From a virus: a stretch of 64,000 nt of DNA. Numbering within the stretch: the first letter of the stretch is position 1; every line of letters begins with the position of its first letter. The stretch spans positions 1-64,000 of the IMG/VR virus record IMGVR_UViG_3300045988_063132; one strand, written 5' to 3'. The position numbers were made by a program, and so were the translations under genes. The notes under the pieces are model-generated. The model saw only the letters and a program-made list of their open reading frames with translations, had not been told where the DNA came from and ran no database searches. Of the stretch, positions 1-64,000 are shown in pieces.

Positions 1-154
1 CTCCACCACCTCTTTCAGGGCCTGACGATGCACCAGAGCCACCGCCACCAACAATAAAAACGTCAACTGATTTACATCCTGCTGGGACCGTCCATTTGCC
101 AGAAGATTTTAGCTCTTCTACAACTTGTACTGTCTCTCTTTTCCCCGTCGACAT
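1..154 (-). CDS. hypothetical protein, N-terminal part (gene runs off the window start)
   Basis: ATG at 154..152 on the minus strand. The frame stays open to position 1 and the N-terminus is glycine-rich (VFIVGGGGSGASSG). It starts 20 nt downstream of the stop of the 174..1049 gene. Confidence 0.35.
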   Translation of the reverse strand, partial: MSTGKRETVQVVEELKSSGKWTVPAGCKSVDVFIVGGGGSGASSGPERGGG

Positions 155-173
155 TGTCCTTCTTCTCAACATA

Positions 174-1049
174 TCAATCCTTCTCTTTAACGGTTATTGA
201 ATACATGACACCACTCGTATCGATCTTCAAAATGGACATCTCGAAAGGCACGCCGGAAGTAGTGGTAATAGAACTACCGGACATTGATCTAAAACTGCTA
301 GTAGTGGGGATAGGCTGCGTAAAAGAAGCGGTAGGATTACAAACAAGATATATCTCTTCGCCTACATTCAATGCCCTTGCAGACTCATTTATCGATAGGT
401 TTGAAGCGGAGGATAGAGTAGCCTTAACCAACCTCTTGCTTGTCGGTATATTCACAAGAGTGGTGACAGTATTACTCCCTGTGCCGAAATTTACTATATC
501 ATCCACCCTCTTCTTGTCCTCCGCCGACATATACCCCGCTGTGGTAGGGGTGGCGGTAGGGGGAGTGAGGTATTGACCATTATCGGAGAGGTATTTTGTA
601 CCGGAGCCAGTGTTTTGTAAACTTTGTTGATTAGATACCGAAGTATAAGTCTTGTTACTCTTGTTAATAATTACGGTTGTTACCGTTAACCCTATAGAGT
701 GATCACCGGAGTCTACTGTTAAAATATTTGTTATAATACTATATGTTTCAGTAGAATTACTAATTGTTATCGGGCTAAATCCATCAGGATCCGTTTCAAT
801 TCTTGCTGTTGTTATTCCTTTATTTACTGCATCAACTATCTTTTGATAGTTTTCATCTGATAATGTACCACTTTCACTTGGAAATAAAGTTGTTAAGTCA
901 AGATACTGATTGCTAGCTATAATCTCTGACCATTGTTTATTTTTCCTACCATATGTTTTACCATCTGAAGGCGCATCAGGAAATTCTTCTACACCGTAAT
1001 TGGGTAGTTTTACCCACTCTCCATCTTTCTTTACTTTTATTGTACCCAT
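174..1049 (-). CDS. hypothetical structural (tail-associated?) protein
   Basis: 291-aa ORF that is Ser/Thr-rich and packed in the same orientation next to the tail-fiber/DGR module. No motif recognised. Confidence 0.5.
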   Translation of the reverse strand: MGTIKVKKDGEWVKLPNYGVEEFPDAPSDGKTYGRKNKQWSEIIASNQYLDLTTLFPSESGTLSDENYQKIVDAVNKGITTARIETDPDGFSPITISNSTETYSIITNILTVDSGDHSIGLTVTTVIINKSNKTYTSVSNQQSLQNTGSGTKYLSDNGQYLTPPTATPTTAGYMSAEDKKRVDDIVNFGTGSNTVTTLVNIPTSKRLVKATLSSASNLSINESARALNVGEEIYLVCNPTASFTQPIPTTSSFRSMSGSSITTTSGVPFEMSILKIDTSGVMYSITVKEKD

Positions 1050-1050
1050 A

Positions 1051-1695
1051 TTATACTAAAGTTACATAGTTATTTATTAAACTTGATAAATCATGTGAAA
1101 GTGGTATTTCACTATTCCTAATACATAAATACACTTTACTATTTTGTGTATAATATTTATCCTTAAACAATTCCATAGGTGGTGTATAAGGTATCGGATC
1201 TTCTAATGTACCAGCATGATCTTTATCAACCACTTTATACAAAGATGCTGTATCTACTCCAGGAATCCAATTTTCTTGTAACGTATGATCCTGTATTACT
1301 TCATACAATATATCTGAATTATCTGTTACTACTCTAAATCTAAAACCCTTAGTAACAGAAGTACCATAAGAGGCATCTCCTTTTCCCCATACAGGATAAA
1401 GTGTTTTCATTTCTAAAGCCTTGTCCGCAGTAAGTACTGAAGAGTTAATTATAGTTTTAATAAAGTTAATAGCTTGTACTTGTTCATTGTCAAATTGTCC
1501 TGTATTGACTACTGTCTTTATTTCATCATAAGAAGGATAATGATCAAATACGTGTTCATTATATTTGTAATGAACAATATTCTCTTCAGTCTCTTTATCA
1601 CTATCTATTTGAACATCCCATCTTACTGCCCATTCATTTAAACCTAAGTATTCAACAGAAATAGGGATGCTATTACTATGTGCAATTCTTGTCAT
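1051..1695 (-). CDS. hypothetical protein immediately downstream of the DGR RT (possible accessory)
   Basis: 214-aa ORF that overlaps the RT gene 3' end by 20 nt. It has no resemblance to a four-helix Avd as far as can be seen. Confidence 0.5.
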   Translation of the reverse strand: MTRIAHSNSIPISVEYLGLNEWAVRWDVQIDSDKETEENIVHYKYNEHVFDHYPSYDEIKTVVNTGQFDNEQVQAINFIKTIINSSVLTADKALEMKTLYPVWGKGDASYGTSVTKGFRFRVVTDNSDILYEVIQDHTLQENWIPGVDTASLYKVVDKDHAGTLEDPIPYTPPMELFKDKYYTQNSKVYLCIRNSEIPLSHDLSSLINNYVTLV

Positions 1696-2707
1696 AACCT
1701 AATAATAAAATTTTAAGTTCTTTTATACTATTTGTTCCTGTAAATCTCTTCCATAAATTAAAACAGTTACCATATTTACACCATCCCCAGTAAGAAGCTA
1801 AGGATCTAAATTTCTTATTAAGATTAACATATCTGGTTTTCCTATAGAACTTTTTTTTCATATCTTTTCTTAATTTCATATGACTATGTTTAAAAACATA
1901 GCCTAAGAAATCAACTCCTCTATCATCTACCGGATATATCTGCCAATCATGTTTTACTTCTAATTCAAGATATGAAGTCATATACTCCTTTATCTTTTGC
2001 AATGCCTGATGTAACTCTTTCTTATTAGAAGAAAATAGAACTATATCATCACAATATCTGAAATAATGTTTAATTTTTAATTTCTGCTTTACCCATCTAT
2101 CAAACCATGTTAAATAAAGATTAGCAGCAAACTGTGATATATAATTACCAATAGGTAATCCTTTATCTGTAGAATAAATTATCTCAGATATTAAATTCAG
2201 AAACCTCTTATCTTTGAATACTCTACTAAATAAATCCATCATAATCTTTTGATTCACAGAAGGAAAGAATTTCTTTACATCCAGTTTCAAACAATATTTA
2301 GTATTCTTTGGATCTGTTTTTAATGCGTGTTTCAATCTTTTTACTGCTAAGTGAATACCTCTGCCTTTAATACAACTGTAAGTATCTGAAGTAAACCGCT
2401 TAACTAAATAAGGTTCTATAACATTCATTATAGCGTGATGAGCTATACGGTCTGGAAAATAAGGTAACCTATATATTTCTCTTTCTTTATGACCTCTATC
2501 AGCAATAATAGTATAGATATCATATTCAGAAGTTTTATACGTACCTTCGATAAACATTCTTTGTAGTTTCAATAAATTCTCATGCGAATGTTTATCAAAT
2601 TTAGCAATACCATAACGTTTGCTTTTATTAAGTCTTGCTTTTTTATCTGCTAGAACAAGATTGTTAAAATCGATAATTCTATTGAAAATATTACCAATGC
2701 GTTTCAT
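1676..2707 (-). CDS. diversity-generating retroelement reverse transcriptase
   Basis: 343 aa. RT motif A is LDVKKFFPS. The DGR-specific motif LPIGNYISQFAANLYL (IGxxxSQ, which replaces the QGxxxSP of group II intron RTs) is present. The catalytic motif is YCDDIV, followed by an FLGY motif. The size and N-terminus are typical of DGR RTs. Confidence 0.85.
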   Translation of the reverse strand: MKRIGNIFNRIIDFNNLVLADKKARLNKSKRYGIAKFDKHSHENLLKLQRMFIEGTYKTSEYDIYTIIADRGHKEREIYRLPYFPDRIAHHAIMNVIEPYLVKRFTSDTYSCIKGRGIHLAVKRLKHALKTDPKNTKYCLKLDVKKFFPSVNQKIMMDLFSRVFKDKRFLNLISEIIYSTDKGLPIGNYISQFAANLYLTWFDRWVKQKLKIKHYFRYCDDIVLFSSNKKELHQALQKIKEYMTSYLELEVKHDWQIYPVDDRGVDFLGYVFKHSHMKLRKDMKKKFYRKTRYVNLNKKFRSLASYWGWCKYGNCFNLWKRFTGTNSIKELKILLLGYDKNCT

Positions 2708-2820
2708 TAGCTATTTTGGTGTTAGGACCCGTTCATCCAATACTACTAGGGTCCCTTCAAAGCACCTGTTATTTTTCACCAAGGGGTGAGGCTGATCTAA
2801 TTTATACAATAAAAACTTCC

Positions 2821-2925
2821 AAAATTTCACTGTGAACTGATATTCGAATTCGAATTCGATGAATCATTATTAGCATTCGAATAGAAGACTCTGCAATTAG
2901 ACTCATTGTCTGAATTACCTGACTT
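2821..2925 (-). repeat. DGR template repeat (TR)
   Basis: About 105 bp, located between the fiber gene stop and the RT start. It is collinear with 3069..3173 at a constant offset of 248 bp. On the coding (minus) strand the TR carries AAT codons at exactly the positions that differ in the VR. Confidence 0.8.
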
Positions 2926-3002
2926 ACTTTTTAATACATCTTCATCTAATCAAACCATTCTTTTAGATCCCGCCTTTGTTAATACTCTAGTTTATTATAG
3001 GT

Positions 3003-6000
3003 TTATCCATTAAACCCAGGCTCTAACGCCAAAAATTCATCTTTTGTTTTAACTACGATCTTACCATAAAAACCTAACCGCGAAACGAAATCCGAAGCCG
3101 AAGCCGACGAATCATCAAAAGCATACGAACAGAAGACCCCGCAATAAGACTCATTGTCCGAATAACCCGACCGCACAAAAATTCTGTTACCTGTATTATG
3201 ATGGTAGTAGTCTGCATAATATGTAGTATCTGATCCTCCTGTAGTGTTGCTTGGCACAACATCAGCGTATTCTCCGTGAGCAATGCCAACAATCCAACCA
3301 TCAGAAGAGGCAGCAGTATTGCTGCTAGAAGAGGCAACAATTTGTCTTACATTTGTATATCCTGCAGATGTTAAACCGGAAAGGTCAGTATTTACCTTAA
3401 GACCTCCATCGTACACTATCCATTGTCTACCAATAATATTAATTCCTTGTACGAATTCGTATTTACCATAATAACAATCTTCAAGACCTAAAAAATTACT
3501 ACTTTTACTAGACTTTCCATCCCTGTTACCTAATGACACTGTGGCACCTGTCGAACTATTCCAAGAACGTGTACCACCGGAACAAGGTATGCTACTATTA
3601 TCTGTACTTATATTCGTATTACCATATTTAGCACAGAATAAATTAGCAATAGTTTTATGGGCTCTATAATCAATCAATCCCCAATTTAAACCATTGGTTT
3701 GTGCTTGATTGAAAAAGGTTTCTATAGTTTGATTTCCAGTACTAGTCGTATTGGGTCTGCTGGTTAATTTACCGTCAGTATTATATGCTTCAAATACACC
3801 AATCAAACATTCTCTTTCTTCTTTATAAGAATCGGTAAGCTTTCTATCAGATATATACAATTTGAATTTACCTATACTCACTAGTTCTGTACGATAATAA
3901 TATTTAGGGAAATGAACCATGTAATATACATAATGATAAGCACCAGTACGGTTAACAGTAGAACCATCTTCCCATTTATTACTATCCGTAGAATTTAAAT
4001 AGGCAATAGCAGCAGAACCATCATCCTGAGGTAACGCTAAACATCTTTTAAATTTACTAGTAAGGTTAGTAATGATATCTAAATTACCACCTCTTTCTAG
4101 TGTAGTGGTACTTGTGGTTTCGTCAAATTGGACCCACATAGCGTGTGTTTCTTCATTGATCTGTTCCCAATCAAGAGTGACCTCTTTCACATCATCCAAA
4201 CTACTTATTTGAATAGTTTGAATCTCTGGGGTGATGTATCCTGCTACGGATATAGGTTCAATAGTCCAAGTTTCAGTAGTTGGTAATACAAATGTATTTT
4301 CATCAGTATCCCTTGTAACCAAAGTATAGGAACTTTCCTTTGGTACAGTATTAGAATACACATATACGTCTGCTAAACCGCTAATATCTTTTGCTAATTT
4401 TATTTTCAATTTAGCTCCTCGATACATTAATGTTTTTTCTTCAGCTACTCCATTTGCTGTAGAAGTTATAGAATCTGGTGTGACCCATTTCCTAAAATTA
4501 GGAGAACTAAAAATAGATACTTCAGTACCCTCAATAGTATATTGAGCACCAGTTGGAATTTTTACAGTATAGGTACGATTACCAGAAAGTGTTTTAGTTA
4601 CATAACCTGATAACTTTACATCAACCTTATTAGAAAGTAATTCAGGATGATTGCTAGTAACATTAATTGTTACAATTGTGGTATTATAAGTTAATGTTAT
4701 AATCCTAATATTACCTGCTTCTGCAATAAATGTTTGAGATTGTGGTTTAGCATAATCAGTTACATCACTACAAGTAATAGTATATGTAGTATTTACTGGA
4801 ATTGTGGCAGTAAGTTCAGTTCCTTCCCATGTAAGTACTTTAGAAGTTTCACCATAAGCTATAGTAATAGTAACACCATTAATGTTAGAATCTGATAACT
4901 GATTACTTGCAACAGTTATTTTAACAGTTTCATCTTTAGGTGCTGCTTCTACTTCTACCCATGTTCCATTCTGTCTAGCATACTGTTTACCATCTTTAGG
5001 TGCTTCTGTAACTACTAATTCATCAAAAGTATTGTCTGATAAGTCAACCCATATTTCTTGTTCGCCATCAGGTTGTGTACCTTCGCTTATATATACTTCA
5101 TCAGATATATCTGTTTTTAAAGCATACTCGTTGCCTTGTTTACCATCAAGTAAATCAGCATCTAAACCACTACCAACCCCATCTACTGTCTTTACTTTAG
5201 ATAATACATCTGTAGCAGTATATGCAGAAGAATCTAATTTTGTATTAACCTGAGTAGTAGTAGCATAACCCTTTGCATTTAATTCGGTTTCAGTTACATA
5301 TTCTTCAGGTACTGAAGTAAGATAATTGCCTTTTGGTTGATACGTACTAGCTGCATCAGTCTTAGTTAAATACCCATTAAGATCTACTGTTTCACTTAAC
5401 TTATCCCAATCTGGAGTAGTAGATGTGGCTACATAATTAGCTCCAGTATCTTCAAGATTATAAACATCACCGATATTTACATTTTGTTTAGGTAAGGCTT
5501 CATAATTAGCTACAGAACCTTTTACCTTATATACTGAACCTATAGCAGTGTTAATCTTCTGATCTAGCTCATCTGCAGAAGGTAATGCGTCAAGCTTCTC
5601 AAAATAGCTAGCCGTTAATACGCCTGCAGATTTAGAACTAGCCGAATTGAACGTAACAGACCCAGTAGTATAAATTGAACCAGTTATGACGTTTTTCTTA
5701 TCCAAAGAAAGGCCCATTGTATTCATACTCGTGGTAGAGCGCATTGTGGTCACATAGTCTACAATGTTACTTACCTTTTGTCTGTCATTATCGCTATAAT
5801 CATTAGTGCTTAGTCCTTTTCCTTCCTCCTTATCTACTTTGGTATCTAACTTACTGTCTACATAAGTTTTGTCAGCTTTACCAGAGATTTGTTCAGTAAC
5901 ATCTACTGCTGCTACAGTATCATCTACATACTTCTTAGTGGCAGGATGATAATCTGCAGTAGGTGTATATGTACTAGTATTGCTTTTAGATATATATCTA

Positions 6001-7460
6001 CTGTCGTGATTGTGACTAGTAATATCCCCAGTAAGTACAGCTTCTACATTCTGTTTAGTTACAGAAGCATCACTACCCGGGTCTCCTTTCTCTCCTTTTT
6101 GACCAGGATCACCTTTTGGACCTTGTATTCCAGGTGCTCCATCAGCTCCCGGTTCACCTTTAGGACCAGGTTCTCCCTGTTCCCCCTTAGGTCCTACAGG
6201 TCCCTGTGGTCCTGCTGGTCCTTGAATACTACCTACGTTACTCCATTTAGGATTAGATTCAACATTACCGTTTTCACCCACAAACACGTATAGATTACCA
6301 GCAATTAACCAAGCATCACCAGATACACCTTCTTGTGGTAATTGTGATTCAGAATCTAATTCTCCTTTAATATTTAATCCTGAACCAGTATCCCCCTTAG
6401 GTCCTTGTGGACCAGGTTCTCCTTGTGGCCCTTGAATTCCCTGTATACCTTGCTCTCCTTGCTCGCCTTTAGGTCCAACAGGTCCTTGTATACCTTGCTC
6501 ACCCTTTTCACCTTGTACACCTTGTAAACCTCTTTCTCCCTGTAAACCCTGAGGTCCTCTTTCACCAGTGGCCCCTTTTTCTCCAGTATCACCTTTATCT
6601 CCTTTAGGTCCAGTTTCACCTTTCTCACCTTTTAAAGAGATTAACCATTCGTCTTCTGTACCTTCAAAGCCATGTTGTACTGCTACTTGATATGCTGATA
6701 AACCTTGAATACCTTGTGCACCAGATAAGTCTGATATGAATTTCCATTCAGTATTACCTTTCAAATACAATCGAGAATCCTCTTCATTTTCAACATCACC
6801 AGTATCAATCATTACAAATTGTCCTGTTTTTACTTCAGGGTTATTGTAATCATCTTCCATAGCTTGAACTGAAGAATACGTTTTTACAATAGTAAATGCA
6901 TCACCAACTGCATTAATACCACTATCTTGATAAGTATCTTTTGCATAATCATAGATATACCAATTACCATCTACAATCTTTGGTGGATTCTGAAGTACTT
7001 CTTTTGAGTCTTTTACGGCTTGTTTGGCATCTTTAACCGCATTAGGTACTTCATTAAGCATTCTGCCAAAGTCTTCTTCAGTACCTGTATATCCATGATC
7101 TACAGCATATTCATATGCAGTCTTACCATATGCAGTAGCACCAGTGTCAGCATATTCGTTTAATGCAGAATCAAATATCCACCAATTACCATTCTCTCCA
7201 ATAATTGGACTTTTACCAGAAGCAGGGATACCTGTATCACGATTATCTATCCACCAGTTACCATTAGAACCAATGAAAGGAGCAACAGCATCTTCACTAG
7301 TAGCATCTGTTAGTTTAACCCAAGACTTAATATCAGGATTATATACTTTAATTACTTTTCCTTTTGAATTTGCTCCCAAGTCTATCCAGTACCCAACTTC
7401 ATTAGAATTGGGTACCATATAGCTTGCAAAGAATTCATAATATACATTATTCTTTATCAT
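3003..7460 (-). CDS. tail fiber / receptor-binding protein with collagen-like repeats; DGR target
   Basis: 1485-aa ORF. It has two Gly-X-Y tracts, N-terminal NGNWWI and AYxYAVxHGxxGTEED repeat motifs, and a Cys-containing C-terminal domain that holds the VR. Confidence 0.8.
3069..3173 (-). repeat. DGR variable repeat (VR) in the C-terminal codons of the 1485-aa fiber gene
   Basis: About 23 mismatches to the TR. All of them fall at plus-strand T, which is coding-strand A, in the TR; examples are AAT to GCT and ATC to TTC. The only exceptions are two C-to-A differences in the last ~15 bp at the 3' (IMH-like) end. The VR encodes residues about 22-57 from the C-terminus ([36 protein letters not shown]). 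Confidence 0.8.
6072..6227 (-). repeat. collagen-like Gly-X-Y repeat tract 2 (aa ~412-463)
   Basis: [49 protein letters not shown] in the translation. Confidence 0.7.
6381..6632 (-). repeat. collagen-like Gly-X-Y repeat tract 1 (aa ~277-360)
   Basis: [34 protein letters not shown]... read in the translation. Coordinates are computed from the ORF start. Confidence 0.7.
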
Positions 7461-7461
7461 G

Positions 7462-7866
7462 TTATTCTGTAATATATGGGTTAGCTTCTTCTATTTCTAA
7501 CACAGCTTGTTTCCATTCATTATAAGCTTTAGCTGCTGCCTCATTTTCTCCAAATTCTTTATATTTTATGTATGCCATATATAGTGGATCGCTTTTACTA
7601 ATATAAGTGTTTTCTCGTATTTTGCGTATTCTTTCATTTTGAGAAGATTTCACTGGCGTTTTCATATAGTATACAGCCATTGGATCATCCACTACTTCAT
7701 CCATGTATTTGATATAAAAATCTCTTTGATCGTCGTTTAAAAATAAATAACGATCATCTTCTGTAAGTTCTTCTAATGATTTTACTTCTTTATCACTTAA
7801 ATAAGTTTTAAAAAAATCAGCATCTATTGAACCTACTCCGTTCTTTGTAATATAATATAGTTCCAT
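7462..7866 (-). CDS. hypothetical protein between the two fiber genes (possible fiber assembly chaperone)
   Basis: 134-aa acidic ORF tightly packed between the 1393- and 1485-aa genes. The assignment is by position only. Confidence 0.4.
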   Translation of the reverse strand: MELYYITKNGVGSIDADFFKTYLSDKEVKSLEELTEDDRYLFLNDDQRDFYIKYMDEVVDDPMAVYYMKTPVKSSQNERIRKIRENTYISKSDPLYMAYIKYKEFGENEAAAKAYNEWKQAVLEIEEANPYITE

Positions 7867-7869
7867 ATT

Positions 7870-10800
7870 CTAATACGAAAAAAATGCAACATTAAAATAA
7901 GTTAAATCATGAGCATTACCATCAGTATCAAACCAATGGATATCAAAATGATCAGAATATCTAGGACCAAGTTGATATGAACCTCTAAAGCCACTAGCTA
8001 TATTTGTATTTGGATTATCAATAGAACACAATACAACATAATCAGTACTATGTGCACCTGATAATGTAAATCTAAATCTACCTGTAGCAACCCTAGAAGG
8101 AGACATTCTAAGTTCCTTAGTAGTAAATAAATATCCAAACGATGCGCTAGACCCAGTCCAGTTACATCTACCTGCACACTTCAATCCGGGTATTGAGAAA
8201 TTACTAGAATCAATATTTTGAGCAATTAAAGAAGTACAAGTAACATTTCCAGTAAATGTACCATTTGTTGCCACCATACTACCGTTATCAAGTACTCTAA
8301 AAGGAGCAGATGTCCTATCACCATGATTTGTACCTGCCCAGATTCTTACAGAGTCTGAAGAAGTTCCCACCCCAGTTAATCCTGCTCTAGAACTGCTAGA
8401 ACCATCTCCTACTGTAATGATACCATCTGCCCATAATTTTAAAGGAGCTTTTGAGTTTGTGATTTTAGTGCCACTAGAAGAAATGGCACCTTTATTTGAA
8501 CCAGTACCTGCTGCTAAAAATGGAGTCATACCATCTGTAGATGGATAGAAACACACTACATCATTTGTTGATCTGAAATAACTACTAGAAGCAGGACTAA
8601 AACGCCATCCACCAATTGTAGCTTCTTCAGCAAATAACAAACCGGTTGCAATATTCTCAAATGAATTTAATGATTTCCATTCAGAACTAGACCAACCCGG
8701 TGTAATTGTAGCTTTATTTGCCATATAATATACTCCATCTCTTTTTACGACATCTACCAATTCTGCTGTTTTATAATAAGTAGCATTATTATTATATTCT
8801 CCTCTAAAATTTAACGCAGGACCTGGGTCTCCAGCAGGGCCTTGACCTCCAGGAGATCCTTGTGGTCCAGCAGGACCTTGTGGACCAGTCTGCCCATCTT
8901 GTCCATCTTTACCTGATATTTTTGTAGGTAATGTCCACTGTTCTCCAGACTTAAGTAAACCAGTTTCTCCATCAAATAAAGCAGTACTTTTCCATATAGC
9001 ATAACCACTTGCAGAAGGAGCATCTACATACCAATAGTTACCATTACTATAGGTACCACCAGAAGTAGGTCTAGATGTCATAGAAGGTCGATTTGGTTGA
9101 GACTCGTTAGATCTACAATAAATAGATACTTCAAAATCACCAGGAACTCCACCTTTGGCTTTTGTAATAGTAAAATCACATACATCTACTACTGGAGAAG
9201 CTGAAGAAGCAGGTACATGAAATTCTACTTTAAACACTGTACTATCAAAACTATTACCTAATCTAGCTACGGTAAGTTTATTATTATTTGTATCAATAGA
9301 TAATTGATTTTGAGCATTGTTATCTAAATTAGTATAAGTTATAGTATATTCACTATTTTCTAATTTTCTAGTACCTTGATATAAATAATAATTAGTAGAA
9401 GCTTTTGCTAATTCTGATGATTCTACTTCTCCTAACCAATTAGCAGCTACTGTATGAGCTTCATTAGTTAATACACCTCTATATGGGCTTTCCCCATCTT
9501 TTCCATCATACAATTTATTAATTGTTAACATATCCTGATATACAGCTCCTCCTAAAGCAGAAGTACATTCTACTTTAAAAGTTACTTCGTTAACAGAATT
9601 ATTAAAGTATGAACCGTTTGGTGATACTACTAAAGTTTCTGTAATCTCGTTTTCAAGAAGATTCCAGTTATCCGTACCTACGATTTTCCAATACCAAGAA
9701 TAAGTAGGAGATTCAATCCCATACGAACTAGCATATAAAGTTATTTGTGATGGGCTAACTAAACCTTCTTTATCGTACTTAAACACTTGTTCTCCGGATA
9801 TTAATACATAGCAAGCATCGATTCCATCAAACCCATTCTCACCATTTTGCACTTTATTAATCCATAAATCCTTAGTAAAGGACATAGAACCAATGTTAAC
9901 TGTTAATCGTATTCTAGCGGAAGGAGACCCTAAAGTATTTAATGTCACTTTGTCACCATCTACAGTAACAGTAGCTACACCTTCAATAGTTTCTGCTGTT
10001 ATACTATCAATATATAATTGGCTCATACCCTGATATGCATACACATAAGTATATACATCAGTAATAGTAATTTGTGGATTATTGCCAGATGAATCGTAAG
10101 GTACCGTCATATTACCATTACTCAGGTCAATATAGAACGCATCTTCTCCAGTTGCACCATCTCCAAGCTTAGCTACCTGAGTTTCATCATAAAAACTTTC
10201 TTTACCATTAACTACAGTACAACGTACTACAAAATTTCTAAGATCCCCAAACATATCAGGACGTACATCTAATGCTTGAGAAGTACCTATTGTTTCATTT
10301 GTGTTTCTATTTACCCAAGTAAATACAGGATTTTCTATATTATAAGTATTGCAATATAGTGTAATAACAGATGGTGTAGGAGTACCTTCAAAGTTAGGAT
10401 TATCGTACATGAATAATCTTTCTCCAGTAATTTCTACCCATTTGGCTTTATCTGCACCAGCAGCACCTTGCTCACCCTTTTCTACTTGCAATAACCACTC
10501 ATCATTTTCTTTACTAGGGATACTAGTGGTTTGAGTAGCCATACATAACCACAGTGAACCATTATATGATACTCTATCATAATAATAATATGTAGTGCCA
10601 GCTATAAATTGTCCTCTATCGATAGGTACTCTTATAATATCTCCATTACTAGATACTTGAGATAAAGTACCAACGAATCTACTATTTTTACCTATAACTG
10701 TACGATCTTTACCTACTAAATTAAAATCATCAATATTATCATATAAAGTAATACTAGGTCCTTCTGCACCTCTAGCAGATATCATAATAGCTGATCTACG

Positions 10801-12051
10801 ATCTTCATTGCCAGGATATCTATTACCTAACTGAATAATTTTATCTTTAGGTTCAGGAACAGAACTACCAGGTTCACATACAGAATCAGATAAAACCACA
10901 TAATCAGTACCTACTTCGGATACCATGCGCCAATATCTTTTAACATTTTTACCATCAAAGATTTGACATATAGCCTGGTCTCCTTCAACAAAAGGATTTC
11001 TTACAGTACCATCTTGAGTATCAAATGTACATTTGTAATCATTATCTGGAGTAGTAGTAACATCTAGTATTTCAAGATCAGCAACTGAAACTAATATATC
11101 TCCACCAGTAGCTTTTATTTCATTTACTAGAAGTTCATTAACAGTCATTCTACCTCTAACAAACAAATCATCTACTTCAAACTTCCATCTGCCATTAATC
11201 GGATATAAAGAAGCACCTTCACCTAGAAAACCTTCTCTAAATGTTTGACCTCCTTGTATTCCTTTTAAAAACTTGATATAGCCATTTGCTGTATCGTCAA
11301 CCTTTTTAGATATATAGTTTAAATCAGATCTCCTGGCTGAATATAAATTACCATCTGTAGGTTGAGTATTGTCGGTACTAGTGATCATATATTTTGTATC
11401 ACCACCTATGCTACCTTCTACAGATCTAATTTTACCTTCCAGTTTTGATAAAGCTTGATTTAACGTATCTGTAGTAGTTAAATCGCTAGTATCTCCATTA
11501 TAATAATACCCGGATAACGGAAATATGGTACTAGTAGGTTGTGTATGAAAACCGGGTGCTTCACCACTACCACCACCATTTGCAATTAAATCTGCTAATG
11601 CTGTAATGATGTTTTCATCTTCAATTAACCTATTTAATAGGTTTTGTAATTGTTCCTTTGTAGACTTATCATCAATAGTATCTATCCAACCCTGTACTGT
11701 ATCATTAACTTCAGTTAAATCTTTATCGTGTTTATCTTCAAGAGTAATGATCTTATTGTTTAGTACATCATAGTAACTATTAATATTACTACTTAGATTA
11801 TTAGTAACATTAGTATCTCCTTCTACTATCTTGTTGGATAGATCTGTATAATTGTTGTCTACTTTAATATCAAGATTAGCTACATCTTCTTCAATACCAT
11901 CTACTCTTTCATTAGTTGCAAACGTACCAGATAAACTAGTTTCAAAATCATCTTTATGAATTATCTTATTAGTTTTATCTTGTATAAGAGTTAGAATATC
12001 ATTATCTTCAAAAGATGTGGTAACCTCAAATTGTGATATCTTTTTATTCAT
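7870..12051 (-). CDS. tail fiber / tail spike protein 2
   Basis: 1393-aa ORF. Beta-rich composition (Thr, Ser, Asn, Gly, Tyr), a short collagen-like tract and a Cys-containing C-terminal domain. Confidence 0.7.
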   Translation of the reverse strand: MNKKISQFEVTTSFEDNDILTLIQDKTNKIIHKDDFETSLSGTFATNERVDGIEEDVANLDIKVDNNYTDLSNKIVEGDTNVTNNLSSNINSYYDVLNNKIITLEDKHDKDLTEVNDTVQGWIDTIDDKSTKEQLQNLLNRLIEDENIITALADLIANGGGSGEAPGFHTQPTSTIFPLSGYYYNGDTSDLTTTDTLNQALSKLEGKIRSVEGSIGGDTKYMITSTDNTQPTDGNLYSARRSDLNYISKKVDDTANGYIKFLKGIQGGQTFREGFLGEGASLYPINGRWKFEVDDLFVRGRMTVNELLVNEIKATGGDILVSVADLEILDVTTTPDNDYKCTFDTQDGTVRNPFVEGDQAICQIFDGKNVKRYWRMVSEVGTDYVVLSDSVCEPGSSVPEPKDKIIQLGNRYPGNEDRRSAIMISARGAEGPSITLYDNIDDFNLVGKDRTVIGKNSRFVGTLSQVSSNGDIIRVPIDRGQFIAGTTYYYYDRVSYNGSLWLCMATQTTSIPSKENDEWLLQVEKGEQGAAGADKAKWVEITGERLFMYDNPNFEGTPTPSVITLYCNTYNIENPVFTWVNRNTNETIGTSQALDVRPDMFGDLRNFVVRCTVVNGKESFYDETQVAKLGDGATGEDAFYIDLSNGNMTVPYDSSGNNPQITITDVYTYVYAYQGMSQLYIDSITAETIEGVATVTVDGDKVTLNTLGSPSARIRLTVNIGSMSFTKDLWINKVQNGENGFDGIDACYVLISGEQVFKYDKEGLVSPSQITLYASSYGIESPTYSWYWKIVGTDNWNLLENEITETLVVSPNGSYFNNSVNEVTFKVECTSALGGAVYQDMLTINKLYDGKDGESPYRGVLTNEAHTVAANWLGEVESSELAKASTNYYLYQGTRKLENSEYTITYTNLDNNAQNQLSIDTNNNKLTVARLGNSFDSTVFKVEFHVPASSASPVVDVCDFTITKAKGGVPGDFEVSIYCRSNESQPNRPSMTSRPTSGGTYSNGNYWYVDAPSASGYAIWKSTALFDGETGLLKSGEQWTLPTKISGKDGQDGQTGPQGPAGPQGSPGGQGPAGDPGPALNFRGEYNNNATYYKTAELVDVVKRDGVYYMANKATITPGWSSSEWKSLNSFENIATGLLFAEEATIGGWRFSPASSSYFRSTNDVVCFYPSTDGMTPFLAAGTGSNKGAISSSGTKITNSKAPLKLWADGIITVGDGSSSSRAGLTGVGTSSDSVRIWAGTNHGDRTSAPFRVLDNGSMVATNGTFTGNVTCTSLIAQNIDSSNFSIPGLKCAGRCNWTGSSASFGYLFTTKELRMSPSRVATGRFRFTLSGAHSTDYVVLCSIDNPNTNIASGFRGSYQLGPRYSDHFDIHWFDTDGNAHDLTYFNVAFFSY
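8818..8913 (-). repeat. collagen-like Gly-X-Y tract in fiber 2
   Basis: [32 protein letters not shown] in the translation (aa ~1047-1078). Confidence 0.7.
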
Positions 12052-12052
12052 A

Positions 12053-12373
12053 TTACTCTTGGATTATATGTTCTTCTACTTCTGTTAATATACAATCATC
12101 ATCGATATCTTTTTCTGGATAGAAATTAATTTGTTTTTTTAAACAATGCATACATTCTATAATTTTATCTACATCTTCCTGAGTAATGGGAAAATCTTCA
12201 TCATCTACTTTAGTACTAGCCCAACTAGATAATTTGTCTAAATGCAACAATAATACTAAATTGGTAATAGAAACTCTATCCAGTTTTGCATTGTACTTAG
12301 TAGACTGATTAACTAATTCCCCAACCTTATTTACATAATTCACAATATCCATCTTTACAATTTTTACAGTCAT
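12053..12373 (-). CDS. hypothetical protein
   Basis: 106-aa ORF in operon-like packing upstream of fiber 2. Confidence 0.45.
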   Translation of the reverse strand: MTVKIVKMDIVNYVNKVGELVNQSTKYNAKLDRVSITNLVLLLHLDKLSSWASTKVDDEDFPITQEDVDKIIECMHCLKKQINFYPEKDIDDDCILTEVEEHIIQE

Positions 12374-12596
12374 TAATAGTACAATTGCATGTTCTCATAT
12401 CAAGCAAGTTAAGCATTTCTTTATAATATCTATCTGCATCTTCTGTAAAGTCTAATGCTATAGCATTTTCATATAAAGTTTTCTTGAATAAGAACATCAT
12501 GATTTTATCTTTCATCTTGTTATCTAAGCAGTTATGACAGTACTTTGTAAGTAATTTTACTTCTGCATAATACAAGCTATCGTTTATGTCATTCAT
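12327..12596 (-). CDS. small Cys-rich hypothetical protein
   Basis: 89 aa with CHNC...CNCTINDCKNCKDGYCELCK, a possible metal-binding cluster. Confidence 0.45.
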   Translation of the reverse strand: MNDINDSLYYAEVKLLTKYCHNCLDNKMKDKIMMFLFKKTLYENAIALDFTEDADRYYKEMLNLLDMRTCNCTINDCKNCKDGYCELCK

Positions 12597-12602
12597 ATCA
12601 AT

Positions 12603-12649
12603 CGTATATAAAAAGAAAAGGGATTAGGGATAACTTCCCCAATCCCTTT
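12603..12649 (-). terminator. rho-independent terminator after the 330-aa structural gene
   Basis: 9-bp inverted repeat, aaagggatt (12617-12625) with aatcccttt (12641-12649), around a 15-nt loop. On the minus strand it is followed by TCTTTTTAT. Confidence 0.6.
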
Positions 12650-12673
12650 CATGGTTAAAAATTAATTAAATCC

Positions 12674-13666
12674 TTATTCAGATACTTCTGCACCAGAAAT
12701 GAAAGATTTAATCATATTCACAAATAATTTATTTGTTTTGATCTGATCTTTTACAATGTACATTTCAACTGCCAGCGGAGTTGTTTTAATATATTGATTA
12801 TCATCAGACAGATATTTATTATCCCATTCCATTGTAATAGTATCATATTCTGCACTCAAATCAGATCTAAATTCCGGAGCAATATAAGGATAGATACCAT
12901 TAGCTCTATGAGTAATACCTCTGTAACCCATTGCTGCATCTTCACGATCTCTTACAATGTAAGCGTTACCCTTACCTGGAGTACCTTGAGTCTTAGCAAT
13001 TGTCAGATTAGAAATCGGATACATTGCGTTGCTCAATAAACCAGAAGGAATCGTTGTCCACATAAAAGCTTCTACAGACACCTGAGTATAACCGTGATCC
13101 AAAGTAATACCTTCGTTATACGGAATTTCTTTGGCTGTCAAAGTCAATACGGCTGCACTAGCACTAGCAATAACTCTAGCTTCTTTATGTTTATTAATTT
13201 TCTTTACAAAAGCATCAATCAGATCTTTCGGAGCTGTAGTCTTAGCGATTACTTCATACGTATGAGTAAACTGACCCGGAGCTTCGTAAATGTCGTTATA
13301 AACTAAACGTAAAACATAACGATGACCAACTTCCGGAGCTACATTAGTAGCAGTAATAACAATCTTATCTTCAGCTTTAGCAACGAAAGGAGTTACTACC
13401 AAAGTAGGATTAGAACCTTTTTGAATAGGCATAGAAAATCTAATTACAGATTTAGTGCTCTTAGCACCTTTCTGATCGTATACATCTTCTTTACCTTCAC
13501 AAACACCTACATAAATAGATTTAGCTGCTGCAGCTAATGCAGTAGATGTTAAAATTTTCTTGTTTTCATCAAACAAAGCAATTGCACCATCTGCCAAAGC
13601 ATCTGCTGTAGAAAAAGAAGCAGGAGCTGTTTTAGCAATCAGTACAGTATTTACTTTCTGTAGCAT
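12674..13666 (-). CDS. abundant structural protein (capsid or tail-tube candidate)
   Basis: 330-aa ORF followed by a strong terminator, an arrangement typical of the most highly expressed virion gene. No motif recognised. Confidence 0.45.
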   Translation of the reverse strand: MLQKVNTVLIAKTAPASFSTADALADGAIALFDENKKILTSTALAAAAKSIYVGVCEGKEDVYDQKGAKSTKSVIRFSMPIQKGSNPTLVVTPFVAKAEDKIVITATNVAPEVGHRYVLRLVYNDIYEAPGQFTHTYEVIAKTTAPKDLIDAFVKKINKHKEARVIASASAAVLTLTAKEIPYNEGITLDHGYTQVSVEAFMWTTIPSGLLSNAMYPISNLTIAKTQGTPGKGNAYIVRDREDAAMGYRGITHRANGIYPYIAPEFRSDLSAEYDTITMEWDNKYLSDDNQYIKTTPLAVEMYIVKDQIKTNKLFVNMIKSFISGAEVSE

Positions 13667-13781
13667 AATATTAATTTATTTTTAGTTAAACGGATATCCT
13701 AGTTTAACTGTATTTAACCCTTCTACTCCTGTGTTTCAAGTTTCCGCGTTAGGTTAAACTAAGAATTTAAAAAACGTATAC

Positions 13782-14483
13782 TTACTCCATTGTTGAAACT
13801 TCGTTCATATACGATTGATATCTTGGATTAGCCTTATTTTCTAAGTATAATTCAGCCGCTATTTTTACGATTTCCTGATGAGTAGATACTGGCATATCCG
13901 TATATTCATCAAAAGGAGCCGTAGTAAGACTAATCCTTTTAGGAGTCCTCAAGTATGTGAGGATATAATTCTTTATATTGTAATTACCATCGGTATATAA
14001 ATGGATTTCATTACCTTGAAATAATCTCAAAGGTCTTGCTGAAGTACCATGCAATCTATACTCTGATAATGTGTTTTGTCTCTGTCTATCAAAATTCTCA
14101 ATAGTAGCTTCTAACACATCTGTATGTTTAGTCCTAGGTTGACCATTAGGTCCCTTGGGCCAACAATTATTATTACTATATATTACTGCTGTTTCACCTA
14201 AAGTAAACATATAATCTGTTGGTAATGTAACTACTTGTTCTTCTGGGAATGTTGTAAACTGATATGTCTTATTGGTTACAAGTGTACGAAGATCATCAAT
14301 TCTTTTCTGATCCTGTTCAAATGCTGTACGCTTGTAATTGATACCTGAGTATCTAGTTTTAATAAACTTATCTAAACCAGCCATTAACCAATATTCAATA
14401 TCTGCTGTAACTGGTTTCTCAATATTATTATCAAGCAAACCTATTTCGGTTTCAAATGCAGTTTGTAATTCAATGAACTTCAT
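13782..14483 (-). CDS. structural protein, paralog 3 of a tandem triplet
   Basis: 233 aa. It shares ELQTAF, IEYWL, FEQDQKRIDDLRTLV and a C-terminal ILTYLRTPKR...EIVKIAAELYLEN with the 235-aa and 234-aa neighbours. Confidence 0.55.
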   Translation of the reverse strand: MKFIELQTAFETEIGLLDNNIEKPVTADIEYWLMAGLDKFIKTRYSGINYKRTAFEQDQKRIDDLRTLVTNKTYQFTTFPEEQVVTLPTDYMFTLGETAVIYSNNNCWPKGPNGQPRTKHTDVLEATIENFDRQRQNTLSEYRLHGTSARPLRLFQGNEIHLYTDGNYNIKNYILTYLRTPKRISLTTAPFDEYTDMPVSTHQEIVKIAAELYLENKANPRYQSYMNEVSTME

Positions 14484-14485
14484 AA

Positions 14486-15190
14486 TTATTCTCTATTACT
14501 TTGGTTAGATGGTTTAGTTTGTAATCTGTATTTACCTTCTGTGATAAACATATTAACAGCAAGGTCAACTATTTCACTATGAACAGATTCAGGTAATTCA
14601 CATTTTGAAGCACCAGTTGTAGTATTAAATCTTAATGGTTTTCTATAGTAAGTAAGAATAACACCGCTTAAAGTAGTATAGGCGTCTACTACTGCTTCCA
14701 TGTACATATATTTAGTAGTTGGATCAGATATTAAAGCTACTGCTGGTTGTCTTACAATTGGTGTATTATAAGCAGTCTTCATAAACTTTGGTAGATCCCT
14801 ATATTTTACTAATTGATTATCTACTTTAGTTTCAGTAGTATACTGCTTATAAGTACCTTTTACTTTACTTACGGAGTGTACGTATAAGAAATATTCATCA
14901 GTAGTAGAATAGGGTAGTCTATATCTAGCTATACCGTTTGATGTAGAACCGCTTTGTGTGAGTTCTCTTTCAACCAATAAACTTTTAATAGAATCTGTAT
15001 TTCTAGTTTGAGTATTGGTTTCAACTTCCATTTGATCATCACCTACATAGTTCATCATTACATAGCGATCCTGTGCTTCATTAAGTATAGAAAAAATCAA
15101 ATCTGAATTTGGTTTATTTTCTATAGTGAGATCTGGACTAATAAGTTGGAGTCTACGTTCAAACTCCATTTGCATTTCCTTGCTACTCAT
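14486..15190 (-). CDS. structural protein, paralog 2 of a tandem triplet
   Basis: 234 aa. Its C-terminal LTYYRKPLR...EIVDLAVNMFITE is similar to the flanking paralogs. Confidence 0.5.
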   Translation of the reverse strand: MSSKEMQMEFERRLQLISPDLTIENKPNSDLIFSILNEAQDRYVMMNYVGDDQMEVETNTQTRNTDSIKSLLVERELTQSGSTSNGIARYRLPYSTTDEYFLYVHSVSKVKGTYKQYTTETKVDNQLVKYRDLPKFMKTAYNTPIVRQPAVALISDPTTKYMYMEAVVDAYTTLSGVILTYYRKPLRFNTTTGASKCELPESVHSEIVDLAVNMFITEGKYRLQTKPSNQSNRE

Positions 15191-15191
15191 A

Positions 15192-15899
15192 TTATTCTGC
15201 TAATTGTGCCACATACTGTGGGTGTGATTGAACTCTTGGTGATTCTATATTTTCTAATGCCATATCAGCAGCTAACTTAACCACTTCATATTGCATATAC
15301 TCTGGTATTTCATCCATGCCCGAAGTAATATCCTGATTATTTAATCTCTTAGGATATGCTAGATAAGTTAAGTCGATAGTATAGGGACCTGTCATAAGAT
15401 CCCTATCCACGAACACTATCAACTTATTATCTTCTAGTATAGCAACAGGTTCTTCTATCCAAGGTTTGTTATTATATGTCTCTAAGAACCTCATTGCGTT
15501 TTCATGACTTATTAGTTTTACATTAGCTAATTTACTACCAAAGTGTAATGTACCTTGAATAAAATACATACGTTTATCTTGAGTTTGACTACCATAAGTA
15601 ATAGTAGATTTAAAGTCATTGAGCATTAATCTATTACTAGTTGTTTCACTCAATAGTGTTAAACCTTTATCCGTTTTTACTAAACCTTCAAGGTCTGATA
15701 CACGTTTACTATTTTCTTCAAAAGGAGTTCTAATAGTATTATTGCCCGTAAACTTGGTAGCTATTTTACTGAGGTATGCAGCATATAACCAATAATCTAT
15801 TTCCTCAGGTAAAAAAGAAGGACAACCAGACATACCAATATTAACGGCATTCTTGTCAGCTTCTATTTTAAATGCTATATGTAATTCACTAATATTCAT
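15192..15899 (-). CDS. structural protein, paralog 1 of a tandem triplet
   Basis: 235 aa with ELHIAF, IDYWLYAAY, FEENSKRVSDLEGLV and LTYLAYPKR...EVVKLAADMALEN. Confidence 0.55.
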   Translation of the reverse strand: MNISELHIAFKIEADKNAVNIGMSGCPSFLPEEIDYWLYAAYLSKIATKFTGNNTIRTPFEENSKRVSDLEGLVKTDKGLTLLSETTSNRLMLNDFKSTITYGSQTQDKRMYFIQGTLHFGSKLANVKLISHENAMRFLETYNNKPWIEEPVAILEDNKLIVFVDRDLMTGPYTIDLTYLAYPKRLNNQDITSGMDEIPEYMQYEVVKLAADMALENIESPRVQSHPQYVAQLAE

Positions 15900-15901
15900 A
15901 A

Positions 15902-16654
15902 TTATTTAGATTCAATTTCTTGCATGATTGCCATTTTGATATCTTGATTAGCCTTTTCATTTAAGAAACTAATAGCATCGTCTTGGCTTCTACCAATCAC
16001 GTCAGTACCATAATAGTATACATTTTTTGACTTACGAATTACATTCTTACTAATTGCAGTCTCTAAAATGTATTGAGTATCTTTATTTTTGTTATCAATC
16101 CACAGTAGGAAGAATTTACGAGGATCTTTTTCAATCAATTCAAACAACTTGCTTTCTACTAATTCATTGCTAATGTTGTCTGACTTATGACCATAAATAC
16201 GTAAACATTTACGCATCTCTTCGAGAGACATCTTATTAAATTCTGCAAATGCTTCACGTTTAATTTTGTTAAGTTTGTTAGCGGCTTCTGCTTCCGCATC
16301 GGTGTTAACTAACACATAATCATGTTGAGGTCTGATATTGCTTAAACCAGTTGCAACTCTTTTATGATTTTTTAAAAACAGATACGCTAATTCATCTTCA
16401 GGTTTTTCAGTATGCAAGAAAACATCTTTAGCTCCTAATCTTACACTATAAGTTTTCCAAAAAGAACTAGTAGGTGCTAAATGACCTTCTTCATAACCCA
16501 TAACTTTTTCAAGTCTACGAGCATCTTCTTCACTTAAACCTGTATGAATGTTACCAGCTCTTGTCCAATATGTACCAATATAATCGTAACAATTTTTATA
16601 TTTAGCTATTCCAGCCCACGGATTTACTCGGGCGAATTTTAATACTACTTCCAT
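15902..16654 (-). CDS. hypothetical virion protein
   Basis: 250-aa ORF between the capsid candidate and the paralog triplet. Confidence 0.45.
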   Translation of the reverse strand: MEVVLKFARVNPWAGIAKYKNCYDYIGTYWTRAGNIHTGLSEEDARRLEKVMGYEEGHLAPTSSFWKTYSVRLGAKDVFLHTEKPEDELAYLFLKNHKRVATGLSNIRPQHDYVLVNTDAEAEAANKLNKIKREAFAEFNKMSLEEMRKCLRIYGHKSDNISNELVESKLFELIEKDPRKFFLLWIDNKNKDTQYILETAISKNVIRKSKNVYYYGTDVIGRSQDDAISFLNEKANQDIKMAIMQEIESK

Positions 16655-16742
16655 AATTTTATTGTTTAAATAATAATCGGGGGCTAATGCCCCCTCTTAT
16701 TAATATTTTTAATTTTCTAAAACATGTACAGGAAAATGAGTT

Positions 16743-17867
16743 TTATGCCTCAACATCCATGATGAGCTCCCCACATGCACGGGGATCGAACAAGCAAATG
16801 CCCATCTCACCTAATAAATGCACGCTATAGCCATCCTTTGCGTTTGATCTAACTGTGCTTGCATTCTTACCATAACCTGCACCAGGAGCAACAGAACCTG
16901 AAGTATTCCAGATTACCATTTCACGATCTTTTCTAACTACCTTAACGATGTTAGATTTACCGTCTCTACGACCCAGATCCAAAAATGTCATTCTATAAGA
17001 TTCCAGCGGTTTACCAGAAACTGGATGCAACAAACGATTGTAAGTTGTATCATCATATAGCGGGAAGTGTTTCAATGTCAATTCGATACCATTAGTCATT
17101 TTGTAAGTAACAAACTGACCACCTAATACTAAAGACTGACCTGAACCAGTTACAAATTTAGTATCAATTAAATTCATAGTAACCGCTTTCTGTTTCAAAA
17201 CTCTATCGAATTCTCTCATACCCATTTCACCAGTCAGAGCAACAAACTTACGTTCATTAGTACCTAAAATATTATAAGACAGGTCAAACAAGAAATCTTC
17301 CAACAGTTCAGCTGTCAATTCAGTATAATAACGTCTATTAGACGGAGCAATCTGCTGCAACAAACCTGCAGGAATATATACCGGACGACCATTAGTACCC
17401 AGTAAAGAAGTAGAGCCATCTTTGTTTACGTTACTCTTGGAGTAAACTAACATACGTTCACATCTCTTAGACCATTCTCTCATAGCTTTCCATTCCTGAT
17501 AATCAGACCACAAGTAAGAAGTCTTACCTGTTTTAGGATCTTTTAAAGCGATCCACAGTACTGTAGAATAAGCTGTACCTGTAATATCATAATCCAGACG
17601 AGTAGTAAACAAGAAGTTTCTCATCTTGAAATGAGTATTATAGTTCAGGATATCGCCTTCTTCGCTGTATTCTTCATAAGCAGAAGCCAAACGAGATACC
17701 TGATGACCAGATACTAAATATTCACCAGGAATATAAGAACTAGATTGTCCATCAGCAATGAAACAAGTGTAAACCCATTCGTTACCATCCTGATAAGGTG
17801 CACCAGATACACGTACCTGATAGTTTCTGTCATCGAATTCCAAGATAGCACCAGGCTTTTTATTCAC
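16743..17867 (-). CDS. putative major capsid protein
   Basis: 374-aa ORF downstream of the portal and the scaffold-like gene. Assigned by size and position only. Confidence 0.4.
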   Translation of the reverse strand: MNKKPGAILEFDDRNYQVRVSGAPYQDGNEWVYTCFIADGQSSSYIPGEYLVSGHQVSRLASAYEEYSEEGDILNYNTHFKMRNFLFTTRLDYDITGTAYSTVLWIALKDPKTGKTSYLWSDYQEWKAMREWSKRCERMLVYSKSNVNKDGSTSLLGTNGRPVYIPAGLLQQIAPSNRRYYTELTAELLEDFLFDLSYNILGTNERKFVALTGEMGMREFDRVLKQKAVTMNLIDTKFVTGSGQSLVLGGQFVTYKMTNGIELTLKHFPLYDDTTYNRLLHPVSGKPLESYRMTFLDLGRRDGKSNIVKVVRKDREMVIWNTSGSVAPGAGYGKNASTVRSNAKDGYSVHLLGEMGICLFDPRACGELIMDVEA

Positions 17868-18600
17868 ACGGAGTCGTTAATTCCGCATCGCTAGTTTTAC
17901 TAGCAGCTACATCTTTCGATGTAGAATTGACTATATCACAATCCTTATTTAAAAAGGATTTCCAGTACTTCGGGTTACTTAACCCTACACCCTGGTTAGG
18001 GGTTAGTCGATGAACCTTCAAGTCTACTTTATCAACACGCAAACCTTTTAATAAACCAGCTTTTATATAAGCTCCTGTGTTTGCGTATTTTTGAATTAAT
18101 CCGTAAGTATATCCACTTATTCTAAATTGCTTACGTAGTTTACGAAAACCAAAAATAATAAATTGTTCATTATTATAAATGTTTGTAAAAACGTATGCTA
18201 TTTGTGGACCTTCTTTTGTTCTTATGGGTGGAGTATTACAAGTCACTTTAAACAAATTGTGTGTTTTTGCATGTTCTATGTTTTCTTCTGCAGTAACCCA
18301 TTCCAAGTTATTAAGATAGTTGTTTAATTTATCTCCATCTATATGATTAACTTGTTCTTTGTTATTAGGATTATCAATAAAAGTCATTGCAACTAATCTG
18401 TGTACTCTATAATCATATCTTTTATTATCTTTAGTAAAAGTAACATGTAAATAACCTCTTGGATTTTTAGTAGGTTTTAAAAACTTTTTACTTCGATGTG
18501 ACCATATTTTTCCATCTGTAGTACATGCATATAAATTTTCCCACCCAGGGATATCTTTCATTTCGTAGCCTTGCTCGGCTGCTGATTGTCCATTGTTCAT
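17860..18600 (-). CDS. HNH homing endonuclease
   Basis: NHIDGDKLNNYLNNLEWVTAEENIEHA (HNH_3-type motif). It overlaps the downstream capsid-candidate gene start by 8 nt. Confidence 0.65.
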   Translation of the reverse strand: MNNGQSAAEQGYEMKDIPGWENLYACTTDGKIWSHRSKKFLKPTKNPRGYLHVTFTKDNKRYDYRVHRLVAMTFIDNPNNKEQVNHIDGDKLNNYLNNLEWVTAEENIEHAKTHNLFKVTCNTPPIRTKEGPQIAYVFTNIYNNEQFIIFGFRKLRKQFRISGYTYGLIQKYANTGAYIKAGLLKGLRVDKVDLKVHRLTPNQGVGLSNPKYWKSFLNKDCDIVNSTSKDVAASKTSDAELTTPCE

Positions 18601-18702
18601 ATTTTTATCTTTAACTCTATGGTTTAAAAATCTTTAGGAGTTTCCAGCAATTCTCTGGATTATTCGATATACGTTACCGTATAAAGCGGCCTCTTAGCGG
18701 TG

Positions 18703-19089
18703 CTATGCTAAATAACCGAACCATTTATCTTCTAATGACAACATAATGGGAGTGTTACCCAAACCTGCCATAACTGTATCTGCATTAGCGGCAGTAATTT
18801 CTTGTCCATTCCACTTTGCAGAACGAATAGTTACAGCTCTATCGGTATCGATCATTACGTTCCATTCGTAATCTCTCTGATCAATTGACATTACATTACC
18901 AAGACCACCAGTAATAGCATCCAAAGACGTGCTATAACCATCATCTTTAGAACCAAATACATAAGAAATAACACGTGTTACTTCATACGGTCTAGTTAAC
19001 ATTGCATTTGAAATCATGTTTTCATCTACAAGATCTGAAAACCATTTACCTCTACCGATCTGTAAATTATTTAAAATTCCGTTATCCAT
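18703..19089 (-). CDS. hypothetical head protein
   Basis: 128-aa ORF between the scaffold-like gene and the HNH gene. Confidence 0.4.
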   Translation of the reverse strand: MDNGILNNLQIGRGKWFSDLVDENMISNAMLTRPYEVTRVISYVFGSKDDGYSTSLDAITGGLGNVMSIDQRDYEWNVMIDTDRAVTIRSAKWNGQEITAANADTVMAGLGNTPIMLSLEDKWFGYLA

Positions 19090-19112
19090 AAATATTAATA
19101 AAATTTATTTAA

Positions 19113-20303
19113 TTAAAGTAGTTGTACTGCGCGACTAAATATAGAGTTAGAGGAGTTGGTATTGATTCTTCTTGTACCTTTACTAACACCCGTAGATCTG
19201 AGACTCTGTTTCAGATTTTTAATAGCTGAGCTAGTACCCATTTTCTTAGCAGTATCAAGTAAAGTGTCGCCTTTCATTGTAAAATAGGCAGACTCTATTA
19301 AATTTTTTACGCTTTTTGAATAATCTTTTTGATATTGAGTTTTACCATTAGCATCTGCTTTGAATATATATGCAAGTAAAGCTTTCTTATCTTTCTCGGG
19401 AACTTTAATTCCACGAATGTCTTTCATAGCGTTTATTTCACCGACAACGTCGTCCATAAACTTTTGTTGACGAGCTACCATTTGCTCATGTTGCTTTCTC
19501 TGATCTTCTAATAGCTGTTCCTTTTTAGTCTCTTCTATCTCCTTCATTGCTTCCAGAGCATCTTCAGCTTCGTCTTCCAAGATACCAGCGTCTTCATATT
19601 TTTCGATTTTACGAGCAATCTGCTTTTCGTTAAAACCTTTTTCAGCTAATAGCATCTTAACAATTTGCTTCTGATTACTTTCAATTGTAGTATCAAAGTT
19701 TTCATAATCGATCTCTGGAGTAAGAGTAAAATAATCATTAAGATCGCCGCCATTGCGTACAAATTCATCCAGTTTAGCTACGTCTTCATTAGCATACTGA
19801 GGAACTGATTGTTCTTTGATAACTTCTTTAAAATAGTTAACCAATTCTTCTACAGTCTTTGGTTTCTCTTCTTCTTCATCGTCATCAAATTCCCATTCTA
19901 ATTCTTCAGCAATAGCATCGAATAATGCTGTAACTTTAGAAGATTCTTCTTCATCTACATCATCATCGTTATCATCGATATTATTGACATCATCATCTTC
20001 TTCTACTTTCTTAGTTTTCTTATTCTTTGTTTTATCGTCATCGTCGATGTTATCATCAATATCATTTACATCGTCATCATCATCAACCTCATCTTCTTCA
20101 GGTTCCTGCTTCTTGTTCTTGGCACCTGGAGTGGCTGGTCTAGCTTTTGCTGATTGTCTTTTCAATTCTTCTAACTCCTCATCAGTCATCGCATCGGGAT
20201 CGTCCGGAGTAGGAGTAATTGTAGTCGTGTTAGAATGATCTTCTACAAACATATTAGATATTGCTTCAAATCCAAATAGTGTATCATTACTATTGTTATC
20301 CAT
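19113..20303 (-). CDS. acidic scaffold-like protein
   Basis: 396 aa. Contains long Asp/Glu runs (DDDDDVNDIDDNIDDDD) and a coiled-coil-like C-terminal half. It lies between the portal and the capsid candidate. Confidence 0.5.
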   Translation of the reverse strand: MDNNSNDTLFGFEAISNMFVEDHSNTTTITPTPDDPDAMTDEELEELKRQSAKARPATPGAKNKKQEPEEDEVDDDDDVNDIDDNIDDDDKTKNKKTKKVEEDDDVNNIDDNDDDVDEEESSKVTALFDAIAEELEWEFDDDEEEEKPKTVEELVNYFKEVIKEQSVPQYANEDVAKLDEFVRNGGDLNDYFTLTPEIDYENFDTTIESNQKQIVKMLLAEKGFNEKQIARKIEKYEDAGILEDEAEDALEAMKEIEETKKEQLLEDQRKQHEQMVARQQKFMDDVVGEINAMKDIRGIKVPEKDKKALLAYIFKADANGKTQYQKDYSKSVKNLIESAYFTMKGDTLLDTAKKMGTSSAIKNLKQSLRSTGVSKGTRRINTNSSNSIFSRAVQLL

Positions 20304-20320
20304 AATTGTAATTAATTAGA

Positions 20321-20533
20321 TTATTTTTTCTTTTTACCTTTATTCCATTTAGCAGCGTTTTGCGCAAATATAGCTCTTTTACGTGTTAAAGGATTTTTAC
20401 TATGAGTTAATTCTTCAGTACTCTTACCTGTTCTTTTCTTAAGAGCGTTAAACTTACCTTTGTTTTTCTTCTTTATATGTATCCCACCATCTTTATAAGT
20501 TGGTATTGGATACAAGGGATAAATTTCTTCCAT
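20321..20533 (-). CDS. small highly basic protein
   Basis: 70 aa, Lys-rich (KKKNKGKF...KGKKKK). Confidence 0.4.
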   Translation of the reverse strand: MEEIYPLYPIPTYKDGGIHIKKKNKGKFNALKKRTGKSTEELTHSKNPLTRKRAIFAQNAAKWNKGKKKK

Positions 20534-20538
20534 ATTGA

Positions 20539-21825
20539 TTATTCTTTATTTGTTTCATATCCGGCAACAGGTAATAGTAATGGAGTAATAAATTCCATTG
20601 GAGTTAAATTATTTATCCTATCTACAAATCTAGATTTGTTTCTATACATGTTGTATTGCAATTTATTAGCATTATTAACAACACCTGTATTTCTAGGATC
20701 AAATAAGAAATCTTCAATAGTATTTTGATTAACCTTTGAACTCCAGTCATGTATCTTACCTTCATTTACTAAAGCTCTTTTCAAATGCAACATATGGGAT
20801 TTTGATTCACTAGGATCTAATAAATACGCTTGCATGTTTGGATTAATATTAATTCCTTTATTACGTAATTCTCCTGGACCCATAATATTACCTTCATCTA
20901 GTAAATATGTTAAATAACGATTGTTTGCATCTGATGCCAATTGATCAGCTAAATGCCCTAATTCATGATTTGCTGTTCCTGGTAAATATTGTAATGGATC
21001 TATAGTAATAACATAATCATCAACTACAGGTCCATAGTCTTGTACATCTCGTACTCTACTTATTTTTGCATTTTTATTACCTGGCAATTCTGCATATTTA
21101 ATATATTTACCACGATTTGTCATATCTCTTGCAGCTATTCTTTTGTATGCATCAAGATAATCTGTACCATACGCAGTATCAATTCCTTTTACTAACTCAT
21201 AAGTTTTCTTATCTGGTAGTACTGCATCTTCTATAGTCTTATTAATTTCTTTTTCATATTTCTTGATATTTCTATCTCGTCTTATTACTTCAGAAAATTC
21301 AGAATTATAATCACTTTCCTCTTTGACTTTTTTCTTGTTCTTTGATGTTTTACTACGAGCCTTTTCTGCCAAAATAGAAGGATATTCATCAACCATACTA
21401 CTATGTATTTCAATAGGAGTGTTTAATGTGTTACTTACTCTAGATTTTATTTTTCTTAAACCCTTACCAACACCCCAAGGAATGGCATTCATTAATGTAC
21501 TTACCGCGGCATTACCATAATTACCTTTTTCTAATTCTTCTGCAGTAGTAATCGCATCTTTTATATAACCTGCAGGAGTTATATATGCTTCAGGTTGAAC
21601 TAATTCTGCTTTACCAGATATTTGTTGCTGTCTCTTATAATACTCTGGAGTACCTGGAGTAAGACCTAACTCTTTGGGTGGTACTATCTTTTTACCACCG
21701 TCTTCGTATCCAGGAATTGAATCGAATTGTGATTTAATATCAAAATAGCTAGCATTAGGATTCTCAGCTCTAACCGCATCATATATTTGTTTACGCTCTT
21801 TTAATGTTAGATCTGACCATTTCAT
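20539..21825 (-). CDS. HExxH motif protein (putative zinc metallopeptidase / minor head protein)
   Basis: 428 aa containing GTANHELGHLADQ. Confidence 0.45.
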   Translation of the reverse strand: MKWSDLTLKERKQIYDAVRAENPNASYFDIKSQFDSIPGYEDGGKKIVPPKELGLTPGTPEYYKRQQQISGKAELVQPEAYITPAGYIKDAITTAEELEKGNYGNAAVSTLMNAIPWGVGKGLRKIKSRVSNTLNTPIEIHSSMVDEYPSILAEKARSKTSKNKKKVKEESDYNSEFSEVIRRDRNIKKYEKEINKTIEDAVLPDKKTYELVKGIDTAYGTDYLDAYKRIAARDMTNRGKYIKYAELPGNKNAKISRVRDVQDYGPVVDDYVITIDPLQYLPGTANHELGHLADQLASDANNRYLTYLLDEGNIMGPGELRNKGININPNMQAYLLDPSESKSHMLHLKRALVNEGKIHDWSSKVNQNTIEDFLFDPRNTGVVNNANKLQYNMYRNKSRFVDRINNLTPMEFITPLLLPVAGYETNKE

Positions 21826-21827
21826 AA

Positions 21828-22274
21828 TTATTTATTTTCTTCAGGAAATAACCAATGTTCAGTATAGAAATGATAATAGTTTTTATCTTTACATACTTTA
21901 GAATGTAATCCTGCATGTATTAAACTAGGTAAACCTATTACTAATAAATACAAGGGACCTAAGATTTTCGATTGTCTAGTATGGCCCAATTCGTGACGCA
22001 AATGCTTAATATTATTAACAATAATATAATTCCCAAGAGTGATGCCACTCCGCATATTACTAGATAGCTTACATTTAATACACTCACCACAAGTTTCTTT
22101 AGTACAGACTTCATAACCTTTATAGCAATGATACAAGGCTAACCCCAGTAAATTCTGGGGTAATTGCCAAGTATACAATGCTGCGTTTTTAATTTTATTT
22201 AACAGCTTTTTCATATTACTTACCTGTTTTACCAGTTTTACCACCTTTCTTGCTTCCGCCTTTCTTACTTCCAC
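21828..22274 (-). CDS. small HExxH / Cys-rich protein
   Basis: 148 aa containing LRHELGHTRQS and a CxxC cluster. Confidence 0.4.
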   Translation of the reverse strand: MEVRKAEARKVVKLVKQVSNMKKLLNKIKNAALYTWQLPQNLLGLALYHCYKGYEVCTKETCGECIKCKLSSNMRSGITLGNYIIVNNIKHLRHELGHTRQSKILGPLYLLVIGLPSLIHAGLHSKVCKDKNYYHFYTEHWLFPEENK

Positions 22275-22293
22275 ATGCCATAATTAATTCCTC

Positions 22294-24879
22294 CTATTTT
22301 TTAGTTTTAGATTTAGCCTCTCCTGCCACTTTGTTTTTAAGGGCTGTCTTGGCTTTTAATTTTTCACGTTCCATTGCAGCTTTATCTTTAAGAATCTGCA
22401 ACTTCTTAGCTTCTTCTAATTTACGTTTTTCTAAAGCTATTCTTTCACGTTCAATAGTAGCTTTAAGTTTTTCAGCTTCTTTCTGTGCTTCTATCTTGCG
22501 TTGCTCTATTGCTTTCTTATTATCTTCAGCTCGCATCTTATTTGCAATATCCATTTGTTTAGTCATTGCATCAGATACAGCTTTTTGTCTTTCGATTTCT
22601 TGTTTACCTATTTCAATAGGATCAGGTATACCTGACATATCCTGATCCATATTCTCAGAACCACGATAAGCATTCAATTGAGCAACAGTAATCTTAGTAG
22701 CATTATCTTGATCAATTTTATATTTTTCAAGATCCATTTCAGCCTCTTTAAGCATAAGTTCTTGTTCTTTAACTTCATTCTGCATCTGAACAAGTTGCTG
22801 TTGCTGTTGTGCTTCTTGCTCTTGTAAAGCCTGTTGCTGTTGCATTCTATTATTCTCGATATCTCTAAGCTTAGATTTAATCATGCTTAAGTTATCCAGA
22901 GTAATGATCTCGGCAACATCTAATAATGATGCGCCATTCTGCATTGCGGGTTGAATCAAACTATGTAATTGTTCGATTGCTTGATTGTCCTTAGTACTAT
23001 CAGATACAAATATATCAAAATCTTCGTAACAAAAGTTATCATCTATTTGTAAGAATACTCTTGTAACGTCATCTTGCATATAATGTAAATACTTTTTAGT
23101 ATCTTTCCAAGCATACTTAGATGTATCTAATAACATTGATAAAACTCTTTTCTTTACCTGATTATGTAACCAGAACCAAGGCTCAGTAATGTGTGCAGAT
23201 TGAACTACAGATCTTTCAACATTACCAACTAATTCATTACTAGAAATAGCTCCTTGTCTCTGAGGAGATACACCAGATAATTCTGATACCATTTGTTCTA
23301 TCTTATCTAGTAATCCGATATAAGTATTAATAGTATTGGCCATACTAGCATCAATAGAGGCCCATTGATTGTATGGTGATGGTTTACCACCTTCTCTACC
23401 AGGAATGTTCCATCCTTCTTCGTAAGGATTAACAAATACTACACCCAGCGCATTCATGTAATGCATCCATTTATCAACATCAATACCCATACTTTTTGGT
23501 ATTTGAGTCACATCAATCACTGGAAGTTTACCTTTATCTCTCGCTATAGCTAATTCTAAACGATACCACAAGATAATATACATATACTGTAATGGTTTCA
23601 TAATAGCTACTAGAGATTTAGCTTTACTATTGGTATTACTGTAAGCCACTCCAGTATAAGGTAATTTACCAGAATTTAATGTAGAACTATTTTCAAACTG
23701 ATATTCTACAGGTTGCATTCCAAAGTAAAGTGCATCTTCATCACCTTCATCCGCAGTTCTATAGCCTTCCCAAGTTTCAGTAATCCATTTCCATTCAATA
23801 TCTATTTCATTACCTGTTTCTTTATAAGTTTCATCTACTTCAAATTCTTCAACTGTTTCTGTTTCAGGATTTAAAATAGTTACAAAACCTATTTTCTTAA
23901 ACGATTTCCAGCATACATGATATAATATAACATCATCTAATACTCTGTCTTCTAGATATCCATTAATTGAATTATATCTATTTAAAGTAATATGATTATA
24001 ATCATCAACAGAATTCTTATCAGGACCGTAGCCAGAAGTAGGTTTCTGACCTACCAATTCTAACAAATGATTTAACTGTTTTTCATCTAGTTTATCATAA
24101 TAATCATCATATAAACTAGCTACTGATGTACGTATTCTTCTTACACACCAAGATGCTTCATCTACAAATTCAATACCTTCTTCTGCAGGATACTTAAAAT
24201 CCATAGTATTAACTCTTTCTGCAAATGGATCACCATTTCTAATACCTACGTAATAGAATTCCAATCCACCACATAAAGCATCTTTAAATCCTTTTTCAAA
24301 TTCGTGTGGTAAATTTAATTTTTTCCATAAGAAGTTCAAAGAATTGTATGCAGTTATTTCTGCAACATCTTTATAACTTTTAGTGAGATATTCTTGTATT
24401 TTTTCTGGTGTCTGTATTTCGCCTGTTTGTAAAGCTTGTTGAAATCTTTGTTGTTCTTCTGGACCTAATTGAGCCATCATTGCTGCTTGTGCATATTCCA
24501 GTAACATTTGTTTAGCTTTCTCTTGAATATCTCCAGCAGCAGCATCACTGGTTCTACACACATTGTAGTTAAAAGGTCTCTTTGTTTCTTCTCCTAATAG
24601 TAAATCTATTTTAGGTCTAATTATATTATAGTCCTGAGCCATTGCTGGAAAACCATCATCTTGGTTAAAAGGATTTGTAACATACTTAAGATCTTTTTCA
24701 TTATATATACTATTATATAAATCATAATAACTCTGTAATTCCTCTTCGTCTGGAATCGAGTTAGCAGAAGAAAAACCAGATATACCTATAAAATAGTCTA
24801 CACAATCTCTACGCCATTCCTCTGTCTTTTTAGACATAGGTAGCTTTTGTACAGGCATGTTTGATATATTTCTTTCCAT
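22294..24879 (-). CDS. portal protein (putative)
   Basis: 861-aa ORF immediately downstream of the terminase with a Lys/Glu-rich C-terminal coiled coil. Size and position are as expected for a portal. Confidence 0.55.
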   Translation of the reverse strand: MERNISNMPVQKLPMSKKTEEWRRDCVDYFIGISGFSSANSIPDEEELQSYYDLYNSIYNEKDLKYVTNPFNQDDGFPAMAQDYNIIRPKIDLLLGEETKRPFNYNVCRTSDAAAGDIQEKAKQMLLEYAQAAMMAQLGPEEQQRFQQALQTGEIQTPEKIQEYLTKSYKDVAEITAYNSLNFLWKKLNLPHEFEKGFKDALCGGLEFYYVGIRNGDPFAERVNTMDFKYPAEEGIEFVDEASWCVRRIRTSVASLYDDYYDKLDEKQLNHLLELVGQKPTSGYGPDKNSVDDYNHITLNRYNSINGYLEDRVLDDVILYHVCWKSFKKIGFVTILNPETETVEEFEVDETYKETGNEIDIEWKWITETWEGYRTADEGDEDALYFGMQPVEYQFENSSTLNSGKLPYTGVAYSNTNSKAKSLVAIMKPLQYMYIILWYRLELAIARDKGKLPVIDVTQIPKSMGIDVDKWMHYMNALGVVFVNPYEEGWNIPGREGGKPSPYNQWASIDASMANTINTYIGLLDKIEQMVSELSGVSPQRQGAISSNELVGNVERSVVQSAHITEPWFWLHNQVKKRVLSMLLDTSKYAWKDTKKYLHYMQDDVTRVFLQIDDNFCYEDFDIFVSDSTKDNQAIEQLHSLIQPAMQNGASLLDVAEIITLDNLSMIKSKLRDIENNRMQQQQALQEQEAQQQQQLVQMQNEVKEQELMLKEAEMDLEKYKIDQDNATKITVAQLNAYRGSENMDQDMSGIPDPIEIGKQEIERQKAVSDAMTKQMDIANKMRAEDNKKAIEQRKIEAQKEAEKLKATIERERIALEKRKLEEAKKLQILKDKAAMEREKLKAKTALKNKVAGEAKSKTKK

Positions 24880-24880
24880 A

Positions 24881-27800
24881 TTAGTTAGTAAACATATAAG
24901 TGGTTGTACTAAAACTGTTATTTATCTGTGGCTCATAAGTATTATCGTAATTTTTAAATAAAGGAGCATTAAATAATCTAATCTGTTTCTCCTTTTCAGT
25001 CTTTTGCTTTACTTGATAATTATACAATTGTTCTTTGTATATCATAATCTGTAGTAATGCCATTACTCGGTCTACATTAATTTTTTCATTATATTTGATT
25101 AATTCCTCAAGTAATGGTTCAGACATGATAGTATTCAATCTTAAAGTATCATTACCAAGATCTTCTTCAAGCCATTCTTTTATTCTATCGATACCCCAAG
25201 CTTTAATCTCTTTTGTCATATGACAGCCTTTTCCTCTATTTACTTTAGAGGAATTAGTGATATCTCGTATGATATCTGGTTGATCAGCTAATAAGTAATT
25301 ACAATGCTTATTGTTAAAATAAGTAAAAATACCAGTATTCTGATTTTCTACCATTGCTTTAGCATTATAATACTTAAGTAACTTACGAACATTCTCATAG
25401 AATTCTTCAGCTGTTTTAGGTCTACCAGTATATTCTGCTACTATTATATCTTGATAAGATTCAAAATCTTGAAAACGTTTGTATATAATACAAGAACCAA
25501 GAGAATTAGTACCAGATTGATCTTGATCATACGGGTCAATACCAGCAATATATAAACCAAAAGGTGCATCCTTTACTGGATGTTCCCATATCACCACAGC
25601 CCCTGTAGGATCAGCAGTTTTAGGTAAAGGAAACTCTTTTATATCATTTTTATTTTTTGAGATGTTCCATACTATTTCTCCTTTTACCTCAGTAAGGTAT
25701 CCTACTTGTTTAGCATTAGCTAATTTCTTATTAGTTCTTATTCTAGCTAATTGTTTTTGTAATTCTTTTTTGGGAAATATGTTACCCGATAGTTCAGTAA
25801 ATGCTTCTGCTGGCGTCTCTGAATGTTCGGCACAATATCTATCGACCTGTTGAGAACTTTTAGCACTTTTTAATTCTTCTTCTCTAAGATTTAATATGAA
25901 TTCTCTGGCTTTTTCATGTAATGTGTTGCCATCTTCATCCATATATAATCTTTTACCATTCTCATCACGTATATCTAGATTAGTATGCTGCGGTACAAAG
26001 AATCCACATGGTTTACCACCTTGCGCTCCTTCATCCCATATATTATCAAATTCTATACAGTTAAATGCTTTAGGATCATAAAATGCATTTCTTAAACCTG
26101 CTACATTATCACCTTCATCACCACCTGTACCAAACATAATCATTAAACCAAATGCTACACCATCCTGTTCTACAGAAGGTCTAGCAATTTGCCATGCAGC
26201 TTCTAATTGATTATTAGATCCAGCTTCTTCCCATAAGATTAATTTACCAGCTTTACCACGGACTGAATCAGGATTATCTTTAATAGATACACCCATTATC
26301 TCAGACTTATAACCTGTTTCTACTTTGTTACCATAATCATCAGTAACAAGCATAGAAGCTCTACGTCTCATGGATGTATTTGATACTTGTCTCTTTTTAC
26401 CCCAAGCTGTATTACCATCAATAAAATCCATGTAATCCCAAGCCTTAGTAAGAATGCCATCTTCTGTTAAATACTGTTTATTAGCAGCATATACATATGA
26501 TTTTGAATTAGGTATTAAAAAGAAGTTTCTACATAGCATAGCACCACCTTTGTAACTATTGTGTGTGGGAATAAAGTCCTTAGTAAGGTATAAACTATTA
26601 TCATGATCTACAATTATACATCTTTGCTTTTCTTTATAGCCTAAAGATTTAATAGATTTTAATCCTATAGCATTGTATTTATAAGTTCTATCATGACGAA
26701 GTTTCTCTAATTTACGAGGTAATTTAAAAATATTTTCTTCTGTGATAATAGTTAATTCCCAATGCGGTAGAGTATTTGAAAAGTTGCCATTACCAAAATC
26801 TACATTACTTCTACCAGGAATTTCATTAGATTTCTTACATCGTATACCTAGACTTCTACAAAGAAAAGCTACATCGTCTACTAATTGTTCAGAAGTAGAC
26901 ACAAATGTGGATGCCCCGTTTGTACAAGAACCATCGGTATCCATTAATCCTTGTAGTAACTCCATCCTATATTCAATAGGAGCTAATTTATATTCTAAAG
27001 GAATAAACTTCTTATCAGCTTTAACTCTTAAACCTAATGTTTTTAATTCCCTTCCTAGTTCGTGAATACCTTTTTGATTCGAAATTATCACATATTGAAA
27101 TTTATCAGTCAATGGTTTAATAGTATAGTTAGGTAATCTCTTAGACAATTCTTCTACAATAAAAATATCATCTGTAGAAAATTTAATTTGACTTCCACAA
27201 ATATAACCATCCCCAAGTAATACACCTAACACATAAGGATCTATTTTACCAGGTGGCTGTTCAAAATCAATAGGTCTTACTGAAGGTAATTTATAAGGAT
27301 AAAATTCTTTTCCTTTACTACCTTGTTTTAATTTTAACTTACTGTATTCCTTAGTAGTTTTTATATGAAGTTTACCTCTAGTAGAATTTATAGTAGACCA
27401 TAAATGATTTTCACCACATCTAACTTTTCTTCCATCCTGTAGTTCTACTTCGTATACTTCCTGTTCACCCTGTTCATTGATTTCGATTACTTTGCAAGCC
27501 CTACCATCCGGATTCATAACAAAATCACCAACTTTTAATGACCCCATTGTAACAAATCCATTTGGAGTTAACACTTCTTCAGATTCTGGTTGTTCAAAAC
27601 CTTTACGTCTAGCTTTTGCTACGCATAAGTGTTTACCTTGATTCTCAGCTTCTTCTATAGATAAGAAATAGTAATAGTCATAATCATAGAAATCAGGAAA
27701 AGCTGTTTCACGAGTCTTCTTTACTACATCGTGTCCTTTTGCGTCTTTTGTAATCTTATAGATAATTCTTTGAATGGGACAGTAATTAAGATAGAAATAA

Positions 27801-27991
27801 TTATAACCTGTAATGTAATCACCATCATCTGCAGTAAACCCATTAATACATCTATCCATTTCGGTTTCCCAAAATGAAAAGTATTCTGAAGTTCCTTTAG
27901 GGTATAAACAGTAAGAGCCGGTCTCCATAAACTGGATGGCCGGCTGTCTAAATTTATTTGAATTTATTATCTTCTTACTGAAATCAACCAT
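24881..27991 (-). CDS. terL: terminase large subunit interrupted by an intein
   Basis: 1036 aa. A P-loop-like segment, CVAKARRKGF, is followed by a ~346-aa Hint plus LAGLIDADG insertion. The polypeptide then resumes with SYKGGAML and the ATPase/nuclease. Confidence 0.7.
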   Translation of the reverse strand: MVDFSKKIINSNKFRQPAIQFMETGSYCLYPKGTSEYFSFWETEMDRCINGFTADDGDYITGYNYFYLNYCPIQRIIYKITKDAKGHDVVKKTRETAFPDFYDYDYYYFLSIEEAENQGKHLCVAKARRKGFEQPESEEVLTPNGFVTMGSLKVGDFVMNPDGRACKVIEINEQGEQEVYEVELQDGRKVRCGENHLWSTINSTRGKLHIKTTKEYSKLKLKQGSKGKEFYPYKLPSVRPIDFEQPPGKIDPYVLGVLLGDGYICGSQIKFSTDDIFIVEELSKRLPNYTIKPLTDKFQYVIISNQKGIHELGRELKTLGLRVKADKKFIPLEYKLAPIEYRMELLQGLMDTDGSCTNGASTFVSTSEQLVDDVAFLCRSLGIRCKKSNEIPGRSNVDFGNGNFSNTLPHWELTIITEENIFKLPRKLEKLRHDRTYKYNAIGLKSIKSLGYKEKQRCIIVDHDNSLYLTKDFIPTHNSYKGGAMLCRNFFLIPNSKSYVYAANKQYLTEDGILTKAWDYMDFIDGNTAWGKKRQVSNTSMRRRASMLVTDDYGNKVETGYKSEIMGVSIKDNPDSVRGKAGKLILWEEAGSNNQLEAAWQIARPSVEQDGVAFGLMIMFGTGGDEGDNVAGLRNAFYDPKAFNCIEFDNIWDEGAQGGKPCGFFVPQHTNLDIRDENGKRLYMDEDGNTLHEKAREFILNLREEELKSAKSSQQVDRYCAEHSETPAEAFTELSGNIFPKKELQKQLARIRTNKKLANAKQVGYLTEVKGEIVWNISKNKNDIKEFPLPKTADPTGAVVIWEHPVKDAPFGLYIAGIDPYDQDQSGTNSLGSCIIYKRFQDFESYQDIIVAEYTGRPKTAEEFYENVRKLLKYYNAKAMVENQNTGIFTYFNNKHCNYLLADQPDIIRDITNSSKVNRGKGCHMTKEIKAWGIDRIKEWLEEDLGNDTLRLNTIMSEPLLEELIKYNEKINVDRVMALLQIMIYKEQLYNYQVKQKTEKEKQIRLFNAPLFKNYDNTYEPQINNSFSTTTYMFTN
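26558..27595 (-). mobile_element. intein with LAGLIDADG homing endonuclease inside terL (aa ~133-478)
   Basis: The Hint N-block VLTPNGFVTMGSLKVGDFVMNPDGRACKVIEI aligns to the VMA intein block VLMADGSIECIENIEVGNKVMGKDGRPREVIKL. The LAGLIDADG motifs are LGVLLGDGYI and LQGLMDTDGS. The C-terminal block is IIVDHDNSLYLTKDFIPTHN followed by a +1 Ser. Confidence 0.7.
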
Positions 27992-27992
27992 G

Positions 27993-28184
27993 TTACTTTT
28001 TCTTAAACCAATTTTTGATCTTTTGCCAGGTTGAAATTTTAACAGGTGCTTTTTCTGGAATTGGCATACTACCCTTACAAGGTGTATCTAAATATTCCTG
28101 ATGTCTTTTATATGCTTCTGTAAAATCCAGAGTAATTGTACCGTTAGCCTTGGCAATTTTGCCAGATGTCTTAGTCTTAGCCAT
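27993..28184 (-). CDS. small basic protein upstream of terL
   Basis: 63-aa ORF. Too small to call a terminase small subunit. Confidence 0.35.
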   Translation of the reverse strand: MAKTKTSGKIAKANGTITLDFTEAYKRHQEYLDTPCKGSMPIPEKAPVKISTWQKIKNWFKKK

Positions 28185-28253
28185 ATCTTTATAATTTTAT
28201 GCAGCAACGCTGCTTGGTTTTTAATGTTTTAAATTGTGTTTATATTGTTACAA

Positions 28254-28799
28254 CTACTTCGGTAATTCGAACGGATTCAGCTCTCCGCCACCTCTTACTT
28301 TTGAATTTGACAATTCTTCTGCTCTTACAGAAGACTCGAGTAAATCTAGAGATTTTATAGTATTACCTAATGAACCCATACCTGCTAATATATCTTTTAC
28401 CTTCTTTTCATCAAGTTCATCAGCTAAAGATTCACTATAATATCTAGATATACTTTCTAATTTCTTTCTAGCATTTTGCAGTAGTTGTAGTGTTAAGGTG
28501 TTTGCAAATGCTATATAAGCTTGTTCAGCCTCAATTACTTCTTTAGGAAGTTTTATATTTTTATCTCCAAACAGTTCTTGTTTTAATCTTGGCTCTATCT
28601 TATCGCTGTCCATACTCTGAACATAGGGACTATCATATTTATTTTTAAGAACTATATATGAGATATATTTAGTAGCCATTTCTTTATCTGCCTTATCGGC
28701 ATCCCACACCTTTTTAAAGGCTGGGATACCTAGGGCATCATTGTGTATAACTACTTTACCTGCCAGAATATCAAATAGTTTCATTAGTTCAGACAACAA
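28254..28799 (-). CDS. hypothetical protein
   Basis: 181-aa ORF. Confidence 0.45.
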   Translation of the reverse strand: MLSELMKLFDILAGKVVIHNDALGIPAFKKVWDADKADKEMATKYISYIVLKNKYDSPYVQSMDSDKIEPRLKQELFGDKNIKLPKEVIEAEQAYIAFANTLTLQLLQNARKKLESISRYYSESLADELDEKKVKDILAGMGSLGNTIKSLDLLESSVRAEELSNSKVRGGGELNPFELPK

Positions 28800-29134
28800 T
28801 CACAACAAACTTTTTCACAATTTCCACAATCACGTGACTTTATATAATTGTCTCTCTTTTCTTTTAATTCTACTAATTTATTAATAGCAGAAGCACAAGG
28901 TATAATTATAATTTCAGGAGCTTTATCTTTTTCTATAGTAAACGTACTGAACAATATACTAGGTTCGGTAATTTCATATTTTTGACCTTCGTAGTATAAT
29001 TCTCCAGCTTCAGGTAAAATGTAATAATAATTGATTATATCGTATTTGTCAAAATAATTCTGAATATTTTCAATAGAACCATCCGTACTGCTTAACAAAT
29101 TGTTGTATTTTAAATTGTAAATCATATTAATCAA
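28784..29134 (-). CDS. hypothetical protein with a Cys-rich C-terminus
   Basis: 116 aa ending in CGNCEKVCCDCCLN. Confidence 0.4.
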   Translation of the reverse strand: MINMIYNLKYNNLLSSTDGSIENIQNYFDKYDIINYYYILPEAGELYYEGQKYEITEPSILFSTFTIEKDKAPEIIIIPCASAINKLVELKEKRDNYIKSRDCGNCEKVCCDCCLN

Positions 29135-29229
29135 ATTTTAAGTATCTTAATTTATAATGTCTATTTAAAGCATCAATTGCTTCTTGCTTAGTGTAAAACA
29201 TATTTACATACTCTGGATTACGACTGTAG

Positions 29230-29730
29230 TTATTTATTATCTCCTTCAGCTGCTCCGCTATCTCGTCCTGATTCTTGTGTCTCATTTTCTATTGTATTAT
29301 CTGATGAACCAAAACCGTTTTCACCTCTGTCACCTTCAACTAATTCTTCAGCTAGAGTAGGTTCAATAGTAGGATAAGGCATAATAATTAATTGTGCAAT
29401 CTTTTCACCTGGTTGATAAATAGTAGGTAATGCATCCGTAGTAAGTTTAAACTTACACATAATTTCACCTCTGTAACCAGCATCTACTACACCTACACAG
29501 TTACACAATGATAACGATCTCTGAGATACAGATGACCTCATAAAGATAAAACCTACATACCCTTCAGGAATCTCTACTGCTAAATCAGTATGGTATACTA
29601 GTACCATTTTACCACTCTTATCAAATTCCTGAGTAAACCTAGTAGCGGTTAGATCTAATCCAGCATCATTTGGGTTAGCATAAGTAGGTAATACCGCATC
29701 TTGTGTTAATTTCTTAAACTTTACTTCCAT
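29230..29730 (-). CDS. dut: dUTP diphosphatase
   Basis: Contains ANPNDAGLDLTA, VVDAGYRGEI and the MRSS motif, which are characteristic of trimeric dUTPases. Confidence 0.75.
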   Translation of the reverse strand: MEVKFKKLTQDAVLPTYANPNDAGLDLTATRFTQEFDKSGKMVLVYHTDLAVEIPEGYVGFIFMRSSVSQRSLSLCNCVGVVDAGYRGEIMCKFKLTTDALPTIYQPGEKIAQLIIMPYPTIEPTLAEELVEGDRGENGFGSSDNTIENETQESGRDSGAAEGDNK

Positions 29731-29816
29731 GTTATTTTCTTACTATATTGTTTCCTAATATTATTTCGGTCATCTGTGCTGCTAGATTTGCAGCATAGTC
29801 TTCAGCAAAATTGCTC

Positions 29817-30209
29817 TTACTTACTTCTTGATATATTGCTTTTAGCATCTGCATTATTGTTGCTTGATTTAGCAAAATCTGATCTAGTTTTTCTTCCATT
29901 TTTTGCATAATATAAAAGAGCTAAAGCGTTCCAAGCAATTGCTGCTTCGTGTCTTACTTTGGTTTCAGGATCAAATTCCTCTAGAGAAGAAGCATACAAA
30001 TGTCTTAATAAAGCTCCTTTGTAACGCTCATAACCATTATCAAGATTCTGCCAATTATTATCACCATACTTCTTAGCTCCTTCTGTATATACTCTAGCTA
30101 TGTCTTCAAGACAATCTAATGGTATTAATTCCCATCTTGTTTTATCATCTTTTCTGTCGTTTTTCTTTCCTTCCATCGTAAATATTCTTCTAATTGATCC
30201 ACACACCAA
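29817..30209 (-). CDS. hypothetical protein
   Basis: 130-aa ORF. Confidence 0.35.
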   Translation of the reverse strand: MVCGSIRRIFTMEGKKNDRKDDKTRWELIPLDCLEDIARVYTEGAKKYGDNNWQNLDNGYERYKGALLRHLYASSLEEFDPETKVRHEAAIAWNALALLYYAKNGRKTRSDFAKSSNNNADAKSNISRSK

Positions 30210-30583
30210 GTAACCAAATATGCATATTGTTCATTTCCCTCATCATAACCTTCAGTATTCATTCTAAGAAAATCATAAACTGCATCTGCATAATGTATTG
30301 ATTCGTGAGCTAATGTAGAACATTCTACTTTAGATTTTAATGCTATTAGTATACCCATTCTTCCACTTTTCTTTTCTGCTACCAAATAAGTAACCCCTAA
30401 TGTGTTATTTGGTTTATCTGGTGTTTCACATTTATCTTCATTTTGAAGATGTTTAGTAGTTAAGAAAAAGTCAAAGAATTGAGTTATTTCATCCCAATTA
30501 TCTATATCTGATATATAAAGATTTATTGGATATAAATTCTGAAATAGTAGAATATTACGAGGTTTGTTCAATTTCTTTGCCAT
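30125..30583 (-). CDS. hypothetical protein
   Basis: 152-aa ORF. It overlaps its neighbour, so the true start may lie internally. Confidence 0.4.
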   Translation of the reverse strand: MAKKLNKPRNILLFQNLYPINLYISDIDNWDEITQFFDFFLTTKHLQNEDKCETPDKPNNTLGVTYLVAEKKSGRMGILIALKSKVECSTLAHESIHYADAVYDFLRMNTEGYDEGNEQYAYLVTWCVDQLEEYLRWKERKTTEKMIKQDGN

Positions 30584-30812
30584 ATTTCTTTTTAGGTTTT
30601 ATCTTAAAAAGATAACTAAACATTATTGGTTTGATATCCTTGGTATTACTTATCTTTTCATTTGCAAATTTAAATGGATGATTACATATTACTTCTACTA
30701 CTTGATAAGGTATGTTATATTTGTTAGCTAAATGGGTATATATGCTAATTCTTTTTTGAGAAATCATATGCCATTTTATAGTTTTCATTCCAAAGTAAAT
30801 CATCGAGATCAC
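30555..30812 (-). CDS. hypothetical protein
   Basis: 85-aa ORF. Confidence 0.3.
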   Translation of the reverse strand: MISMIYFGMKTIKWHMISQKRISIYTHLANKYNIPYQVVEVICNHPFKFANEKISNTKDIKPIMFSYLFKIKPKKKYGKEIEQTS

Positions 30813-31134
30813 TATCTGTTTTTATAGAATTAGGTCTAATGGTATTGGCAAATATCTTTAAAGAATCTATCCAACGATCTGCATCAAAAACTATTAAAGA
30901 ATTTAGTAAATCAACCTCTTCTTTTGTGTAATCTTCTCTTGGTTCTAAAATTACTAATTCGTCATAATCAATTTTACCCTTAGTAATAGGGAAACACAAT
31001 GTCGTATGATCTGTAATATAATGGAACTTATTGTATGATAGATCTATATGAAATAACTTACTAAATAGTTTAGTTATTCTTGAATGTTCTTTCCAAAGTA
31101 GAAAACTACCAGGTTTAATTTTCAGAGTTTCCAT
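30745..31134 (-). CDS. hypothetical protein
   Basis: 129-aa ORF. Confidence 0.4.
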   Translation of the reverse strand: METLKIKPGSFLLWKEHSRITKLFSKLFHIDLSYNKFHYITDHTTLCFPITKGKIDYDELVILEPREDYTKEEVDLLNSLIVFDADRWIDSLKIFANTIRPNSIKTDSDLDDLLWNENYKMAYDFSKKN

Positions 31135-31498
31135 ATTTTATTTTTAATATAATAGTCAACTGGACTCTATCACCAATAATAATGGGTATTAAAGCTTTGT
31201 TCACACACAATTCATCTTCTGCAGGACCAGCTTTCAATATCCCTTTATCTTTGAAAGACTTAATGTATCTACTCAGGTTATCCTTAGTAATACCTAGATT
31301 CTCAATAATCCATTTTCTATTGTGTCTATTAGCTACATTTTTATTTGTGTTTGGTTCTTTTTCATATTCAATATCCATTCTAATCAATGTAGCCATTAAC
31401 TCTAATTCTCTATCGGTTAACCTAAGTATGCCATTAAGTGTATGTAAGAATTCTGTTATAAGTTCATCCTTGTTGACTTGTTTAACAAGCTTATTCAT
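31115..31498 (-). CDS. hypothetical protein, possible HTH DNA-binding
   Basis: 127 aa with LGITKDNLSRYIKSFKDKGIL, a helix-turn-helix-like segment. Confidence 0.4.
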   Translation of the reverse strand: MNKLVKQVNKDELITEFLHTLNGILRLTDRELELMATLIRMDIEYEKEPNTNKNVANRHNRKWIIENLGITKDNLSRYIKSFKDKGILKAGPAEDELCVNKALIPIIIGDRVQLTIILKIKYGNSEN

Positions 31499-31964
31499 TT
31501 ATAATAGATTCAAATTTATTTAGAACTTTCATCAGATTAAAGTAAACAGTATCATGTTCTACTTTTTGACATGTAGGCATTTTACCTGCTTCATATTTTT
31601 CTTCAACTACTTTATTACGTTGATTGTACTTATTCTGTAATCTCTTAATTTCTGTATAAAGCTTTTTTACTTTATCAGAATTATTATCAATTTTATCTTC
31701 CTTAGTAGGAGATAAAAGACCTGCTTTTGTATAGTTATCGATCACTTTTGCAGAAATAACCATACTCTTTGCCGAATAAGTGTTGTCTGTAGTTTTCTCT
31801 GAACTCATGATGAAATTTTCATTTTCTTTATTATAAGAAAATACATCATCTACTTCTGCACACCCAAAAGGTTTAATAACTTTATACTCTGTAATCATAT
31901 TACTTATTTTTAAATTCGTTAATTGCAAGTTGTATCCACTTATTAATATCAAATTCAGTATCAC
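31491..31964 (-). CDS. hypothetical protein
   Basis: 157-aa ORF. Confidence 0.4.
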   Translation of the reverse strand: MILNLILISGYNLQLTNLKISNMITEYKVIKPFGCAEVDDVFSYNKENENFIMSSEKTTDNTYSAKSMVISAKVIDNYTKAGLLSPTKEDKIDNNSDKVKKLYTEIKRLQNKYNQRNKVVEEKYEAGKMPTCQKVEHDTVYFNLMKVLNKFESIINE

Positions 31965-32184
31965 CTTCTTTAATCGTAGTACCGTTACTAGTATATTGTT
32001 TAGGTTGCTGAAAGATATTATATAAACTTAGTGCATCTTGCATGGATAAATCGATAGAATCAATTACTTCACTATTAATATCATTAATGTCTTTAATCAC
32101 ATTCAATCTAATTTGCCCATTTGGAAGGAGAGTTATAAGCTTACTATAATCTCCTAACATGTTTTGTATCATTTGTTGTATCAT
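31900..32184 (-). CDS. hypothetical protein
   Basis: 94-aa ORF. Confidence 0.35.
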   Translation of the reverse strand: MIQQMIQNMLGDYSKLITLLPNGQIRLNVIKDINDINSEVIDSIDLSMQDALSLYNIFQQPKQYTSNGTTIKEGDTEFDINKWIQLAINEFKNK

Positions 32185-32314
32185 GACTCTATAACGTAAT
32201 AGTTGTGTTTTTGTTGCAACTTTTTACAAATAAAAAGGGGTTAAGTAAAACCTAACCCCTAGTGACACCACATACAACCACGATTTAATTAAAAGACTAA
32301 CGCTTTAGTCTAGT

Positions 32315-32692
32315 TTATTTTTTAATAAAAGCTACTACATTATATGGATTTACTAACTGAGAATCTTTAAATAGATCAAAATCAATTGTAGATTTTCTAG
32401 AGTAAGCTATAATATCACCTACTTCAGGATGATTGTTAGGATCTGTCCATTGATAGTTAGCTGGAATTGCTAACACTATACCTTTCTTAAAGGTTGTAGG
32501 TACTTTCTCTGTAACTGTTTCACTATCTGTAATCTGATAGCCATTTTCATCTGTTTCCCCAGTATTGATAGGCTTTGTTATTTCTTTTTCAATATACTCT
32601 TCTGGTAATGGTTTTACCAAGATATCTTTAATAAATTGAAACTCTAACTTAGACAGTACTGTATTCAATAATTCTTTATCTTCTGTATTCAT
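32315..32692 (-). CDS. hypothetical protein
   Basis: 125-aa ORF. Confidence 0.4.
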   Translation of the reverse strand: MNTEDKELLNTVLSKLEFQFIKDILVKPLPEEYIEKEITKPINTGETDENGYQITDSETVTEKVPTTFKKGIVLAIPANYQWTDPNNHPEVGDIIAYSRKSTIDFDLFKDSQLVNPYNVVAFIKK

Positions 32693-32752
32693 GAATAACT
32701 TAATTTAATTGGTTACTATAACGTAATAACTCTTGAAAATGTTCCAAAAACA

Positions 32753-32974
32753 TTATATTTTATATTTTAGTATATTACCACCTGTGCAGCATATATCTAA
32801 AGCTATCTTTGGACAATGTTCTTTATCTTCAAAGACACATCCATCACAACTACCACTAGGTTGAGGGTGTACTATGTATTCAATATCGTTGATTATTACT
32901 AAGCCTTTTAATATAGCTTCTTTAGCCTCTGGTTCTCCCATCTCAAATTTAATCATAATTAAACTCTCCATCAC
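32753..32974 (-). CDS. hypothetical small Cys-containing protein
   Basis: 73-aa ORF containing CDGCVFEDKEHCP. Confidence 0.35.
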   Translation of the reverse strand: MMESLIMIKFEMGEPEAKEAILKGLVIINDIEYIVHPQPSGSCDGCVFEDKEHCPKIALDICCTGGNILKYKI

Positions 32975-33100
32975 AAGGATCTATATCAAGATCTTCATCA
33001 TTACAATAGTTATAATCTATATCATCCATAATAGTATTAAGTTAAGTGATCTAGAGTAAGAGTAGATAGTTTATAATTTATTATCTTTACTCTGGATTTA

Positions 33101-33133
33101 TCTATCTATTACTATCTATTACTATCTATTACT
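33101..33133. repeat. tandem 10-bp repeat (actatctatt) x3.3
   Basis: tctatctatt, actatctatt, actatctatt and act read directly in the sequence. The array is intergenic. Confidence 0.7.
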
Positions 33134-33200
33134 CAGTAACAGATAACGTTTGATATATCAATTTTGTTCCATTTTTAGTAAAATAAAAATAATTTTAACA

Positions 33201-33401
33201 TTATTTATGATTATTTAATTCTTTCAACATTTGTACTCGTCTTTTTAGTTCTTTTTGAAACTCTTCCCAACCTTTTCTTCCAGTATACATTCCTTTGCCT
33301 ATGCAATATATACCGTTACCAATAGGTCCGATTTGACAATAATCTTTAATTTTCTTAGCACATTTTTCAAAATCTTCTATTGTTAGAGGCTTATTTAACA
33401 T
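33201..33401 (-). CDS. hypothetical protein
   Basis: 66-aa ORF. Confidence 0.35.
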   Translation of the reverse strand: MLNKPLTIEDFEKCAKKIKDYCQIGPIGNGIYCIGKGMYTGRKGWEEFQKELKRRVQMLKELNNHK

Positions 33402-33414
33402 AATTTAACTATTT

Positions 33415-33693
33415 TTAATATATTTTATAATTTAAAAGTGTTAACAAATCATAAAATTTGTTAATATTATCGAAATATAATGTATAACAAATCTTAAAAT
33501 ATGTTAAATTTTCAAAATAATTATTTAAAGATATTGCAGATATCTTAATACATTTATCACCATTTACCTTAGTATGTTCACCCATAACAAAACTTAATAC
33601 TTCAAATTCACTATATTCATAGTACCATAGCTTACTAGATTCATTGTAAGTAAATCCTTTTTCTAATAGTTCTTTTTTAATTTCTTCCATCAT
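33415..33693 (-). CDS. hypothetical protein (first gene of the minus-strand block)
   Basis: 92-aa ORF. Confidence 0.4.
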   Translation of the reverse strand: MMEEIKKELLEKGFTYNESSKLWYYEYSEFEVLSFVMGEHTKVNGDKCIKISAISLNNYFENLTYFKICYTLYFDNINKFYDLLTLLNYKIY

Positions 33694-33761
33694 AATAAAG
33701 TTTATTACATAAACGTGTATGTGGGAATATAGTTCAAAAATATTTTATAAAAATTTTTGGG

Positions 33762-33831
33762 TAGCGTAATAGTGAGAGCGTGAATAAAATTTTTCAAAAA
33801 TAAAAATATAGCATAATAATGAGAGCATGAA
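33762..33831. promoter_or_regulatory. two imperfect 23-bp direct repeats in the divergent control region
   Basis: tagcgtaatagtgagagcgtgaa (33762-33784) and tagcataataatgagagcatgaa (33809-33831). They differ only by three G-to-A changes. Confidence 0.5.
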
Positions 33832-33857
33832 GCACCAAACTCCAAGCCCCCCTCTTA

Positions 33858-33869
33858 CCCCTTCGGGGG
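33858..33869. other. GC tetraloop hairpin CCCC-UUCG-GGGG inside a GC island
   Basis: gcccccctcttaccccttcgggggaaacaccccc read directly in an otherwise AT-rich region. Confidence 0.5.
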
Positions 33870-33916
33870 AAACACCCCCGTTGTATAGTTTTGTTCTTAT
33901 TTAAATTTGTAGTATT

Positions 33917-34360
33917 GTGGATAAATTAAGTATTTTTCAGATCGAGGATGCAAGTACTAAAGAGTACGACGCTATCCGTGTGAAACTGTTTCCAGGTGAA
34001 GACATTGAAGACGCTGTTATAGGCTTTAATCGAATTGTCTTCGAAAACAATCAGAGTTTGTTATACTCCAGACTAAAGAAAAAGCTTGGAGATGAAGATA
34101 CCTGGGAATGTAATGAAGACTTTACTGATTGTGTAAAGGTTTCAGGTGAAGCTAAAAGAGTTGCTTGTCGTAAACACTATCGCTTTGAGCGTGATGCGAA
34201 AGGTAATATCAAGAAGGCTTCGCCTGAAAGAGTAATCAGTTTTGTTAAATTGGTTGCTTTTCGAGGCGATACAATTGAGTCTGAACTCGAAAGATATCTC
34301 AATCAGATACCTGATGAGTTATTTTTAGAGGATGAAGAAGAGAAAGAGGGAGAGGAATAA
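33917..34360 (+). CDS. hypothetical early protein
   Basis: 147-aa ORF, the first of the plus-strand block, with an acidic C-terminal tail. Confidence 0.5.
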   Translation: MDKLSIFQIEDASTKEYDAIRVKLFPGEDIEDAVIGFNRIVFENNQSLLYSRLKKKLGDEDTWECNEDFTDCVKVSGEAKRVACRKHYRFERDAKGNIKKASPERVISFVKLVAFRGDTIESELERYLNQIPDELFLEDEEEKEGEE

Positions 34361-34380
34361 ATCCTCTTCCCCTCTTTTTA
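34345..34380 (+). terminator. putative rho-independent terminator
   Basis: agagggagagga, ataaa, tcctcttcccctct form an imperfect hairpin that is followed by ttttt. Confidence 0.45.
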
Positions 34381-34496
34381 CGGCATCAATCATCAATCAT
34401 AAATAATCATTACATTTAATATATAGCGCATTATGGAGTACATCGTCGTTTTGATGTTTATCATTCTTCATTTAATAGACAAATATTTTATTAAAG

Positions 34497-34712
34497 ATGA
34501 TAAATAAGGAAATACAAGACTATATTGATTATCTATTATTTCTTAAATATGATAGACAATTAGTATGGTCTAATACTACAATTGCTAAAATGTCAGATAA
34601 GCATTTAGTTAATGCTATAAAATATCTGGAACAACATAATCCTAATCATAATATGTTAGCAATAATGTATAAAGAAAGAGACTATCGATTAGGTTGTTTT
34701 CAATTTACTTAA
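34497..34712 (+). CDS. hypothetical protein
   Basis: 71-aa ORF. Confidence 0.35.
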   Translation: MINKEIQDYIDYLLFLKYDRQLVWSNTTIAKMSDKHLVNAIKYLEQHNPNHNMLAIMYKERDYRLGCFQFT

Positions 34713-35789
34713 TTTTAATCAATAAAATTATACATCATGTCAGATATAGAATTTACAATGATTACTACTGCCATTTTACTATATGCTTCAGCTATAGGTA
34801 TAATAGCAGTTTTCATTCATACTCTTTATTCAATATACAAAGAGCGTAAAGAGCAGTAAAAACAAGTTATGTTTAACTTAATAGTTGTAGGTGTATATAC
34901 TTAAACCTTCAGCATTATGATTAAAAACAACCAATCCCAGGTGAGTGGAAGTTCCACTTTTAAATATCCTGGGCAGTAGCCAGCCACAGCTACATAAGTA
35001 AACTTGGGCATTTTATTTACTTGCTGGTGGGGTAGTTTAAACCAGTAGTGCTGTTTTTGGCAGTTTGATAACGAAGCACTTAAAAGATAACAAAGGTAAA
35101 CTGTACAGGAAACCAATTCCGATTTATAAGTTTGGTGACAACTTGAAAGAGAGTGACAGCTTGGAGAGACAGCATTGTATACTAATACTACTATTTTTTT
35201 ATGATTTAAGTTTTACAAGCGTCTTATAGTTTAATTTAGACTATAAGTTTCAGTGAAGGTTCTAACTGAGTAATGCGTATCAGAACCATAAAAAACTCAA
35301 TAACTTCCCAAGACATTGAGGGCACCAGTTTCTTATAGGTTACGCATGTGAGGACGAATATACTCCTTGCGATATAAGTTTTAGGTGTAAAATGCACGGT
35401 TCAATAAGCATTTATTTATAAATAGTTAACTGTCTTTTGAATATCTACTCCTCACAGTCGATTTCCTATATCGACTTATCATTGTGAAATGATTATTCCT
35501 CGCTAAGTAATAGTTAGTAAGTATGCGTTGATACGCCAAGGTACAGGTTAGGAGACCTGTATACTGAACACTATTACTCTCACCTCTCCAAAGTAATGAC
35601 AACCTCATCGTAGTTACTCACTCCTGCTTAATTTTATCGTTTATCGTTTGCCATAATCACGTAAGAGTAACGGGTTTTGGAGTCCAGTATTATAAGACCA
35701 GTGGAACACTAACACATAGTAATATGTATAGCATACTGGCATAGAAGCTAATAGTCATTATTTCTCTGAATATTAAATTCATAATATAT

Positions 35790-36119
35790 ATGGTTAGATT
35801 AATATTAGAGAACAAGTACGAAACCAGTTGGTTTCAACAGTTTCGATTTCTCAAAGCAGAATTGAGACTAAAACTACGAGAATGTATTAAATTGTTTTAT
35901 CATATTAAAAAAGGAAGAACAATATTAATACAACCTTGTAAAGACGAACTTCCTCTAAATTTAAAGCTTGATGTTTCATATCATAGATTAAAACCTTATT
36001 TCTATGTAGAAATGTCAGATATATCTTCAGTATTTAACAGTTTAGTTGATGCAAATCACTATACTTGTTATATTGTAGATTACTATAGAGGATATCGTAT
36101 TTACATTTCTCGTACGTAA
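35790..36119 (+). CDS. hypothetical protein
   Basis: 109-aa ORF. Confidence 0.4.
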   Translation: MVRLILENKYETSWFQQFRFLKAELRLKLRECIKLFYHIKKGRTILIQPCKDELPLNLKLDVSYHRLKPYFYVEMSDISSVFNSLVDANHYTCYIVDYYRGYRIYISRT

Positions 36120-36344
36120 ATTTAAAGAGTGAGTATTGCATTAATTCCTGTATTTGCTTTTACTCACTCTTTTGTCTTGAATATTAATTTAAAACATTCA
36201 TATTATGAAAATAGAAATCAAATTTGGAAAAGATTACACCTGTTGGTATTTAACTCCAGCTATTGGTATAGGGAATTTTAGTCTTTCTACTATTATTGGT
36301 ATAGCTTTCTTATGTTTTAGTATAGAATTAAAAGTTTATAAATC

Positions 36345-36587
36345 ATGAAAGCAGAACGTGGTAGTTTAATACAACAGCTTATAGGTAGAAAAGTAACTAT
36401 CATAAGCCACAATCTGATGGGAACAATCATATATATGGATATTGCTAAACATAGCAGATCTGTAAATATACTATTAAGGGTTAAAAGACTTGACAAAATA
36501 TCTTACAAGACTATTACTGAAGATAGAGAAATATCTCTGAGTCTTACAGGATTATTAAAGGATGTCAGGTTACACGCCTTAATATAA
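36345..36587 (+). CDS. hypothetical protein
   Basis: 80-aa ORF. Confidence 0.35.
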   Translation: MKAERGSLIQQLIGRKVTIISHNLMGTIIYMDIAKHSRSVNILLRVKRLDKISYKTITEDREISLSLTGLLKDVRLHALI

Positions 36588-36760
36588 TTTCTTAAGATAC
36601 TTGTTGAATGTAATTATAGACTCTATCTCGGATGACATGTGAATGGACTAGAGATTAACTTAACCATAGTGTAGTAATATAATAGCAGCTTGGCAGCGTT
36701 AGTGAAATTATTACTATTACTATGGTTATTTATTATTAATGCGTTTAAATCAATTAAATC

Positions 36761-37165
36761 ATGGGAATAAAACTTTTATTTAATTACAAGAATTTAAATC
36801 AAAAACTTCGCCAAATAAAAATTTTACAAACATTGTTTGGTTTAAGTTTAAAGGAAGCTAAATATGCTGTAGATTGTGGAGAACTTATCCTACAAGATGA
36901 ATGTGATAAAAGCTTAGTTGAAACGATTAGAAGTAATTCTGATGCCAATATTGAAGTAGTAATACTTTCTTCACAAAAAACAGAAAAAACGTTTCAACTA
37001 ACAGTTTATTCACATCTACAAAATCTATCTCCTCAAGAATGTATTCTTCTTAATAAGAAAGAATATGAAAAAGAGCGTAAAGAATTAATGAAATATAAAT
37101 CTTTATATTTTGATCTTGTAGGAAGTATAAATAGTATTTTAAATGAATTCTTAAAGAATAATTGA
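36761..37165 (+). CDS. hypothetical protein
   Basis: 134-aa ORF. Confidence 0.4.
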   Translation: MGIKLLFNYKNLNQKLRQIKILQTLFGLSLKEAKYAVDCGELILQDECDKSLVETIRSNSDANIEVVILSSQKTEKTFQLTVYSHLQNLSPQECILLNKKEYEKERKELMKYKSLYFDLVGSINSILNEFLKNN

Positions 37166-37219
37166 TGAAAATCAATTATATAGTTCAATTTTTATTAATT
37201 AATAAACGTTTATCAAAAA

Positions 37220-37735
37220 ATGGAAAATGAACAAGGTTCAGGAGCCTTTAAAGGCTTCGTGTCGGTAGTATTAGTACTACTGTTGGTATGTGCAGGTATT
37301 TGCACTTACAAGTATGTTAAGGGAGAAATCCCTGGTGTTACACAGAATTCCACTACTGAGGAATTTATTGAGTCTGAAATGCAAGCTGTGCCTACAGTGG
37401 AAGAAGCTATGCAAGAATGGAATGATCTTAGAGAATCATCCAGGTGTTACGAAGTTTATAGTAACTTTCCACCAGCAATAATGCAAGCATTGTTTGAAAA
37501 ATTGGGTACGCAAGAACCTGTAAAAAGTTATGTATATGAATACGAACGTAATAGGGAGTATTACATATCATTACAGATTGCTAAACAATTAGAAAAACAA
37601 GGACTCGATAATCCTGGAGTAGATGGAAAAAGAATTGAAGGAGTAGAAATAACTACAAAGTTAAAGAAAGAAAAGGAACCTGAGAAGGTACCAATTCCAG
37701 CAAAAGCTGCCAAGGATACAATAGTGTATCAATAA
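37220..37735 (+). CDS. membrane-anchored hypothetical protein
   Basis: 171 aa with an N-terminal hydrophobic segment, FVSVVLVLLLVCAGICTY. Confidence 0.45.
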   Translation: MENEQGSGAFKGFVSVVLVLLLVCAGICTYKYVKGEIPGVTQNSTTEEFIESEMQAVPTVEEAMQEWNDLRESSRCYEVYSNFPPAIMQALFEKLGTQEPVKSYVYEYERNREYYISLQIAKQLEKQGLDNPGVDGKRIEGVEITTKLKKEKEPEKVPIPAKAAKDTIVYQ

Positions 37736-38081
37736 CAGTTTGCAACTTCATTATTTCTTCAGTGGCTGTACTTGCATGTGAATGTAGGTGCAGTCGTCCT
37801 TACTGTGAGAATCAGTGATAAACTTGTGGGGCTCATGTCTTATCAAAAGGGTGGCCAACTTTTAGATAGCATTAGTGCGGACGTTAAAATCAAGTAGATG
37901 ATAAGAATTGTACTGACAATACAATTCTGCTGTATCTTAAAACAAGTTTTGATAGTCAAATTTTCCTAAACCAATCCTCGTTATTAGGTAAAATTTCTTT
38001 TTGTTTACGTATTGCTACAACAATATCCTCACTGTTCATTCGTTATTTGCATTGTAGTTGTAGATACAATGCCGTCATCAA

Positions 38082-38549
38082 ATGTCAAATTTAAAAACAA
38101 TCCAAAAAATGAAAGGAATTGTATTAATTGTGATGCCAGATGCATCACAACACGTAGAAGTAAAAATACCTAATGGTATTACTCCTGCACAGTTTGATGC
38201 GATTATGAATCGTATTAAGCACGACTTCTTTACGACAGTAAAACCACAAGCTGATGCTGATTCATTAGTTGTTACAACTTATGATGAAAGTGAAGCAAAT
38301 GCTATACTGTCAAATGCAACATCTATTAATGCTGCAAAAGTATTAATTGACGTTGTAGGTAATCCTCAAGACTCTGATTGGAGTGGAAGATTCTTTACAC
38401 TCTATGGTAACGGAGATCCGAAAGTAGCACAAGCAATCTTATTCTTAAAACAGAATATGGATGCTTCAGCACAGAATTATCTTAAATCTAATGGTTTAGG
38501 ATGGTTATGTGACTTCTTAGGTCTTGGTATAACCAAATTTAGATTCTAA
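38082..38549 (+). CDS. hypothetical protein
   Basis: 155-aa ORF. Confidence 0.45.
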   Translation: MSNLKTIQKMKGIVLIVMPDASQHVEVKIPNGITPAQFDAIMNRIKHDFFTTVKPQADADSLVVTTYDESEANAILSNATSINAAKVLIDVVGNPQDSDWSGRFFTLYGNGDPKVAQAILFLKQNMDASAQNYLKSNGLGWLCDFLGLGITKFRF

Positions 38550-38671
38550 TGGGAAAGACATTCAAAGACATGAAAGCATCCAAATCTTTACGAGAAAATA
38601 AAAATTCTCATAAGAAGCGGATGCTTCCTTACAAGAGAGAGAATAAAAAATATGATGAAACTCGCCAGTAA
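38549..38671 (+). CDS. small basic protein (40 aa), translationally coupled
   Basis: ATG overlaps the upstream stop as TAATG. Sequence is MGKTFKDMKASKSLRENKNSHKKRMLPYKRENKKYDETRQ. It is below the ORF-track size cutoff. Confidence 0.3.
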   Translation: MGKTFKDMKASKSLRENKNSHKKRMLPYKRENKKYDETRQ

Positions 38672-38854
38672 CATCAAATATTTTTATTATATGGTGGTTA
38701 TCCCCAAGAAAGTGTAAAAGTCCAGAGTCCTAAGACAAATCAAAGCTATATGAAGATATATAGTACGTCGATAAAGTAGTTGGGATATTGTCGAAATAAG
38801 TTAAATGAATAAGACAAACACTTTCTTTTTATTCGCATCTTAAAACAATCAAAT

Positions 38855-39076
38855 ATGAAAAGTAAAAAGAAATTATTTTTGTGGTTATATATACCACAAA
38901 ATAGTAAAGTACAGTTTGATCCTTACAAGAGTTCTGTAACTCGAGTAGAAGTAGAATGTACTTTTAAAAAAGTGATACGTGATAAACATTCACCAATTGT
39001 AGAGTATACTTATACTCATCCACGACTTAATAAAAAGCTTACAGGTATAATACCTAAAGCTTTGTGGGAGGCATAA
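38855..39076 (+). CDS. hypothetical protein
   Basis: 73-aa ORF. Confidence 0.35.
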   Translation: MKSKKKLFLWLYIPQNSKVQFDPYKSSVTRVEVECTFKKVIRDKHSPIVEYTYTHPRLNKKLTGIIPKALWEA

Positions 39077-39077
39077 T

Positions 39078-39263
39078 ATGTTAAGAGAGATTATAGAATA
39101 TATAGTATTCTTCATATGGATCTTTGGCTTTGTTATGTCATATGCGTTTGGTGATATTCCTGCGATACTATATATCGTAATCTCTTTTATTATTATGGCT
39201 CGTATTCACATACGAGGCTTAAAGAAACTATTTTTATTAATAATTAAATCAATTAAAGAATAA
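39078..39263 (+). CDS. small membrane protein
   Basis: 61 aa with two hydrophobic segments. Confidence 0.35.
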   Translation: MLREIIEYIVFFIWIFGFVMSYAFGDIPAILYIVISFIIMARIHIRGLKKLFLLIIKSIKE

Positions 39264-39268
39264 AAAGT

Positions 39269-39640
39269 ATGAGTTGGAGTGATGAACTTGAAGAACAAAT
39301 TCTTTATCACTTTGGTAAAGATCCACCAAGTGAAGATAAAGATATAAAAAAGAAAGAAATCAAGAAAAAGATACGAGAAGAATTAAGTAAAAATCCAACA
39401 TTATCTAATATCCTAAAACAAAACAAGGCTGAAGGTAAATTCATAAAAGAATTTACTGATCAACTTATGGGATATAATTATAGTCCTAGAGATATAGGTA
39501 TTAGAATTACTTATGCTATAAAACATAGTTGTTGTCCAATAGATAATGCGTTATGTTGGAGAAATACTAGTCAAGGTCACAGTTATTGGAAAAAACTTAA
39601 TTCAATTGTATCAGAAAATCTAAGGAAAACAAAATTTTAA
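39269..39640 (+). CDS. hypothetical protein
   Basis: 123-aa ORF. Confidence 0.4.
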   Translation: MSWSDELEEQILYHFGKDPPSEDKDIKKKEIKKKIREELSKNPTLSNILKQNKAEGKFIKEFTDQLMGYNYSPRDIGIRITYAIKHSCCPIDNALCWRNTSQGHSYWKKLNSIVSENLRKTKF

Positions 39641-39675
39641 ACACTTATTTATTAACACTTTAAATTATCAAAATT

Positions 39676-40074
39676 ATGAGCGAAATTAAAGACGAAATTC
39701 GTAACGGTAGAATTATCAACAAAGAAGTAGTAACTGCAGCAGCTGAAGAACTGGCTAAGAAACGTAATGCGAAACTGACGAAAGAAATGATGCGTATTGC
39801 CGTTGATTCTGAGTTCGAACGCAAGAATGCATTATTGAATTTGCAGCGCAATCGTGATGAAGAAGATCCGATCAAGGCTTGTTTGAAAGCTAAAGAAGCA
39901 AATGAAATTGCAGTAAAAGAAGGAAAGATGACACCGGAAGAATTTCGTGAAGCAAATCGTAAAGCCGATGATGAAAAAGCTAAAGCTTTACGTAGTATTT
40001 CTGATGAATACTACACTCTGCGTAACCAGTTGCAGAAGCAGTGTTATGACGTCCTGAATGATTGGGATGATTAA
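39676..40074 (+). CDS. charged helical hypothetical protein (GC-richer codon usage)
   Basis: 132 aa. Noticeably more G/C-ending codons than neighbouring genes. Confidence 0.45.
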   Translation: MSEIKDEIRNGRIINKEVVTAAAEELAKKRNAKLTKEMMRIAVDSEFERKNALLNLQRNRDEEDPIKACLKAKEANEIAVKEGKMTPEEFREANRKADDEKAKALRSISDEYYTLRNQLQKQCYDVLNDWDD

Positions 40075-40089
40075 TAACAACTCCGAACC

Positions 40090-40406
40090 TGTGCCGACAA
40101 GTACTGTAAAGCTTATCAATTAATATTAGTGTCTTTACATTTGTAGAGACACTAATACTAGTTAGTGCCGAAAGTTATTAAACCGAATGGATTTAGTAGG
40201 TAATTAAGTTGAATTGACAACTTCCCTCAAGTGCTATATGCCGTAGGGTGGAAAAACAACGTGCCACTGATCATGTGCCGAAGATCATTACTATTGTTTT
40301 AGCTATTGTACTTTATGTCCTGCATAAAAACAATAGGCTCTACTTGTAGAGTTTTATAGTAATGGTTATCAAAACACATATAGAAATTGTGCTTTATGCC
40401 GAAGTT
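40090..40406 (+). promoter_or_regulatory. cluster of five TGCCGA(A/C)(A/G) motifs in an ORF-free region
   Basis: gtgccgacaag at 40090, agtgccgaaag at 40164, atgccgtagg at 40238, tgtgccgaaga at 40274 and tatgccgaagtt at 40395. Confidence 0.35.
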
Positions 40407-40685
40407 TTATTTTTAATATATAGTATAAACGTTAAGTAAATCATATTTATATGATTTTTAAAATATTTATACGAACTTCAATTTCTATCAGTCTATCAAA
40501 GGCACAGAATTCTAAGTAATATAATGCTTTATGCTTAAATGTTGTTTATAGAAGAGAAAAATATGTAATAATGGGTCCTCGATAAGGACGTCTTTAGACG
40601 GTAATAGAGTAGGAACAGATAGTACAGTCGCTCTATAAAGAATATTTAGTATTACTTAGGATAAACTCTTAAAAATTCACAATTA

Positions 40686-40817
40686 TGGATTGGACAAGAG
40701 AAGACTTAGAAAATAAGTCAAAAGAAGAACTTATAGACATCATTATGAACATTCAGGAAGATTTAGAGTATTTTCCAGATCTTTATGATAGTACATATGA
40801 TGACTATGAGGAATAGA
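40686..40817 (+). CDS. small acidic protein (43 aa)
   Basis: MDWTREDLENKSKEELIDIIMNIQEDLEYFPDLYDSTYDDYEE. Below the ORF-track cutoff and read by eye. Confidence 0.25.
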
Positions 40818-50872: not shown

Positions 50873-52216
50873 ATGAAAAAAGATATCAAATCTCAAACAA
50901 TTGACAATTCTACCAAAAAATATCCGGTAGAAAGTAAAACATGGAAGTCTGATGTATGTCAGGCTTTGAAATTAGGTTATAAAGTAGAAGCTTTAAATGA
51001 AGAGCAAGCCGAATATATTAAGAAGATTGAAACTAAGCTTGCAGAAAAGGCTGCAAAAGCCAAAGTAAAAGAAGAGATGAAACAAACTCTTCTGAAAAAG
51101 ATGTCAGATATAATGAAAGCTAAGAAAGCAGCAATTATATCTGCAGCCAATGATCTAGCTGATAGAATTATTCTTCGTGCCATTGAGAAAGAAGAGCAGA
51201 AGAAGAAATTCGATGAAACCGACAAGAAAATTAAGGAGAAAGTCAAGAAGGATAAAATGGCAATAGCTGAAAAGAAACGTAAACGTAAAGCAGAATTACG
51301 TAATAAAACTATTCCTAGTCCTGAAGCTATAGCTAATGCTAAGAAACAACAAGATTTTCTTGCAAAAGCTCATGCCGCTAAACGTGAAGAGATTGAAGCT
51401 CGTCTCGATGAGAAAGAAAATTTCATGAATCAATCTGCAGAAGAATGGAGTAAAAAACATGAAGAACGTATTAAACGTAATACGGAACTTGCTCTCAAAC
51501 GATTGCATCACAAAGAGATTAAGCTCAAACGTACTACAAAAGCTGAAAGAATTGAAGCAATTAAAGCTAAGAAAGAAGCTGGTAAAGCAGCTTTCAATGC
51601 TGAAATGAAACGTCAAGCTTCAGAAATTGCAGCAGACCGTCAAGGTTATGCTAATCGCGTAGAGAAACGTAGACGTACTGAAACAGAACGTCTTGCAATG
51701 ATTGCAGAGCGTAGAAAACTACGTAAAGATAAGATTTTTACAGAACATCTTAAACAACAAAAGATTCAGCAATTGAATCTTAAACGTTTTATAGAGTCTG
51801 AAAAAGCTCGTCTAGCACGAAAAGAAGAAAAACGTGCCAAGTATCTTACTACGGGTGGAATAAAAGTTCCCAAAGTAAAGAACAATGTTGCTATAGATAA
51901 AACTAGAGCAGAAGAATATATTAAAGTTGCTGAAACAAAAATGAAAGATGAAAAAGAACGTTATATAATACGTATTGCATCAATTGCTTCATCAGAAATT
52001 GTAAGTGATTCTGTTTGTGCATTCATTTGTAAACCAGAAGAACTTAATAAACGTATGAAAGAAGTTCATAACAAACATATGAAAGAAGAACCCGATACAT
52101 ATGTAGGTATTTATGCTTACTCTGGCATCGGTAAAGATCAGAAATGTGTAAGTGAGATGCTAAACGATAAGTTTAAGGATCGTAGTAGACTTAATCCGAA
52201 AAATGAAGCAGCATAA
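50873..52216 (+). CDS. Lys/Glu-rich coiled-coil protein
   Basis: Start moved to MKKDIK because the track ORF overlaps the tRNA-like element. Highly charged repetitive helical sequence. Confidence 0.5.
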   Translation: MKKDIKSQTIDNSTKKYPVESKTWKSDVCQALKLGYKVEALNEEQAEYIKKIETKLAEKAAKAKVKEEMKQTLLKKMSDIMKAKKAAIISAANDLADRIILRAIEKEEQKKKFDETDKKIKEKVKKDKMAIAEKKRKRKAELRNKTIPSPEAIANAKKQQDFLAKAHAAKREEIEARLDEKENFMNQSAEEWSKKHEERIKRNTELALKRLHHKEIKLKRTTKAERIEAIKAKKEAGKAAFNAEMKRQASEIAADRQGYANRVEKRRRTETERLAMIAERRKLRKDKIFTEHLKQQKIQQLNLKRFIESEKARLARKEEKRAKYLTTGGIKVPKVKNNVAIDKTRAEEYIKVAETKMKDEKERYIIRIASIASSEIVSDSVCAFICKPEELNKRMKEVHNKHMKEEPDTYVGIYAYSGIGKDQKCVSEMLNDKFKDRSRLNPKNEAA

Positions 52217-52250
52217 TATACAACAGGGGTGCGTCTGTAACGCACAATAT

Positions 52251-52322
52251 AGCGGGATGGCGCAAAGGTAGCGCGTAGCTTTCACGAGGCTGAGGTTGGT
52301 AGTTCGAATCTATCTCCCGCAA
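52251..52322 (+). tRNA. tRNA (anticodon read as CAC, Val; isotype uncertain)
   Basis: D-arm gcgc aaaggta gcgc. Anticodon arm tagct ttcacga ggctg. T-arm ggtag ttcgaat ctatc. Acceptor agcggga pairs with tcccgca apart from a 1:72 mismatch. Confidence 0.55.
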
Positions 52323-52340
52323 CTAATTAACCGTAGTACT

Positions 52341-54251
52341 ATGAAAATTAAAGGAAAGACTTGCGTAGTCTTTGATATTGAAGTTTTAAAGAACGTATTT
52401 ACTTGTACTTGTAAGAATACTGAAACAAAACAGATTACAGTATTTGAAATATCTCCAAGAAGAGTAGATATACAAGGATTAGTTACATTCTTTTATGAAG
52501 ATTATTATTTTGTAGGTTATAATAATATACATTATGATAATCCTATACTAAACTATATTATAATGCTATATAATAAACATTATTTTAATAGTTATAGTAC
52601 TAGAGAATTAACTGAATCAATATTTAGAATGAGTCAATTAGTAATTGATAAAAATTCTGATTTTGATTTATGGAAAGAGTATAAATACGCTAGAAACTTC
52701 TTATCAATAGATCTATTAACAATGTTATATTCTAAAGCTTTACGAGTATCTTTAAAAGAGATGCAAGTAACAATGCAATATAAGAATGTAGAAGAATTCG
52801 TAGTAGATTGGCATCAAGATCTTCCTGAAAAGGATATAGATAGATTAATATCATATAATATAAATGATGTAGAATCTACTGAAGAATTACTATATAGATG
52901 CGAAAGTGATCTAAATCTAAGAGTAGCTATTGAAGAAGAATATAAGATAAATTGTCTAAGTTTAGATGGTGTAAATACTGGTATGAAGATTCTTGAACAA
53001 GAATATATTAAACATACTGGTATTTCTAAAGAAAAATTAGAACAATTAAGGAGTCCTTGTGATCAAATAGATCTAGAGAAAGTAATATTTCCCTGGATTG
53101 AATTTGATAGTCCTATATTACAGAATCTATTAAAAGAAATGAAACAACTACATAATGTATCACCAGGAAGAAAAGGATATGAAAATACCTTTATTTTTGG
53201 AGATATGAAAGTAACTGTAGGTGTTGGTGGTATTCATGGAGATCGTGGTATAGAAATTATTAAACCACGAGAAGACGAATTATTATTAGATTCTGACGTT
53301 AGTTCTCTATATCCTAGTATGATTATAGAACATAATTTATATCCACCACATTTAGGTAAAGAATTCTTAGAGACTTACTCTAGTATTCGTACAAGAAGAT
53401 TGAACGCTAAGAAGAATAAGAATAAAGTAGTAGATAAAACACTTAAATTATCATTAAATGGTTTAAGTGGTAACTTACAGAATGAACATTCTTGGTGTTA
53501 TAGCCCATTTACTGTAATGCAAATTAGAATTAATGGACAATTACTACTTTTAAAGCTCTCTGAGAGACTTTTATCCATTGGATGTAAGTTACATCAGATT
53601 AATACTGATGGTGTCTTATATACGTGTAAAAAGACTAAATATGAAGAACTACAAAAGATATTAAAAGAATGGGAAGACTTAACTAAATTAAAATTAGAAA
53701 CGGAAGAGTTTACTCAATTCTATCAATTAGCTATTAACGATTACTTTGGATTATCTCCAGAAGGACACATTAAAGAAAAAGGATATTTCCTTACAGAAAT
53801 TACTTTAGGAAAAGGTTTATCTCCAAAGATAATTCCAGAAGCTATTATTAATTATTTTATACATAATATTCCAGTAGAAGATACTATTAAATTTTGTAAA
53901 GATATACGTAAATTCTTACAAGCTGAAAAGACAGGAAAACAATGGACAGTTGAATATAATGAACAAATTCAACAAAGAACCAATCGTTTTTACGTTAGTA
54001 ATAGTGGATACTATTTATGGAAATGGAAATTAGATGATACTGGTAAGAAGTCTTATCAAATAATGTTAAAAGATCATGGAGTAAGATTACATAATAAATT
54101 TTATTCTGATGAAGATCTTCAATGGAAATACTCTCAAGGAGAGACATTCCAAAGTATTTATGATATAGATTATCAGTATTATATTAATCAATGTATAAAA
54201 GTAATTGAAAAACTAAAACCAAAGCAGTTAAATCTGTTTAATTTTGACTAA
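52341..54251 (+). CDS. family B DNA polymerase with 3'-5' exonuclease
   Basis: Exo I is VVFDIEV and Exo II is YFVGYNNIHYDNPIL. Motif A is DVSSLYPSMII and motif C is QINTDGVLY. Start set at MKIKGK, downstream of the tRNA. Confidence 0.7.
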   Translation: MKIKGKTCVVFDIEVLKNVFTCTCKNTETKQITVFEISPRRVDIQGLVTFFYEDYYFVGYNNIHYDNPILNYIIMLYNKHYFNSYSTRELTESIFRMSQLVIDKNSDFDLWKEYKYARNFLSIDLLTMLYSKALRVSLKEMQVTMQYKNVEEFVVDWHQDLPEKDIDRLISYNINDVESTEELLYRCESDLNLRVAIEEEYKINCLSLDGVNTGMKILEQEYIKHTGISKEKLEQLRSPCDQIDLEKVIFPWIEFDSPILQNLLKEMKQLHNVSPGRKGYENTFIFGDMKVTVGVGGIHGDRGIEIIKPREDELLLDSDVSSLYPSMIIEHNLYPPHLGKEFLETYSSIRTRRLNAKKNKNKVVDKTLKLSLNGLSGNLQNEHSWCYSPFTVMQIRINGQLLLLKLSERLLSIGCKLHQINTDGVLYTCKKTKYEELQKILKEWEDLTKLKLETEEFTQFYQLAINDYFGLSPEGHIKEKGYFLTEITLGKGLSPKIIPEAIINYFIHNIPVEDTIKFCKDIRKFLQAEKTGKQWTVEYNEQIQQRTNRFYVSNSGYYLWKWKLDDTGKKSYQIMLKDHGVRLHNKFYSDEDLQWKYSQGETFQSIYDIDYQYYINQCIKVIEKLKPKQLNLFNFD

Positions 54252-54302
54252 TATTAACAAAAACTATCATACTCTAGAACAGATGAATTAAATTAATTCA
54301 TT

Positions 54303-54863
54303 ATGATACTAGAAATAGATACAAGTCTATTAAAAAAGATAGACAATCTTTCATTAAGTCAGCTAGTATTTTTAAATCTTGTATTAGACAATAATCAAAA
54401 ATCTATCAAAGAGGTCAAAGACATCGTTAGCCAGGTCAGCGACAATGATATACAAGATTTAATCAACAGAGGATTTCTTATTAGAGAAGAAAAAGCTAAA
54501 AAAGTTTCTTATAAAGAAACTGAACTATTAGTAAATATTATTACTGGTAATGCAGATTTATTTGAAGAATTTAAGAAGCATTATCCTATAGTAGTAATAA
54601 GACCTGATGGTACTAAAGGCTTTTTACAAGGTAATTCAAAGAAATGTAGAACTTTATATAATAAGATCATTAAAAATGATATTATTTTACATAATCATAT
54701 TATTCAATGTTTGGAGAAAGAAGTATCTGACAAACTTATGAGTGGTAAAATAGGTTATATGAAGACTATGTGGAAATGGCTTACTAACTCTGAATGGGAA
54801 ATTTATGAAGAACAAATTAATGAACCAATAAAAGATAATCTCTATGGAACAGAACTTATCTAG
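54303..54863 (+). CDS. hypothetical replication-associated protein
   Basis: 186-aa ORF between the polymerase and the helicase. Confidence 0.4.
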   Translation: MILEIDTSLLKKIDNLSLSQLVFLNLVLDNNQKSIKEVKDIVSQVSDNDIQDLINRGFLIREEKAKKVSYKETELLVNIITGNADLFEEFKKHYPIVVIRPDGTKGFLQGNSKKCRTLYNKIIKNDIILHNHIIQCLEKEVSDKLMSGKIGYMKTMWKWLTNSEWEIYEEQINEPIKDNLYGTELI

Positions 54864-55800
54864 TCCCTTACCATTTAAACATATATCTGTGGCTGCTGAT
54901 GAAGCGGTTACCTATATAAAACAGCGTAAGAATCATGAAATTGAACCACTCAAAAGTAGGTGGAATAAATTCAATTTTATGTGCTGTGGTGGTATTGAAC
55001 CAGGATGCGTTTATACTATAGTAGGTGCTTCTGGTACTGGTAAATCATCATTTGTAAATACGCTTGAAACTGACTTAATTGAACTTAATCCTGATAAGGA
55101 ATTAGTTGTATTATCATTTTCTTTTGAAATGCTCTCTAGTAGACAAGTAGGAAGAAAGCTATCTAATAAGTTGCGTCACACAACTTCAGAGCTGTATAGT
55201 GCATCAGAAGATGTTTCTGATAGTTTACTACAGGATATTGAAAAAGAAGTAGAAGTTATTAAACAATATCCCATCTACTATGTAGATGAATCAGCTACAG
55301 TAAGTAAGATAGAAGATACTATAACTTATTTTCAAAATACGATTGCAAAAGATAAATGGCTTATCGTATTTCTAGATCATACATTATTGGTCGAAGGAAA
55401 TGATACTAATGATGAGCGTAAAATTATAGCTGCATTAGAAAGAGTATTTATTAGAGCTAAGAAAGTTGGTAAAACAAGTATAATTCAACTTTCTCAAATG
55501 AATCGTAATATTGAAATGCCTGAAAGGATTATAAATCCATCAAGTCATTATCCTATGAGAAGTGACTTATCATCCTCAGATTCTGTATTTCAAGGTAGTG
55601 ATGTTATAGCAGTTTTATCAAGACCTGAAACATTAGGTATTACTGCATACGGACCGTCACGATTACCTGTACAAAATAAAGTATATCTACACTTTTTAAA
55701 AGTTAGAGAAGGCAAATTAGCCATACTTGAATATGAGAACGATCTGCAATATAACAACTTAATTGAAGTAGATAGATCTGAGAATAAACCACAGTATTAA
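54844..55800 (+). CDS. DnaB-like replicative helicase (RecA-fold)
   Basis: Walker A TIVGASGTGKSSF. Walker-B-like LIVFLDHTLL. Arginine-finger region SQMNRN. Confidence 0.6.
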   Translation: MEQNLSSPLPFKHISVAADEAVTYIKQRKNHEIEPLKSRWNKFNFMCCGGIEPGCVYTIVGASGTGKSSFVNTLETDLIELNPDKELVVLSFSFEMLSSRQVGRKLSNKLRHTTSELYSASEDVSDSLLQDIEKEVEVIKQYPIYYVDESATVSKIEDTITYFQNTIAKDKWLIVFLDHTLLVEGNDTNDERKIIAALERVFIRAKKVGKTSIIQLSQMNRNIEMPERIINPSSHYPMRSDLSSSDSVFQGSDVIAVLSRPETLGITAYGPSRLPVQNKVYLHFLKVREGKLAILEYENDLQYNNLIEVDRSENKPQY

Positions 55801-55808
55801 TTTAATTT

Positions 55809-56333
55809 TTGGCTAACATGACTACAACATTTTTGAATAAAAAGGGTAACAATAATAACTTTAACTTTAACACTTACGATTTCTTGAATCCGTATTACGA
55901 GAAAATCAGTAAGAAAAAAGATGATAATTATATTGATAATCTTCTGACAAAAGCCTTTAAGAATCTGGTTCCTTGGGCAAAGAAAGAAGATAAGAAAGAT
56001 AGTATTTATATCATCTTCGGTGATGAACCGACGAAGAAATATACGTTTGAGAAGCCGAGTTTTACAATTACAAATATTTCTCCTACTTCTCTGAATCTGG
56101 AATGGAATAAAGCAGCTACACATTTGTTAGAATGTGTATATTATACTAATAATCCTACTTATGATTTTATTATCTGTGATACACCAATTAAAATTCATGG
56201 TAATTATATTCAGGTAGGTTCAGAAATTATTCCGACATTCACTCGTTCTGATTTCTTTACAACTATGAAGAAAGAAGATCAGATTAATATTTATAATATT
56301 GCAGTAGAAATTAACGCTATTTTTGCTGCGTAA
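55809..56333 (+). CDS. hypothetical protein
   Basis: 174-aa ORF. Confidence 0.45.
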   Translation: MANMTTTFLNKKGNNNNFNFNTYDFLNPYYEKISKKKDDNYIDNLLTKAFKNLVPWAKKEDKKDSIYIIFGDEPTKKYTFEKPSFTITNISPTSLNLEWNKAATHLLECVYYTNNPTYDFIICDTPIKIHGNYIQVGSEIIPTFTRSDFFTTMKKEDQINIYNIAVEINAIFAA

Positions 56334-56424
56334 TTGTTAACAAAACTTTTCAGATTCTTTCAAATTTTATCAAATTCTTTCGTAACTTATCAAATTATAT
56401 CTGGAAAGGTAAAAATATCTTAAT

Positions 56425-56742
56425 ATGATAGTATTACCTACAGAAAAAGTAAAAGCAAAAGTAAATAATCCTAGATTTTTGATTATTTACGGTCGACCTA
56501 AAACTGGTAAAACTAGTTGTGTAGCAGCTCTAGAGAATAATTTAATTATTGATCTAGAAGGTGGCTCTGAATTCTTAGATGCATTAGCAGTACAAGCAAG
56601 AACTGTTAATGATTTCGCTGAAATTGCAAATGCAATCAGAGAAAAGATCAAAGAAACAGGCAAAAAGCCCTATAAGTATATTACTATAGATAATGCTACA
56701 CGACTAGAAGAAATATGTCTATCTTACGCAGGTACGCTCTAA
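56425..56742 (+). CDS. Sak4-like AAA_24 ATPase, N-terminal segment (exon 1?)
   Basis: FLIIYGRPKTGKTS (Walker A) and ITIDNATRLEEI. The ORF stops after 105 aa, before any Walker B. Confidence 0.55.
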   Translation: MIVLPTEKVKAKVNNPRFLIIYGRPKTGKTSCVAALENNLIIDLEGGSEFLDALAVQARTVNDFAEIANAIREKIKETGKKPYKYITIDNATRLEEICLSYAGTL

Positions 56743-57535
56743 ATTTATGGAGCGCTATTTAGTAATGAATAGTGTAAAAGCTTTCTAATTTCTGGAACAT
56801 TTTACCTTTAAGTACGTTAAAGATACATTTAAAGTAAAAGGTAAAACAATCAGAAGCGAAGCAATGAAAGAAAAAACATTAAATAAATATATTGGTAAAA
56901 CTCATGGTGTATTAACTGTTATAGATTTAGACCATGAAACTTATGATAAAGAAAAACAAAGAAAACGAACTTATTTTAAATGCAAATGTAATAAATGTGG
57001 TAATATAACTATAGTAAGATCAGATAAATTAACTACTAAATATTGGATACCAAAGTGTTGTAATAATTGTGTCAATCAACAACAACACGAAACGGCAATA
57101 AAATTACATGAAAACGGTATTCCTAGTTATTTTAAAAAAAGAATTAGTTCTATTAAAGGAAATGCAAAAAGTAGAAATATAAATATGCAATTAACTAATA
57201 ATGAAATTTATAACATTATTCAAAAACCATGTTTCTATTGTAAAGAAAAAGAAGCATATGGAATAGATAGAATTGATTCTACAAAAGATTATACTATAGA
57301 TAATTGTGTACCTTGTTGTTTTATTTGCAATCGTATAAAAAATAAATATTCAATAGGTGTTTTTCTAGATAAAATAAGTAAAATATATAATAATTTTTTC
57401 ATTGAACGTTCAACGACTATCCCGAAAGGGAGTACATTACAAGCTAATGGTAATGGAAACGGAAGCATTCCTACTATTAATTAATAGGGAATATGATATA
57501 GTCTAATCTATATGGTGACATATAGCAGTTCATAA
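56743..57535 (+). mobile_element. intervening sequence with an HNH homing endonuclease (putative group I intron)
   Basis: Separates the two halves of one ATPase fold. Contains the HNH ORF 56864..57484. Confidence 0.5.
56864..57484 (+). CDS. HNH homing endonuclease
   Basis: Contains CKCNKCGN, YCKEKEAYGIDRIDSTKDYTIDNCVPCCFICNRIKNKYS. Confidence 0.65.
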   Translation: MKEKTLNKYIGKTHGVLTVIDLDHETYDKEKQRKRTYFKCKCNKCGNITIVRSDKLTTKYWIPKCCNNCVNQQQHETAIKLHENGIPSYFKKRISSIKGNAKSRNINMQLTNNEIYNIIQKPCFYCKEKEAYGIDRIDSTKDYTIDNCVPCCFICNRIKNKYSIGVFLDKISKIYNNFFIERSTTIPKGSTLQANGNGNGSIPTIN

Positions 57536-58003
57536 GAGAACGTATACAAATTTGCGAATTGTATAGAATATAATGATAAAGCTCAACCTCAAGGAAAATC
57601 TTGGCAAGGTACTGATGTTAGATTGCTTCCACAAGGAGCAGGATATCAATATATTAGACTTGCTGTAAGAAAAGTTATCGATATGTTTAAAGAACTTACT
57701 GATAACTTAATTCTTATTGGTCATACTAAGGATAAAATGATTAATAAGAATGGTGAGGATATGACAGAAATGTCCTTAGATCTTGTAGGTAAACTAGGAG
57801 ATATTATATGTGGAGAAGCTGATGCAGTAGGTTTTATGTATCGAAAAGGTAATGAAACAATTATTAATTTCGATAGTAAAGATGAAACTACAAAAGGAGC
57901 AAGAGCACCACATTTGCGTGAGCAAAAAATAGTAATTGCAGAAAGCAATGAAAACAATGAATTAGTATTTCATTGGGACAGAATTTATTTACCAGAAGTT
58001 TAA
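57536..58003 (+). CDS. Sak4-like AAA_24 ATPase, C-terminal segment (exon 2?)
   Basis: The frame is open from 57536, giving ENVYKFANCIEYNDKAQPQGKSW... before the track TTG start at 57623. Contains LILIGHTKDK (Walker B-like) and ICGEADAVGFMYRK, which are typical of AAA_24. Confidence 0.55.
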   Translation, partial: ENVYKFANCIEYNDKAQPQGKSWQGTDVRLLPQGAGYQYIRLAVRKVIDMFKELTDNLILIGHTKDKMINKNGEDMTEMSLDLVGKLGDIICGEADAVGFMYRKGNETIINFDSKDETTKGARAPHLREQKIVIAESNENNELVFHWDRIYLPEV

Positions 58004-58023
58004 GTTAACCAAAATTAAAGAGT

Positions 58024-58635
58024 ATGTATAGTTCCGAAAGAGCCAAGACTATTGTAAAGAAAGACGTAGCACACTTGTCAGCAGGTATTGAAGATAACGT
58101 AATGTTAACTGCAGTAAGATTTGATAAATCTATTAATGGTAATAGTTTTATTGAATTTAAGTTTGAAAAAGAAGGTAAATTGCTGACGCATACTGAGTGG
58201 GAACCTTCTAAGAGATCTGATGAAACTGAAGAAAGTTTTCAGAATAAATGTGATAATCAATTTTCAAGAATTGAACAAATTTTGAAATGTTATTATCCTA
58301 ATGCTGAAGATCGTAAATTTATCGGTGAAAACTTCACTCAGTTTGCTCAATGGGTAACAGAAATGCTGAATAAAGCAGATTTGACTACGCCATTAAGAGT
58401 TAAAATTGTATACAATAATAGTGGTTATACTACATTACCAAAGTATGCAAAGTATACGTTTATTGAACCAATGTCTTTGGTAAACGAAAATAAATCTGTT
58501 ATTGTAAAATTAGGTATCGATCAATTCGAGAAGCCTATTGTAGCAGATTTAGAAAAATCTAATCCAAGTCCTTTCTCTATGGGAAGTTCTATGGATGAAA
58601 ATAACAGCGCCGATCCTAATGGATTGCCGTTTTAA
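58024..58635 (+). CDS. putative single-stranded DNA-binding protein
   Basis: 203 aa with an acidic tail ending in the SSB-like tip motif DENNSADPNGLPF. Located next to the Sak4-like gene. Confidence 0.4.
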   Translation: MYSSERAKTIVKKDVAHLSAGIEDNVMLTAVRFDKSINGNSFIEFKFEKEGKLLTHTEWEPSKRSDETEESFQNKCDNQFSRIEQILKCYYPNAEDRKFIGENFTQFAQWVTEMLNKADLTTPLRVKIVYNNSGYTTLPKYAKYTFIEPMSLVNENKSVIVKLGIDQFEKPIVADLEKSNPSPFSMGSSMDENNSADPNGLPF

Positions 58636-58751
58636 GATATAATTCTATTTGCGCAATAGAACGAAGACTATACTACCTCTGACTTTTGTCATGTAAGTAT
58701 ACCAGATCGTAGGCTGGCACTGACCACACAGGGGGTATTGTTAAAGGTGGA

Positions 58752-58866
58752 GAAGAGTAAGCACATATTTCTTTAATATAAGAAATGAGCAGATGTGTGA
58801 ATGGGCCTAATACAAATGCTAACTAGCATGTATTTAAATGGGGCGGTTCGAGTCCGCCACTCTTCA
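58752..58866 (+). ncRNA. over-long tRNA-like element (~115 nt)
   Basis: T-arm ggcgg ttcgagt ccgcc followed by actcttc. A perfectly complementary gaagagt lies ~107 nt upstream. There is an internal hairpin, atttctt pairing with aagaaat. Confidence 0.3.
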
Positions 58867-58887
58867 CTTTATTTAAATCTATATCAT

Positions 58888-59850
58888 ATGTATGACTCTA
58901 CAAAAATAAAACAGCAAGATACTCCAATTACTTTGGATTATATCTTATCAAAAGTCACAGAATATGATATTTACGCTCGATATATTGGACAATTTAAGAT
59001 TGGTTTTATTTATAATAGTCCATTTAGACAGGATAAAAATCCTTCATTTGGAATATTCAGAAGTAAAAAATCAGGCAAATTACTTTTCAAAGATCATGGA
59101 AATGGTGAATGTGGTGATGTTATTAAATTTGTAGAGATTTATACAGGTCTAACAAATTATAATGATATATTACAACGAATTGTAACTGATTTATCTATTA
59201 CAAATAATACTAAGCTTAAAAGTACCAAGTACTATGAATCTAAAGATACCATAATAGGTGTAGTTAGACAAGAATGGACAGATATAGATAAACAATTCTG
59301 GTCACAATTTGGTATTAGTAAAGATACATTAAATAAATATAATGTATCTAGTATTAAATATTATTTATGTGACGGAATTGTTAAGGGCATATATAAGGAT
59401 GAAAATCCTATGTATGCTTATAAAGTATATGATCATTTCAAGATTTATAGACCTTTAGCAGATAAATATACTAAATGGCGTAATAATTTAACTGAGAATG
59501 ATATTCAAGGTTATGAACAATTACCTAAAACTGGTGATTTATTAATTATTACTAAATCTTTAAAAGACGTAATGGTTCTTTATGAAATGGGATACAATGC
59601 TATATCACCATCATCAGAAAGTACTTTTATTCCAGATAAAGCTTTAAAGCAACTTAAGAAACGATTTAAACGTATTTTAATTTGTTTTGATAGAGATATT
59701 CCTGGAGTTAAGAATATGCGTAAAATAAGCCTTAAAACAGGCTTAAATGGATTCTTAGTACATAAGAAATTCCATAGTAAAGATATATCAGATGCTGTTA
59801 AGAATAATAGCTTTGATATAATTAAAAACTGGTTAAAAGAAATATTATGA
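58888..59850 (+). CDS. DnaG-like DNA primase (degenerate zinc-finger region plus TOPRIM)
   Basis: SPFRQDKNPSFGIF and DHGNGECGDVIKF are zinc-binding-domain-like. The TOPRIM domain is GDLLIITKSLKDVMVLYEMGYNAIS with ILICFDRDIPG. Start moved to MYDSTK. Confidence 0.6.
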   Translation: MYDSTKIKQQDTPITLDYILSKVTEYDIYARYIGQFKIGFIYNSPFRQDKNPSFGIFRSKKSGKLLFKDHGNGECGDVIKFVEIYTGLTNYNDILQRIVTDLSITNNTKLKSTKYYESKDTIIGVVRQEWTDIDKQFWSQFGISKDTLNKYNVSSIKYYLCDGIVKGIYKDENPMYAYKVYDHFKIYRPLADKYTKWRNNLTENDIQGYEQLPKTGDLLIITKSLKDVMVLYEMGYNAISPSSESTFIPDKALKQLKKRFKRILICFDRDIPGVKNMRKISLKTGLNGFLVHKKFHSKDISDAVKNNSFDIIKNWLKEIL

Positions 59851-60089
59851 ATATATATTATTGGATTTGGAATGATACAAGTTCTACAAAAGAACTACAA
59901 GAGTATTGTGGTGGAACAACTGTAGTAGCTGCAAATTCAGAAGAAGAAGCAAAACAACTTATTCGAGATGCATATGCTCCAGGGTTTGGTAAACCTGTAT
60001 TAGATATAGATTTAATATATAAAATAATGGGTGCCACAATTGATTGCGAAGAACCAACAATATTAATAGAAGAAGGACACGTAGAATGA
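59847..60089 (+). CDS. hypothetical protein
   Basis: 80-aa ORF with ATGA overlaps to its neighbours. Confidence 0.4.
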   Translation: MNIYYWIWNDTSSTKELQEYCGGTTVVAANSEEEAKQLIRDAYAPGFGKPVLDIDLIYKIMGATIDCEEPTILIEEGHVE

Positions 60090-60649
60090 TTTGGTTTACT
60101 TCAGATCTACATTTCTTTCATGACCGTATCTTAGAATTCCATCCAAAACGTAAAGAAATATTTGGAAATACTGTTGAAAAGGCTAAAGAAGCTATGATAC
60201 AGTTATGGAATTCCAGAGTAAATAAGAAGGATACAGTGTATATTCTTGGTGATTTATCATTTGGTGAAGTAGAAGATAAAAGAAAACTATTTCAAAGACT
60301 AAATGGTAATAAAGTCTTAATATTAGGTAATCATGATAAAGTACCAGATCATTTGAAATGTTATTTTAATCATATTACTCAAATCAAGAATATAAAATTT
60401 AAGAAATCTGTATATAACTTTCTATACAAAGATCTTGAAGTGATTATGTGTCATTTTCCAATGTTAAGTTGGGAACATAAAGACAAAGGATCTGTAATGA
60501 TACACGGTCATTGTCATGGAAAAGTAGATCAAATAAACACGGATTCTAAAGAATTAAGAGTAGATGTTGGTATAGATGCAAATCTAGCTAATTACGATTT
60601 AATATCTTTAGAGAAACTATCTAAACATTTAGAAAAAATAGAAAAATGA
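60086..60649 (+). CDS. calcineurin-like metallophosphoesterase
   Basis: SDLHFFHD, GDLSFG, GNHD and HGHCHG. Confidence 0.6.
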   Translation: MIWFTSDLHFFHDRILEFHPKRKEIFGNTVEKAKEAMIQLWNSRVNKKDTVYILGDLSFGEVEDKRKLFQRLNGNKVLILGNHDKVPDHLKCYFNHITQIKNIKFKKSVYNFLYKDLEVIMCHFPMLSWEHKDKGSVMIHGHCHGKVDQINTDSKELRVDVGIDANLANYDLISLEKLSKHLEKIEK

Positions 60650-60742
60650 CAATAACAGTATTTGAATTAGCACTAATTGTATTTATTTCTAATATTGGTG
60701 CTACAATGGTCTGTGAAGGAATCGAAACTCTGGTAGAAGCGT

Positions 60743-61159
60743 ATGAAGACTACAAGAAGAAAAAGAAAAATCTCACAGAACAAAAAGATTAAAAACGCTA
60801 CACCTAATACATATGATGGAATAAAATTTAAGTCTCAATTAGAAACTTATGTTTATAAACAATTAAAGGCTCATAATCTTAAAGCAGAATATGAGCCTAT
60901 TAAGTTTGAATTAATTCCATCATTTGTATTTTGTGGAAAGAAAATTCGTGCTATGACGTATACTCCAGATTTTGTTGGAGATAATTTTATTATCGAAGCA
61001 AAGGGAAGACCTAATGATGTATGGCCGTATAAATGGAAATGGTTTATGTGGTCATTATTAAATCGAGGTTTGGCTGAGAAGTATAAGTTATTTGTAGTAC
61101 ATAATCATAAAGAAACAGATGAATGTATTAAACGAATACAAGAACTTAAAGATATATGA
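60743..61159 (+). CDS. DUF1064-like PD-(D/E)xK nuclease
   Basis: YDGIKFKSQLETYVYKQL, YEPIKFEL, YTPDF, IIEAKG. Confidence 0.5.
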   Translation: MKTTRRKRKISQNKKIKNATPNTYDGIKFKSQLETYVYKQLKAHNLKAEYEPIKFELIPSFVFCGKKIRAMTYTPDFVGDNFIIEAKGRPNDVWPYKWKWFMWSLLNRGLAEKYKLFVVHNHKETDECIKRIQELKDI

Positions 61160-61842
61160 AAATAACTGCAATAAGTGATTTACACGGTAATCTGATTGAC
61201 ATAGAACCATGTGATACACTATTAATCTGTGGAGATATTTCACCATTAGAAATTCAAAGAGACTATATACAAATGACTAAATGGTTCTTTAATGAGTTTC
61301 AAAAGTGGATTATGAATCTACCTTGTGATAGAGTAATACTTACTCCAGGTAATCATGATTTTTGGTTTGAAAAAATGATTACTCAATCTCAGACATATTT
61401 ATTTGATAAATTAACTATTTTAATTAATGGAGAAGTAAATATTTATTCAGGTGTAGATGATAAATACTATAAAATATTTGGTACGCCGTATTGTAAAGAT
61501 TTTGGTTGCTGGGCATATATGCCTGGTAATGCTATATTACCAAGTGTTTATAGTACTATCCCAAAAGATGTAGATATATTGATGTGTCATGATTCTCCCC
61601 AAGTAGGATATGTAGCAAATATTATGGAACATAAAAGTGAGACATACCCCAATGGTATACCAGCAGGTAATATCTATTTATTTGATGAAATTGTAGAAAA
61701 GAAACCTAAGTATGTATTATCTGGACACATTCATTCCGGAGATCACACATTACAAGAGTACGCAGGTACAAAATATGCTAATGTAAGTATATTAGATGAA
61801 TCTTATTCGATTAATTATAAACCACTAACATTTGAACTATGA
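61156..61842 (+). CDS. calcineurin-like metallophosphoesterase 2
   Basis: SDLHGN, CGDIS, PGNHDFW, MCHDSP and SGHIHSGDH. Confidence 0.6.
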   Translation: MKITAISDLHGNLIDIEPCDTLLICGDISPLEIQRDYIQMTKWFFNEFQKWIMNLPCDRVILTPGNHDFWFEKMITQSQTYLFDKLTILINGEVNIYSGVDDKYYKIFGTPYCKDFGCWAYMPGNAILPSVYSTIPKDVDILMCHDSPQVGYVANIMEHKSETYPNGIPAGNIYLFDEIVEKKPKYVLSGHIHSGDHTLQEYAGTKYANVSILDESYSINYKPLTFEL

Positions 61843-62011
61843 AAAAATTAAATAAATCTGAAATTATTGCTAAATTGTTTAAAACAGATGAAAATACAGC
61901 AGAATTTGTAGGTAAGTATGAAGATACTACTAACGAATATCTGGGAGAAGTAAATAATTCTACTGAAGAATTTGTTGGACAATTAGAAGATAATACAGAA
62001 GAAAACGTATA

Positions 62012-63007
62012 ATGGATATATCTATACCATATTATGAAGATCTCACTCGTATAAGTAATTCTAATATCGGATGGTTCTTAAAAAAAGGACCAAGATATCT
62101 TAAAGAAATGCTTGACGGAAAAGAAGGTCTAAAAGCTAGTTTTCTGGATAAAGGCACTATGATACATGAATATATTCTTCAACCAGAAGAATTCTGGAAA
62201 GATTATATTATATTGGATTTTGCAGTACCTAAAGTAAAGCAACAAAAAGATTTACTTGAATTCTATTCGAGTGCTAGATCAATCGATCCTTTTGCATCTG
62301 AAGATGATATATTACTTATGAGTTATGAAGCAGCTTATAATAATACTAAATCTAAAGAGAAAAAGATTCAAGAAGCAAAAGAATTAGTAGAAACTTACCA
62401 AAATTACATAGAATACTTTAGAAATAAAGATTCTAAAAAAGTAATATCATTTGCAGATCTTAATATGTTAAAAGCAATTAAGAAAAATATGGAAGATCAT
62501 AAGAAAGCAAATGAATTATTATTTAAATATCCAGAAACATTTGAAGTTCATAATGAATTTCATATTAATTGGGAGTATCCTAATGCTTCTTCATTAGGAG
62601 ATCTTCCATGTAAATCATTACTAGATAGAGTAATGATAGATCACACAAACAAAAAGATAATATTAGTGGATATAAAGACGACAGCCGATGTTTATAATTT
62701 TAAACATTCAATAGAGGAATTTGATTATTGTCGTCAACTAGCTTACTATTGGTTGGCTATCCATTGGTATTTTAAAAACGAACTAAAACTTAATATTGAA
62801 GCATATGAATACGAAACTTATATTGTTGCAGTACAATCTCATGATGGGTATGAAGTTAGAGTCTTTAAATTCAATCCTAAAACAATTGAGGAAAGACTTG
62901 TAACCATAGATTATGCTATAAAACGAATTGCTTGGCATAAAAACAATAATTTATGGGATCATATGAAAGAATACTATGATGAAGATGGTGCAGAACTGTT
63001 ACAATAA
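62012..63007 (+). CDS. PD-(D/E)xK exonuclease (YqaJ / lambda-exo / RecB family)
   Basis: GTMIHEYIL, DRVMIDHTNKKIILVDIKTTAD and QLAYYWLA. Confidence 0.55.
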   Translation: MDISIPYYEDLTRISNSNIGWFLKKGPRYLKEMLDGKEGLKASFLDKGTMIHEYILQPEEFWKDYIILDFAVPKVKQQKDLLEFYSSARSIDPFASEDDILLMSYEAAYNNTKSKEKKIQEAKELVETYQNYIEYFRNKDSKKVISFADLNMLKAIKKNMEDHKKANELLFKYPETFEVHNEFHINWEYPNASSLGDLPCKSLLDRVMIDHTNKKIILVDIKTTADVYNFKHSIEEFDYCRQLAYYWLAIHWYFKNELKLNIEAYEYETYIVAVQSHDGYEVRVFKFNPKTIEERLVTIDYAIKRIAWHKNNNLWDHMKEYYDEDGAELLQ

Positions 63008-63455
63008 CGTAGTAAAATATTTATTACCTTTGTATAGTTTTAATTATATTATCTCGAATGATGTAATTCAATTTGTAGGGGCGTATAGTTATTGCCCCTA
63101 CATTCCACTACTTGATAAATTATTTATACTATATAGAATTATAGATAAAGAGAAGTCAGAAAGACTTGATTTACCTAATACTTTTAAGAAAGAAATTGTT
63201 ACTATTAGTAATGAAACAATGCTAATAGTAGTTTTAAATAAACCTGATACATTTTATTATGATTGGGAATATTTGGTAAATGGCGAATTTGATAACATAA
63301 GTTACGAATGTCAGAAGAGAATATTAAGTTCTGATATAAACAAATATAACAAAAAACTAATTTATGAAACTTTTCACGGTTTCATGAATAGAACAATTCG
63401 TCAAAGTAGTATAAATAAAGAATGTATTGGATTCAATGAGATGTTGACTTGGTAG
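62976..63455 (+). CDS. hypothetical protein
   Basis: 159-aa ORF overlapping the end of the exonuclease gene. Confidence 0.4.
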   Translation: MMKMVQNCYNNVVKYLLPLYSFNYIISNDVIQFVGAYSYCPYIPLLDKLFILYRIIDKEKSERLDLPNTFKKEIVTISNETMLIVVLNKPDTFYYDWEYLVNGEFDNISYECQKRILSSDINKYNKKLIYETFHGFMNRTIRQSSINKECIGFNEMLTW

Positions 63456-63487
63456 TAATACTACAAAATATAACTATACACAAAAGA

Positions 63488-63525
63488 AAAGCCGTAGCAA
63501 ATTAATGTTACGGCTTTGTTTTTTG
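63488..63525. terminator. bidirectional rho-independent terminator between convergent genes
   Basis: aaagccgta pairs with tacggcttt around a 12-nt loop. It is flanked by an A-run on the left and gttttttg on the right. Confidence 0.55.
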
Positions 63526-63551
63526 TATTGTCCGGGCAATGAAGTATTTGA

Positions 63552-63974
63552 TTAAAGGATACTTAATAATTGTTTTTCATCTTCAATATTGCGCAAACGA
63601 TATATTTGTCTTACTAAGGGTATTAAATCCATAGCTCTTTTCTTTATCTTGAGTTCTCCTTTCCAATCACCTTTTTCAAATCTTGCAGTAGGTGTGAGTA
63701 ATGCTTTTATGAAATTAGAAACACTCTTTAATACACTACTAGATGGTAAAGGAGATTGTACAATTTTCATAAAGCTTGCAGGAGAAATATAGAAAGTCAT
63801 ATCTGTAGAAAGTCTGAAAATTTGATAGTCTAAATGATTAAATACTTGTGCCATAACAGAATCATCGTCATCAGGCTTATATTCTTTTAATAGCATTCCC
63901 ATTACTGTGAGTGCCATAAATAAGCATATCTCTGTAGTAAAACGCTTTACATTTGCTTTTTCGGCTTCAGTCAT
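63552..63974 (-). CDS. hypothetical membrane protein
   Basis: 140-aa minus-strand ORF with a hydrophobic segment, ICLFMALTVMGML. Convergent with the plus-strand block. Confidence 0.45.
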   Translation of the reverse strand: MTEAEKANVKRFTTEICLFMALTVMGMLLKEYKPDDDDSVMAQVFNHLDYQIFRLSTDMTFYISPASFMKIVQSPLPSSSVLKSVSNFIKALLTPTARFEKGDWKGELKIKKRAMDLIPLVRQIYRLRNIEDEKQLLSIL

Positions 63975-64000
63975 AGTGTCCCAATCAGCTTTTTCAGCAT

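Follow-up and report, generated by a model that had tools for sequence, protein, structure and literature searches.

The locus described here raises the question of whether a reverse transcriptase (RT) gene found beside a long tail-fibre gene belongs to a diversity-generating retroelement (DGR) that rewrites the end of that fibre and, if so, whether the element is still at work in the genome that carries it. The window, by which we mean the whole stretch of 64,000 nucleotides that was analysed (positions 1 to 64,000 of the IMG/VR record IMGVR_UViG_3300045988_063132), has a genomic GC content of about 32% and encodes proteins matching the Pfam families Crass_capsid (8.5e-170) and CrAss_Ring_3_4, which are hallmarks of the Crassvirales. 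In the human gut, crAss-like phages belong to the most abundant viruses. The window shares 95-99% nucleotide identity with cr55_1 and cr1_1, the record of the former placing it in Suoliviridae, Boorivirinae, Culoivirus. We conclude, with a probability of about 0.93, that the locus is an avd-less DGR of a Suoliviridae-type crAss-like gut phage and that it diversifies the tail fibre. This reading survives every test applied to it, on the adenine specificity of the repeat differences, the DGR-clade RT, the position of the variable repeat (VR) at the 3' end of the fibre gene, the non-coding template repeat (TR) with its TGA codon, the covarying RNA and the hypervariation of the VR in the population. 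Stop-codon recoding was considered separately as an account of a 2.4-kb stretch of the window without open reading frames and was rejected.

All parts of the cassette lie on the minus strand, in the order target gene, VR, TR, structured RNA and RT. An earlier note, made from the sequence alone, had placed the RT, the two repeats and the target on one strand in the order target-TR-RT, and this layout was confirmed together with its coordinates. The target is an uninterrupted open reading frame of 1485 amino acids (3003..7460), the RT has 343 amino acids (1676..2707), and the TR sits within the non-coding gap of 295 nt that separates the stop codon of the target from the start of the RT.

Ungapped alignment of the TR (2925..2821) with the VR (3173..3069) gave 27 differences over 105 positions, against the count of about 23 made in the earlier note; a repeat search of the window had independently recovered the same pair as 2821-2923 and 3069-3171, with 76% identity. 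Twenty-five of the 27 differences fall on adenines of the TR (16 A>G, 6 A>T and 3 A>C), and the remaining two, both G>T (TR positions 2837 and 2828), are within the last 18 nt, which agrees with the previous observation that all differences outside the end of the TR are at adenines. Indeed, in the transferred part of the VR (87 nt, 3087..3173, codons 1430-1458) the differences are at TR adenines in 20 cases out of 20. With 36 adenines among the 105 bases of the TR, the binomial tail for 25 or more of the 27 differences lying on them is 3.8e-10 (Fisher 1.6e-13). The template part of the TR (2839..2925) holds 30 adenines, including nine AAT codons, and the strongly variable core of the VR spans 3089..3164. 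The VR is in frame and occupies 35 codons (1430-1464) of the 1485; the AAT codons previously given as examples do change as described, to GCT in 1453 and 1455 and to GAT in 1449 and 1457. At its 3' end the VR carries an IMH-like segment (3069..3086, codons 1459-1464) encoding V-S-R-L-G-F, whose IMH*-like counterpart in the TR (2821..2838) reads AGT TCA CAG TGA AAT TTT in the VR frame, with homology between the two repeats stopping at this segment. No other copy matching the TR at its non-adenine positions was found in the window, which contains one VR only.

Between the TR and the RT lies a structured RNA (2788..2711) that corresponds to the spacer-like part of a DGR RNA. It shares with the Rfam families RT-18 and RT-17 its position directly 5' of the RT start and its short hairpin with a CUUG-like loop, A-rich run and longer stem around UAGUA...GAA. 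Unlike the members of these families, it scores under the curated thresholds (for RT-18, RF03021, 34.5 bits against a gathering threshold of 41.3, the E value being 3e-4 when 600 nt were searched; for RT-17, RF03020, 27.4 bits against 40.4), and by the Rfam rule it is therefore a relative of RT-18 and RT-17 and not a member. Comparison of 24 diverse loci identified 12 base pairs in three helices that were paired in 95% of cases, with compensatory changes at 10 of the pairs, and the covariation score was 0.67, compared with 0.24 in shuffled controls and at most 0.10 in slid controls. The helices are intact in the window. Folding the TR and the spacer as one RNA was uninformative (z=-0.42), the structure being visible only in the comparative analysis.

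Variation in the population was examined in 34 related contigs, which gave 28 unique VRs. The sites that vary frequently among these VRs are all TR adenines, as would be anticipated from the heterogeneity that the earlier note had proposed to look for in related genomes, and the six non-adenine TR positions that differ do so in just one or two of the 28 VRs each. The flanks of the related contigs diverged from the window by 4.0% and their TRs by 0.7%, while the figure for the VRs was 17.7%. The pattern runs one way, with the TR copy keeping its adenines and being near-invariant across genomes and the VR copy varying. In addition, there were 17 sites at which the TR of a contig had lost an adenine, and at all 17 its own VR had the identical base; the joint background probability of this is about 1e-5. 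The 18-nt 3' segments of VR and TR differ at 6-8 positions, and relatives carry in the VR segment one of two lineage-specific versions that are near-fixed in their differences from the TR, including two changes that do not involve adenines, G>T at position 97 of the alignment and T>C at position 101. Because of these near-fixed, lineage-specific differences, not limited to adenines, the segment may behave like the IMH/IMH* pair.

Whether the element is still functioning in the window genome has to be weighed against the instability of the cassette. Several close relatives have lost the TR, part or all of the RT, or both (L002, L013, L014 and L025 are without TR and RT, L004 and L087 without the TR and the RT N-terminus, and L006, L020 and L093 without the N-terminal half of the RT), which indicates that the cassette decays easily. 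This decay, together with a non-adenine G>T change at 3085 that is private to the window VR and replaces the Gly present at codon 1459 in nearly all relatives (G-S-R-L-G), speaks for a real DGR that is inactive in the window genome, its VR being the frozen product of past homing. We regard such a freezing as unlikely, however, because the RT open reading frame is intact with its catalytic motifs, the TR matches the consensus at every base, the spacer RNA retains its helices, and the RT protein is 100% identical to that of contig L037 and yet the VRs of the two differ at 14 positions. Moreover, position 3085 is within the 3' segment that is not transferred, and homing would for this reason leave the change in place; the change could reflect the time elapsed since the last homing event. 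As far as can be judged from the sequences, the DGR is probably active, or was so recently, in the window genome.

The identity of the RT was examined next to that of other classes of the enzyme. Its open reading frame matches Pfam RVT_1 (1.7e-20) and contains IGNYISQ at amino acids 186-192, an instance of the DGR-specific [LIV]GxxxSQ motif already recognised in the earlier note as IGxxxSQ, while re-translation places the catalytic YxDD motif, in the form YCDD, at amino acids 218-221. The GenBank annotation of cr55_1 nevertheless describes a 'retron-type RNA-directed DNA polymerase', and the NCBIfam and PADLOC models matched by the RT include those of group II introns, retron St85, Drt2, Drt3a and UG-type enzymes, as they would if the gene were a retron, group II intron or anti-phage defence RT standing beside a repeat by coincidence. 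These matches are all far below the curated cut-offs (121 of 300 bits for group II, 62 of 235 for retrons and 73 of 200 for Drt3a). The best solved relative is instead 8ub7_A, identified by sequence as the Brt of the phage BPP-1 DGR (E=1.1e-38, 137 bits against at most 60 bits for other solved RTs; solved group II intron and retron RTs gave 3e-15 and 3e-10, respectively). Of 80 related RT genes, 70 were likewise preceded by an adenine-specific TR/VR pair in the same layout. Taking the motif, the Brt match and this recurrence together, a coincidental non-DGR RT is highly improbable. Finally, the idea that an ordinary duplication which has since diverged, or a scar left by recombination, produced the two 105-nt copies, and that their adenine bias follows from an AT-rich composition (about 32% GC in the genome, 34% A in the TR), is effectively refuted, since chance accounts for the bias only at the 3.8e-10 level, the bias is directional in that the copy keeping its A does not change between genomes and the other copy does, and the pattern recurs in unrelated TR sequences beside homologous RTs.

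The operation of the DGR may be envisaged as follows. A single transcript would comprise the TR (2925..2839) with its 3' segment and the structured RNA, and the RT encoded directly downstream would reverse-transcribe the TR, copying C, G and U faithfully and misincorporating opposite adenines. The resulting cDNA would then replace the homologous 87-nt VR (3173..3087) within the last 56 codons of the tail-fibre gene, a route that we infer here. The 18-nt 3' segment (3086..3069 in the VR and 2838..2821 in the TR) would stay in place and keep VR and TR distinct, in the manner of IMH and IMH* in BPP-1. Each event would re-randomise 13 amino acid positions (the nine AAT codons plus GAC, TAT, GAT and ATC), opening a sequence space of about 1e13 possible proteins. 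In view of the homology and position of the target, changes in the VR presumably alter which surface structure of the host is bound by the fibre.

The target itself matches many PHROG tail-fibre and tail-protein families as well as Pfam Collagen (7e-22). Its N-terminal portion of about 783 amino acids (5110..7460) is common to the tail-fibre genes of cr55_1 and cr1_1, with some 95% identity at the nucleotide level to gp052 of cr55_1, whose annotation reads 'tail fiber protein'; it includes collagen-like Gly-X-Y triplet repeats (6055..6722; Pfam PF01391), which are visible as direct repeats with a period of 9 nt. Since the similarity to cr55_1 and cr1_1 ends around 5110, the C-terminal half represents another module, and it finishes in a variable-protein domain of 186 amino acids (3006..3563) that bears the VR. 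The only PDB fold match of this domain, and also its best profile match, is TaqVP (PDB 5VF4), the DGR variable protein of Thermus aquaticus, and this match is marginal (11% identity) and was reached only with a profile widened by distant representatives. Profiles of close homologues gave nothing relevant in the PDB, and neither did Pfam (including FGE-sulfatase and DUF1566) for the C-terminal domain and ten distant homologues. A homologue search with the last 165 amino acids returned the close family only, an AF2 model of the last 305 amino acids with 45 close homologues had a pLDDT of 48, and Foldseek of the domain against the PDB produced no significant match, TaqVP not being recovered and Mtd (1YU0) appearing at E=8.9. 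Adopting a conservative view, the TaqVP profile match weakly suggests that the domain may be remotely related to the DGR variable proteins of C-type lectin fold, the fold proposed in the earlier note. In contrast to TaqVP, the variable domain of the window is carried by a long collagen-like fibre.

Comparison with the experimental prototype, the mtd-avd-TR-brt system of BPP-1, reveals an RT homologous over its full length (30% identity over 321 amino acids, E=2e-44), adenine-specific TR-to-VR differences and, between TR and RT, a spacer RNA with structure. Both systems also have the VR at the 3' end of a gene for a tail fibre that binds receptors, presumably so in the window, and a 3' segment by which the two repeats can be told apart. 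BPP-1 differs in having Avd between target and TR, and a GC-rich IMH with a stem-loop after the VR. None of the six neighbouring open reading frames matched Avd in Pfam, NCBIfam or PADLOC, and no Avd was found among the 62 open reading frames of the 64-kb window, where phmmer with the BPP-1 protein gave E values of at least 0.87; likewise, there is no hairpin of the BPP-1 style after the VR (z=-0.06) and no GC-rich IMH. The description of the DGR as complete in the earlier note is hence correct by the standard of avd-less DGRs and does not extend to an Avd homologue or a hairpin after the VR. An accessory protein (Avd or of the HRDC type) occurs in most DGRs and not in all of them. Because BPP-1 requires Avd, the RT of the window would either act alone or depend on a cofactor encoded beyond the 64 kb, which make up about two thirds of a genome of roughly 100 kb.

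The published lineage-3 and LMMB-type DGRs are also without avd (PMC7290462). In particular, an avd-less DGR with the order target-VR-TR-RT has been published for crAssphage LMMB (Intestiviridae, Carjivirus; Morozova et al. 2020, PMC7290462), and crAss-like phages whose tail-fibre genes bear DGRs of exactly this architecture are on record in the literature (PMC7290462, PMC11054128, PMC12386605). As the same layout has already been described in these phages, our locus is a well-documented new example and not a new kind of system, and general knowledge of DGRs is unchanged by it. Both in LMMB and in the window the cassette follows this order on the strand of the structural genes at the end of the tail-gene block, lacks avd, has a VR of 35 codons with mutable AAT-type codons at the C-terminal end of a tail-fibre-type protein, and has relatives with decayed cassettes; the RTs are 43% identical, compared with 64% identity between the window RT and those of cr50_1 and cr10_1. 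The window phage, unlike LMMB, is nearest to cr1_1 and cr55_1 of Suoliviridae/Boorivirinae, its target is a collagen-containing fibre of 1485 amino acids where that of LMMB is a tail-collar fibre of 486, and the variable domains have no detectable pairwise similarity (BLASTP E=2.2). Furthermore, IMH and IMH* are reported to be identical in LMMB (PMC7290462), whereas the 18-nt segments of the window are not.

The variation of tail fibres by DGRs is one plausible means for crAss-like phages to track the changing surfaces of their Bacteroidales hosts. To this picture the locus contributes a clean case on the Suoliviridae side, with population data; its variable module is fused to a collagen-like fibre and has no sequence relationship to the target published for LMMB. 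Annotation can profit from the locus as well, because GenBank labels the RTs of relatives 'retron-type' or 'RNA binding protein' and their targets 'hypothetical', and it helps in choosing receptor-binding domains for study.

A further regularity concerns the TR adenines that precede a G. In the RT clade these appear as G in 96.5% of 598 VR observations, and the proportion is 95-97% in each of three independent TR groups. At four-fold degenerate third positions G was found at 235 of 246 A-before-G sites compared with 105 of 263 sites in other contexts (Fisher p=1e-45). We tentatively propose that a TR adenine before G is copied as G almost deterministically by the crAss-like and related 'lineage 3' clade of DGR RTs, a possibility to which we would give somewhat less than even odds, with nucleotide-level selection or biased repair as the alternative accounts. 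If it holds, a TR may contain 'cryptic' adenines that never diversify, which would hold scaffold codons invariant (here Arg1430, Ser1431, Ser1434, Gly1437 and Gly1441) and would keep the TR permanently unlike the VR, and this could aid one-way homing and reduce recombination between TR and VR. Were the effect enzymatic, it would bear on the prediction of DGR sequence space and on the design of templates for DGR mutagenesis tools. The BPP-1 TR, with AAC codons and no A-before-G, cannot display the effect, unlike the window TR with its AAT codons and eight such sites. According to a 2026 study, the errors of Brt depend mainly on the 3' neighbour, and its authors suggested that the template base before the adenine is used again, without reporting an effect as large as the one seen here (PMC12875486). 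Such slippage is not supported here as a general rule, since A-before-C gave sense C in only 5% and A-before-T gave sense T in only 12% of cases. In crAssphage LMMB, adenines before G appear as G at 7 of 9 sites.

The cassette lies entirely on the minus strand, where the target ORF encoding the tail fibre (7460..3003, 1485 aa) is followed, after a gap of 295 nt that contains the template repeat (TR, 2925..2821), by the ORF of the reverse transcriptase (RT, 2707..1676, 343 aa), and the variable repeat (VR, 3173..3069) is in frame with the target, occupying its codons 1430-1464. An independent repeat search of the window recovered the same pair as a direct repeat of 103 nt with 76% identity (2821-2923 and 3069-3171). 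In the ungapped alignment of the coding strand the two repeats differ at 27 of 105 positions, rather than at the roughly 23 counted in the earlier note, whose description was otherwise accurate: 25 of the differences replace an adenine of the TR, by G in 16 cases, by T in 6 and by C in 3, and the two exceptions, G>T at TR 2837 and 2828, are within the last 18 nt, in agreement with its claim that all differences outside the 3' end are at adenines. With 36 adenines among the 105 bases of the TR, 25 or more of the 27 differences would hit an adenine by chance with a probability of 3.8e-10. Read in the VR frame, the TR presents a TGA where the VR has TTA. No second TR-like copy matching the TR at its non-adenine positions was found in the 64-kb window.

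The RT carries the motifs IGNYISQ (aa 186) and YCDD (aa 218), matches Pfam RVT_1 and PHROG 1423, and finds its best match among solved structures in 8ub7_A, by sequence the Brt enzyme of Bordetella phage BPP-1 (E=1.1e-38, residues 2-319; pairwise identity 30%). Other RT classes matched it far less (group II intron 2.7e-15, retron 2.9e-10, Drt2 3e-7), and the NCBIfam models for group II intron, retron and Drt classes all scored far under their cut-offs. The nearest GenBank phage RTs are crAss-like, those of cr50_1 and cr10_1 (~64%), cr55_1 (48%) and LMMB (43%).

Using the TR with all its adenines replaced by N as the query, we retrieved 7 contigs from viruses and 27 from metagenomes, among which the TR hardly varies and 28 distinct VRs occur. 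All frequently variable VR sites correspond to TR adenines, six non-adenine positions varying in just 1-2 of the 28 VRs each, and the variation lies mostly at alignment positions 9-84 (VR 3164..3089). The VR had a pooled divergence from the window of 17.7%, the TR one of 0.7% and several kb of flanks one of 4.0%; one contig (L037/L007) has an RT 100% identical to that of the window and a VR different at 14 positions. A few contigs have TRs in which one or more adenines are lost, and at 17 of 17 such sites the contig's own VR has exactly the base of its TR (joint background probability ~1e-5); the TR of L011 is perhaps an assembly chimera. The 13 variable amino-acid positions (nine AAT codons plus GAC, TAT, GAT and ATC) give a calculated capacity of 15^9 x 4^4, or ~1e13 proteins. 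The most likely mechanism would be canonical mutagenic retrohoming operating without the accessory protein Avd. In contig ULSO01098578.1 (L023), positions 100-162, at the TR position, show nine adenine-site changes unlike the contig's own VR, which could reflect population variants joined in assembly, or rare homing into the TR.

Within the last 18 nt of the VR (3086..3069) the differences from the TR, including the non-adenine changes G>T and T>C, are nearly fixed in relatives as one of two lineage-specific versions, which is how an untransferred segment like the IMH/IMH* of BPP-1 would look. A hairpin 3' of the VR was looked for and not found. At 3085 (codon 1459), in the G-S-R-L-G-F-Y-G motif directly after the mutable tract, the window has a private G>T (GGT>GTT), giving Val for the Gly of nearly all relatives.

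Between TR and RT (2788..2711, minus strand) lies a structured RNA matching Rfam RT-17 and RT-18, the latter with 34.5 bits, below the gathering score of 41.3. Over 24 loci with RTs 46-100% identical to that of the window, pairing in its three helices (12 pairs) is 95%, 10 pairs have compensatory changes, and the covariation score was 0.67 vs 0.24 when shuffled and <=0.10 with partners slid. We read this RNA as a probable spacer-like part of the DGR RNA, and by analogy with BPP-1 it may have a role in priming.

A TR adenine followed by G became G in the VR in 96.5% of 598 observations (the window TR and the TR/VR pairs of the related loci L001-L117), with 95-97% in each of three independent TR groups, whereas adenines in other contexts had mixed outcomes. 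Where the adenine is a four-fold degenerate third position (TCA-G, GGA-G, GTA-G), G was found in 235 of 246 cases vs 105 of 263 in other contexts. LMMB has G at 7 of 9 A-before-G sites; the TR of BPP-1 contains no site of this kind. Enzymatic bias, nucleotide-level selection or biased repair may account for this pattern. A 2026 study showed the error profile of Brt to be governed by the 3' neighbour and suggested that the enzyme uses the preceding base of the template again (PMC12875486), a rule that A-before-C and A-before-T do not obey here.

Searches of the neighbouring ORFs and of 62 window ORFs yielded no Avd, and neither did phmmer with the Avd of BPP-1 as query; the cassette of LMMB likewise lacks avd and has the identical TG-VR-TR-RT order (PMC7290462). 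Two minus-strand ORFs, one of 134 aa just upstream of the target (7462-7866) and one of 214 aa overlapping the RT stop by 20 nt (1051-1695), match PHROGs of unknown function only and do not resemble Avd. Among close relatives, the target gene and VR are kept beside three different deletions, removing TR and RT (window 1772-2979; L002, L013, L014, L025), TR and RT N-terminus (2328-2983; L004, L087) or the N-terminal half of RT (2214-2722; L006, L020, L093), each an independent decay of the cassette.

The window has genes for a Crassvirus capsid and for ring proteins and is in places 95-99% identical to cr55_1 (classified in its record as Suoliviridae, Boorivirinae) and cr1_1. The fibre is a mosaic of a shared collagen-repeat shaft and a different C-terminal module with the VR, because DNA similarity to the cr55_1 tail-fibre gene (~95%) ends after the N-terminal ~783 aa (7460..5110) and the cr55_1 RT, ~5 kb distant, adjoins a separate 572-aa 'tail protein'. 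Most homologues of the last 305 aa are 470-530 aa long; in an exhaustive profile search the 186-aa C-terminal domain ended proteins whose length ranged from 180 aa to more than 2400 aa, and therefore the long-fibre fusion is not unusual. The literature describes tail-fibre DGRs in alpha (LMMB), epsilon and zeta crAss-like phages, and one of these papers calls Suoliviridae RTs similar to its own (PMC7290462, PMC11054128, PMC12386605). That the window locus is a new example of this known kind is well supported. Its target module is another, and the 3' segments of its VR and TR differ.

Elsewhere in the window, a 2.4-kb stretch (46375-48819) aligns end to end with unannotated DNA of cr1_1 at 99.1% identity and of cr55_1 at 98.9%, exceeding the conservation of the tail-fibre region (~95%). 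Neither of its strands has an ORF of at least 92 aa (standard, TAG-sense or TGA-sense code), a scan against Rfam matched nothing at E<=0.1, and the stretch may encode a large non-coding RNA or act as a regulatory region. The plus strand encodes tRNA-Lys(UUU) (41902-41972) and tRNA-Val(CAC) (52251-52323); the window has no suppressor tRNA, which fits its standard-code ORFs throughout. Also on the plus strand, in the early-gene block, are a Hatchet self-cleaving ribozyme (RF02678, 37796-37895; 76.5 bits vs a gathering score of 51) and a RAGATH-22 RNA (RF03098, 40094-40273; 125.6 vs 120.3).

Follow-up and report, generated by a model that had tools for sequence, protein, structure and literature searches.

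The tail-fibre module of a gut phage of the crAss-like (Suoliviridae-like) type contains a DGR cassette, whose genes are all encoded on the minus strand (Table 1). The window, i.e., the whole 64,000-nt stretch of DNA that was analysed, represents ~64 kb of a genome of roughly 97–100 kb, about one third of which lies outside it; the nearest records are Suoliviridae cr1_1, cr10_1, and cr50_1. The target of the DGR is a collagen-repeat fibre gene, which carries the variable repeat (VR) 22 codons ahead of its stop codon. No lectin domain was detected by Pfam in the last 399 aa of the fibre. The reverse transcriptase (RT) gene follows after a spacer of 295 bp (2708–3002), in which the template repeat (TR) is located, and its 3′ end overlaps by 20 nt (1676–1695) with a 214-aa ORF. 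An earlier note on this DNA had stated that the spacer holds the TR and leaves no room for an Avd ORF; its length was confirmed, and it contains no minus-strand ORF of at least 40 aa. The same compact VR-TR-RT spacing was observed in about 50 related loci.

Table 1. Features of the DGR locus in the window.
Feature	Positions	Strand	Basis or remark
214-aa neighbouring gene	1051–1695	−	Family found directly after fibre genes in loci without RT
DGR reverse transcriptase, 343 aa	1676–2707	−	Pfam RVT_1, PHROG 1423, motifs
Covarying spacer RNA (predicted): P1 hairpin, A-run, P2 stem	2711–2788	−	Resemblance to Rfam RT-18/RT-17; RNAalifold
Template repeat (TR), non-coding, 36 adenines in 106 nt	2821–2925	−	Repeat alignment; copies in relatives
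IMH*-like 3′ end of TR	2821–2838	−	Coding strand AGTTCACAGTGAAATTTT; contains TGA in the VR reading frame
Fibre (DGR target gene), 1485-aa collagen-repeat tail fibre	3003–7460	−	ORF; homologous fibres in relatives with differently diversified VRs
Variable repeat (VR)	3069–3173	−	Ungapped repeat of TR at offset 248
IMH-like 3′ end of VR	3069–3086	−	Coding strand GTTTCGCGGTTAGGTTTT; family consensus GGTTCGCGGTT[A/G]GG[T/C]TTTT

The RT matched Pfam RVT_1 at 1.7e-20 and PHROG 1423 (reverse transcriptase) at 7e-108. Its translation contains LPIGNYISQ and YCDD, which are of the [I/L]GxxxSQ and YxDD motif types; it is an RT with DGR-type motifs. Similarity was seen to other crAss-like and Bacteroides phage RTs, and the identity with the BIP-1 RT is 29.5%. 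A total of 123 relatives of this RT were found in viral contigs, and nearly all of them have a TR/VR pair directly upstream.

The TR and VR align at a constant offset of 248 with zero gaps. They differ at 27 of 105 nt, and 25 of these mismatches fall on TR adenines of the coding strand (binomial P for at least 25 of 27 on A = 3.8e-10). The remaining two (TR 2837/VR 3085 and TR 2828/VR 3076) are both C to A on the plus strand, i.e., G to T on the coding strand. Two C-to-A differences at the 3′ ends of the repeats had been reported in the earlier note, and they lie exactly in the repeat-end segments given there. The alignment has no gaps and stays in register across the whole repeat, so that the possibility that the 3′-end differences are alignment artefacts, raised in the same note, can be ruled out. 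Adenine differences at 2826 and 2825 are also located 3′ of both non-adenine differences.

Comparison of the loci of relatives revealed 22 distinct VRs that share one near-invariant TR, and of the 31 TR copies found in relatives, 18 match the TR of the window exactly. Up to four different bases occur among the 22 VRs at most of the adenine positions. Moreover, a locus with a 100% identical RT carries a different VR. Many different VRs are thus accompanied by the same TR among the relatives; therefore, judging from the sequences, the element has been active in this phage lineage. The C-terminal residues of the VR are GSRLG in 21 of the 22 VRs and VSRLG in the window.

The 22 VRs also permit mapping of the IMH by homologous DGRs, which had been suggested as a check. 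The last variable adenine corresponds to TR 2841, and a population-level map of the end of adenine mutagenesis was obtained as a by-product. In the terminal 18 nt of the VR (3069–3086), no adenine-type variability was found among the 22 VRs, and this invariant zone coincides with the segment (TR 2821–2838 against VR 3069–3086) that the earlier note had proposed as the IMH/IMH* pair. Here the VRs differ from the TR at fixed positions only. There are six such differences: G occurs in 22 of 22 VRs at 2838, 2833, 2831, 2826, and 2825, and T in 22 of 22 at 2828/3076. In frame, CAG TGA AAT of the TR corresponds to CGG TTA/TTG GGT in the VRs, and the change from G2828 (TR) to T3076 (VR) turns the in-frame TGA into a Leu codon in every VR. 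Of the two non-adenine differences proposed to mark the IMH and IMH*, only 2828/3076 is a stable, universal TR/VR difference; 2837/3085 is private to the window genome (the G of the TR is kept in 21 of the 22 VRs). Nor are non-adenine changes the main difference between the two segments, most of the differences being fixed A-to-G.

The IMH-like segment starts with a GC-rich stretch and is short, about 18 nt. A sister group of 40 loci has the same design, with CAGTGAAAT in the TR and CGGTGCAAG fixed in the VRs. The RT group with 65% identity also keeps the IMH*-like motif CAGTGAAATTTTGG in its TRs, although the VR ends differ there. Two odd relatives are informative about the boundary. In one of them (L179, contig ULSO01098578), the TR is mutagenised up to 2838 only, and the other (L167, contig UEPJ01000760) is a VR/TR fusion whose junction lies between 2831 and 2828. 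Provided that they represent real molecules and not products of assembly, both fit a boundary between 2838 and 2828. We regard the terminal 18 nt as an IMH/IMH*-like signature at the sequence level.

The TR-RT spacer is predicted to form a covarying RNA directly before the RT start at 2707, in agreement with the position of Rfam RT-18 (RF03021) and RT-17 (RF03020), which are located immediately upstream of RT genes (Weinberg et al. 2017, PMC5737381). It matches the full-length model of RT-18 with 34.5 bits and an E value of 1e-4, below the gathering score of 41.3, and RT-17 with 27.4 bits, also below the gathering score (40.4). Among 12 relatives tested, the spacer of L068 was the sole one to pass, with 42.7 against 40.4 for RT-17. 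The RNA of the window and these motifs (PMC5737381) have in common a small hairpin, which is followed by an A-run and then by a second stem that surrounds a UAGUA/UGGUA element. In an RNAalifold analysis of 23 spacers, compensatory changes were observed in 10 of the 12 consensus pairs. Prediction of the RNA structure downstream of the TR, which had been suggested earlier, therefore yielded a conserved covarying structure at 2711–2788, and assignment of the spacer to RT-17/RT-18-like RNA motifs is a further by-product of this study. A long-range pairing of 12 nt between 3023–3034 (3′ end of the fibre gene) and 2714–2725 (just before the RT start) was considered separately. It is 92% complementary and closes the minimum-energy RNA fold (z −1.6). 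However, it competes with the covarying P2 stem, and no equivalent was found in other groups; it was dropped.

An Avd accessory gene is present in about two thirds of DGRs. Pfam scans of the 76 ORFs in the window gave no match to PF22296 (bAvd) or PF05635 (23S_rRNA_IVP) at E values up to 0.05 for the 66 ORFs of 60–300 aa and up to 0.01 for the ten larger ORFs. An Avd of the BPP-1 type, used as a positive control, matched PF22296 at 7e-36. For the sequence outside the window, the complete relative cr10_1 served as a stand-in with only 63% RT identity, and no Avd was found among ten small genes in its remaining 34 kb, which the window does not seem to cover. The description of the DGR as having no recognisable Avd gene is borne out by these results, and a homolog elsewhere in the phage was found neither in the window ORFs nor in the small genes of cr10_1.

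The 214-aa ORF had been described as unlike an Avd, and profile and structure comparisons agree with this description. No Pfam match was obtained at E values up to 1, and hhalign gave a probability of 0.2–0.3% (<0.4%) against Avd. In the AlphaFold model (pLDDT 81), the protein starts with a beta N-domain of four strands, continues with three helices, and ends in a beta C-domain. Its best PDB matches are chitin-binding or carbohydrate-binding modules and phage tail-fibre or baseplate proteins. We rejected this ORF as an Avd because it shows no membership by sequence and no four-helix-bundle fold (about 110–130 aa), and its presence is not tied to the RT. Members of its family are found directly after homologous fibre genes in phages and loci without RT. 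Most likely, the 214-aa ORF encodes a protein of the fibre module and is not part of the DGR.

The locus is thus probably an Avd-less DGR of the target-VR(IMH)-TR(IMH*)-RT type in a tail-fibre module, in which no Avd takes part and the 214-aa ORF belongs to the fibre. It corresponds to Architecture A1, and by its features it resembles lineage 3. The observation that Avd is lacking is correct but ordinary, and the element is one more phage DGR of a described type. The novelty of the layout, implied in the earlier note, does not hold: Avd-less cassettes of this order have already been published for crAss-like phages (PMC7290462), and absence of avd is the rule in DGR RT lineage 3 and likewise in Architecture A, which comprises 29% of DGRs (PMC5758913).

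The closest published counterparts in biology are crAssphage LMMB and the genus I alpha-crAss-like phages (Morozova et al. 2020, PMC7290462), which are likewise crAss-like gut phages, although LMMB belongs to another crAss family than the window phage. The LMMB cassette has the same order, lies at the end of the structural module, and has no avd. Many related genomes of the LMMB group carry incomplete cassettes, and the relatives of the window likewise include RT-less and 5′-truncated-RT loci. The target in LMMB is a 486-aa tail-collar fibre, which differs from the much longer collagen-repeat fibre of the window. Moreover, IMH and IMH* were reported to be identical in LMMB, with loss of the SRLC/A residues (PMC7290462), whereas (G/V)SRLG is kept in the window family together with the six fixed IMH/IMH* differences. 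Architecture A1 of RT lineage 3 with CLec3-type VRs (Wu et al. 2018, PMC5758913) has the same core of target, TR, and RT without an accessory gene. Its VRs end in constant SRLC/A-type residues, which the (G/V)SRLG end of the window family resembles. An imperfect TR/VR repeat with a GC-rich start follows the adenine-variable zone, as in the window. A GC-rich inverted repeat or cruciform was not found after the VR, where the DNA fold of 2930–3090 (z −0.34) contains a weak AT-rich hairpin only; such a repeat after the IMH occurs in only 34% of the DGRs surveyed by Wu et al. (PMC5758913).

BPP-1, the DGR prototype, likewise combines adenine-specific TR/VR differences with a VR that is placed at the 3′ end of the gene for a receptor-binding protein, and the IMH/IMH* logic would be common to both systems. 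However, BPP-1 needs Avd, which is encoded between VR and TR. Its 34-bp IMH, with a 14-bp GC block, precedes a repeat that forms a cruciform; the window has neither of these two features. By analogy with Bordetella phage BPP-1 (PMC5758913, PMC5737381), RNA comprising the TR and the spacer would be transcribed, and its spacer part would position and prime the RT. cDNA with random bases opposite the adenines would then replace the VR from the 3′ side, with the 3′ boundary of replacement probably between 2838 and 2828. With such a boundary, the terminal IMH-like segment of the VR would never be overwritten and would tell the recipient from the donor. The retroelement would work without Avd, and the 214-aa ORF would act within the fibre module.

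The terminal differences may also have arisen by drift and purifying selection on the fibre, without a functional IMH/IMH* pair; the direction would then be set only by the priming spacer RNA attached to the TR. All but one of the six fixed terminal differences are A-to-G. Since the VR body likewise contains fixed A-to-G differences (at 2924 and 2892, in 22 of 22 VRs), the terminal adenines could be invariant because the conserved G-S-R-L-G residues are under selection, and not because transfer is lacking. Selection on mutagenised positions could give the same pattern at both places. The private nature of one of the two non-adenine differences, the shortness of the segment without a downstream GC-rich inverted repeat, and the identical IMH and IMH* reported for LMMB (PMC7290462) also fit this explanation. 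The direct argument for non-transfer is only the single G-to-T difference at 2828/3076. This difference is present in all 22 VRs, and faithful copying of the TR at this position would put a stop codon 24 codons before the end of the fibre; therefore, the position cannot be routinely overwritten. The in-frame TGA of the TR suggests, as a by-product, that the last roughly 10–18 nt of the VR are not overwritten. Together with the same arrangement in the sister group and the imperfect terminal repeats in nearly all DGRs (Wu et al., PMC5758913), these points make the absence of a functional pair unlikely.

Alternatively, the ORF that overlaps the RT stop codon may encode an accessory protein of a new kind in place of Avd, with the ~65-aa beta N-domain of the 214-aa protein as the candidate. 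This domain is free-standing in relatives as a protein of 64–130 aa. In 61 of the 74 viral loci found with a domain profile, its ORF starts within or directly at the end of the RT gene, and the domain also follows an RT in distant phages and a Mangrovibacterium contig. The N-domain is kept while its C-terminal partner varies (none, helical, or carbohydrate-binding-like), and it has no annotation in any library searched; likewise, Pfam and PHROGs searches with the small proteins encoded after the RT in relatives were uninformative. However, in ten loci with 3.9 kb or more of sequence upstream, the ORF follows immediately on the fibre gene, and both TR and RT are lacking. The abundant family members P0167 and P0197 follow homologous fibre genes ending in GSRLC in phages that are entirely without RT. 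Because the ORF follows fibre genes in such RT-less loci and phages, the fibre gene, and not the RT, is the common partner of its family. The domain in the window protein is fused to a second one with matches to carbohydrate-binding modules and to fibre or baseplate proteins of phages, and there is no similarity to Avd. A new accessory protein is therefore very unlikely, and about as unlikely is the reading that the small beta domain right after the RT is an RT cofactor substituting for Avd, with the copies in RT-less phages being leftovers or having a second role.

The least probable explanation is an Avd that escaped the searches because it lies in the third of the genome outside the window, comes from the host, or has diverged beyond the reach of the profiles (Avd proteins being small and fast-diverging). 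Such an omission conflicts with the negative window ORFs beside a readily detected control, the negative genes of cr10_1, the VR-TR-RT spacing of the related loci, which leaves the canonical site without room, and the description of the lineage without avd (PMC5758913).

An Avd-less DGR in an abundant gut-phage family, with dozens of natural variants, would provide a reasonable system for studying how lineage-3-type RTs work without Avd (PMC5758913). Because loci with and without RT are interspersed, the pN/pS of the small ORF, at 0.25 in RT-less and 0.24 in RT-bearing loci, does not discriminate between its possible roles. The relatives also provide evidence that the TR-RT cassette has repeatedly been lost from its place between the fibre gene and the small gene, both of which are conserved.

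The TR (2821-2925) and the VR (3069-3173) form an ungapped alignment, offset by 248. They differ at 27 positions, and 25 of these are TR adenines on the coding strand (chance probability 3.8e-10). The two exceptions, TR G2837 to VR T3085 and TR G2828 to VR T3076 (C to A on the plus strand), are exactly the differences that an earlier note had described at the 3' ends of the repeats and interpreted as an IMH/IMH* pair. An RT protein search of viral contigs gave 123 related stretches, 80 of which were kept for comparison. Four loci have an RT 94-100% identical to that of the window and the same TR; a sister group of about 40 loci (RT identity ~65%) has a different TR, and further RT groups are more distant (~50%). 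A metagenome search used the non-adenine positions of the TR as a pattern, which is unbiased as to the 3' end of the repeat, and added 28 loci. Pooled, the loci contain 31 TR copies, of which 18 match the window TR exactly, and 22 distinct full VRs in register.

Among the 22 VRs, the adenines from 2925 to 2841 are mostly variable, with three or four bases frequent, and 2841 is the last variable adenine. From 2838 to 2821, the VRs read GGTTCGCGGTT[A/G]GG[T/C]TTTT and the TR reads AGTTCACAGTGAAATTTT. All 22 VRs carry G at TR adenines A2838, A2833, A2831, A2826 and A2825, and T at TR G2828. The polymorphic VR sites 3075 (A/G) and 3072 (T/C) are both synonymous and go with the lineage of the downstream flank. 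TR/VR homology stops at 2821/3069. The IMH/IMH* signature of Wu et al. is an imperfect repeat past the A-to-N zone, GC-rich at its start (PMC5758913). As a putative IMH/IMH*, the terminal segment 2838-2821 matches this signature, and the location proposed in the earlier note coincides with the fixed zone of the alignment. Of the two marker differences, 2828/3076 is shared by 22/22 VRs, but 2837/3085 is private to the window; the other 21 VRs have the G of the TR. The codon there is GGT (Gly of the conserved GSRLG) in the 21 VRs and GTT (Val) in the window. Judged from this alignment, the 2837/3085 difference is not part of the IMH; a point mutation, a rare misincorporation at a non-adenine or an error could have produced it.

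In the VR frame, the TR reads CAG TGA AAT and the VRs read CGG TTA/TTG GGT. Faithful copying of TR G2828 would stop the fibre 24 codons early, which puts the inferred 3' limit of transfer upstream of 2828. This design is shared by the sister group (TR CAG TGA AAT; VRs CGG TGC AAG in 40/40). Fixed A-to-G changes also occur in the VR body, at 2924 and 2892; therefore, invariance of an adenine alone does not prove a position outside the mutagenised tract. Two metagenome contigs fit a transfer limit between 2838 and 2828. In L179 (reverse strand, ~12775-12960), a TR with TR-type flanks on both sides has about ten adenines of its 3' half changed (A to N), and the changes are mismatched to the contig's own VR; 2838 is the 3'-most change, and the next five adenines are intact. 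Self-homing into the TR is one possible source of these changes, and erosion of the TR another. Adenine loss is also seen in TR copies with TR-type flanks in L166, L168, L188 and L004. L167 (reverse strand, ~8350-8700) has a single VR/TR fusion with its junction between 2831 and 2828; the fibre ends in ...GFGSR* at the in-frame TGA of the TR, and the spacer and RT after the fusion are intact. Both contigs are possibly recombination or assembly artefacts.

Features of the cassette and of the split capsid gene in the window
Feature	Coordinates	Strand	Evidence
Collagen-repeat fibre ORF, 1485 aa	3003-7460	-	
Spacer, 295 bp; no minus-strand ORF of at least 40 aa	2708-3002	-	
RT ORF, 343 aa	1676-2707	-	RVT_1, PHROG 1423, motifs
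214-aa ORF; start shares 20 nt with the end of the RT ORF	1051-1695	-	
Fibre-like ORF, 291 aa	174-1049	-	
Capsid piece, Crass_capsid positions 1-130	18703-19089	-	
Capsid piece, Crass_capsid positions 121-495	16743-17867	-	
HNH_3/NUMOD4 homing-endonuclease ORF between the capsid pieces	17860-18600	-	

Matches to Pfam RVT_1 (1.7e-20) and PHROG 1423 (7e-108) identify the 343-aa ORF as a reverse transcriptase, and its translation contains LPIGNYISQ and YCDD, which we take to be DGR-type motifs. In nearly all loci from the RT search, the VR is followed by the TR 170-270 nt on and by the RT 100-145 nt past the TR. With spacing this tight, the canonical site of Avd, the usual DGR helper protein, is therefore too small for any gene.

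None of the seven ORFs surrounding the cassette matched Avd (E up to 1). In a whole-window scan, 66 non-overlapping ORFs of 60-300 aa, arranged in ten concatenates, did not match bAvd (PF22296) or the 23S_rRNA_IVP/Avd-like family (E up to 0.05), and neither did ten larger window ORFs. As a positive control, the Avd in the genome record of Bordetella phage BIP-1 matches PF22296 at 7e-36; therefore, a canonical Avd is within reach of the scan. Judging from the order of its genes, the window is missing roughly a third of the genome. This part was represented by cr10_1, a complete relative with a DGR (RT identity 63%), and ten small genes scanned from its corresponding 34 kb included no Avd. The absence of Avd claimed earlier thus holds across the scanned window ORFs and these cr10_1 genes.

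No family was assigned to the 214-aa ORF in a Pfam scan. Its residues 69-214 match PHROGs annotated as unknown function at ~1e-26. A protein search with an E limit of 0.001 gave 946 proteins; among the matches listed, those that are not full length cover the C-terminal region, and they include proteins of the DGR-less phage cr1_1 and one annotated carbohydrate-binding domain protein. The AlphaFold model (pLDDT 81) shows a beta N-domain of four strands, three helices and a C-domain that is also beta, and its best PDB matches are the chitin-binding modules of Vibrio chitin deacetylase and Agrobacterium phage tail-fibre/baseplate proteins. Profile comparison with Avd gave a probability of 0.2-0.3%. 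As the earlier note had supposed, the ORF is not an Avd.

The N-domain of this ORF might be a new DGR accessory, which we consider very unlikely. Residues 1-65 define a family, IP..VEYLG..EWAVRWDV...Y.YNE...PT, that is mostly free-standing in relatives (64-130 aa), with a start overlapping or abutting the RT stop. A profile search placed an RT directly upstream in 61 of 74 viral loci, and the N-domain likewise comes after an RT in a phage contig of 160 kb, a Mangrovibacterium contig and another gut-phage family. However, ten loci whose upstream sequence extends over at least 3.9 kb (L095, L096, L119, L128, L131, L134, L136, L142, L144 and L146; ~3900-4000) have the N-domain ORF directly 3' of the fibre gene without TR or RT, the diversified fibre gene being followed 2-250 nt on by the small ORF. 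The RT is reduced to 3' relics in L145, L147 and L148 (residues 128-343, 166-343 and 313-343, respectively), and the abundant family members P0167 and P0197 lie directly 3' of GSRLC-ending fibre genes in phages without any RT. What stays constant next to the family is therefore the fibre gene, and between this gene and the small ORF the TR-RT cassette is an insert of variable presence. The RT-less loci are interspersed with RT-bearing ones, which suggests that this polymorphism arose by repeated loss of the cassette.

Locus L001, with a 100% identical RT, has a shorter downstream ORF of 124 aa (7013-7387) in place of the 214-aa form, and its fibre 3' flank is unlike that of the window, which suggests modular recombination just 3' of the cassette. 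Loci L061-L079 (RT identity ~50%) all have another conserved ORF of 97-102 aa overlapping the RT stop (for example L077, 5470-5766), with the pattern FKDFNIKP...VFTGS...FPF.TTI...EFT and a match to phrog_19665 (annotated as unknown function); it is a possible RT-linked accessory candidate. Several small GSRLC-ending target-like genes sit between VR and TR in these loci. In another gut-phage family, a conserved ORF of 113 aa in the DGR insert separates the target gene from the TR (L198-L200, 2355-2696; L191, 3379-3720); this ORF showed no Avd match in Pfam.

Part of the spacer, 2711-2788, matches Rfam RT-18 over its full length at 34.5 bits (E 1e-4), below the gathering score of 41.3, and RT-17, also full length, at 27.4 bits; the spacer of L068 scores above the RT-17 threshold. 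In the consensus of 23 spacers drawn from every RT group, a 4-bp hairpin is followed by a conserved A-run and then by a longer stem that surrounds a UAGUA/UGGUA element, with compensatory changes in 10 of 12 pairs. We looked for a GC-rich inverted repeat 3' of the VR and found none. In the transcript, the TR and spacer are enclosed by two 12-nt stretches (2714-2725 and 3023-3034) that are complementary apart from one mismatch; other groups do not conserve this pairing.

Morozova et al. reported TG-VR(IMH)-TR(IMH*)-RT cassettes without avd in crAss-like phages, and incomplete cassettes in many relatives (PMC7290462). The window element differs from these in its crAss family and in its larger target fibre. 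According to Wu et al., accessory genes are absent from 29% of DGRs, and RT lineage 3 is notably avd-less, with target-TR-RT order and CLec3 VRs with terminal constant residues of SRLC/A type (PMC5758913). Avd is present in some zeta crAss-like phages (PMC12386605). The window element belongs to an already described Avd-less DGR type and adds little new. Overall, the earlier interpretation stands for the missing Avd and the IMH location, but loses one of its two markers.

The window is from a crAss-like phage: its ORFs match Crass_capsid and CrAss_Ring_3_4 in Pfam, and 153-990 is 95-98% identical to the Suoliviridae phages cr1_1 and cr55_1. A stretch of ~2 kb (~46700-48800) contains no ORFs of at least 60 aa in any frame and no tRNAs. 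The ORF at 56425-56742 (+) matches the AAA_24 ATPase family, and a second AAA_24 stretch was found in the same ORF concatenate, with the ORF at 57623-58003 as its candidate source. Between them, a Cys-rich 206-aa ORF (56864-57484, +) looks homing-endonuclease-like by eye; a Pfam scan gave no match. The major capsid protein gene (16743-19089, -) is in two pieces, and the split is likely an intron-like insertion because an HNH_3/NUMOD4 ORF separates them.

Follow-up and report, generated by a model that had tools for sequence, protein, structure and literature searches.

A probable class 3 intein with a two-motif LAGLIDADG endonuclease in the Walker A motif of a Delta-group crAss-like phage terminase

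Class 3 inteins are defined by a first residue other than Cys, Ser or Thr, by a Trp at B:12 that stands two positions beyond the block B His, by a Cys at F:4 and a Thr at G:5, and by Ser or Thr, seldom Cys, at +1 (PMC2807308), and the DnaB intein of mycobacteriophage Bethlehem (MP-Be DnaB) is their prototype (Tori et al. 2010, PMC2807308). The intein described here lies in the large terminase subunit (TerL) encoded in a 64,000-nucleotide stretch of the virus record IMGVR_UViG_3300045988_063132; this whole stretch is called the window below. It shares with MP-Be DnaB a non-nucleophilic residue 1, His at B:10, Trp at B:12, Cys at F:4, a Thr-His-Asn block G and a hydroxyl residue at +1. Residues K319, C320, I321, D324 and F330 of MP-Be correspond to R325, C326, I327, D330 and Y336 of the window intein, and both inteins are of phage origin, carry a LAGLIDADG endonuclease and reside in a P-loop NTPase. 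On the other hand, the host protein of MP-Be is the DnaB helicase and not TerL, its first residue is not Glu, its +1 residue is Thr instead of Ser, and it was biochemically tested, whereas the window intein is known from sequence and a structure model.

The M. smegmatis DnaBi1 (6bs8) and M. chimaera DnaB1 (6rix/6riy) inteins align with the window intein at W, C, T, H and N (E 7e-8 to 1e-6) and are likewise P-loop insertions after GK, but they are bacterial mini-inteins without an endonuclease. The best whole-molecule structural matches, PI-SceI of yeast VMA1, the archaeal VMA inteins and PI-PfuI, resemble it in combining a Hint domain with a two-motif LAGLIDADG endonuclease; however, these are class 1 inteins that start with Cys1, share 12-17% identity with it and belong to eukaryotic or archaeal hosts and to another host protein.

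In actinobacteriophages TerL is the main intein host, with inteins concentrated in its ATPase domain, also at the classic position where the Walker A Lys meets Ser/Thr (Kelley et al. 2016, PMC5050341; Gosselin et al. 2025, 10.1101/2025.01.02.630785). Those phages infect Actinobacteria and not gut Bacteroidota, are other phages and carry another TerL family, in which the class 3 TerL1 inteins occupy sites c, d and e, whereas the window intein occupies the P-loop site itself. In TerLs of the window type, unlike those of actinobacteriophages, the Walker A Lys position is taken by Phe or Tyr.

For the Delta group (Suoliviridae) of crAss-like phages it was reported that 'TerL typically contains an intein' of the Hint and homing-endonuclease type (Yutin et al. 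2021, PMC7886860; review PMC10136315), and the window intein, which lies in that gene of a phage of that group, is an instance of it. The splicing class, junction residues and insertion site of this intein were not found in PMC7886860 or PMC10136315, and our literature search found no paper linking class 3 inteins to crAss phages. A homologous TerL intein was found in the cultured Bacteroides phage DAC15 (NC_055832, gp106; 31.5% identity over 365 aligned positions, E 5e-47). It reads TRGAGK/AHPYSE...GHLW...AKCITVD...VTHN/SF (slashes mark junctions throughout), so that all class 3 features are there at the same TerL site in another member of Crassvirales; DAC15 differs in belonging to Steigviridae and not Suoliviridae, in having Ala as residue 1 and in keeping the canonical Walker A Lys. 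Two kinds of finding had been published before: inteins in the TerL of Delta crAss phages, and class 3 inteins located in the P-loop of phage terminases. A phage terminase is the archetypal context for a class 3 intein, the window case is clear but ordinary, and it leaves the knowledge of intein mechanisms unchanged.

Host gene and limits of the insert

The window phage is a gut crAss-like phage of the Suoliviridae (Delta group) with about 97% DNA identity to the genome cr55_1. The features that concern the host gene and the insertion site are as follows.

24881..27991, minus strand: TerL precursor gene (N-extein, intein and C-extein), an open reading frame of 1036 aa
22294..24879: portal gene, directly downstream of TerL
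26558..27595, minus strand: intein of 346 aa, Glu1 to Asn346 (TerL residues 133-478), placed by the precise indel against cr55_1, cr1_1 and cr50_1 and by the AF2 model
27596..27622, minus strand: N-terminal half of a deviant Walker A motif, VAKARRKGF (TerL 124-132), with Phe132 as residue -1, placed by homologue alignment
26549..26557, minus strand: C-terminal half of the Walker A motif, SYK, with Ser479 as residue +1 (26555..26557), placed by homologue alignment

The same window probably also holds one group I intron, in an ATPase gene.

The identity of the host protein as TerL, which had been proposed from the letters alone, was borne out: the spliced form matched PHROG 6681 (terminase large subunit) at 3e-157 and shares 99.7% identity with TerL as annotated in cr55_1, and the gene adjoins the portal gene. 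In RefSeq the orthologous gene is annotated as TerL in cr55_1, cr1_1 and cr50_1 alike. In the Pfam scan of the precursor all terminase models stayed under their cut-offs, and terminase domains were also absent from the Pfam results of eight relatives with canonical P-loops. Intein-bearing TerLs escape the Pfam terminase models; one of them, gp106 of DAC15, is mis-annotated in RefSeq as 'DarB-like antirestriction'.

The precursor reads ...CVAKARRKGF/EQPESEE...FIPTHN/SYKGGAML. When it was aligned with the intein-free TerL of cr55_1 (690 aa) and of cr50_1, the insert was found at window 27595..26558 on the minus strand. It comprises 1038 nt, is in frame, and has flanks identical at the junction in comparison with cr55_1, cr1_1 and cr50_1, from all of which the segment is absent; the TerL proteins of cr55_1 and cr1_1 are nonetheless at least 99% identical to that of the window. 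Between the window exteins and cr55_1, 68 of 2073 nt differ (66 of them synonymous), with two amino acid differences. When the window was compared with the cr55_1 genome by local blastn, the alignment broke at window 26558/27596 and cr55_1 position 18001. These limits equal the original prediction to the nucleotide. The three intein-free alleles read KGF/SYK or KGY/SYK with no extra residues, which fixes residue 1 as Glu and residue -1 as Phe. The lack of a Cys or Ser at the N-terminal junction, first noticed as an oddity, is therefore real, since the junction lies exactly where it was first drawn, and the suspicion that it had been misplaced by a few residues was wrong.

A PDB sequence search with the spliced window TerL gave no meaningful match, and the P-loop was therefore placed via homologues with a canonical Walker A motif. 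The spliced protein aligned over its full length with the spliced TerL homologue P0237 (E 4e-123), in which the site reads GSRGKGK/SYK, and at the aligned site the spliced homologue P0215 reads GGRGFGK/TY. F132/S479 thus matches K/S of the canonical GSRGKGK/S, that is, the position between GK and S/T of Walker A, as expected for the proposed insertion in the P-loop. Of the 163 related inteins, 79 are preceded by GxxGxGK and 24 by R..G[FYAM]. The deviant motif of lambda gpA type, KSARVGYS, presumably resembles the deviant Walker A of the window TerL.

Splicing blocks, endonuclease and structure model

The splicing blocks and the endonuclease core were assigned as follows.

27557..27595, minus strand: block A, EQPESEEVLTPNG, with the non-nucleophile Glu as residue 1 (27593..27595)
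27392..27433, minus strand: block B, GRKVRCGENHLWST, with His64 (B:10, 27404..27406) and Trp66 (B:12, 27398..27400)
26585..26629, minus strand: block F, KQRCIIVDHDNSLYL, with Cys326 (F:4, 26618..26620), the predicted branch-point nucleophile
26558..26578, minus strand: block G, DFIPTHN, with Thr344 (G:5), His345 and Asn346 (26558..26560)
26927..27241, minus strand: core of the LAGLIDADG homing endonuclease, spanning motifs 1 (intein 119-132, with Asp129) and 2 (intein 210-223, with Asp221), assigned by Pfam and the model

In block B, His64-Leu65-Trp66 (HLW) aligns on HQW of the class 3 inteins 6bs8 and 6rix, and QRCIIVD...PTHN of blocks F and G aligns on VRCVEVD...PTHN of the same two. The intein ends in Thr-His-Asn followed by Ser479 at +1, so that the PTHN block with its +1 Ser, as originally described, can be read directly at His345-Asn346/Ser479. 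Residue tallies were made over 163 full-length related domains in 150 cluster representatives. His64 and Cys326 are kept in all 163 domains, Trp66 and Thr344 each in 159, His345 in 155 and Asn346 in 162; the +1 residue is Ser or Thr in 155 (Thr 80, Ser 75) and Cys in 8. Glu is the second commonest first residue (29/163), and E-Q-P at the start of the intein is invariant in 120 close homologues. The complete WCT triplet was found in 156 of the related domains, 147 of which have a non-nucleophilic residue 1. In an alignment of 52 sequences (34-48% identity) the invariant columns include the signature residues as well as positions in the core of the LAGLIDADG endonuclease domain.

A class 1 intein has Cys, Ser or Thr as residue 1, whereas here this residue is Glu. 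At every position the window intein agrees with the sequence definition of class 3, and, since three WCT inteins nonetheless begin with Ser or Cys (PMC2807308), the triplet alone is no proof of mechanism. The suggestion that this might be a class 3 intein was right in that W66, C326 and T344 are all present and conserved.

Motif 1 (DPYVLGVLLGDGYI, intein 119-132) and motif 2 (RMELLQGLMDTDGS, intein 210-223) each end in an acidic residue, as in two-motif homing endonucleases, which have an alpha-beta-beta-alpha-beta-beta-alpha fold, and Pfam LAGLIDADG_3 scored above its gathering cut-off (E 4.6e-7). The first description of the insert as an intein with a LAGLIDADG endonuclease held up. Asp129 is present in 148 of 163 relatives, Asp221 in 157 and K196 in 155, and in Foldseek the predicted endonuclease part of the model matched I-DmoI and the endonuclease domain of PI-SceI.

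It was from the Hint side that profile support failed to come. In the profile searches LAGLIDADG_3 alone passed its cut-off: on the precursor and on the insert all Hint and intein_Nterm models of Pfam and NCBIfam were under their cut-offs, and these profiles alone would have under-called the intein. In the PDB sequence search, by contrast, the top matches were class 3 DnaB inteins, 6bs8 at 6.9e-8 and then 6rix and 6riy (to 1e-6), and 18,883 cluster representatives matched the insert at E<=1e-3. Given these matches and the LAGLIDADG_3 score, chance similarity is not the explanation. An earlier AF2 model built from 7 close homologues had an unreliable Hint domain (pLDDT 57), whereas the model from an alignment of 52 diverse representatives reached pLDDT 92.5 and pTM 0.91. 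Its shape is a Hint fold wrapped around the endonuclease; with this model Foldseek returned PI-SceI (E 4.8e-18, TM 0.68), and for its Hint part, compared with the class 3 inteins 6riy and 6bs8, TM was 0.80-0.81 (normalised to the target). Together, the PDB sequence matches and the AF2 model point to a predicted Hint fold with blocks A, B, F and G.

We therefore assign a probability of about 0.88 to the reading that the segment is a class 3 intein with a two-motif LAGLIDADG homing endonuclease, placed between the penultimate and last Walker A residues of a Delta-group crAss-like TerL; its splicing chemistry, activity and homing we infer. The exact junctions are now fixed and the splicing class assigned for a TerL intein of wide occurrence among Delta-group crAss-like phages, which rank among the most abundant human gut viruses. 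As TerL is a standard phylogenetic marker of Crassvirales, the 346-aa insert must be taken out before trees or family profiles are made.

Weighing of other readings

It is highly unlikely that the insert is a decayed, non-splicing intein or a domesticated insertion domain, leaving a 1036-aa TerL that is inactive or works with the insert in place. Inteins do decay, a class 3-like pseudogene is described in PMC3196547, and splicing of the window intein is a prediction from its sequence and model. Nevertheless, the insert splits Walker A between Gly-Phe and Ser, its catalytic residues are all intact and conserved, and dN/dS lies far under 1 across the intein. The close relative cr55_1 has a single annotated TerL, the intein-bearing allele is abundant in metagenomes, and DAC15, a cultured and viable phage, has a homologous intein at the same site.

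Still less probable is a class 2 (KlbA-like) intein, in which the +1 residue itself attacks the N-terminal junction and no block F intermediate is formed. A non-nucleophilic residue 1 is common to classes 2 and 3; however, class 2 inteins are without the WCT triplet, and in the Mja KlbA intein, which was studied by experiment, the +1 residue is Cys and F:4 is Asp (PMC2807308). In the window intein the triplet is complete, the +1 residue is Ser, Cys is found at F:4 in 163/163 relatives, and its closest homologues among solved structures belong to class 3.

It is scarcely credible that the insert is a class 1 intein with its N-terminal junction displaced by a few residues, for instance to Ser5 of EQPES or to some other Ser or Cys, and that splicing begins there with a normal N-S or N-O acyl shift. 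Ser137 (intein residue 5) is indeed invariant in close homologues, but across the relatives position 5 is Ser in just 50/163, the others having Asp, Thr, Tyr or Glu. Because the three intein-free alleles read KGF/SYK or KGY/SYK with no added residues, a junction at Ser5 would leave EQPE in the P-loop. The register with the solved class 3 inteins runs from residue 9 to residue 9, and Phe/Tyr at -1 and Glu at 1 provide no nucleophile.

As for a self-splicing group I intron with an in-frame LAGLIDADG ORF, the chance is negligible: such introns are reported in Delta-group core genes (Yutin 2021, PMC7886860) and one is probably present in the ATPase gene of the window itself, but here a single open frame runs from one extein through the entire insert into the other, the insert begins and ends with Hint blocks (A and G) instead of RNA structure, the model shows an endonuclease enclosed by a Hint fold, Rfam intron families gave no match in the region, and the same paper calls the TerL element of the Delta group an intein.

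Proposed splicing pathway, selection and spread

For the class 3 intein, we infer the mechanism by transfer from characterised class 3 inteins. The precursor would fold and the side chain of Cys326 (F:4) would attack the Phe132-Glu133 peptide bond, this scissile bond being activated by His64 and Trp66 of block B. The N-extein would then be held on Cys326 as a branched thioester and would pass to Ser479 (+1) by transesterification. Cyclisation of Asn346, presumably aided by His345 and Thr344, would free the intein, and an O-to-N acyl shift would remake the peptide bond. The expected product, a TerL of 690 aa, would have its KARRKGFS P-loop intact and would be the same as the intein-free allele. 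The homologous intein of the cultured phage DAC15 opens class 3 splicing to experiments in a Bacteroides host.

It is conceivable, albeit very unlikely, that the intein is more than a selfish element and acts as a conditional switch which times or gates terminase activation. Splicing might then be tied to the redox or metal state of Cys326, possibly via Cys60 (B:6), where Cys occurs in 117 of 163 relatives. In class 3 M. smegmatis DnaBi1, oxidation reversibly blocks the intein through a disulfide to the catalytic Cys (PMC6195587). The redox partner in that intein, Cys48, has no counterpart in the window intein, in whose relatives Cys at B:6 is frequent instead. What was seen in favour of a switch is no more than that the cysteines are there and that most Delta-group TerLs have kept the intein. 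If true, such a switch would couple DNA packaging in an anaerobic gut host to host physiology.

The splicing and endonuclease parts are both under purifying selection, with dN/dS of 0.04-0.28 in the splicing domain and of 0.10-0.18 in the endonuclease, values which are rough because dS is saturated (>1). In co-infection the endonuclease would cut empty TerL alleles, into which the intein would be copied. Presence/absence polymorphism of the intein was observed among TerL alleles that are at least 99% identical, and such homing would explain near-identical phages that differ only by the presence of the intein. The empty site of the cr55_1 type is GCTAGACGTAAAGGTTTT/AGTTACAAAGGTGGTGCT. The pattern of divergence around the site is unusual. 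The flank shared with cr55_1 is free of differences over 183 nt (p ~0.013), which is suggestive of co-conversion or of a recent gain or loss of the intein, though not strong enough for a claim. The cr1_1 variant of the site reads TTC/AGT...GCA ATG CTG and the cr50_1 variant TAT/TCC. With such altered target sites, and with near-identical genomes of which some have the intein and others lack it, homing could be followed in nature in human gut viromes. The allele with the intein is common in metagenomes, where its cluster holds 675 member sequences.

The terminase host gene and the boundaries of the insert

By sequence, the product of the large terminase subunit (TerL) gene and the DNA around it place the window among the crAss-like phages, in the family Suoliviridae (the 'Delta' group). 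The closest records were the crAss-like phages cr55_1 (Culoivirus intestinalis) and cr1_1, each from human faeces, with a DNA identity of ~97% over 14 kb. With the insert taken out, TerL gave an E value of 3e-157 against PHROG 6681 ('terminase large subunit'), and this extein differed from the annotated cr55_1 TerL at 2 of 690 residues. The features concerned are:

24881..27991, minus strand: TerL precursor ORF, 1036 aa, directly upstream of the portal gene
27595..26558, minus strand: intein insert, 346 aa, the gap against the intein-free TerL alignment

The alignment to intein-free homologues proposed in the original prediction was carried out with the TerLs of cr55_1 and cr50_1, and one clean insertion, absent from both, was observed at Phe132/Ser479 of the precursor. 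The window protein reads VAKARRKGF-EQPESEE...FIPTHN-SYKGGAML at this site, where cr55_1 has VAKARRKGF|SYKGGAML and cr50_1 has VAKARRKGY|SYKGGSML. In blastn the match between the window and the whole genome of cr55_1 is interrupted at window 26558|27596; the two ends meet at cr55_1 position 18001, and the 45 nt on either side of the junction showed no differences. The N-terminal residue of the insert is thus truly Glu, after Phe at -1; the predicted coordinates 26558-27595 agree exactly with the insert, and the alternative of a junction misplaced by a few residues is ruled out. A search of the insert region against Rfam gave zero family matches, and thus nothing points to an intron there.

Endonuclease domain and splicing class

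The Pfam LAGLIDADG_3 match exceeded its gathering score, generic Hint models gave sub-threshold matches only, and the intein chains found when the PDB was searched by sequence had E values from 7e-8 to 1e-6. HMMER, run exhaustively on 1.8 billion cluster representatives, found 18,883 relatives at E<=1e-3, including 3,445 at E<=1e-30. With seven close homologues as input, a first AlphaFold model had a poor splicing domain; the second, for which 52 diverse relatives of 34-48% identity served as input, reached pLDDT 92.5 and pTM 0.91. Foldseek matched this whole molecule in the PDB to the bifunctional inteins PI-SceI (E 4.8e-18, TM 0.68), TliVMA, PhoVMA and PI-PfuI, its middle domain to I-DmoI-type LAGLIDADG enzymes, in line with the endonuclease originally predicted, and its Hint part to mini-inteins, including the class 3 inteins MchDnaB1 and Msm DnaBi1 (target-normalised TM 0.80-0.81).

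According to Tori et al. (PMC2807308), class 3 inteins start with a residue that is no nucleophile, and their block F Cys begins splicing by attacking the N-terminal junction. These inteins carry the WCT triplet of Trp (block B, position 12), Cys (block F, position 4) and Thr (block G, position 5), and usually have Ser or Thr at +1. Every one of these sequence features was found: Glu1, His64-Leu-Trp66, Cys326, Thr344-His345-Asn346 and Ser+1, so that the WCT triplet suggested as a check is present (Trp66, Cys326, Thr344) and the ...PTHN end is followed by Ser as first read. Moreover, the two top PDB sequence families were class 3 DnaB inteins, in which HQW pairs with our HLW and, in blocks F and G, VRCVEVDNPEHLYLAGPGMVPTHN pairs with QRCIIVDHDNSLYLTKDFIPTHN. 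Residues K319, I321, D324 and F330 near the block F Cys, which mattered in mutagenesis of the MP-Be DnaB intein (PMC2807308), correspond to R325, I327, D330 and Y336 here. We thus put the probability that a class 3 intein with a LAGLIDADG endonuclease sits in the TerL Walker A motif, class 3 being one of the two options originally offered, at about 0.9. Class 2 inteins are by definition without the WCT triplet, and class 1 splicing needs a nucleophile at residue 1, where this intein has Glu.

The same residues were tallied in related domains of full length, 163 in all, taken from the best 150 cluster representatives: His64 and Cys326 in all 163, Asn346 in 162, Trp66 and Thr344 in 159 each, and His345 in 155. 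Residue +1 was Thr (80), Ser (75) or Cys (8). Residue 1 was Ala in 78 and Glu in 29, which makes Glu the second commonest, followed by Pro (17) and then Leu, Met, Ser, Asp, Cys and others; Glu1 was found mostly in TerL-type contexts (R..G[FY]|EQP.SE), and the Glu-Gln-Pro start with the Thr-His-Asn|Ser end was kept in 120/120 closest homologues. A further cysteine, Cys60 (block B position 6; window 27416-27418), precedes the block B His by four residues; it is Cys in 117/163 relatives, and nothing corresponds to it in the Msm DnaBi1 and MchDnaB1 sequences in the PDB sequence-search alignment.

Walker A position, functional state and mobility

The spliced window TerL could be aligned end to end with P0237, a spliced TerL homologue (E 4e-123, 37% identity), whose matching site, GSRGKGK|SYK, is a canonical Walker A motif, as the predicted P-loop insertion implied; another homologue, P0215, has GGRGFGK|TY. 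The upstream context was ...GK| in 79 of the 163 related inteins and R..G[FYAM]| in 24. The intein therefore interrupts the P-loop at its classic point, after the Walker A Lys and before Ser/Thr. In this TerL clade Phe or Tyr takes the place of the Lys and basic residues precede it (KARRKGF|S), a motif that presumably resembles the deviant KSARVGYS of lambda gpA. Before splicing the P-loop is split, and the precursor should not bind ATP. A redox-gated, conditional splicing that would control packaging is very improbable.

In codon alignments against two intein-bearing homologues (P0003 and P0014), dN/dS was 0.04-0.28 in the two splicing segments, 0.10-0.18 in the endonuclease and 0.07-0.10 in the C-extein; these values are rough because dS is saturated, though all lie far below 1. 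The endonuclease retains both catalytic Asp and a conserved Lys (D129 in 148/163, D221 in 157/163 and K196 in 155/163 relatives), and the intein-bearing allele is common, with 675 member sequences in its 90% cluster. DAC15, a cultured, viable Bacteroides phage of the Steigviridae, carries a homologous intein with every class 3 feature at the same TerL site within a canonical Walker A motif (NC_055832 9429-12761; TRGAGK|AHPYSE...GHLW...AKCITVD...VTHN|SF). Selection, kept residues, allele abundance and DAC15 together argue that inteins of this kind would splice in vivo. The RefSeq name of the DAC15 gene, 'DarB-like antirestriction', looks like a mis-annotation.

The site is empty in cr55_1 and cr1_1, whose TerLs are >=99% identical to the window extein, and occupied in the homologues P0001 and P0002 as in the window. 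Against cr55_1, 68 of 2073 extein nucleotides differed, with none from -82 to +101 around the junction, and a junction-spanning gap as long as this one arises in 1.3% of trials with differences placed at random. The opposite pattern was observed against empty cr1_1, where 23 of 50 differences lay <=200 nt from the junction, including -1, +17 and +23 (window 26358-26557 and 27596-27795 were compared with the cr1_1 and cr50_1 loci, L010 and L002). The Ser+1 codon is TCC in the empty cr50_1 allele versus AGT in all intein-bearing alleles examined. Such flank patterns would fit homing with co-conversion and target-site variants; co-conversion tracts, or target variants that resist the endonuclease, may lie behind the differences.

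In Delta-group crAss-like phages TerL 'typically contains an intein', one that combines Hint and endonuclease parts (Yutin et al., 2021), as restated in a Crassvirales review (PMC10136315), and TerL inteins of classes 1 and 3 were described in actinobacteriophages (Kelley et al., 2016, PMC5050341; preprint of 2025, 10.1101/2025.01.02.630785). Among 1701 class 3 inteins, 82.5% had LAGLIDADG motifs (Hoffmann et al., 2020). TerL inteins of the Delta group and class 3 TerL inteins in phages are thus already known and no new mechanism is revealed; our literature search found no paper tying class 3 inteins to crAss phages, and the present analysis adds the exact junctions, the class of splicing, the P-loop mapping and the selection evidence.

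Other inserts and elements

An 834-nt stretch (window 56742-57575) missing from cr55_1 interrupts a P-loop ATPase gene whose cr55_1 counterpart, gp084, is uninterrupted. The stretch is probably a group I intron carrying a homing endonuclease, of the type reported for Delta-group crAss phages; Rfam intron families all scored below gathering in this stretch. The elements outside TerL are:

56425..56742 and 57623..58003, plus strand: flanks of the split ATPase, the N part with GRPKTGKT
56864..57484: Cys-rich HNH-like ORF, 206 aa, inside the 834-nt stretch
37796-37895, plus strand: Hatchet ribozyme, Rfam gathering-level, 76.5 bits, early/middle gene region
40094-40273, plus strand: RAGATH-22 RNA, Rfam gathering-level, 125.6 bits, early/middle gene region

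The Hatchet match starts exactly where a high-identity block to cr55_1 starts (37796). Window 17856-18714, near the major head protein gene, also differs from cr55_1, in which an HNH endonuclease gene (gp009) adjoins that gene; the two phages probably differ here in their occupancy by an intron or homing-endonuclease gene.

Three further intein sites were observed in related TerLs: a second class 3-like intein in P0006 (GHPYSQ...HKW...KCVHV...TKN|C), directly before RGKAGKLILWEE in the Walker B region, a class 1 intein in P0002 (CLDKN...VHN|S) after RYCAEH, and a class 1 intein in cr118_1 (L003:1001-4171; CLLPGE...THN|C) before the DPYDHD nuclease motif. On the contig with P0014, from a related phage, a GIY-YIG-type ORF with a weak Pfam match (L005:834-1535) lies directly upstream of the intein-bearing TerL gene, overlapping its start, and is a candidate for a further homing-endonuclease gene at the TerL locus.

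Follow-up and report, generated by a model that had tools for sequence, protein, structure and literature searches.

The window analyzed here, the whole stretch of 64,000 nucleotides taken from an IMG/VR virus record, belongs to a crAss-like phage (Suoliviridae) of the human gut with about 98% identity to phage cr1_1. All parts of the interrupted gene and its intron described below lie on the plus strand. An AAA_24/Sak4-like ATPase gene (ATP_43b) is uninterrupted in cr1_1, and the gene order around the ATPase gene of the window matches the order DnaB, ATP_43b, primase. In the searchable text of Yutin et al. (2021, PMC7886860), ATP_43b is described as an AAA-domain ATPase encoded between DnaB and primase and as belonging to a set of four replication genes that are highly conserved in crAss-like phages.

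In the window, the ATPase is encoded in two pieces on either side of a third open reading frame. The first ORF (56425..56742) is 105 aa long, carries the Walker A motif GRPKTGKTS and matches positions 5-84 of the 195 positions of the Pfam AAA_24 profile (E 6.3e-15). It is followed by an ORF of 206 aa (56864..57484) and by a frame that opens at 57536, directly after a TAA (57533-35), and ends with a stop codon at 58001-58003. This last frame contains LILIGHTKDK and ICGEADAVGFMYRK and matches AAA_24 profile positions 80-192 (E 1.1e-11). All three frames were found as claimed in an earlier note on this DNA. Since the two ATPase pieces cover contiguous profile positions, they were counted in favor of a single gene interrupted by an intron. 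The joined protein matches AAA_24 over profile positions 5-191 of 195 with 98.1 bits (cut-off 27; E 7.9e-28), which agrees with the note's view that both pieces make up one protein of AAA_24 size, and it matches PHROG 124 (‘Sak4-like ssDNA annealing protein’) at 6e-30. The score of the ATPase against NCBIfam phage_P_loop was under the cut-off. Going by the family name, the protein may act in single-strand annealing or as a recombination mediator.

Boundaries of the insertion and the restored reading frame

An alignment to intact AAA_24 homologues had been proposed in the earlier note as a way to locate the insertion site. Intact homologues of 246-248 aa, including P0001 (95% identity to the provisional joined query) and the cr1_1 protein, fix the junction to a single nucleotide and place the insertion at 56741..57575. 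The interruption itself is thus real, but it measures 835 nt and not about 790 nt as had been claimed. Its G+C content is 25%, compared with 32-33% in the exons. Excision of 56741-57575 leaves an ORF of 744 nt, equal in length to the intron-less cr1_1 gene and 98.4% identical to it. The joined exons read ...CUC U-AU AAA... (L-Y-K) and encode a product of 247 aa. The predicted ligated junction is GGTACGCTCT followed directly by ATAAAGCTCAACC, and the cr1_1-type intron-less sequence around the insertion site is GGTACTCTCTATAAAGCTCAACC.

Exon 1 (56425..56740) consists of codons 1-105 and the first base of codon 106. It holds the Walker A motif and a DNATRLEE motif and is colinear with the intact cr1_1 gene (L005, 1626-2369). 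Its last base is U56740, and the TAA that ends the first ORF is composed of this base and the first two bases of the intron. Exon 2 (57576..58003) completes codon 106 with two bases (AU) and continues with codons 107-247 up to and including the stop codon. Its assignment is based on the AAA_24 profile match, the homologue alignment and a nucleotide junction that is the same as in intron-less alleles. The frame that opens at 57536 is therefore open, as the note had it, but its beginning does not code for the ATPase: positions 57536-57575 are intron (P9.1/P9.2 and the 3' end, terminating in G57575). The first start codon in exon 2 is a TTG at 57623. In all eight related introns, a U precedes the 5' splice site and a G stands directly before the 3' splice site, the spliced frames are full-length and the endonuclease ORFs are intact.

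Ribozyme structure and its conservation

The sequences flanking the endonuclease ORF form a complete group I core, comprising P2 to P9.2 with a P3/P7 pseudoknot plus P7.1/P7.2 hairpins. P1 (56735..56754) is formed by exon CGCUCU (56735-40) and the internal guide GGAGCG (56749-54) and includes the wobble pair U56740.G56749 at the 5' splice site. It has 6 bp here and just 4 contiguous bp in most relatives; the 4-bp core CUCU/GGAG is kept in the relatives, with a compensatory CUGU/GCAG in L011. The U.G pair is seen in five of six aligned relatives, the sixth (L010) showing a 2-nt alignment shift. The J1 loop (56741-48) contains the strand UUUAU (56744-48), which forms a P10 of 5 bp with AUAAA of exon 2 (57576-80). 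P10 is compensated in L007, extends to 8 bp in L012 and is weak or not conserved in L009-L011. The P2 hairpin (56755..56772) has 7 bp, five of which show compensatory changes, and a GUAA (GNRA) loop, with GAAA loops in the same register in relatives.

The 5' strand of P3, GCUUUC (56780..56785), pairs across the ORF with GGAAGC (57461-57466). All P3 cells are paired (100%), with both sides changed in four of six pairs (GCUUUC/GGAAGC versus UUCCCU/GGGGAA). The P4-P5 domain (56790..56855) is 100% paired and mostly invariant. P4 is formed by UUCUGG (56790-95) and UCAGAA (56850-55), and P5, whose strands enclose an extended arm, by UUUUACC (56800-06) and GGUAAAA (56840-46); both helices are found in the minimum free energy (MFE) fold, and P4 reads UGCUG/CAGCA in cr50_1 and L012. 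The 5' strands of P6 and P6a follow at 56856..56866. P6 pairs GCG (56856-58) with CGU (57407-09), its third pair being G-C, C-G or U-A depending on the lineage, while P6a pairs CAAUG (56862-66) with CAUUG (57400-04), is also found in the MFE fold and has 5-7 bp in relatives as judged by eye. The AUG of the endonuclease sits inside P6a, so that the ORF is looped out of this element.

The 3' core was delineated by the Rfam alignment and by compensatory changes. Its first part (57400..57466) contains P6a'/P6', J6/7, the P7 5' strand GACUA (57415-19), P7.1 (57420-31, GAAA loop, one compensatory pair), P7.2 (57435-55, three compensatory pairs) and the 3' strand of P3. The second part (57467..57525) contains P8 (57467-71/57488-92, compensatory changes in three of five pairs), the P7 3' strand UAGUC (57499-503) within the conserved GAUAUAGUCUAAUCU, and P9 (57508-14/57519-25, GUGA loop, compensatory changes in three of seven pairs). 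The peripheral 3' elements (57528..57575) are P9.1 (GUUC 57528-31/GAAC 57538-41), P9.2 (57543-49/57559-65, UGCG loop, compensatory changes in five of seven pairs) and the terminal G57575 (omega-G). The pairings from P1 to P9 and the omega-G that the earlier note suggested looking for are thus present and backed by covariation, as are P9.2, P10 and the U.G pair. Because of P7.1/P7.2 between P7 and P3', which we take to be a mark of phage IA2 introns, the intron was assigned as IA2-like.

Covariation was assessed on a hand-built structure of 69 pairs in six same-site introns with 68-98% identity. Among these, 96.9% of the cells are paired, versus 39-50% when the partners are slid, and both-side (compensatory) changes occur in 26 of the 69 pairs, versus 2-5 when slid. 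The observed covariation score was reached by none of 500 shuffles. P4, P5 and P7 are invariant across the same-site introns and add no covariation information. The pair count omits P6a and the inner pairs of P9.2, where indels shift the register between lineages, as well as P10, owing to its lack of conservation in L009-L011. When the ORF-deleted intron was folded independently by MFE, P1-P6a, P7.1, P7.2, P8, P9 and P9.1 were recovered (z -3.5).

A search with the Rfam group I and group II models had likewise been proposed. The group I model (RF00028) matches the 3' core only (57351-57525; 35 bits, E 8.5e-7). This falls short of the gathering score of 50, as the two halves of the ribozyme, 5' and 3', are set apart by the 533-nt ORF loop, and the Rfam alignment mis-places P1-P3 inside the ORF. 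At the gathering threshold, no group I match was obtained across the window, so the E-value mode was required. Group II introns gave no Rfam match at E<=10, and no other family was found either. Another intron of the window, without an ORF in the sense direction, scores 63 bits against Rfam group I in E-value mode.

The endonuclease and the distribution of the intron

The intron ORF (56864..57484) extends 85 nt into the core: the ribozyme core from P6' to P8 doubles as coding sequence for the last ~24 residues of the protein, with the stop codon in the P8 loop. The protein has a beta-rich N-terminal domain with Cys pairs and, by profile and predicted fold, is a PacI-type His-Me finger (‘HNH’) nuclease with the residues C123, C126, D135, R136, Y143, N147, C152, C155, N156 and K159. 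The beta-beta-alpha-metal fold with zinc-binding Cys pairs of a His-Me finger is found, and the invariant C, C, D-R, Y, N, C, C, N and K match aligned R.PacI. The earlier designation as an HNH endonuclease holds for the superfamily but not for canonical HNH enzymes. The catalytic His of H-N-H is absent, its position being taken by D135-R136, the Pfam HNH profile (PF01844) scores 16.2 bits (cut-off 21.4), and Y143, which is invariant, stands opposite the Tyr of PacI in the alignment; for these reasons the protein was filed as PacI-type (group 20). No HNH_3 or NUMOD match was found in the endonuclease, R.PacI being the closest relative, and all 92 homologues lack a precomputed Pfam domain. An HNH_3/NUMOD-type enzyme is encoded in a different intron of the window (17860-18600). 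PacI is an active enzyme in which a Tyr replaces the catalytic His (PMC5714182, PMC3384342). His-Me finger group 20 was described by Jablonska et al. (2017, PMC5714182) as consisting mostly of giant-virus proteins, with no mention of an intron or homing role. The PacI branch, for which there is no Pfam family, has been characterized as an orphan restriction enzyme that cuts rarely, together with these viral proteins.

Intron presence in other phages was scored by exact junction patterns and not by a spliced-protein search. The latter returned uninterrupted genes only for related loci, because full-length matches rank first, and gives no intron frequency. Near-identical phages occur both with and without the intron: intron-less alleles are found in cr1_1, cr55_1, L001-L003 and 13 IMG/VR contigs, and intron-bearing ones in the window, L006 and L112-L119. 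This is a presence/absence polymorphism at one precise site, by which a mobile intron is recognized. The three-ORF arrangement is repeated on many independent contigs, exon haplotypes are common to intron-plus and intron-minus alleles, and the intron resides on several such haplotypes. Exon 1 holds 10 of the 12 positions that differ from cr1_1, and G56736 perfects P1; the same base is also present in the intron-less contig L030. A co-conversion tract was considered as a signature and rejected, as a wider sample revealed mosaic haplotypes in both intron-plus and intron-minus alleles. Insertions of related intron/enzyme pairs are seen at about five sites of the ATPase gene and at one in PolB. 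Hundreds of phage records contain cores with 70-82% identity to the 3' core, and some of these carry the annotation Intron_gpI or a spliced CDS. An ‘ATPase’ of Pseudoalteromonas phage pYD6-A, with a similar annotated intron, was discarded since that gene is not homologous to the ATPase gene of the window.

Interpretation and relation to known introns

Taken together, 56741-57575 is very probably a mobile, self-splicing group I intron of IA2-like type that interrupts the AAA_24/Sak4-like ATPase gene (ATP_43b) of a Suoliviridae crAss-like phage, and the earlier proposal of a group I intron with an endonuclease is supported by splice sites, full core, covariation and intact homologues. From these features we infer catalysis, the enzyme target and homing as follows. 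The ATPase gene would be transcribed together with the intron, and the last six exon bases, CGCUCU, would pair with the guide GGAGCG to make P1. A free guanosine held in P7 would attack after U56740; G57575 would next occupy the guanosine site while P10 (AUAAA/UUUAU) aligns exon 2, and the exons would be ligated as ...CUC U-AU AAA..., giving an mRNA for the intact 247-aa ATPase. Unspliced RNA would end translation at once because of the UAA formed across the splice site. In a mixed infection, the PacI-type enzyme most likely cleaves or nicks alleles that lack the intron, for example the one reading GGTACTCTCT before and ATAAAGCTC after the insertion point, and repair templated by an intron-bearing genome would copy the intron in (homing).

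The earlier note had offered an intron-less split gene as an alternative, in which a free-standing HNH gene was inserted and the halves are translated separately into a two-piece ATPase, similar to nrdA of phage Aeh1, which is split by mobE. In relatives, gene callers and RefSeq indeed give three separate CDSs, and the N piece ends in its own stop codon. This reading is nevertheless extremely improbable, as the halves are nowhere conserved as two separate genes, initiation at TTG 57623, the first available start, would delete about 27 conserved residues, excision restores the frame to the nucleotide, and a free-standing gene has no need of flanks that adopt a full group I core structure with 26 compensatory pairs, kept by compensatory changes in relatives at 68-72% identity. 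Stop-codon read-through was rejected on sequence, neither of the only two tRNAs, Lys-UUU and Val-CAC, being a suppressor. An intein or a group II intron would share with the locus an endonuclease ORF within a conserved gene and nothing more, and we discard both: the insert has host-frame stops from the junction UAA on and no Hint domain match, its ORF encodes a nuclease and not a reverse transcriptase, and no Rfam group II match exists at E<=10.

A group I intron that has decayed, with splicing lost and the ATPase being a pseudogene in this phage, would fit the Rfam score under the gathering score and a P1 of merely 4 contiguous bp in many relatives, yet it is very unlikely given that both exons are intact and conserved in intron-carrying lineages down to 68% nucleotide identity, that the pairings are maintained via compensatory changes, that the intron allele is common in many samples and that the searchable text of Yutin et al. 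(2021, PMC7886860) counts ATP_43b among the four highly conserved replication genes. Somewhat more room, though still little, is left for a splicing-competent intron whose ORF no longer drives homing (inactive or maturase-like) and which spreads by ordinary recombination during co-infection. The missing canonical His, the sub-cut-off Pfam HNH score and the lack of a consistent co-conversion tract in the exon haplotypes would agree with it. On the other side, the invariant residues equal those of R.PacI, an active Tyr-using enzyme, the dN/dS of 0.08-0.41 indicates purifying selection on the ORF, and both the occurrence of the intron on several haplotypes that are also found intron-less and the related pairs at about five sites here and one in PolB fit active mobility. 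If the phage protein is active as a homing endonuclease, the PacI branch might represent an unrecognized family of homing endonucleases, with one lineage re-targeted to about five sites in a 744-bp gene and to PolB; we put this forward tentatively, as a possibility slightly short of even.

Yutin et al. [quoted passage not shown] The phage family and the host gene are the same as here, and so is the kind of element, including an endonuclease ORF. A group I intron in ATP_43b of this phage family is thus already known and is an ordinary kind of phage element. Those introns were detected via endonuclease domains, and the searchable text and supplements give them without splice sites, ribozyme structure or endonuclease sub-family, whereas here splice sites and structure are given to the nucleotide, with covariation.

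Related introns in the same gene, with the same endonuclease family, are those of cr50_1 (NC_055868; L004 2092-3096), L012, L121 and L122. They have the same boundaries (U before the 5' and G before the 3' splice site), but other insertion sites and a different P1/P2 and N-terminal part of the enzyme. The cr50_1 intron is inserted after GHTKD (codon ~158) and that of L121 about four codons beyond; L012 has its insertion between NP and RF, immediately before Walker A, and L122 between residues ~110 and 129. Over 314 nt, the 3' core together with the region coding for the C-terminus of the enzyme is 78% identical to cr50_1; for the 3' core by itself the identity is 85%. RefSeq annotates the cr50_1 locus as three CDSs (‘nucleotide-binding protein,’ ‘HNH endonuclease’ and ‘hypothetical protein’) and no intron.

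The T4 td and nrdB introns and other phage IA2 introns have P7.1/P7.2, an ORF looped from the P6 region and an early intron stop, and T4 td/nrdB-type introns interrupt conserved genes of nucleotide metabolism or replication. The ATPase intron of the window shares these traits but differs in host gene and phage lineage. Its core S-element GAUAUAGUCUAAUCU matches the Rfam consensus, and BLAST matches with 70-80% identity to its core come from Staphylococcus, Bacillus, Vibrio and T4-like phage records. The T4 td intron encodes the GIY-YIG enzyme I-TevI, in contrast to the PacI-type His-Me finger found here, whose ORF runs 85 nt into the core. The group I intron in the DNA polymerase gene of SPO1/SP82, with the HNH nicking endonucleases I-HmuI/I-HmuII, is similar in that it too lies in a phage replication gene and carries an HNH-superfamily homing enzyme; I-HmuI is of the HNH_3/NUMOD type, unlike the endonuclease of the ATPase intron. 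R.PacI (PDB 3LDY/3M7K) is a free-standing bacterial restriction enzyme, whereas the endonuclease described here is intron-encoded, carries an additional domain of about 60 aa at its N-terminus and presumably recognizes a long phage target.

The PacI-type enzyme and the spread over several sites are modest additions to known introns, and the understanding of phage introns is unchanged. The main value lies in annotation: gene callers and RefSeq split a conserved replication/recombination ATPase into three unrelated-looking CDSs, which distorts gene counts, core-gene phylogenies and protein clustering in one of the most abundant groups of human-gut viruses, and exact splice coordinates permit the 247-aa protein to be rebuilt. 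The PacI-type family could yield new long-target nucleases and, if its members are active in homing, would provide a compact natural series for the joint change of guide and enzyme specificity. For the phages themselves, the polymorphism of the intron on exon haplotypes common to both kinds of allele marks co-infection and gene flow among gut phages.

The split ATPase gene and its predicted splice sites

The ATPase gene ATP_43b is interrupted at the position where the earlier note had suspected a split. Its 105-aa N-terminal ORF (56425–56742) with the Walker A motif GRPKTGKTS and the internal 206-aa ORF (56864–57484) were confirmed. The frame opening at 57536 is indeed open up to the stop codon at 58001–58003 and encodes LILIGHTKDK and ICGEADAVGFMYRK. 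The outer pieces match contiguous positions of Pfam AAA_24 (5–84, E 6.3e-15, and 80–192, E 1.1e-11), score 98 bits when joined, as proposed for one AAA_24 protein, and both belong to phrog_124 (‘Sak4-like ssDNA annealing protein’). Judged by these matches, the split is real and no chance resemblance.

BLAST against phage records identified the window as a crAss-like phage (Suoliviridae/Boorivirinae). Its relatives cr1_1 (Culoivirus americanus) and cr55_1 are about 98% identical to the window, and both encode the ATPase as a single CDS of 744 nt. A search with a provisional joined protein yielded thousands of intact homologues of 246–248 aa, the best being 95% identical to that query, and the alignment to such homologues that had been suggested locates the break at ...YAGTL|YK|AQPQ.... 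A single cut brings the expected residues back in frame, with U56740 as the final base of exon 1, 56741–57575 as the insert and A57576 as the first base of exon 2; no other cut does so. The ligated junction reads CUC U|AU AAA GCU (L-Y-K-A), and its surroundings equal the cr1_1 sequence except for single-base exon differences. The spliced gene has the length of the cr1_1 gene and is 98.4% identical to it. The intervening segment is thus present, with a size of 835 nt instead of the roughly 790 nt estimated before, since the cut assigns 57536–57575, which had been counted as coding, to the intron.

Ribozyme core and covariation

The Rfam group I model RF00028 matches 57351–57525 (35 bits, E 8.5e-7), spanning J6/7-P7, P3′, P8, the conserved GAUAUAGUCUAAUCU and P9. 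The score lies under the gathering score of 50 bits because the ORF parts the two halves of the ribozyme. Helices were assigned by hand and their coordinates verified against the sequence; the P1 to P9 pairings and the omega-G (G57575) that the earlier note proposed to look for were all found on the + strand. P1 pairs CGCUCU (56735–40) with GGAGCG (56749–54), placing U56740.G56749 at the splice site, while P10 pairs AUAAA (57576–80) with UUUAU (56744–48). They are followed by P2 (56755–72, GUAA loop), P3 (56780–85/57461–66), P4 (56790–95/56850–55), P5 (56800–06/56840–46), P6 (56856–58/57407–09) and P6a (56862–66/57400–04), which encloses the ORF. The 3′ part comprises P7 (57415–19/57499–503), P7.1 (57420–31, GAAA loop), P7.2 (57435–55), P8 (57467–71/57488–92), P9 (57508–25, GUGA loop), P9.1 (57528–41) and P9.2 (57543–65, UGCG loop). 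P7.1/P7.2 are a mark of IA2-type introns, the type characteristic of phages. When the ORF-deleted intron was folded without constraints, the MFE structure (-71.5 kcal/mol, z -3.5) contained all nested helices except P9.2, where a shifted hairpin formed.

A search of IMG/VR with the endonuclease protein added five lineages in which this intron occupies the identical position, all of them colinear with the window across exon, intron and exon. One (L006) shares 98% nucleotide identity with the window and the others (L007/L008, L009, L010 and L011) 68–72%. In an ORF-deleted alignment of six same-site introns, with P3/P7 entered as a pseudoknot, 96.9% of 414 cells are paired versus 39–50% after the 3′ partners have been shifted by 1–3 columns. 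Both sides changed in 26 of 69 pairs versus 2–5 after the shift, a five-fold excess over every control that is robust to the structure being derived from one of the aligned sequences and to the kinship of these sequences. None of 500 shuffles reached the observed covariation score. Compensatory changes affect P1 (CUCU/GGAG versus CUGU/GCAG in L011), P2 (five pairs), P3 (four), P6 (one), P7.1 (one), P7.2 (three), P8 (three), P9 (three) and P9.2 (five); P4, P5 and P7 are invariant and thus uninformative either way. Each of the eight related introns is bounded by U|...G|, contains an intact internal ORF and, once excised, leaves a full-length ATPase frame.

By eye, the 5′ strand of P6a terminates in the AUG of the endonuclease in the window and its same-site relatives, where P6a has 5–7 bp (it was left out of the pair count owing to indels). 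Ribozyme folding would therefore hide this start codon, making translational control of the endonuclease possible.

The element is very probably a group I intron that splices itself out and encodes a homing endonuclease, as had been put forward, given its canonical boundaries, full core, covarying pairs and restored 744-nt frame; splicing and homing are activities that we infer from sequence. The Rfam search gave no match to group II introns or another RNA family at the intron. The alternatives, namely a gene in two separate pieces, a dead intron, an intein or a group II intron, are virtually excluded. An assembly artefact is refuted by the arrangement (105-aa AAA_24 piece, 206-aa ORF, 106-aa AAA_24 piece), which recurs in different samples on numerous long, independent contigs.

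The endonuclease and its insertion sites

The endonuclease scores 16.2 bits against Pfam HNH, below the cut-off of 21.4, and no Pfam domain is assigned to any of its 92 homologues in the database. It does match the PHROG families ‘endonuclease VII’ and ‘HNH endonuclease’ (1e-14 to 1e-10). PacI belongs to His-Me finger ‘group 20’, which has no Pfam family; it lacks the catalytic His, for which an omega-loop Tyr substitutes (PMC5714182). Y143 of the endonuclease aligns with this Tyr. The last 24 residues (183–206) are predicted to be disordered and correspond exactly to the overlap of the ORF with the ribozyme core, which runs from P6′ to P8 and places the stop codon in the P8 loop. The ORF thus merely reads through the core, and the sequence there is dictated by the RNA, not by the protein. 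Upstream of this overlap, dN/dS between lineages is 0.08–0.41, which indicates purifying selection on a presumably active enzyme.

Exact-junction scans of IMG/VR detected the intron junction on one contig and the intron-less junction on 13. Among alleles with 97–100% identity to the window (22 or fewer differences per 744 nt), the same mosaic exon haplotypes occur with and without the intron. Such a pattern would result from recurrent gain through homing or from recurrent loss; these alleles show no consistent co-conversion tract.

Related introns and enzymes occupy other sites of the ATPase gene: after GHTKD in cr50_1 (L004, 2092–3096), about four codons past that site in L121, immediately ahead of Walker A, between NP and RF, in L012 (1372–2194, with an 8-bp P10) and between residues ~110 and 129 in L122. 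Another lies in the PolB gene of cr53_1. The window, cr50_1 and L012 sites fall in or beside residues strongly conserved among the intact homologues, the usual pattern for homing elements. In L122 (a Logan SRR8387715 contig, 2092–4277), about 1.5 kb separates two ATP_43b exon matches and contains one PacI-type endonuclease ORF. Two separate intron 3′ core matches (3282–3367 and 3669–3702) suggest that this gap may hold two tandem introns. The N-terminal exon match contains an in-frame stop (LLIK*QP), which could reflect stop-codon recoding.

Other RNA elements and published introns

A second complete group I core is located at 40927–41171 (+), missed in gathering mode although its 63 bits exceed the Rfam threshold. 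Its host gene is not obvious, as no + strand ORF of at least 50 aa lies between 40074 and 42008. A canonical HNH endonuclease ORF (41099–41608, −; PF01844, 2e-13) overlaps its 3′ end on the opposite strand, and a tRNA-Lys(UUU) follows at 41902–41972. Just upstream, a block rich in non-coding RNAs with interleaved small ORFs (37796–40286, +) comprises a Hatchet ribozyme (37796–37895, +, 76.5 bits), RAGATH-9 (38694–38828, +, 58.5 bits, below threshold), RAGATH-22 (40094–40273, +, 125.6 bits) and an overlapping sub-threshold RAGATH-20 match. In the near-identical phage L006 (IMGVR_UViG_3300045988_060660), the Rfam tRNA model matches 119 nt (3389–3507, 40.7 bits), far more than the length of a normal tRNA. 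This match is intergenic and lies upstream of the primase gene; no tRNA was found at the corresponding window position.

An ORF with NUMOD4 and HNH_3 (I-HmuI-like; 17860–18600, −) contains a weak group I match (17907–18154, −, 28.7 bits, E 0.0025). The flanking ORFs (18703–19089 and 16743–17867, both −) look like pieces of one large gene, for which the major capsid protein is our guess; this gene is described as intron-bearing in Delta-group phages (Yutin et al., 2021, PMC7886860).

That paper reports group I introns in ATP_43b of Delta-group phages, defines ATP_43b as the AAA-domain ATPase and presents a gene order that is the reverse of the window's. The introns were detected through endonuclease domains, and the searchable text and supplements specify neither splice sites nor RNA structure nor the sub-family of the enzyme. 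A 2023 Crassvirales review makes the same point for MCP, PolB and primase, leaves ATP_43b unnamed and treats the Delta group as equivalent to Suoliviridae. In RefSeq, the cr50_1 ATPase (NC_055868, 1618–3369) is annotated as three CDSs (‘nucleotide-binding protein’, ‘HNH endonuclease’ and ‘hypothetical protein’), and the cr53_1 PolB (L018, NC_055889, 607–3419) as two ‘DNA polymerase’ CDSs flanking an ‘HNH endonuclease’; both split genes contain the same intron/enzyme family as the window. Hundreds of phage records contain cores that share 70–82% identity with this ribozyme core, among them records of Staphylococcus, Bacillus, Vibrio, T4-like and Lak phages. The N4-like phage pYD6-A has a similar core in an annotated spliced ATPase, but this ATPase is not homologous to that of the window.

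An intron in ATP_43b of Suoliviridae phages is therefore an already published phenomenon, and the element is of an ordinary, reported kind. Our analysis adds nucleotide-exact splice sites, a covariation-backed structure and the identification of the enzyme as PacI-type, and it reveals that one intron/enzyme lineage uses about five sites in one small gene.

What the first reader, a model, noticed from the sequence alone, without database searches (positions are those of the whole stretch)
58752..58866. Over-long tRNA-like element 2 upstream of the primase gene
The architecture matches the 50.7-kb element. The T-arm ggcgg ttcgagt ccgcc is followed by actcttc, and the perfectly complementary gaagagt lies ~107 nt upstream with an extra 7-bp internal hairpin. 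Two independent loci with this unusual geometry make coincidence unlikely, a rough estimate of under 1% per locus for a 7-mer match within 120 nt.
Basis: seen in the sequence. Interest (0 to 1): 0.55.

Follow-up and report, generated by a model that had tools for sequence, protein, structure and literature searches.

The report
tRNA-like element upstream of phage primase
A 115-base element just before the primase gene of a human-gut crAss-like phage keeps the acceptor stem and T-arm of a tRNA but has no anticodon. Related phages fill the same slot with real tRNAs or other tRNA look-alikes, so it most likely marks where host tRNA-processing enzymes cut the phage message; that function is inferred, not shown.

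Summary
At 58752-58866 (+), a 7-bp acceptor stem (GAAGAGT/ACTCTTC) stacks on a canonical T-arm (GGCGG-TTCGAGT-CCGCC), followed by discriminator A. The element ends 21 nt before the primase ATG at 58888.

It is not a decoding tRNA. ARAGORN and Rfam do not call it, no arm has a 7-nt anticodon loop, and removing any single segment does not restore a tRNA.

It is a conserved structured RNA. All four helices stay paired in relatives, with compensatory changes. A tRNA-shaped element ends 14-24 nt before the primase ATG in most relatives across four Suoliviridae subfamilies. At least 15 unrelated acceptor sequences occur there, and real tRNAs (Met, Arg, Lys, Leu) fill the slot in some phages.

The DNA polymerase gene shows the same pattern. 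This window has tRNA-Val 18 nt upstream, and relatives have look-alikes. Element bodies swap as cassettes between 94-100% identical flanks.

Best reading (inferred, not shown): a phage counterpart of plant-mitochondrial "t-elements", meaning tRNA-derived signals for RNase P and RNase Z that cut the replication-module transcript. I found no phage report. I rate it a new variant of a known kind, of moderately high interest.

The parts
58752..58758 (+). Acceptor stem, 5' strand (GAAGAGT)
   Evidence: Pairs with 58859-58865. 100% paired in 12 family members, with an AU->GC double change at pair 3. RNAalifold predicts it independently.
58761..58798 (+). Arm 1 (D-arm position). Stem GCACA 58761-58765 / TGTGT 58794-58798 encloses an expansion hairpin at 58767-58786.
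   Evidence: The stem is kept in all 12 family members. The enclosed segment is an insertion hot spot holding 0, 13, 20, 54 or 62 extra nt in relatives.
58799..58805 (+). Invariant single-stranded junction GAATGGG
   Evidence: GTGTGAATGG is invariant across the family, including the divergent L044 type. A role in a tertiary (elbow) contact is speculation.
58806..58841 (+). Arm 2 (anticodon/variable-arm position). Closed by CC 58806-58807 / GG 58840-58841. Inner helix 58809-58834 carries the 4-nt loop AACT. There is no 7-nt anticodon loop.
   Evidence: Supported. One compensatory change (UA->CG) occurs in L027. In the L044 type a short hairpin (AGGT-TTAT-ACCT) replaces it between the same CC/GG.
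58842..58858 (+). T-arm: GGCGG / TTCGAGT / CCGCC, with a G53:C61-type closing pair and a T-loop matching the tRNA consensus
   Evidence: Seen. Two of five pairs show double-sided changes (GC->AU in 5 sequences, CG->UA in 1) and none is broken.
58859..58866 (+). Acceptor stem 3' strand (ACTCTTC) plus discriminator A at 58866. No CCA is encoded; the next bases are CTT.
   Evidence: Nearly all tRNAs and tRNA-like elements in these slots are followed by A|C(A/T)A.
58867..58887 (+). 21-nt A/T-rich spacer between the element and the primase start. Predicted to be the 5' leader of the processed primase mRNA.
   Evidence: The spacing is 14-24 nt in all relatives that carry an element, whatever its class. 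Processing itself is inferred.
58888..59850 (+). DnaG-type DNA primase CDS (320 aa)
   Evidence: Pfam Zn_ribbon_DnaG/Toprim and PHROG 12622. The start matches the cr55_1 annotation.
58643..58750 (+). Structured 5' domain between the upstream gene's stop codon (58633-58635) and the element.
- P1: 58643-58649 / 58655-58661.
- Variable hairpin closed by 58670-58673 / 58697-58700.
- P3: 58702-58705 / 58714-58717.
- Small stem: 58720-58722 / 58729-58731.
- Candidate pseudoknot: CCAC 58724-58727 with GTGG 58747-58750.
   Evidence: 98.8% of cells are paired and 8 of 15 pairs show double-sided changes in 11 sequences. 0 of 500 shuffles reached the observed value on four of the five measures; the count of further standard pair types was not above the shuffles. 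Every convincing match (about 47 of 51) lies upstream of this primase slot; four others look like chance hits inside unrelated sequence. The pseudoknot strand is not established, since L140 weakens it.
50709..50829 (+). Element 1: a second, non-homologous tRNA-like element, 43 nt before the ATG (50873) of a 447-aa protein.
- Acceptor/T stack: 50709-50716 with 50821-50828.
- T-arm: GGGG-TTCGAAT-CCCC.
- Stem GTTATTTT / AAAATAAC holds a hypervariable insert.
   Evidence: About four mutually unrelated inserts occur in relatives whose flanking protein is 84-98% identical (most 89-98%). A paired C->T / G->A change occurs in L091 and L094.
52251..52323 (+). Genuine tRNA-Val(CAC) in the equivalent slot, 18 nt before the DNA polymerase ATG (52341)
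   Evidence: ARAGORN and Rfam. In relatives the same slot holds tRNA-like elements, tRNA-Arg or tRNA-Ser.

Best explanation
The element is a tRNA-derived, non-decoding tRNA-like structure. It is transcribed as part of the rightward replication-module message of a crAss-like phage (Suoliviridae).

It keeps what tRNA end-processing enzymes recognise: a 7-bp acceptor stem stacked on a 5-bp T-stem, a consensus T-loop, a discriminator base and no encoded CCA. It has lost the anticodon.

Proposed mechanism (inferred, not shown):
1. Host RNase P cuts at its 5' end (before G58752). This leaves the upstream mRNA ending in the structured 5' domain.
2. RNase Z or an equivalent 3' activity cuts after A58866. 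This releases a primase mRNA with a short, unstructured leader of about 21 nt.

Real tRNAs in the same slots, here tRNA-Val before the polymerase gene, would do the same job while also decoding. The phage would thus use tRNAs and tRNA look-alikes interchangeably as punctuation, as mitochondria do.
For: Shown:
1. tRNA top-half geometry is present and the helices are conserved with compensatory changes.
2. Slot conservation. A T-arm plus acceptor element ends 14-24 nt before the primase ATG in 44 of 62 distinct upstream regions by the scan (52 elements are listed). Control offsets mostly gave 0-3 of 60. The same pattern occurs in 49 of 52 regions upstream of the polymerase gene.
3. At least 15 unrelated acceptor sequences occur, each with its own complement, across four Suoliviridae subfamilies.
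4. ARAGORN-called tRNAs (Met, Arg, Lys, Leu; Val, Arg, Ser) occupy the same slots in other phages.
5. Anticodon arms are lost or reduced to 3-4-nt loops, while the acceptor and T-arm are kept.
6. In a polymerase-slot family that is 96% identical overall, substitutions concentrate in paired acceptor and T-stem positions and keep the pairing.
7. Element bodies swap between 94-100% identical flanks, with breakpoints at the first base and the discriminator.
8. All elements lie on the coding strand.
9. Pfam found no phage-encoded tRNA-processing enzyme among about 37 ORFs scanned on the rightward side of the window (34-64 kb), which points to host enzymes.

From established knowledge:
- RNase P cleaves tRNA-like and minihelix substrates, phage C4 and M3 RNAs, and polycistronic mRNAs (PMC11143913).
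- Plant-mitochondrial t-elements with a conserved GGTTCRANYCC arm direct RNase P and RNase Z cleavage that forms mRNA ends, alongside real tRNAs upstream of genes (PMC1920247).
Against: - No RNA-end data are available, so cleavage is inferred only.
- The host, and whether it has RNase Z, are unknown.
- A short constant spacer could simply be the minimum room needed for ribosome binding.
- Some relatives lack any element in the slot (L058, L070, L074, L075, L079, cr118_1, and L163/L165 for the polymerase). It is therefore dispensable, or something else replaces it.
- Element 1 lies 43 nt, not about 20 nt, from its gene.
- U8 and a canonical D-loop are absent, so cleavage efficiency by RNase P is uncertain.
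- The hypervariable inserts are not explained by a pure processing role.
Confidence: 0.55

Rival explanations
1. The released tRNA-like RNA is itself the functional product. It would be a stable small RNA acting in trans, for example as a decoy for host tRNA-binding defence nucleases, toxins or modification enzymes. Alternatively it could be a natural 'tRNA scaffold' that stabilises the variable arms as a payload. Cutting the mRNA would then be a side effect.
For: - Hypervariable inserts sit at fixed positions in both window elements among near-identical phages.
- Whole cassettes are swapped.
- Acceptor-stem positions 1-3 and 7 change fastest in the polymerase-slot family, which could reflect an arms race.
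- Tandem elements occur in L015, L044 and cr10_1.
Against: - The most common variant is a 47-nt mini element with no payload arm.
- The position relative to the start codon is tightly kept, which a trans-acting RNA would not need.
- Real tRNAs substitute in the slot.
- No target or partner was identified.
Confidence: 0.2
2. It is a cis-regulatory structure for primase expression that stays attached to the mRNA. Together with the 5' domain it would act as a translational operator, standby site or insulator, or would sense a tRNA-binding factor.
For: - The 5' domain is conserved, covarying and specific to this locus.
- The spacing to the ATG is constant.
- An SD-like AAAGGTGGAG may be sequestered in the candidate pseudoknot.
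Against: - The same kind of element precedes unrelated genes (the polymerase and the 447-aa protein) with different 5' flanks.
- Element bodies are freely exchanged for unrelated ones and for real tRNAs, which are certainly excised.
- No ligand or protein candidate was found.
Confidence: 0.12
3. It is a decaying tRNA pseudogene in an insertion hot spot for tRNA genes and has no function of its own.
For: - Real tRNAs occupy the slot in relatives.
- One variant (L013) still has a canonical D-arm and can be forced into a tRNA-Leu with a 29-nt 'intron'.
- Some phages lack any element.
Against: - Compensatory substitutions keep every helix paired: 100% and 99.3% of cells.
- Decay would not repeatedly spare the acceptor and T-arm while removing only the anticodon arm in more than 15 independent classes.
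- The elements persist across subfamilies.
Confidence: 0.07
4. It is a functional decoding tRNA (or tmRNA-like RNA) of unusual shape or with a small intron, or a DNA-level site (attP, replication origin).
For: - The T-arm and acceptor stem are perfect.
- Gut phages do carry unusual suppressor tRNAs.
- The element sits in the replication module.
Against: - No anticodon loop. ARAGORN with introns and in tmRNA mode, Rfam at E<=10 and brute-force deletions are all negative.
- No G3:U70 pair and no shared identity elements.
- No exact match of the 3' half in 185,579 species genomes, so there is no host tRNA to serve as attB.
- The orientation is always the coding strand, and covariation shows selection at the RNA level.
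Confidence: 0.04

Closest known systems
Plant-mitochondrial t-elements and the mitochondrial tRNA-punctuation model (Forner et al. 2007, PMC1920247)
   Same: - tRNA-derived, non-canonical cloverleaves that keep a near-perfect GGTTCRANYCC T-arm and an acceptor stem.
- They lie in the transcribed strand next to mRNA ends.
- Real tRNAs do the same job upstream of other genes.
- They are proposed or shown to be RNase P and RNase Z signals.
   Different: - Here the setting is a bacteriophage genome relying on bacterial enzymes.
- The elements sit at a fixed 14-24 nt from start codons.
- They are exchanged as cassettes and carry hypervariable inserts.
- Processing has not been shown.
mascRNA / MALAT1 and MEN-beta tRNA-like 3' elements (Rfam RF01684)
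   Same: - A tRNA-like fold without a decoding anticodon, embedded in a longer transcript.
- It is cleaved by RNase P and RNase Z to define the ends of the flanking RNA.
   Different: - Those elements are eukaryotic nuclear RNAs.
- There is no sequence relationship: only a 13-bit partial hit of the element 1 T-arm and none for element 2.
Non-tRNA RNase P substrates of phages and bacteria: P1/P7 C4 antisense RNA, phi80 M3 RNA, polycistronic operon mRNAs (PMC11143913)
   Same: Phage or operon transcripts that host RNase P cuts at tRNA-like or minihelix-like structures.
   Different: - Those are single cases without a full acceptor/T-arm cloverleaf.
- They do not form a positionally conserved family interchangeable with tRNAs.
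Theta (HDV-like) ribozymes next to tRNAs in gut phages (PMC10879173)
   Same: - Gut Caudoviricetes phages.
- RNA-level devices that trim tRNA-containing phage transcripts.
- This window also carries a hatchet ribozyme and RAGATH RNAs.
   Different: - Theta ribozymes are self-cleaving RNAs placed right after real tRNAs.
- Here there is no room for a ribozyme (21-nt spacer), and the tRNA-shaped part itself is the non-decoding element.
tRNA-like structures of plant RNA viruses (TYMV type) with an upstream pseudoknot domain
   Same: - A viral tRNA mimic preceded by a structured, possibly pseudoknotted domain.
- It is an RNase P substrate in vitro.
   Different: - Those sit at the genome 3' end, have a pseudoknotted acceptor arm, end in CCA and are aminoacylated.
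- This one is internal, has an ordinary acceptor helix and encodes no CCA.

Membership tests
Canonical tRNA (Rfam RF00005 / ARAGORN) | Detected by tRNA covariance or heuristic models | tested here: not met
   ARAGORN calls only tRNA-Lys and tRNA-Val in the window. RF00005 gives no hit at the element even at E<=10; the best clan hit is tRNA-Sec at 14.4 bits against a gathering score of 47.
Canonical tRNA (Rfam RF00005 / ARAGORN) | Anticodon arm with a 5-bp stem and a 7-nt loop | tested here: not met
   Arm 2 is a long irregular helix with a 4-nt loop. A short hairpin with a 4-nt loop replaces it in the L044 type.
Canonical tRNA (Rfam RF00005 / ARAGORN) | 7-bp acceptor stem stacked on a 5-bp T-stem, T-loop TTCRANY, discriminator base | tested here: met
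   Seen and conserved with compensatory changes.
Intron-containing tRNA | Removing one contiguous insert restores a cloverleaf with an anticodon | tested here: not met
   ARAGORN -i finds nothing. Of all single deletions of 10-69 nt, one variant gives an uninterpretable 4-base 'anticodon' for element 2, and none gives anything for element 1. No group I intron hit at the site.
tmRNA / tmRNA-like | tRNA-like domain with G3:U70, a tag ORF and pseudoknots, about 300 nt or more | tested here: not met
   ARAGORN tmRNA mode is negative. Pair 3:70 is A:U. The element is only 115 nt.
t-element / tRNA-punctuation type processing signal | Non-decoding tRNA-like fold with a conserved T-arm and acceptor stem in the transcribed strand, adjacent to genes | tested here: met
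t-element / tRNA-punctuation type processing signal | Interchangeable with genuine tRNAs at equivalent positions | tested here: met
   tRNA-Met, Arg, Lys and Leu occur in the primase slot. tRNA-Val, Arg and Ser occur in the polymerase slot.
t-element / tRNA-punctuation type processing signal | Transcript ends coincide with the element's 5' and 3' ends; cleavage by RNase P and RNase Z; non-templated C/CCA added | not testable with these tools
   No RNA-end or transcriptome data are available here.
Viral 3'-terminal TLS (TYMV / BMV / TMV types) | Located at the genome or transcript 3' end, pseudoknotted acceptor arm, CCA end, aminoacylatable | tested here: not met
   The element is internal, has a plain acceptor helix and encodes no CCA. 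Aminoacylation cannot be tested here.
Phage attachment site derived from a tRNA 3' half | The identical 3' half is present in a host tRNA gene | tested here: not met
   The 24-nt T-arm/acceptor string has no exact match in one genome from each of 185,579 species. Its own 5' strand is present and covaries.
Any described RNA family (Rfam 15) | Score at or above a family's gathering threshold | tested here: not met
   No hit for 58400-59100 or 50600-50900 beyond chance-level scores.

The most novel reading that the evidence does not exclude
Suoliviridae crAss-like phages punctuate their replication-gene transcripts with swappable tRNA-shaped cassettes. The excised tRNA-like RNAs, whose arms and acceptor stems diversify rapidly, also act in trans. 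They might be decoys against host tRNA-targeting defences, or natural tRNA-scaffolded small RNAs. That would make this a new class of phage non-coding RNA rather than only a processing signal.
Probability: 0.15. Interest if true: 0.85.

Novelty: new variant of a known kind. Interest (0 to 1): 0.62.

Why it matters
crAss-like phages are among the most abundant viruses of the human gut, yet how their long one-directional gene blocks are turned into individual messages is largely unknown.

- **A new role for phage tRNA genes.** A conserved slot just upstream of the primase and polymerase genes is filled interchangeably by real tRNAs and by anticodon-less look-alikes. This suggests the phages use the host's tRNA-maturation enzymes to cut their mRNAs. 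Some phage 'tRNA genes' may then be kept for their shape as well as for decoding.
- **Annotation.** These elements are unannotated in the RefSeq records examined.
- **Testability.** The idea gives a directly testable prediction about transcript ends.
- **An open puzzle.** Cassette exchange occurs exactly at the ends of the RNA body, and fixed positions inside it carry hypervariable inserts. Neither is explained.

Tried and rejected
- **Standard predictors.** ARAGORN (default, intron, tmRNA and lowered-threshold modes) and Rfam (gathering and E<=10) give no credible call.
  - The low-threshold ARAGORN and tRNA-Sec frame starting near 58787-58791 uses a poorly paired alternative acceptor.
  - The L044-type covariation contradicts that frame, so I rejected it.
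- **Intron hypothesis.** Brute-force single deletions recover no tRNA.
  - Across 130 distinct slot sequences, allowing introns adds only one weak call: L013 as tRNA-Leu with a 29-nt insert.
- **Theta/HDV-like or other ribozyme in the flanks.** No Rfam hit. The 21-nt spacer is too short, and theta ribozymes lie 3' of tRNAs.
- **attP or host-tRNA origin.** No exact match in the species genome collection.
- **Phage-encoded tRNA-processing enzymes.** Pfam on about 37 ORFs on the rightward side of the window (34-64 kb) found none.
- **Sigma-70 promoter and intrinsic terminator scan of 57900-59100.** Nothing near the element. The scan does not model Bacteroidota promoters.
- **Homology between elements 1 and 2.** The covariance model of element 2 does not hit element 1.
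- **Literature.** Searches for tRNA-like elements in crAss phages, RNase P with crAss-like phages, and tRNA punctuation in phages found no description. One 2026 preprint that mentions 'tRNA-like' together with Crassvirales could not be opened.
- **Pseudoknot in the 5' domain.** The second strand (CCAC/GTGG) is plausible but not proven, because L140 weakens it.

Full report
**Source and setting.**
The window is a crAss-like phage of the family Suoliviridae (Boorivirinae). It is about 93% identical to phage cr55_1 over the primase region. From about 34 kb to 63.5 kb the called ORFs are predominantly on the + strand.

The finding lies in the replication module:

| Gene | Coordinates |
|---|---|
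| DNA polymerase | 52341-54251 |
| DnaB-type helicase | 54844-55800 |
| HNH endonuclease | 56864-57484 |
| 203-aa protein of unknown function | 58024-58635 |
| DnaG-type primase | 58888-59850 |

**Observation.**
- GAAGAGT at 58752-58758.
- T-arm GGCGG-TTCGAGT-CCGCC at 58842-58858.
- ACTCTTC at 58859-58865.
- Discriminator A at 58866.
- A 7-bp internal hairpin at 58767-58786.

The element ends 21 nt before the primase ATG.

In one sequence the motif is only mildly improbable. A scan for T-arm plus 7-bp acceptor gave 0.5 hits per dinucleotide shuffle of the window. The case therefore rests on comparison with relatives.

**It is not a tRNA.**
- ARAGORN and Rfam call tRNA-Lys (41902-41972) and tRNA-Val (52251-52323) but nothing here, even at E<=10.
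- Intron and tmRNA modes are negative.
- Deleting every possible single segment of 10-69 nt recovers no tRNA from either window element.
- Both my structure and an independent RNAalifold prediction give a four-way junction: the acceptor stem, arm 1 (GCACA/TGTGT) with an expansion hairpin, an invariant single-stranded GAATGG, arm 2 closed by CC/GG and ending in a 4-nt loop, and the T-arm.
- No arm carries a 7-nt anticodon loop.

**It is a conserved RNA structure.**
In 12 distinct family members all 300 pair cells form standard pairs. Four pairs show changes on both sides, including two in the T-stem. None of 500 shuffles reached the observed pairing or covariation score.

A covariance model built from this alignment finds exactly one site in the window. 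It also finds strong homologues only upstream of primase in relatives, including cr10_1, where the T-stem is AGAGG/CCTCT. It does not find element 1.

Between GCACATA and AGCAGATGTGT, relatives carry 0, 13, 20, 54 or 62 extra bases.

**The slot matters more than the sequence.**
I fetched 80 primase homologues at 52-98% protein identity.
- **Frequency.** A T-arm with a paired 7-nt acceptor ends 14-24 nt before the primase ATG in most of the distinct upstream regions. The scan found it in 44 of 62, and one search lists 52 elements.
- **Controls.** The same scan at most other offsets gave 0-3 of about 60. Two offsets gave 17 of 60, which probably reflects a shared coding-sequence match; I did not inspect it. 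One offset gave 8 of 69.
- **Diversity.** The elements fall into at least 15 unrelated classes, each with its own complementary acceptor strands.
  - One is a 47-nt 'mini' element (GCAATGT...ACATTGC) with no anticodon-position arm at all.
  - L053 has a 5-bp stem with a 3-nt loop in the anticodon position.
  - L015, L044 and cr10_1 carry tandem elements.
- **Real tRNAs.** In L056 (Met), L072 (Arg), L082 (Lys) and L055 (Leu), ARAGORN calls genuine tRNAs in the same slot.
- **Range.** The pattern extends to Loutivirinae, Uncouvirinae and Oafivirinae.
- **Exceptions.** A few phages have nothing there.

**Same rule at other genes.**
- **Polymerase slot.** In this window tRNA-Val ends 18 nt before the polymerase ATG.
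  - Among 52 distinct polymerase upstream regions, 49 have a tRNA or a tRNA look-alike in that position.
  - One look-alike family is 96% identical overall. Its substitutions fall mainly in acceptor and T-stem pairs and preserve the pairing.
- **Element 1.** Element 1 (50709-50829) lies 43 nt before a 447-aa gene.
  - It has a stem (GTTATTTT/AAAATAAC) that holds about four mutually unrelated inserts among close relatives.
- **3' flank.** All tRNAs and look-alikes are followed by A|C(A/T)A, and none encodes CCA.

**Flanks.**
The 108 nt between the upstream stop codon and the element form a separate structured domain, with 8 of 15 pairs covarying. It may end in a pseudoknot. Every convincing match to it lies in this one slot.

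The polymerase slot has its own conserved hairpin or pseudoknot candidate just 5' of the tRNA.

Element bodies are replaced as cassettes. L012, L013 and L030 share 94-100% identical flanks with the window yet have unrelated bodies. The breakpoints lie at the first base and at the discriminator.

**Interpretation.**
The features kept are those that tRNA end-processing enzymes read. The feature lost is the one needed for decoding. Real tRNAs, which must be excised from the same transcript, are interchangeable with the look-alikes.

The simplest explanation is that these elements are processing signals:
1. RNase P cuts at the 5' end, leaving the upstream mRNA capped by a stable 3' structure.
2. 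A 3' endonuclease cuts after the discriminator, leaving a short leader on the downstream gene.

This is what plant-mitochondrial t-elements and the tRNA-punctuation model describe (PMC1920247). It is also consistent with known non-tRNA substrates of bacterial RNase P (PMC11143913).

All processing steps are inferred. No transcript-end data were available.

**Alternatives.** These are a trans-acting stable RNA, a cis regulator of primase, a pseudogene, an odd tRNA, or a DNA site. Each is weighed under the rival explanations.
- The pseudogene, tRNA and DNA-site readings are disfavoured by covariation, the negative predictor tests and the absence of any host match.
- The trans-acting reading remains open. 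It is the only one that would explain the hypervariable inserts.

**Novelty.**
Nothing in Rfam matches. The RefSeq records examined annotate no feature at these sites. Full-text searches found no description of tRNA-like elements or tRNA punctuation in crAss-like or other phages. One recent preprint could not be read.

The concept is known from organelles and from mascRNA. I therefore rate this as a new variant of a known kind: well supported as a structure, plausible but untested as a mechanism.

Noticed in passing
window 46375-48819: A 2.4-kb stretch has no ORF of 65 aa or more in any frame, and all three stop codons are frequent. It is 99% identical in phages cr1_1 and cr55_1 and has no Rfam match at E<=1. 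It could be a large non-coding RNA or an origin region.
   Followed up: partly
window 58643-58750: A structured RNA domain lies immediately 5' of the element. It has four covarying helices and a candidate H-type pseudoknot ending in an SD-like AAAGGTGGAG. Every convincing match is in this primase slot.
   Followed up: yes
window 52223-52245: A conserved hairpin or H-type pseudoknot candidate (ACAG-GG-GTGCGT-CTGT-A-ACGCAC) lies just 5' of tRNA-Val. It is kept, with a compensatory change, in relatives whether a tRNA or a look-alike follows.
   Followed up: partly
window 56425-58003: An AAA_24/Sak4-like gene appears split. The N-terminal part is 56425-56742 and the C-terminal part is 57623-58003, with an HNH/endonuclease VII ORF (56864-57484) between them. 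The gene is intact in cr55_1. This suggests a mobile intron or homing-endonuclease insertion, although Rfam found no intron there.
   Followed up: partly
window 37796-37895, 38694-38828, 40094-40273, 40927-41171: Several other RNAs lie upstream of tRNA-Lys: a hatchet ribozyme, a RAGATH-9-like RNA (below gathering score), a RAGATH-22 RNA and a group I intron overlapping an HNH ORF on the opposite strand. The phage is unusually rich in RNA-processing devices.
   Followed up: no
window 43556-44122: An ORF with sigma-70 regions 2 and 4 (ECF-type sigma factor) suggests the phage redirects host RNA polymerase for part of its programme.
   Followed up: no
L012, L013, L015, L030 versus window 58636-59190: tRNA-like bodies are exchanged as cassettes between 94-100% identical flanks, with breakpoints exactly at the first base and the discriminator. 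L015 carries two elements in tandem.
   Followed up: partly
window 50830, 52324, 58867, 41973 and related loci: Every tRNA and tRNA-like element is followed by discriminator A and then C(A/T)A, which resembles CCA with the middle C replaced. None encodes CCA.
   Followed up: no
L013 1192-1311 (approx.): One primase-slot variant keeps a canonical D-arm (GCTC-AGCTGGGTTA-GAGC) and a long variable arm. ARAGORN calls it tRNA-Leu(AAG) only if a 29-nt 'intron' is allowed. It may be an intermediate between a class II tRNA and the look-alikes.
   Followed up: partly
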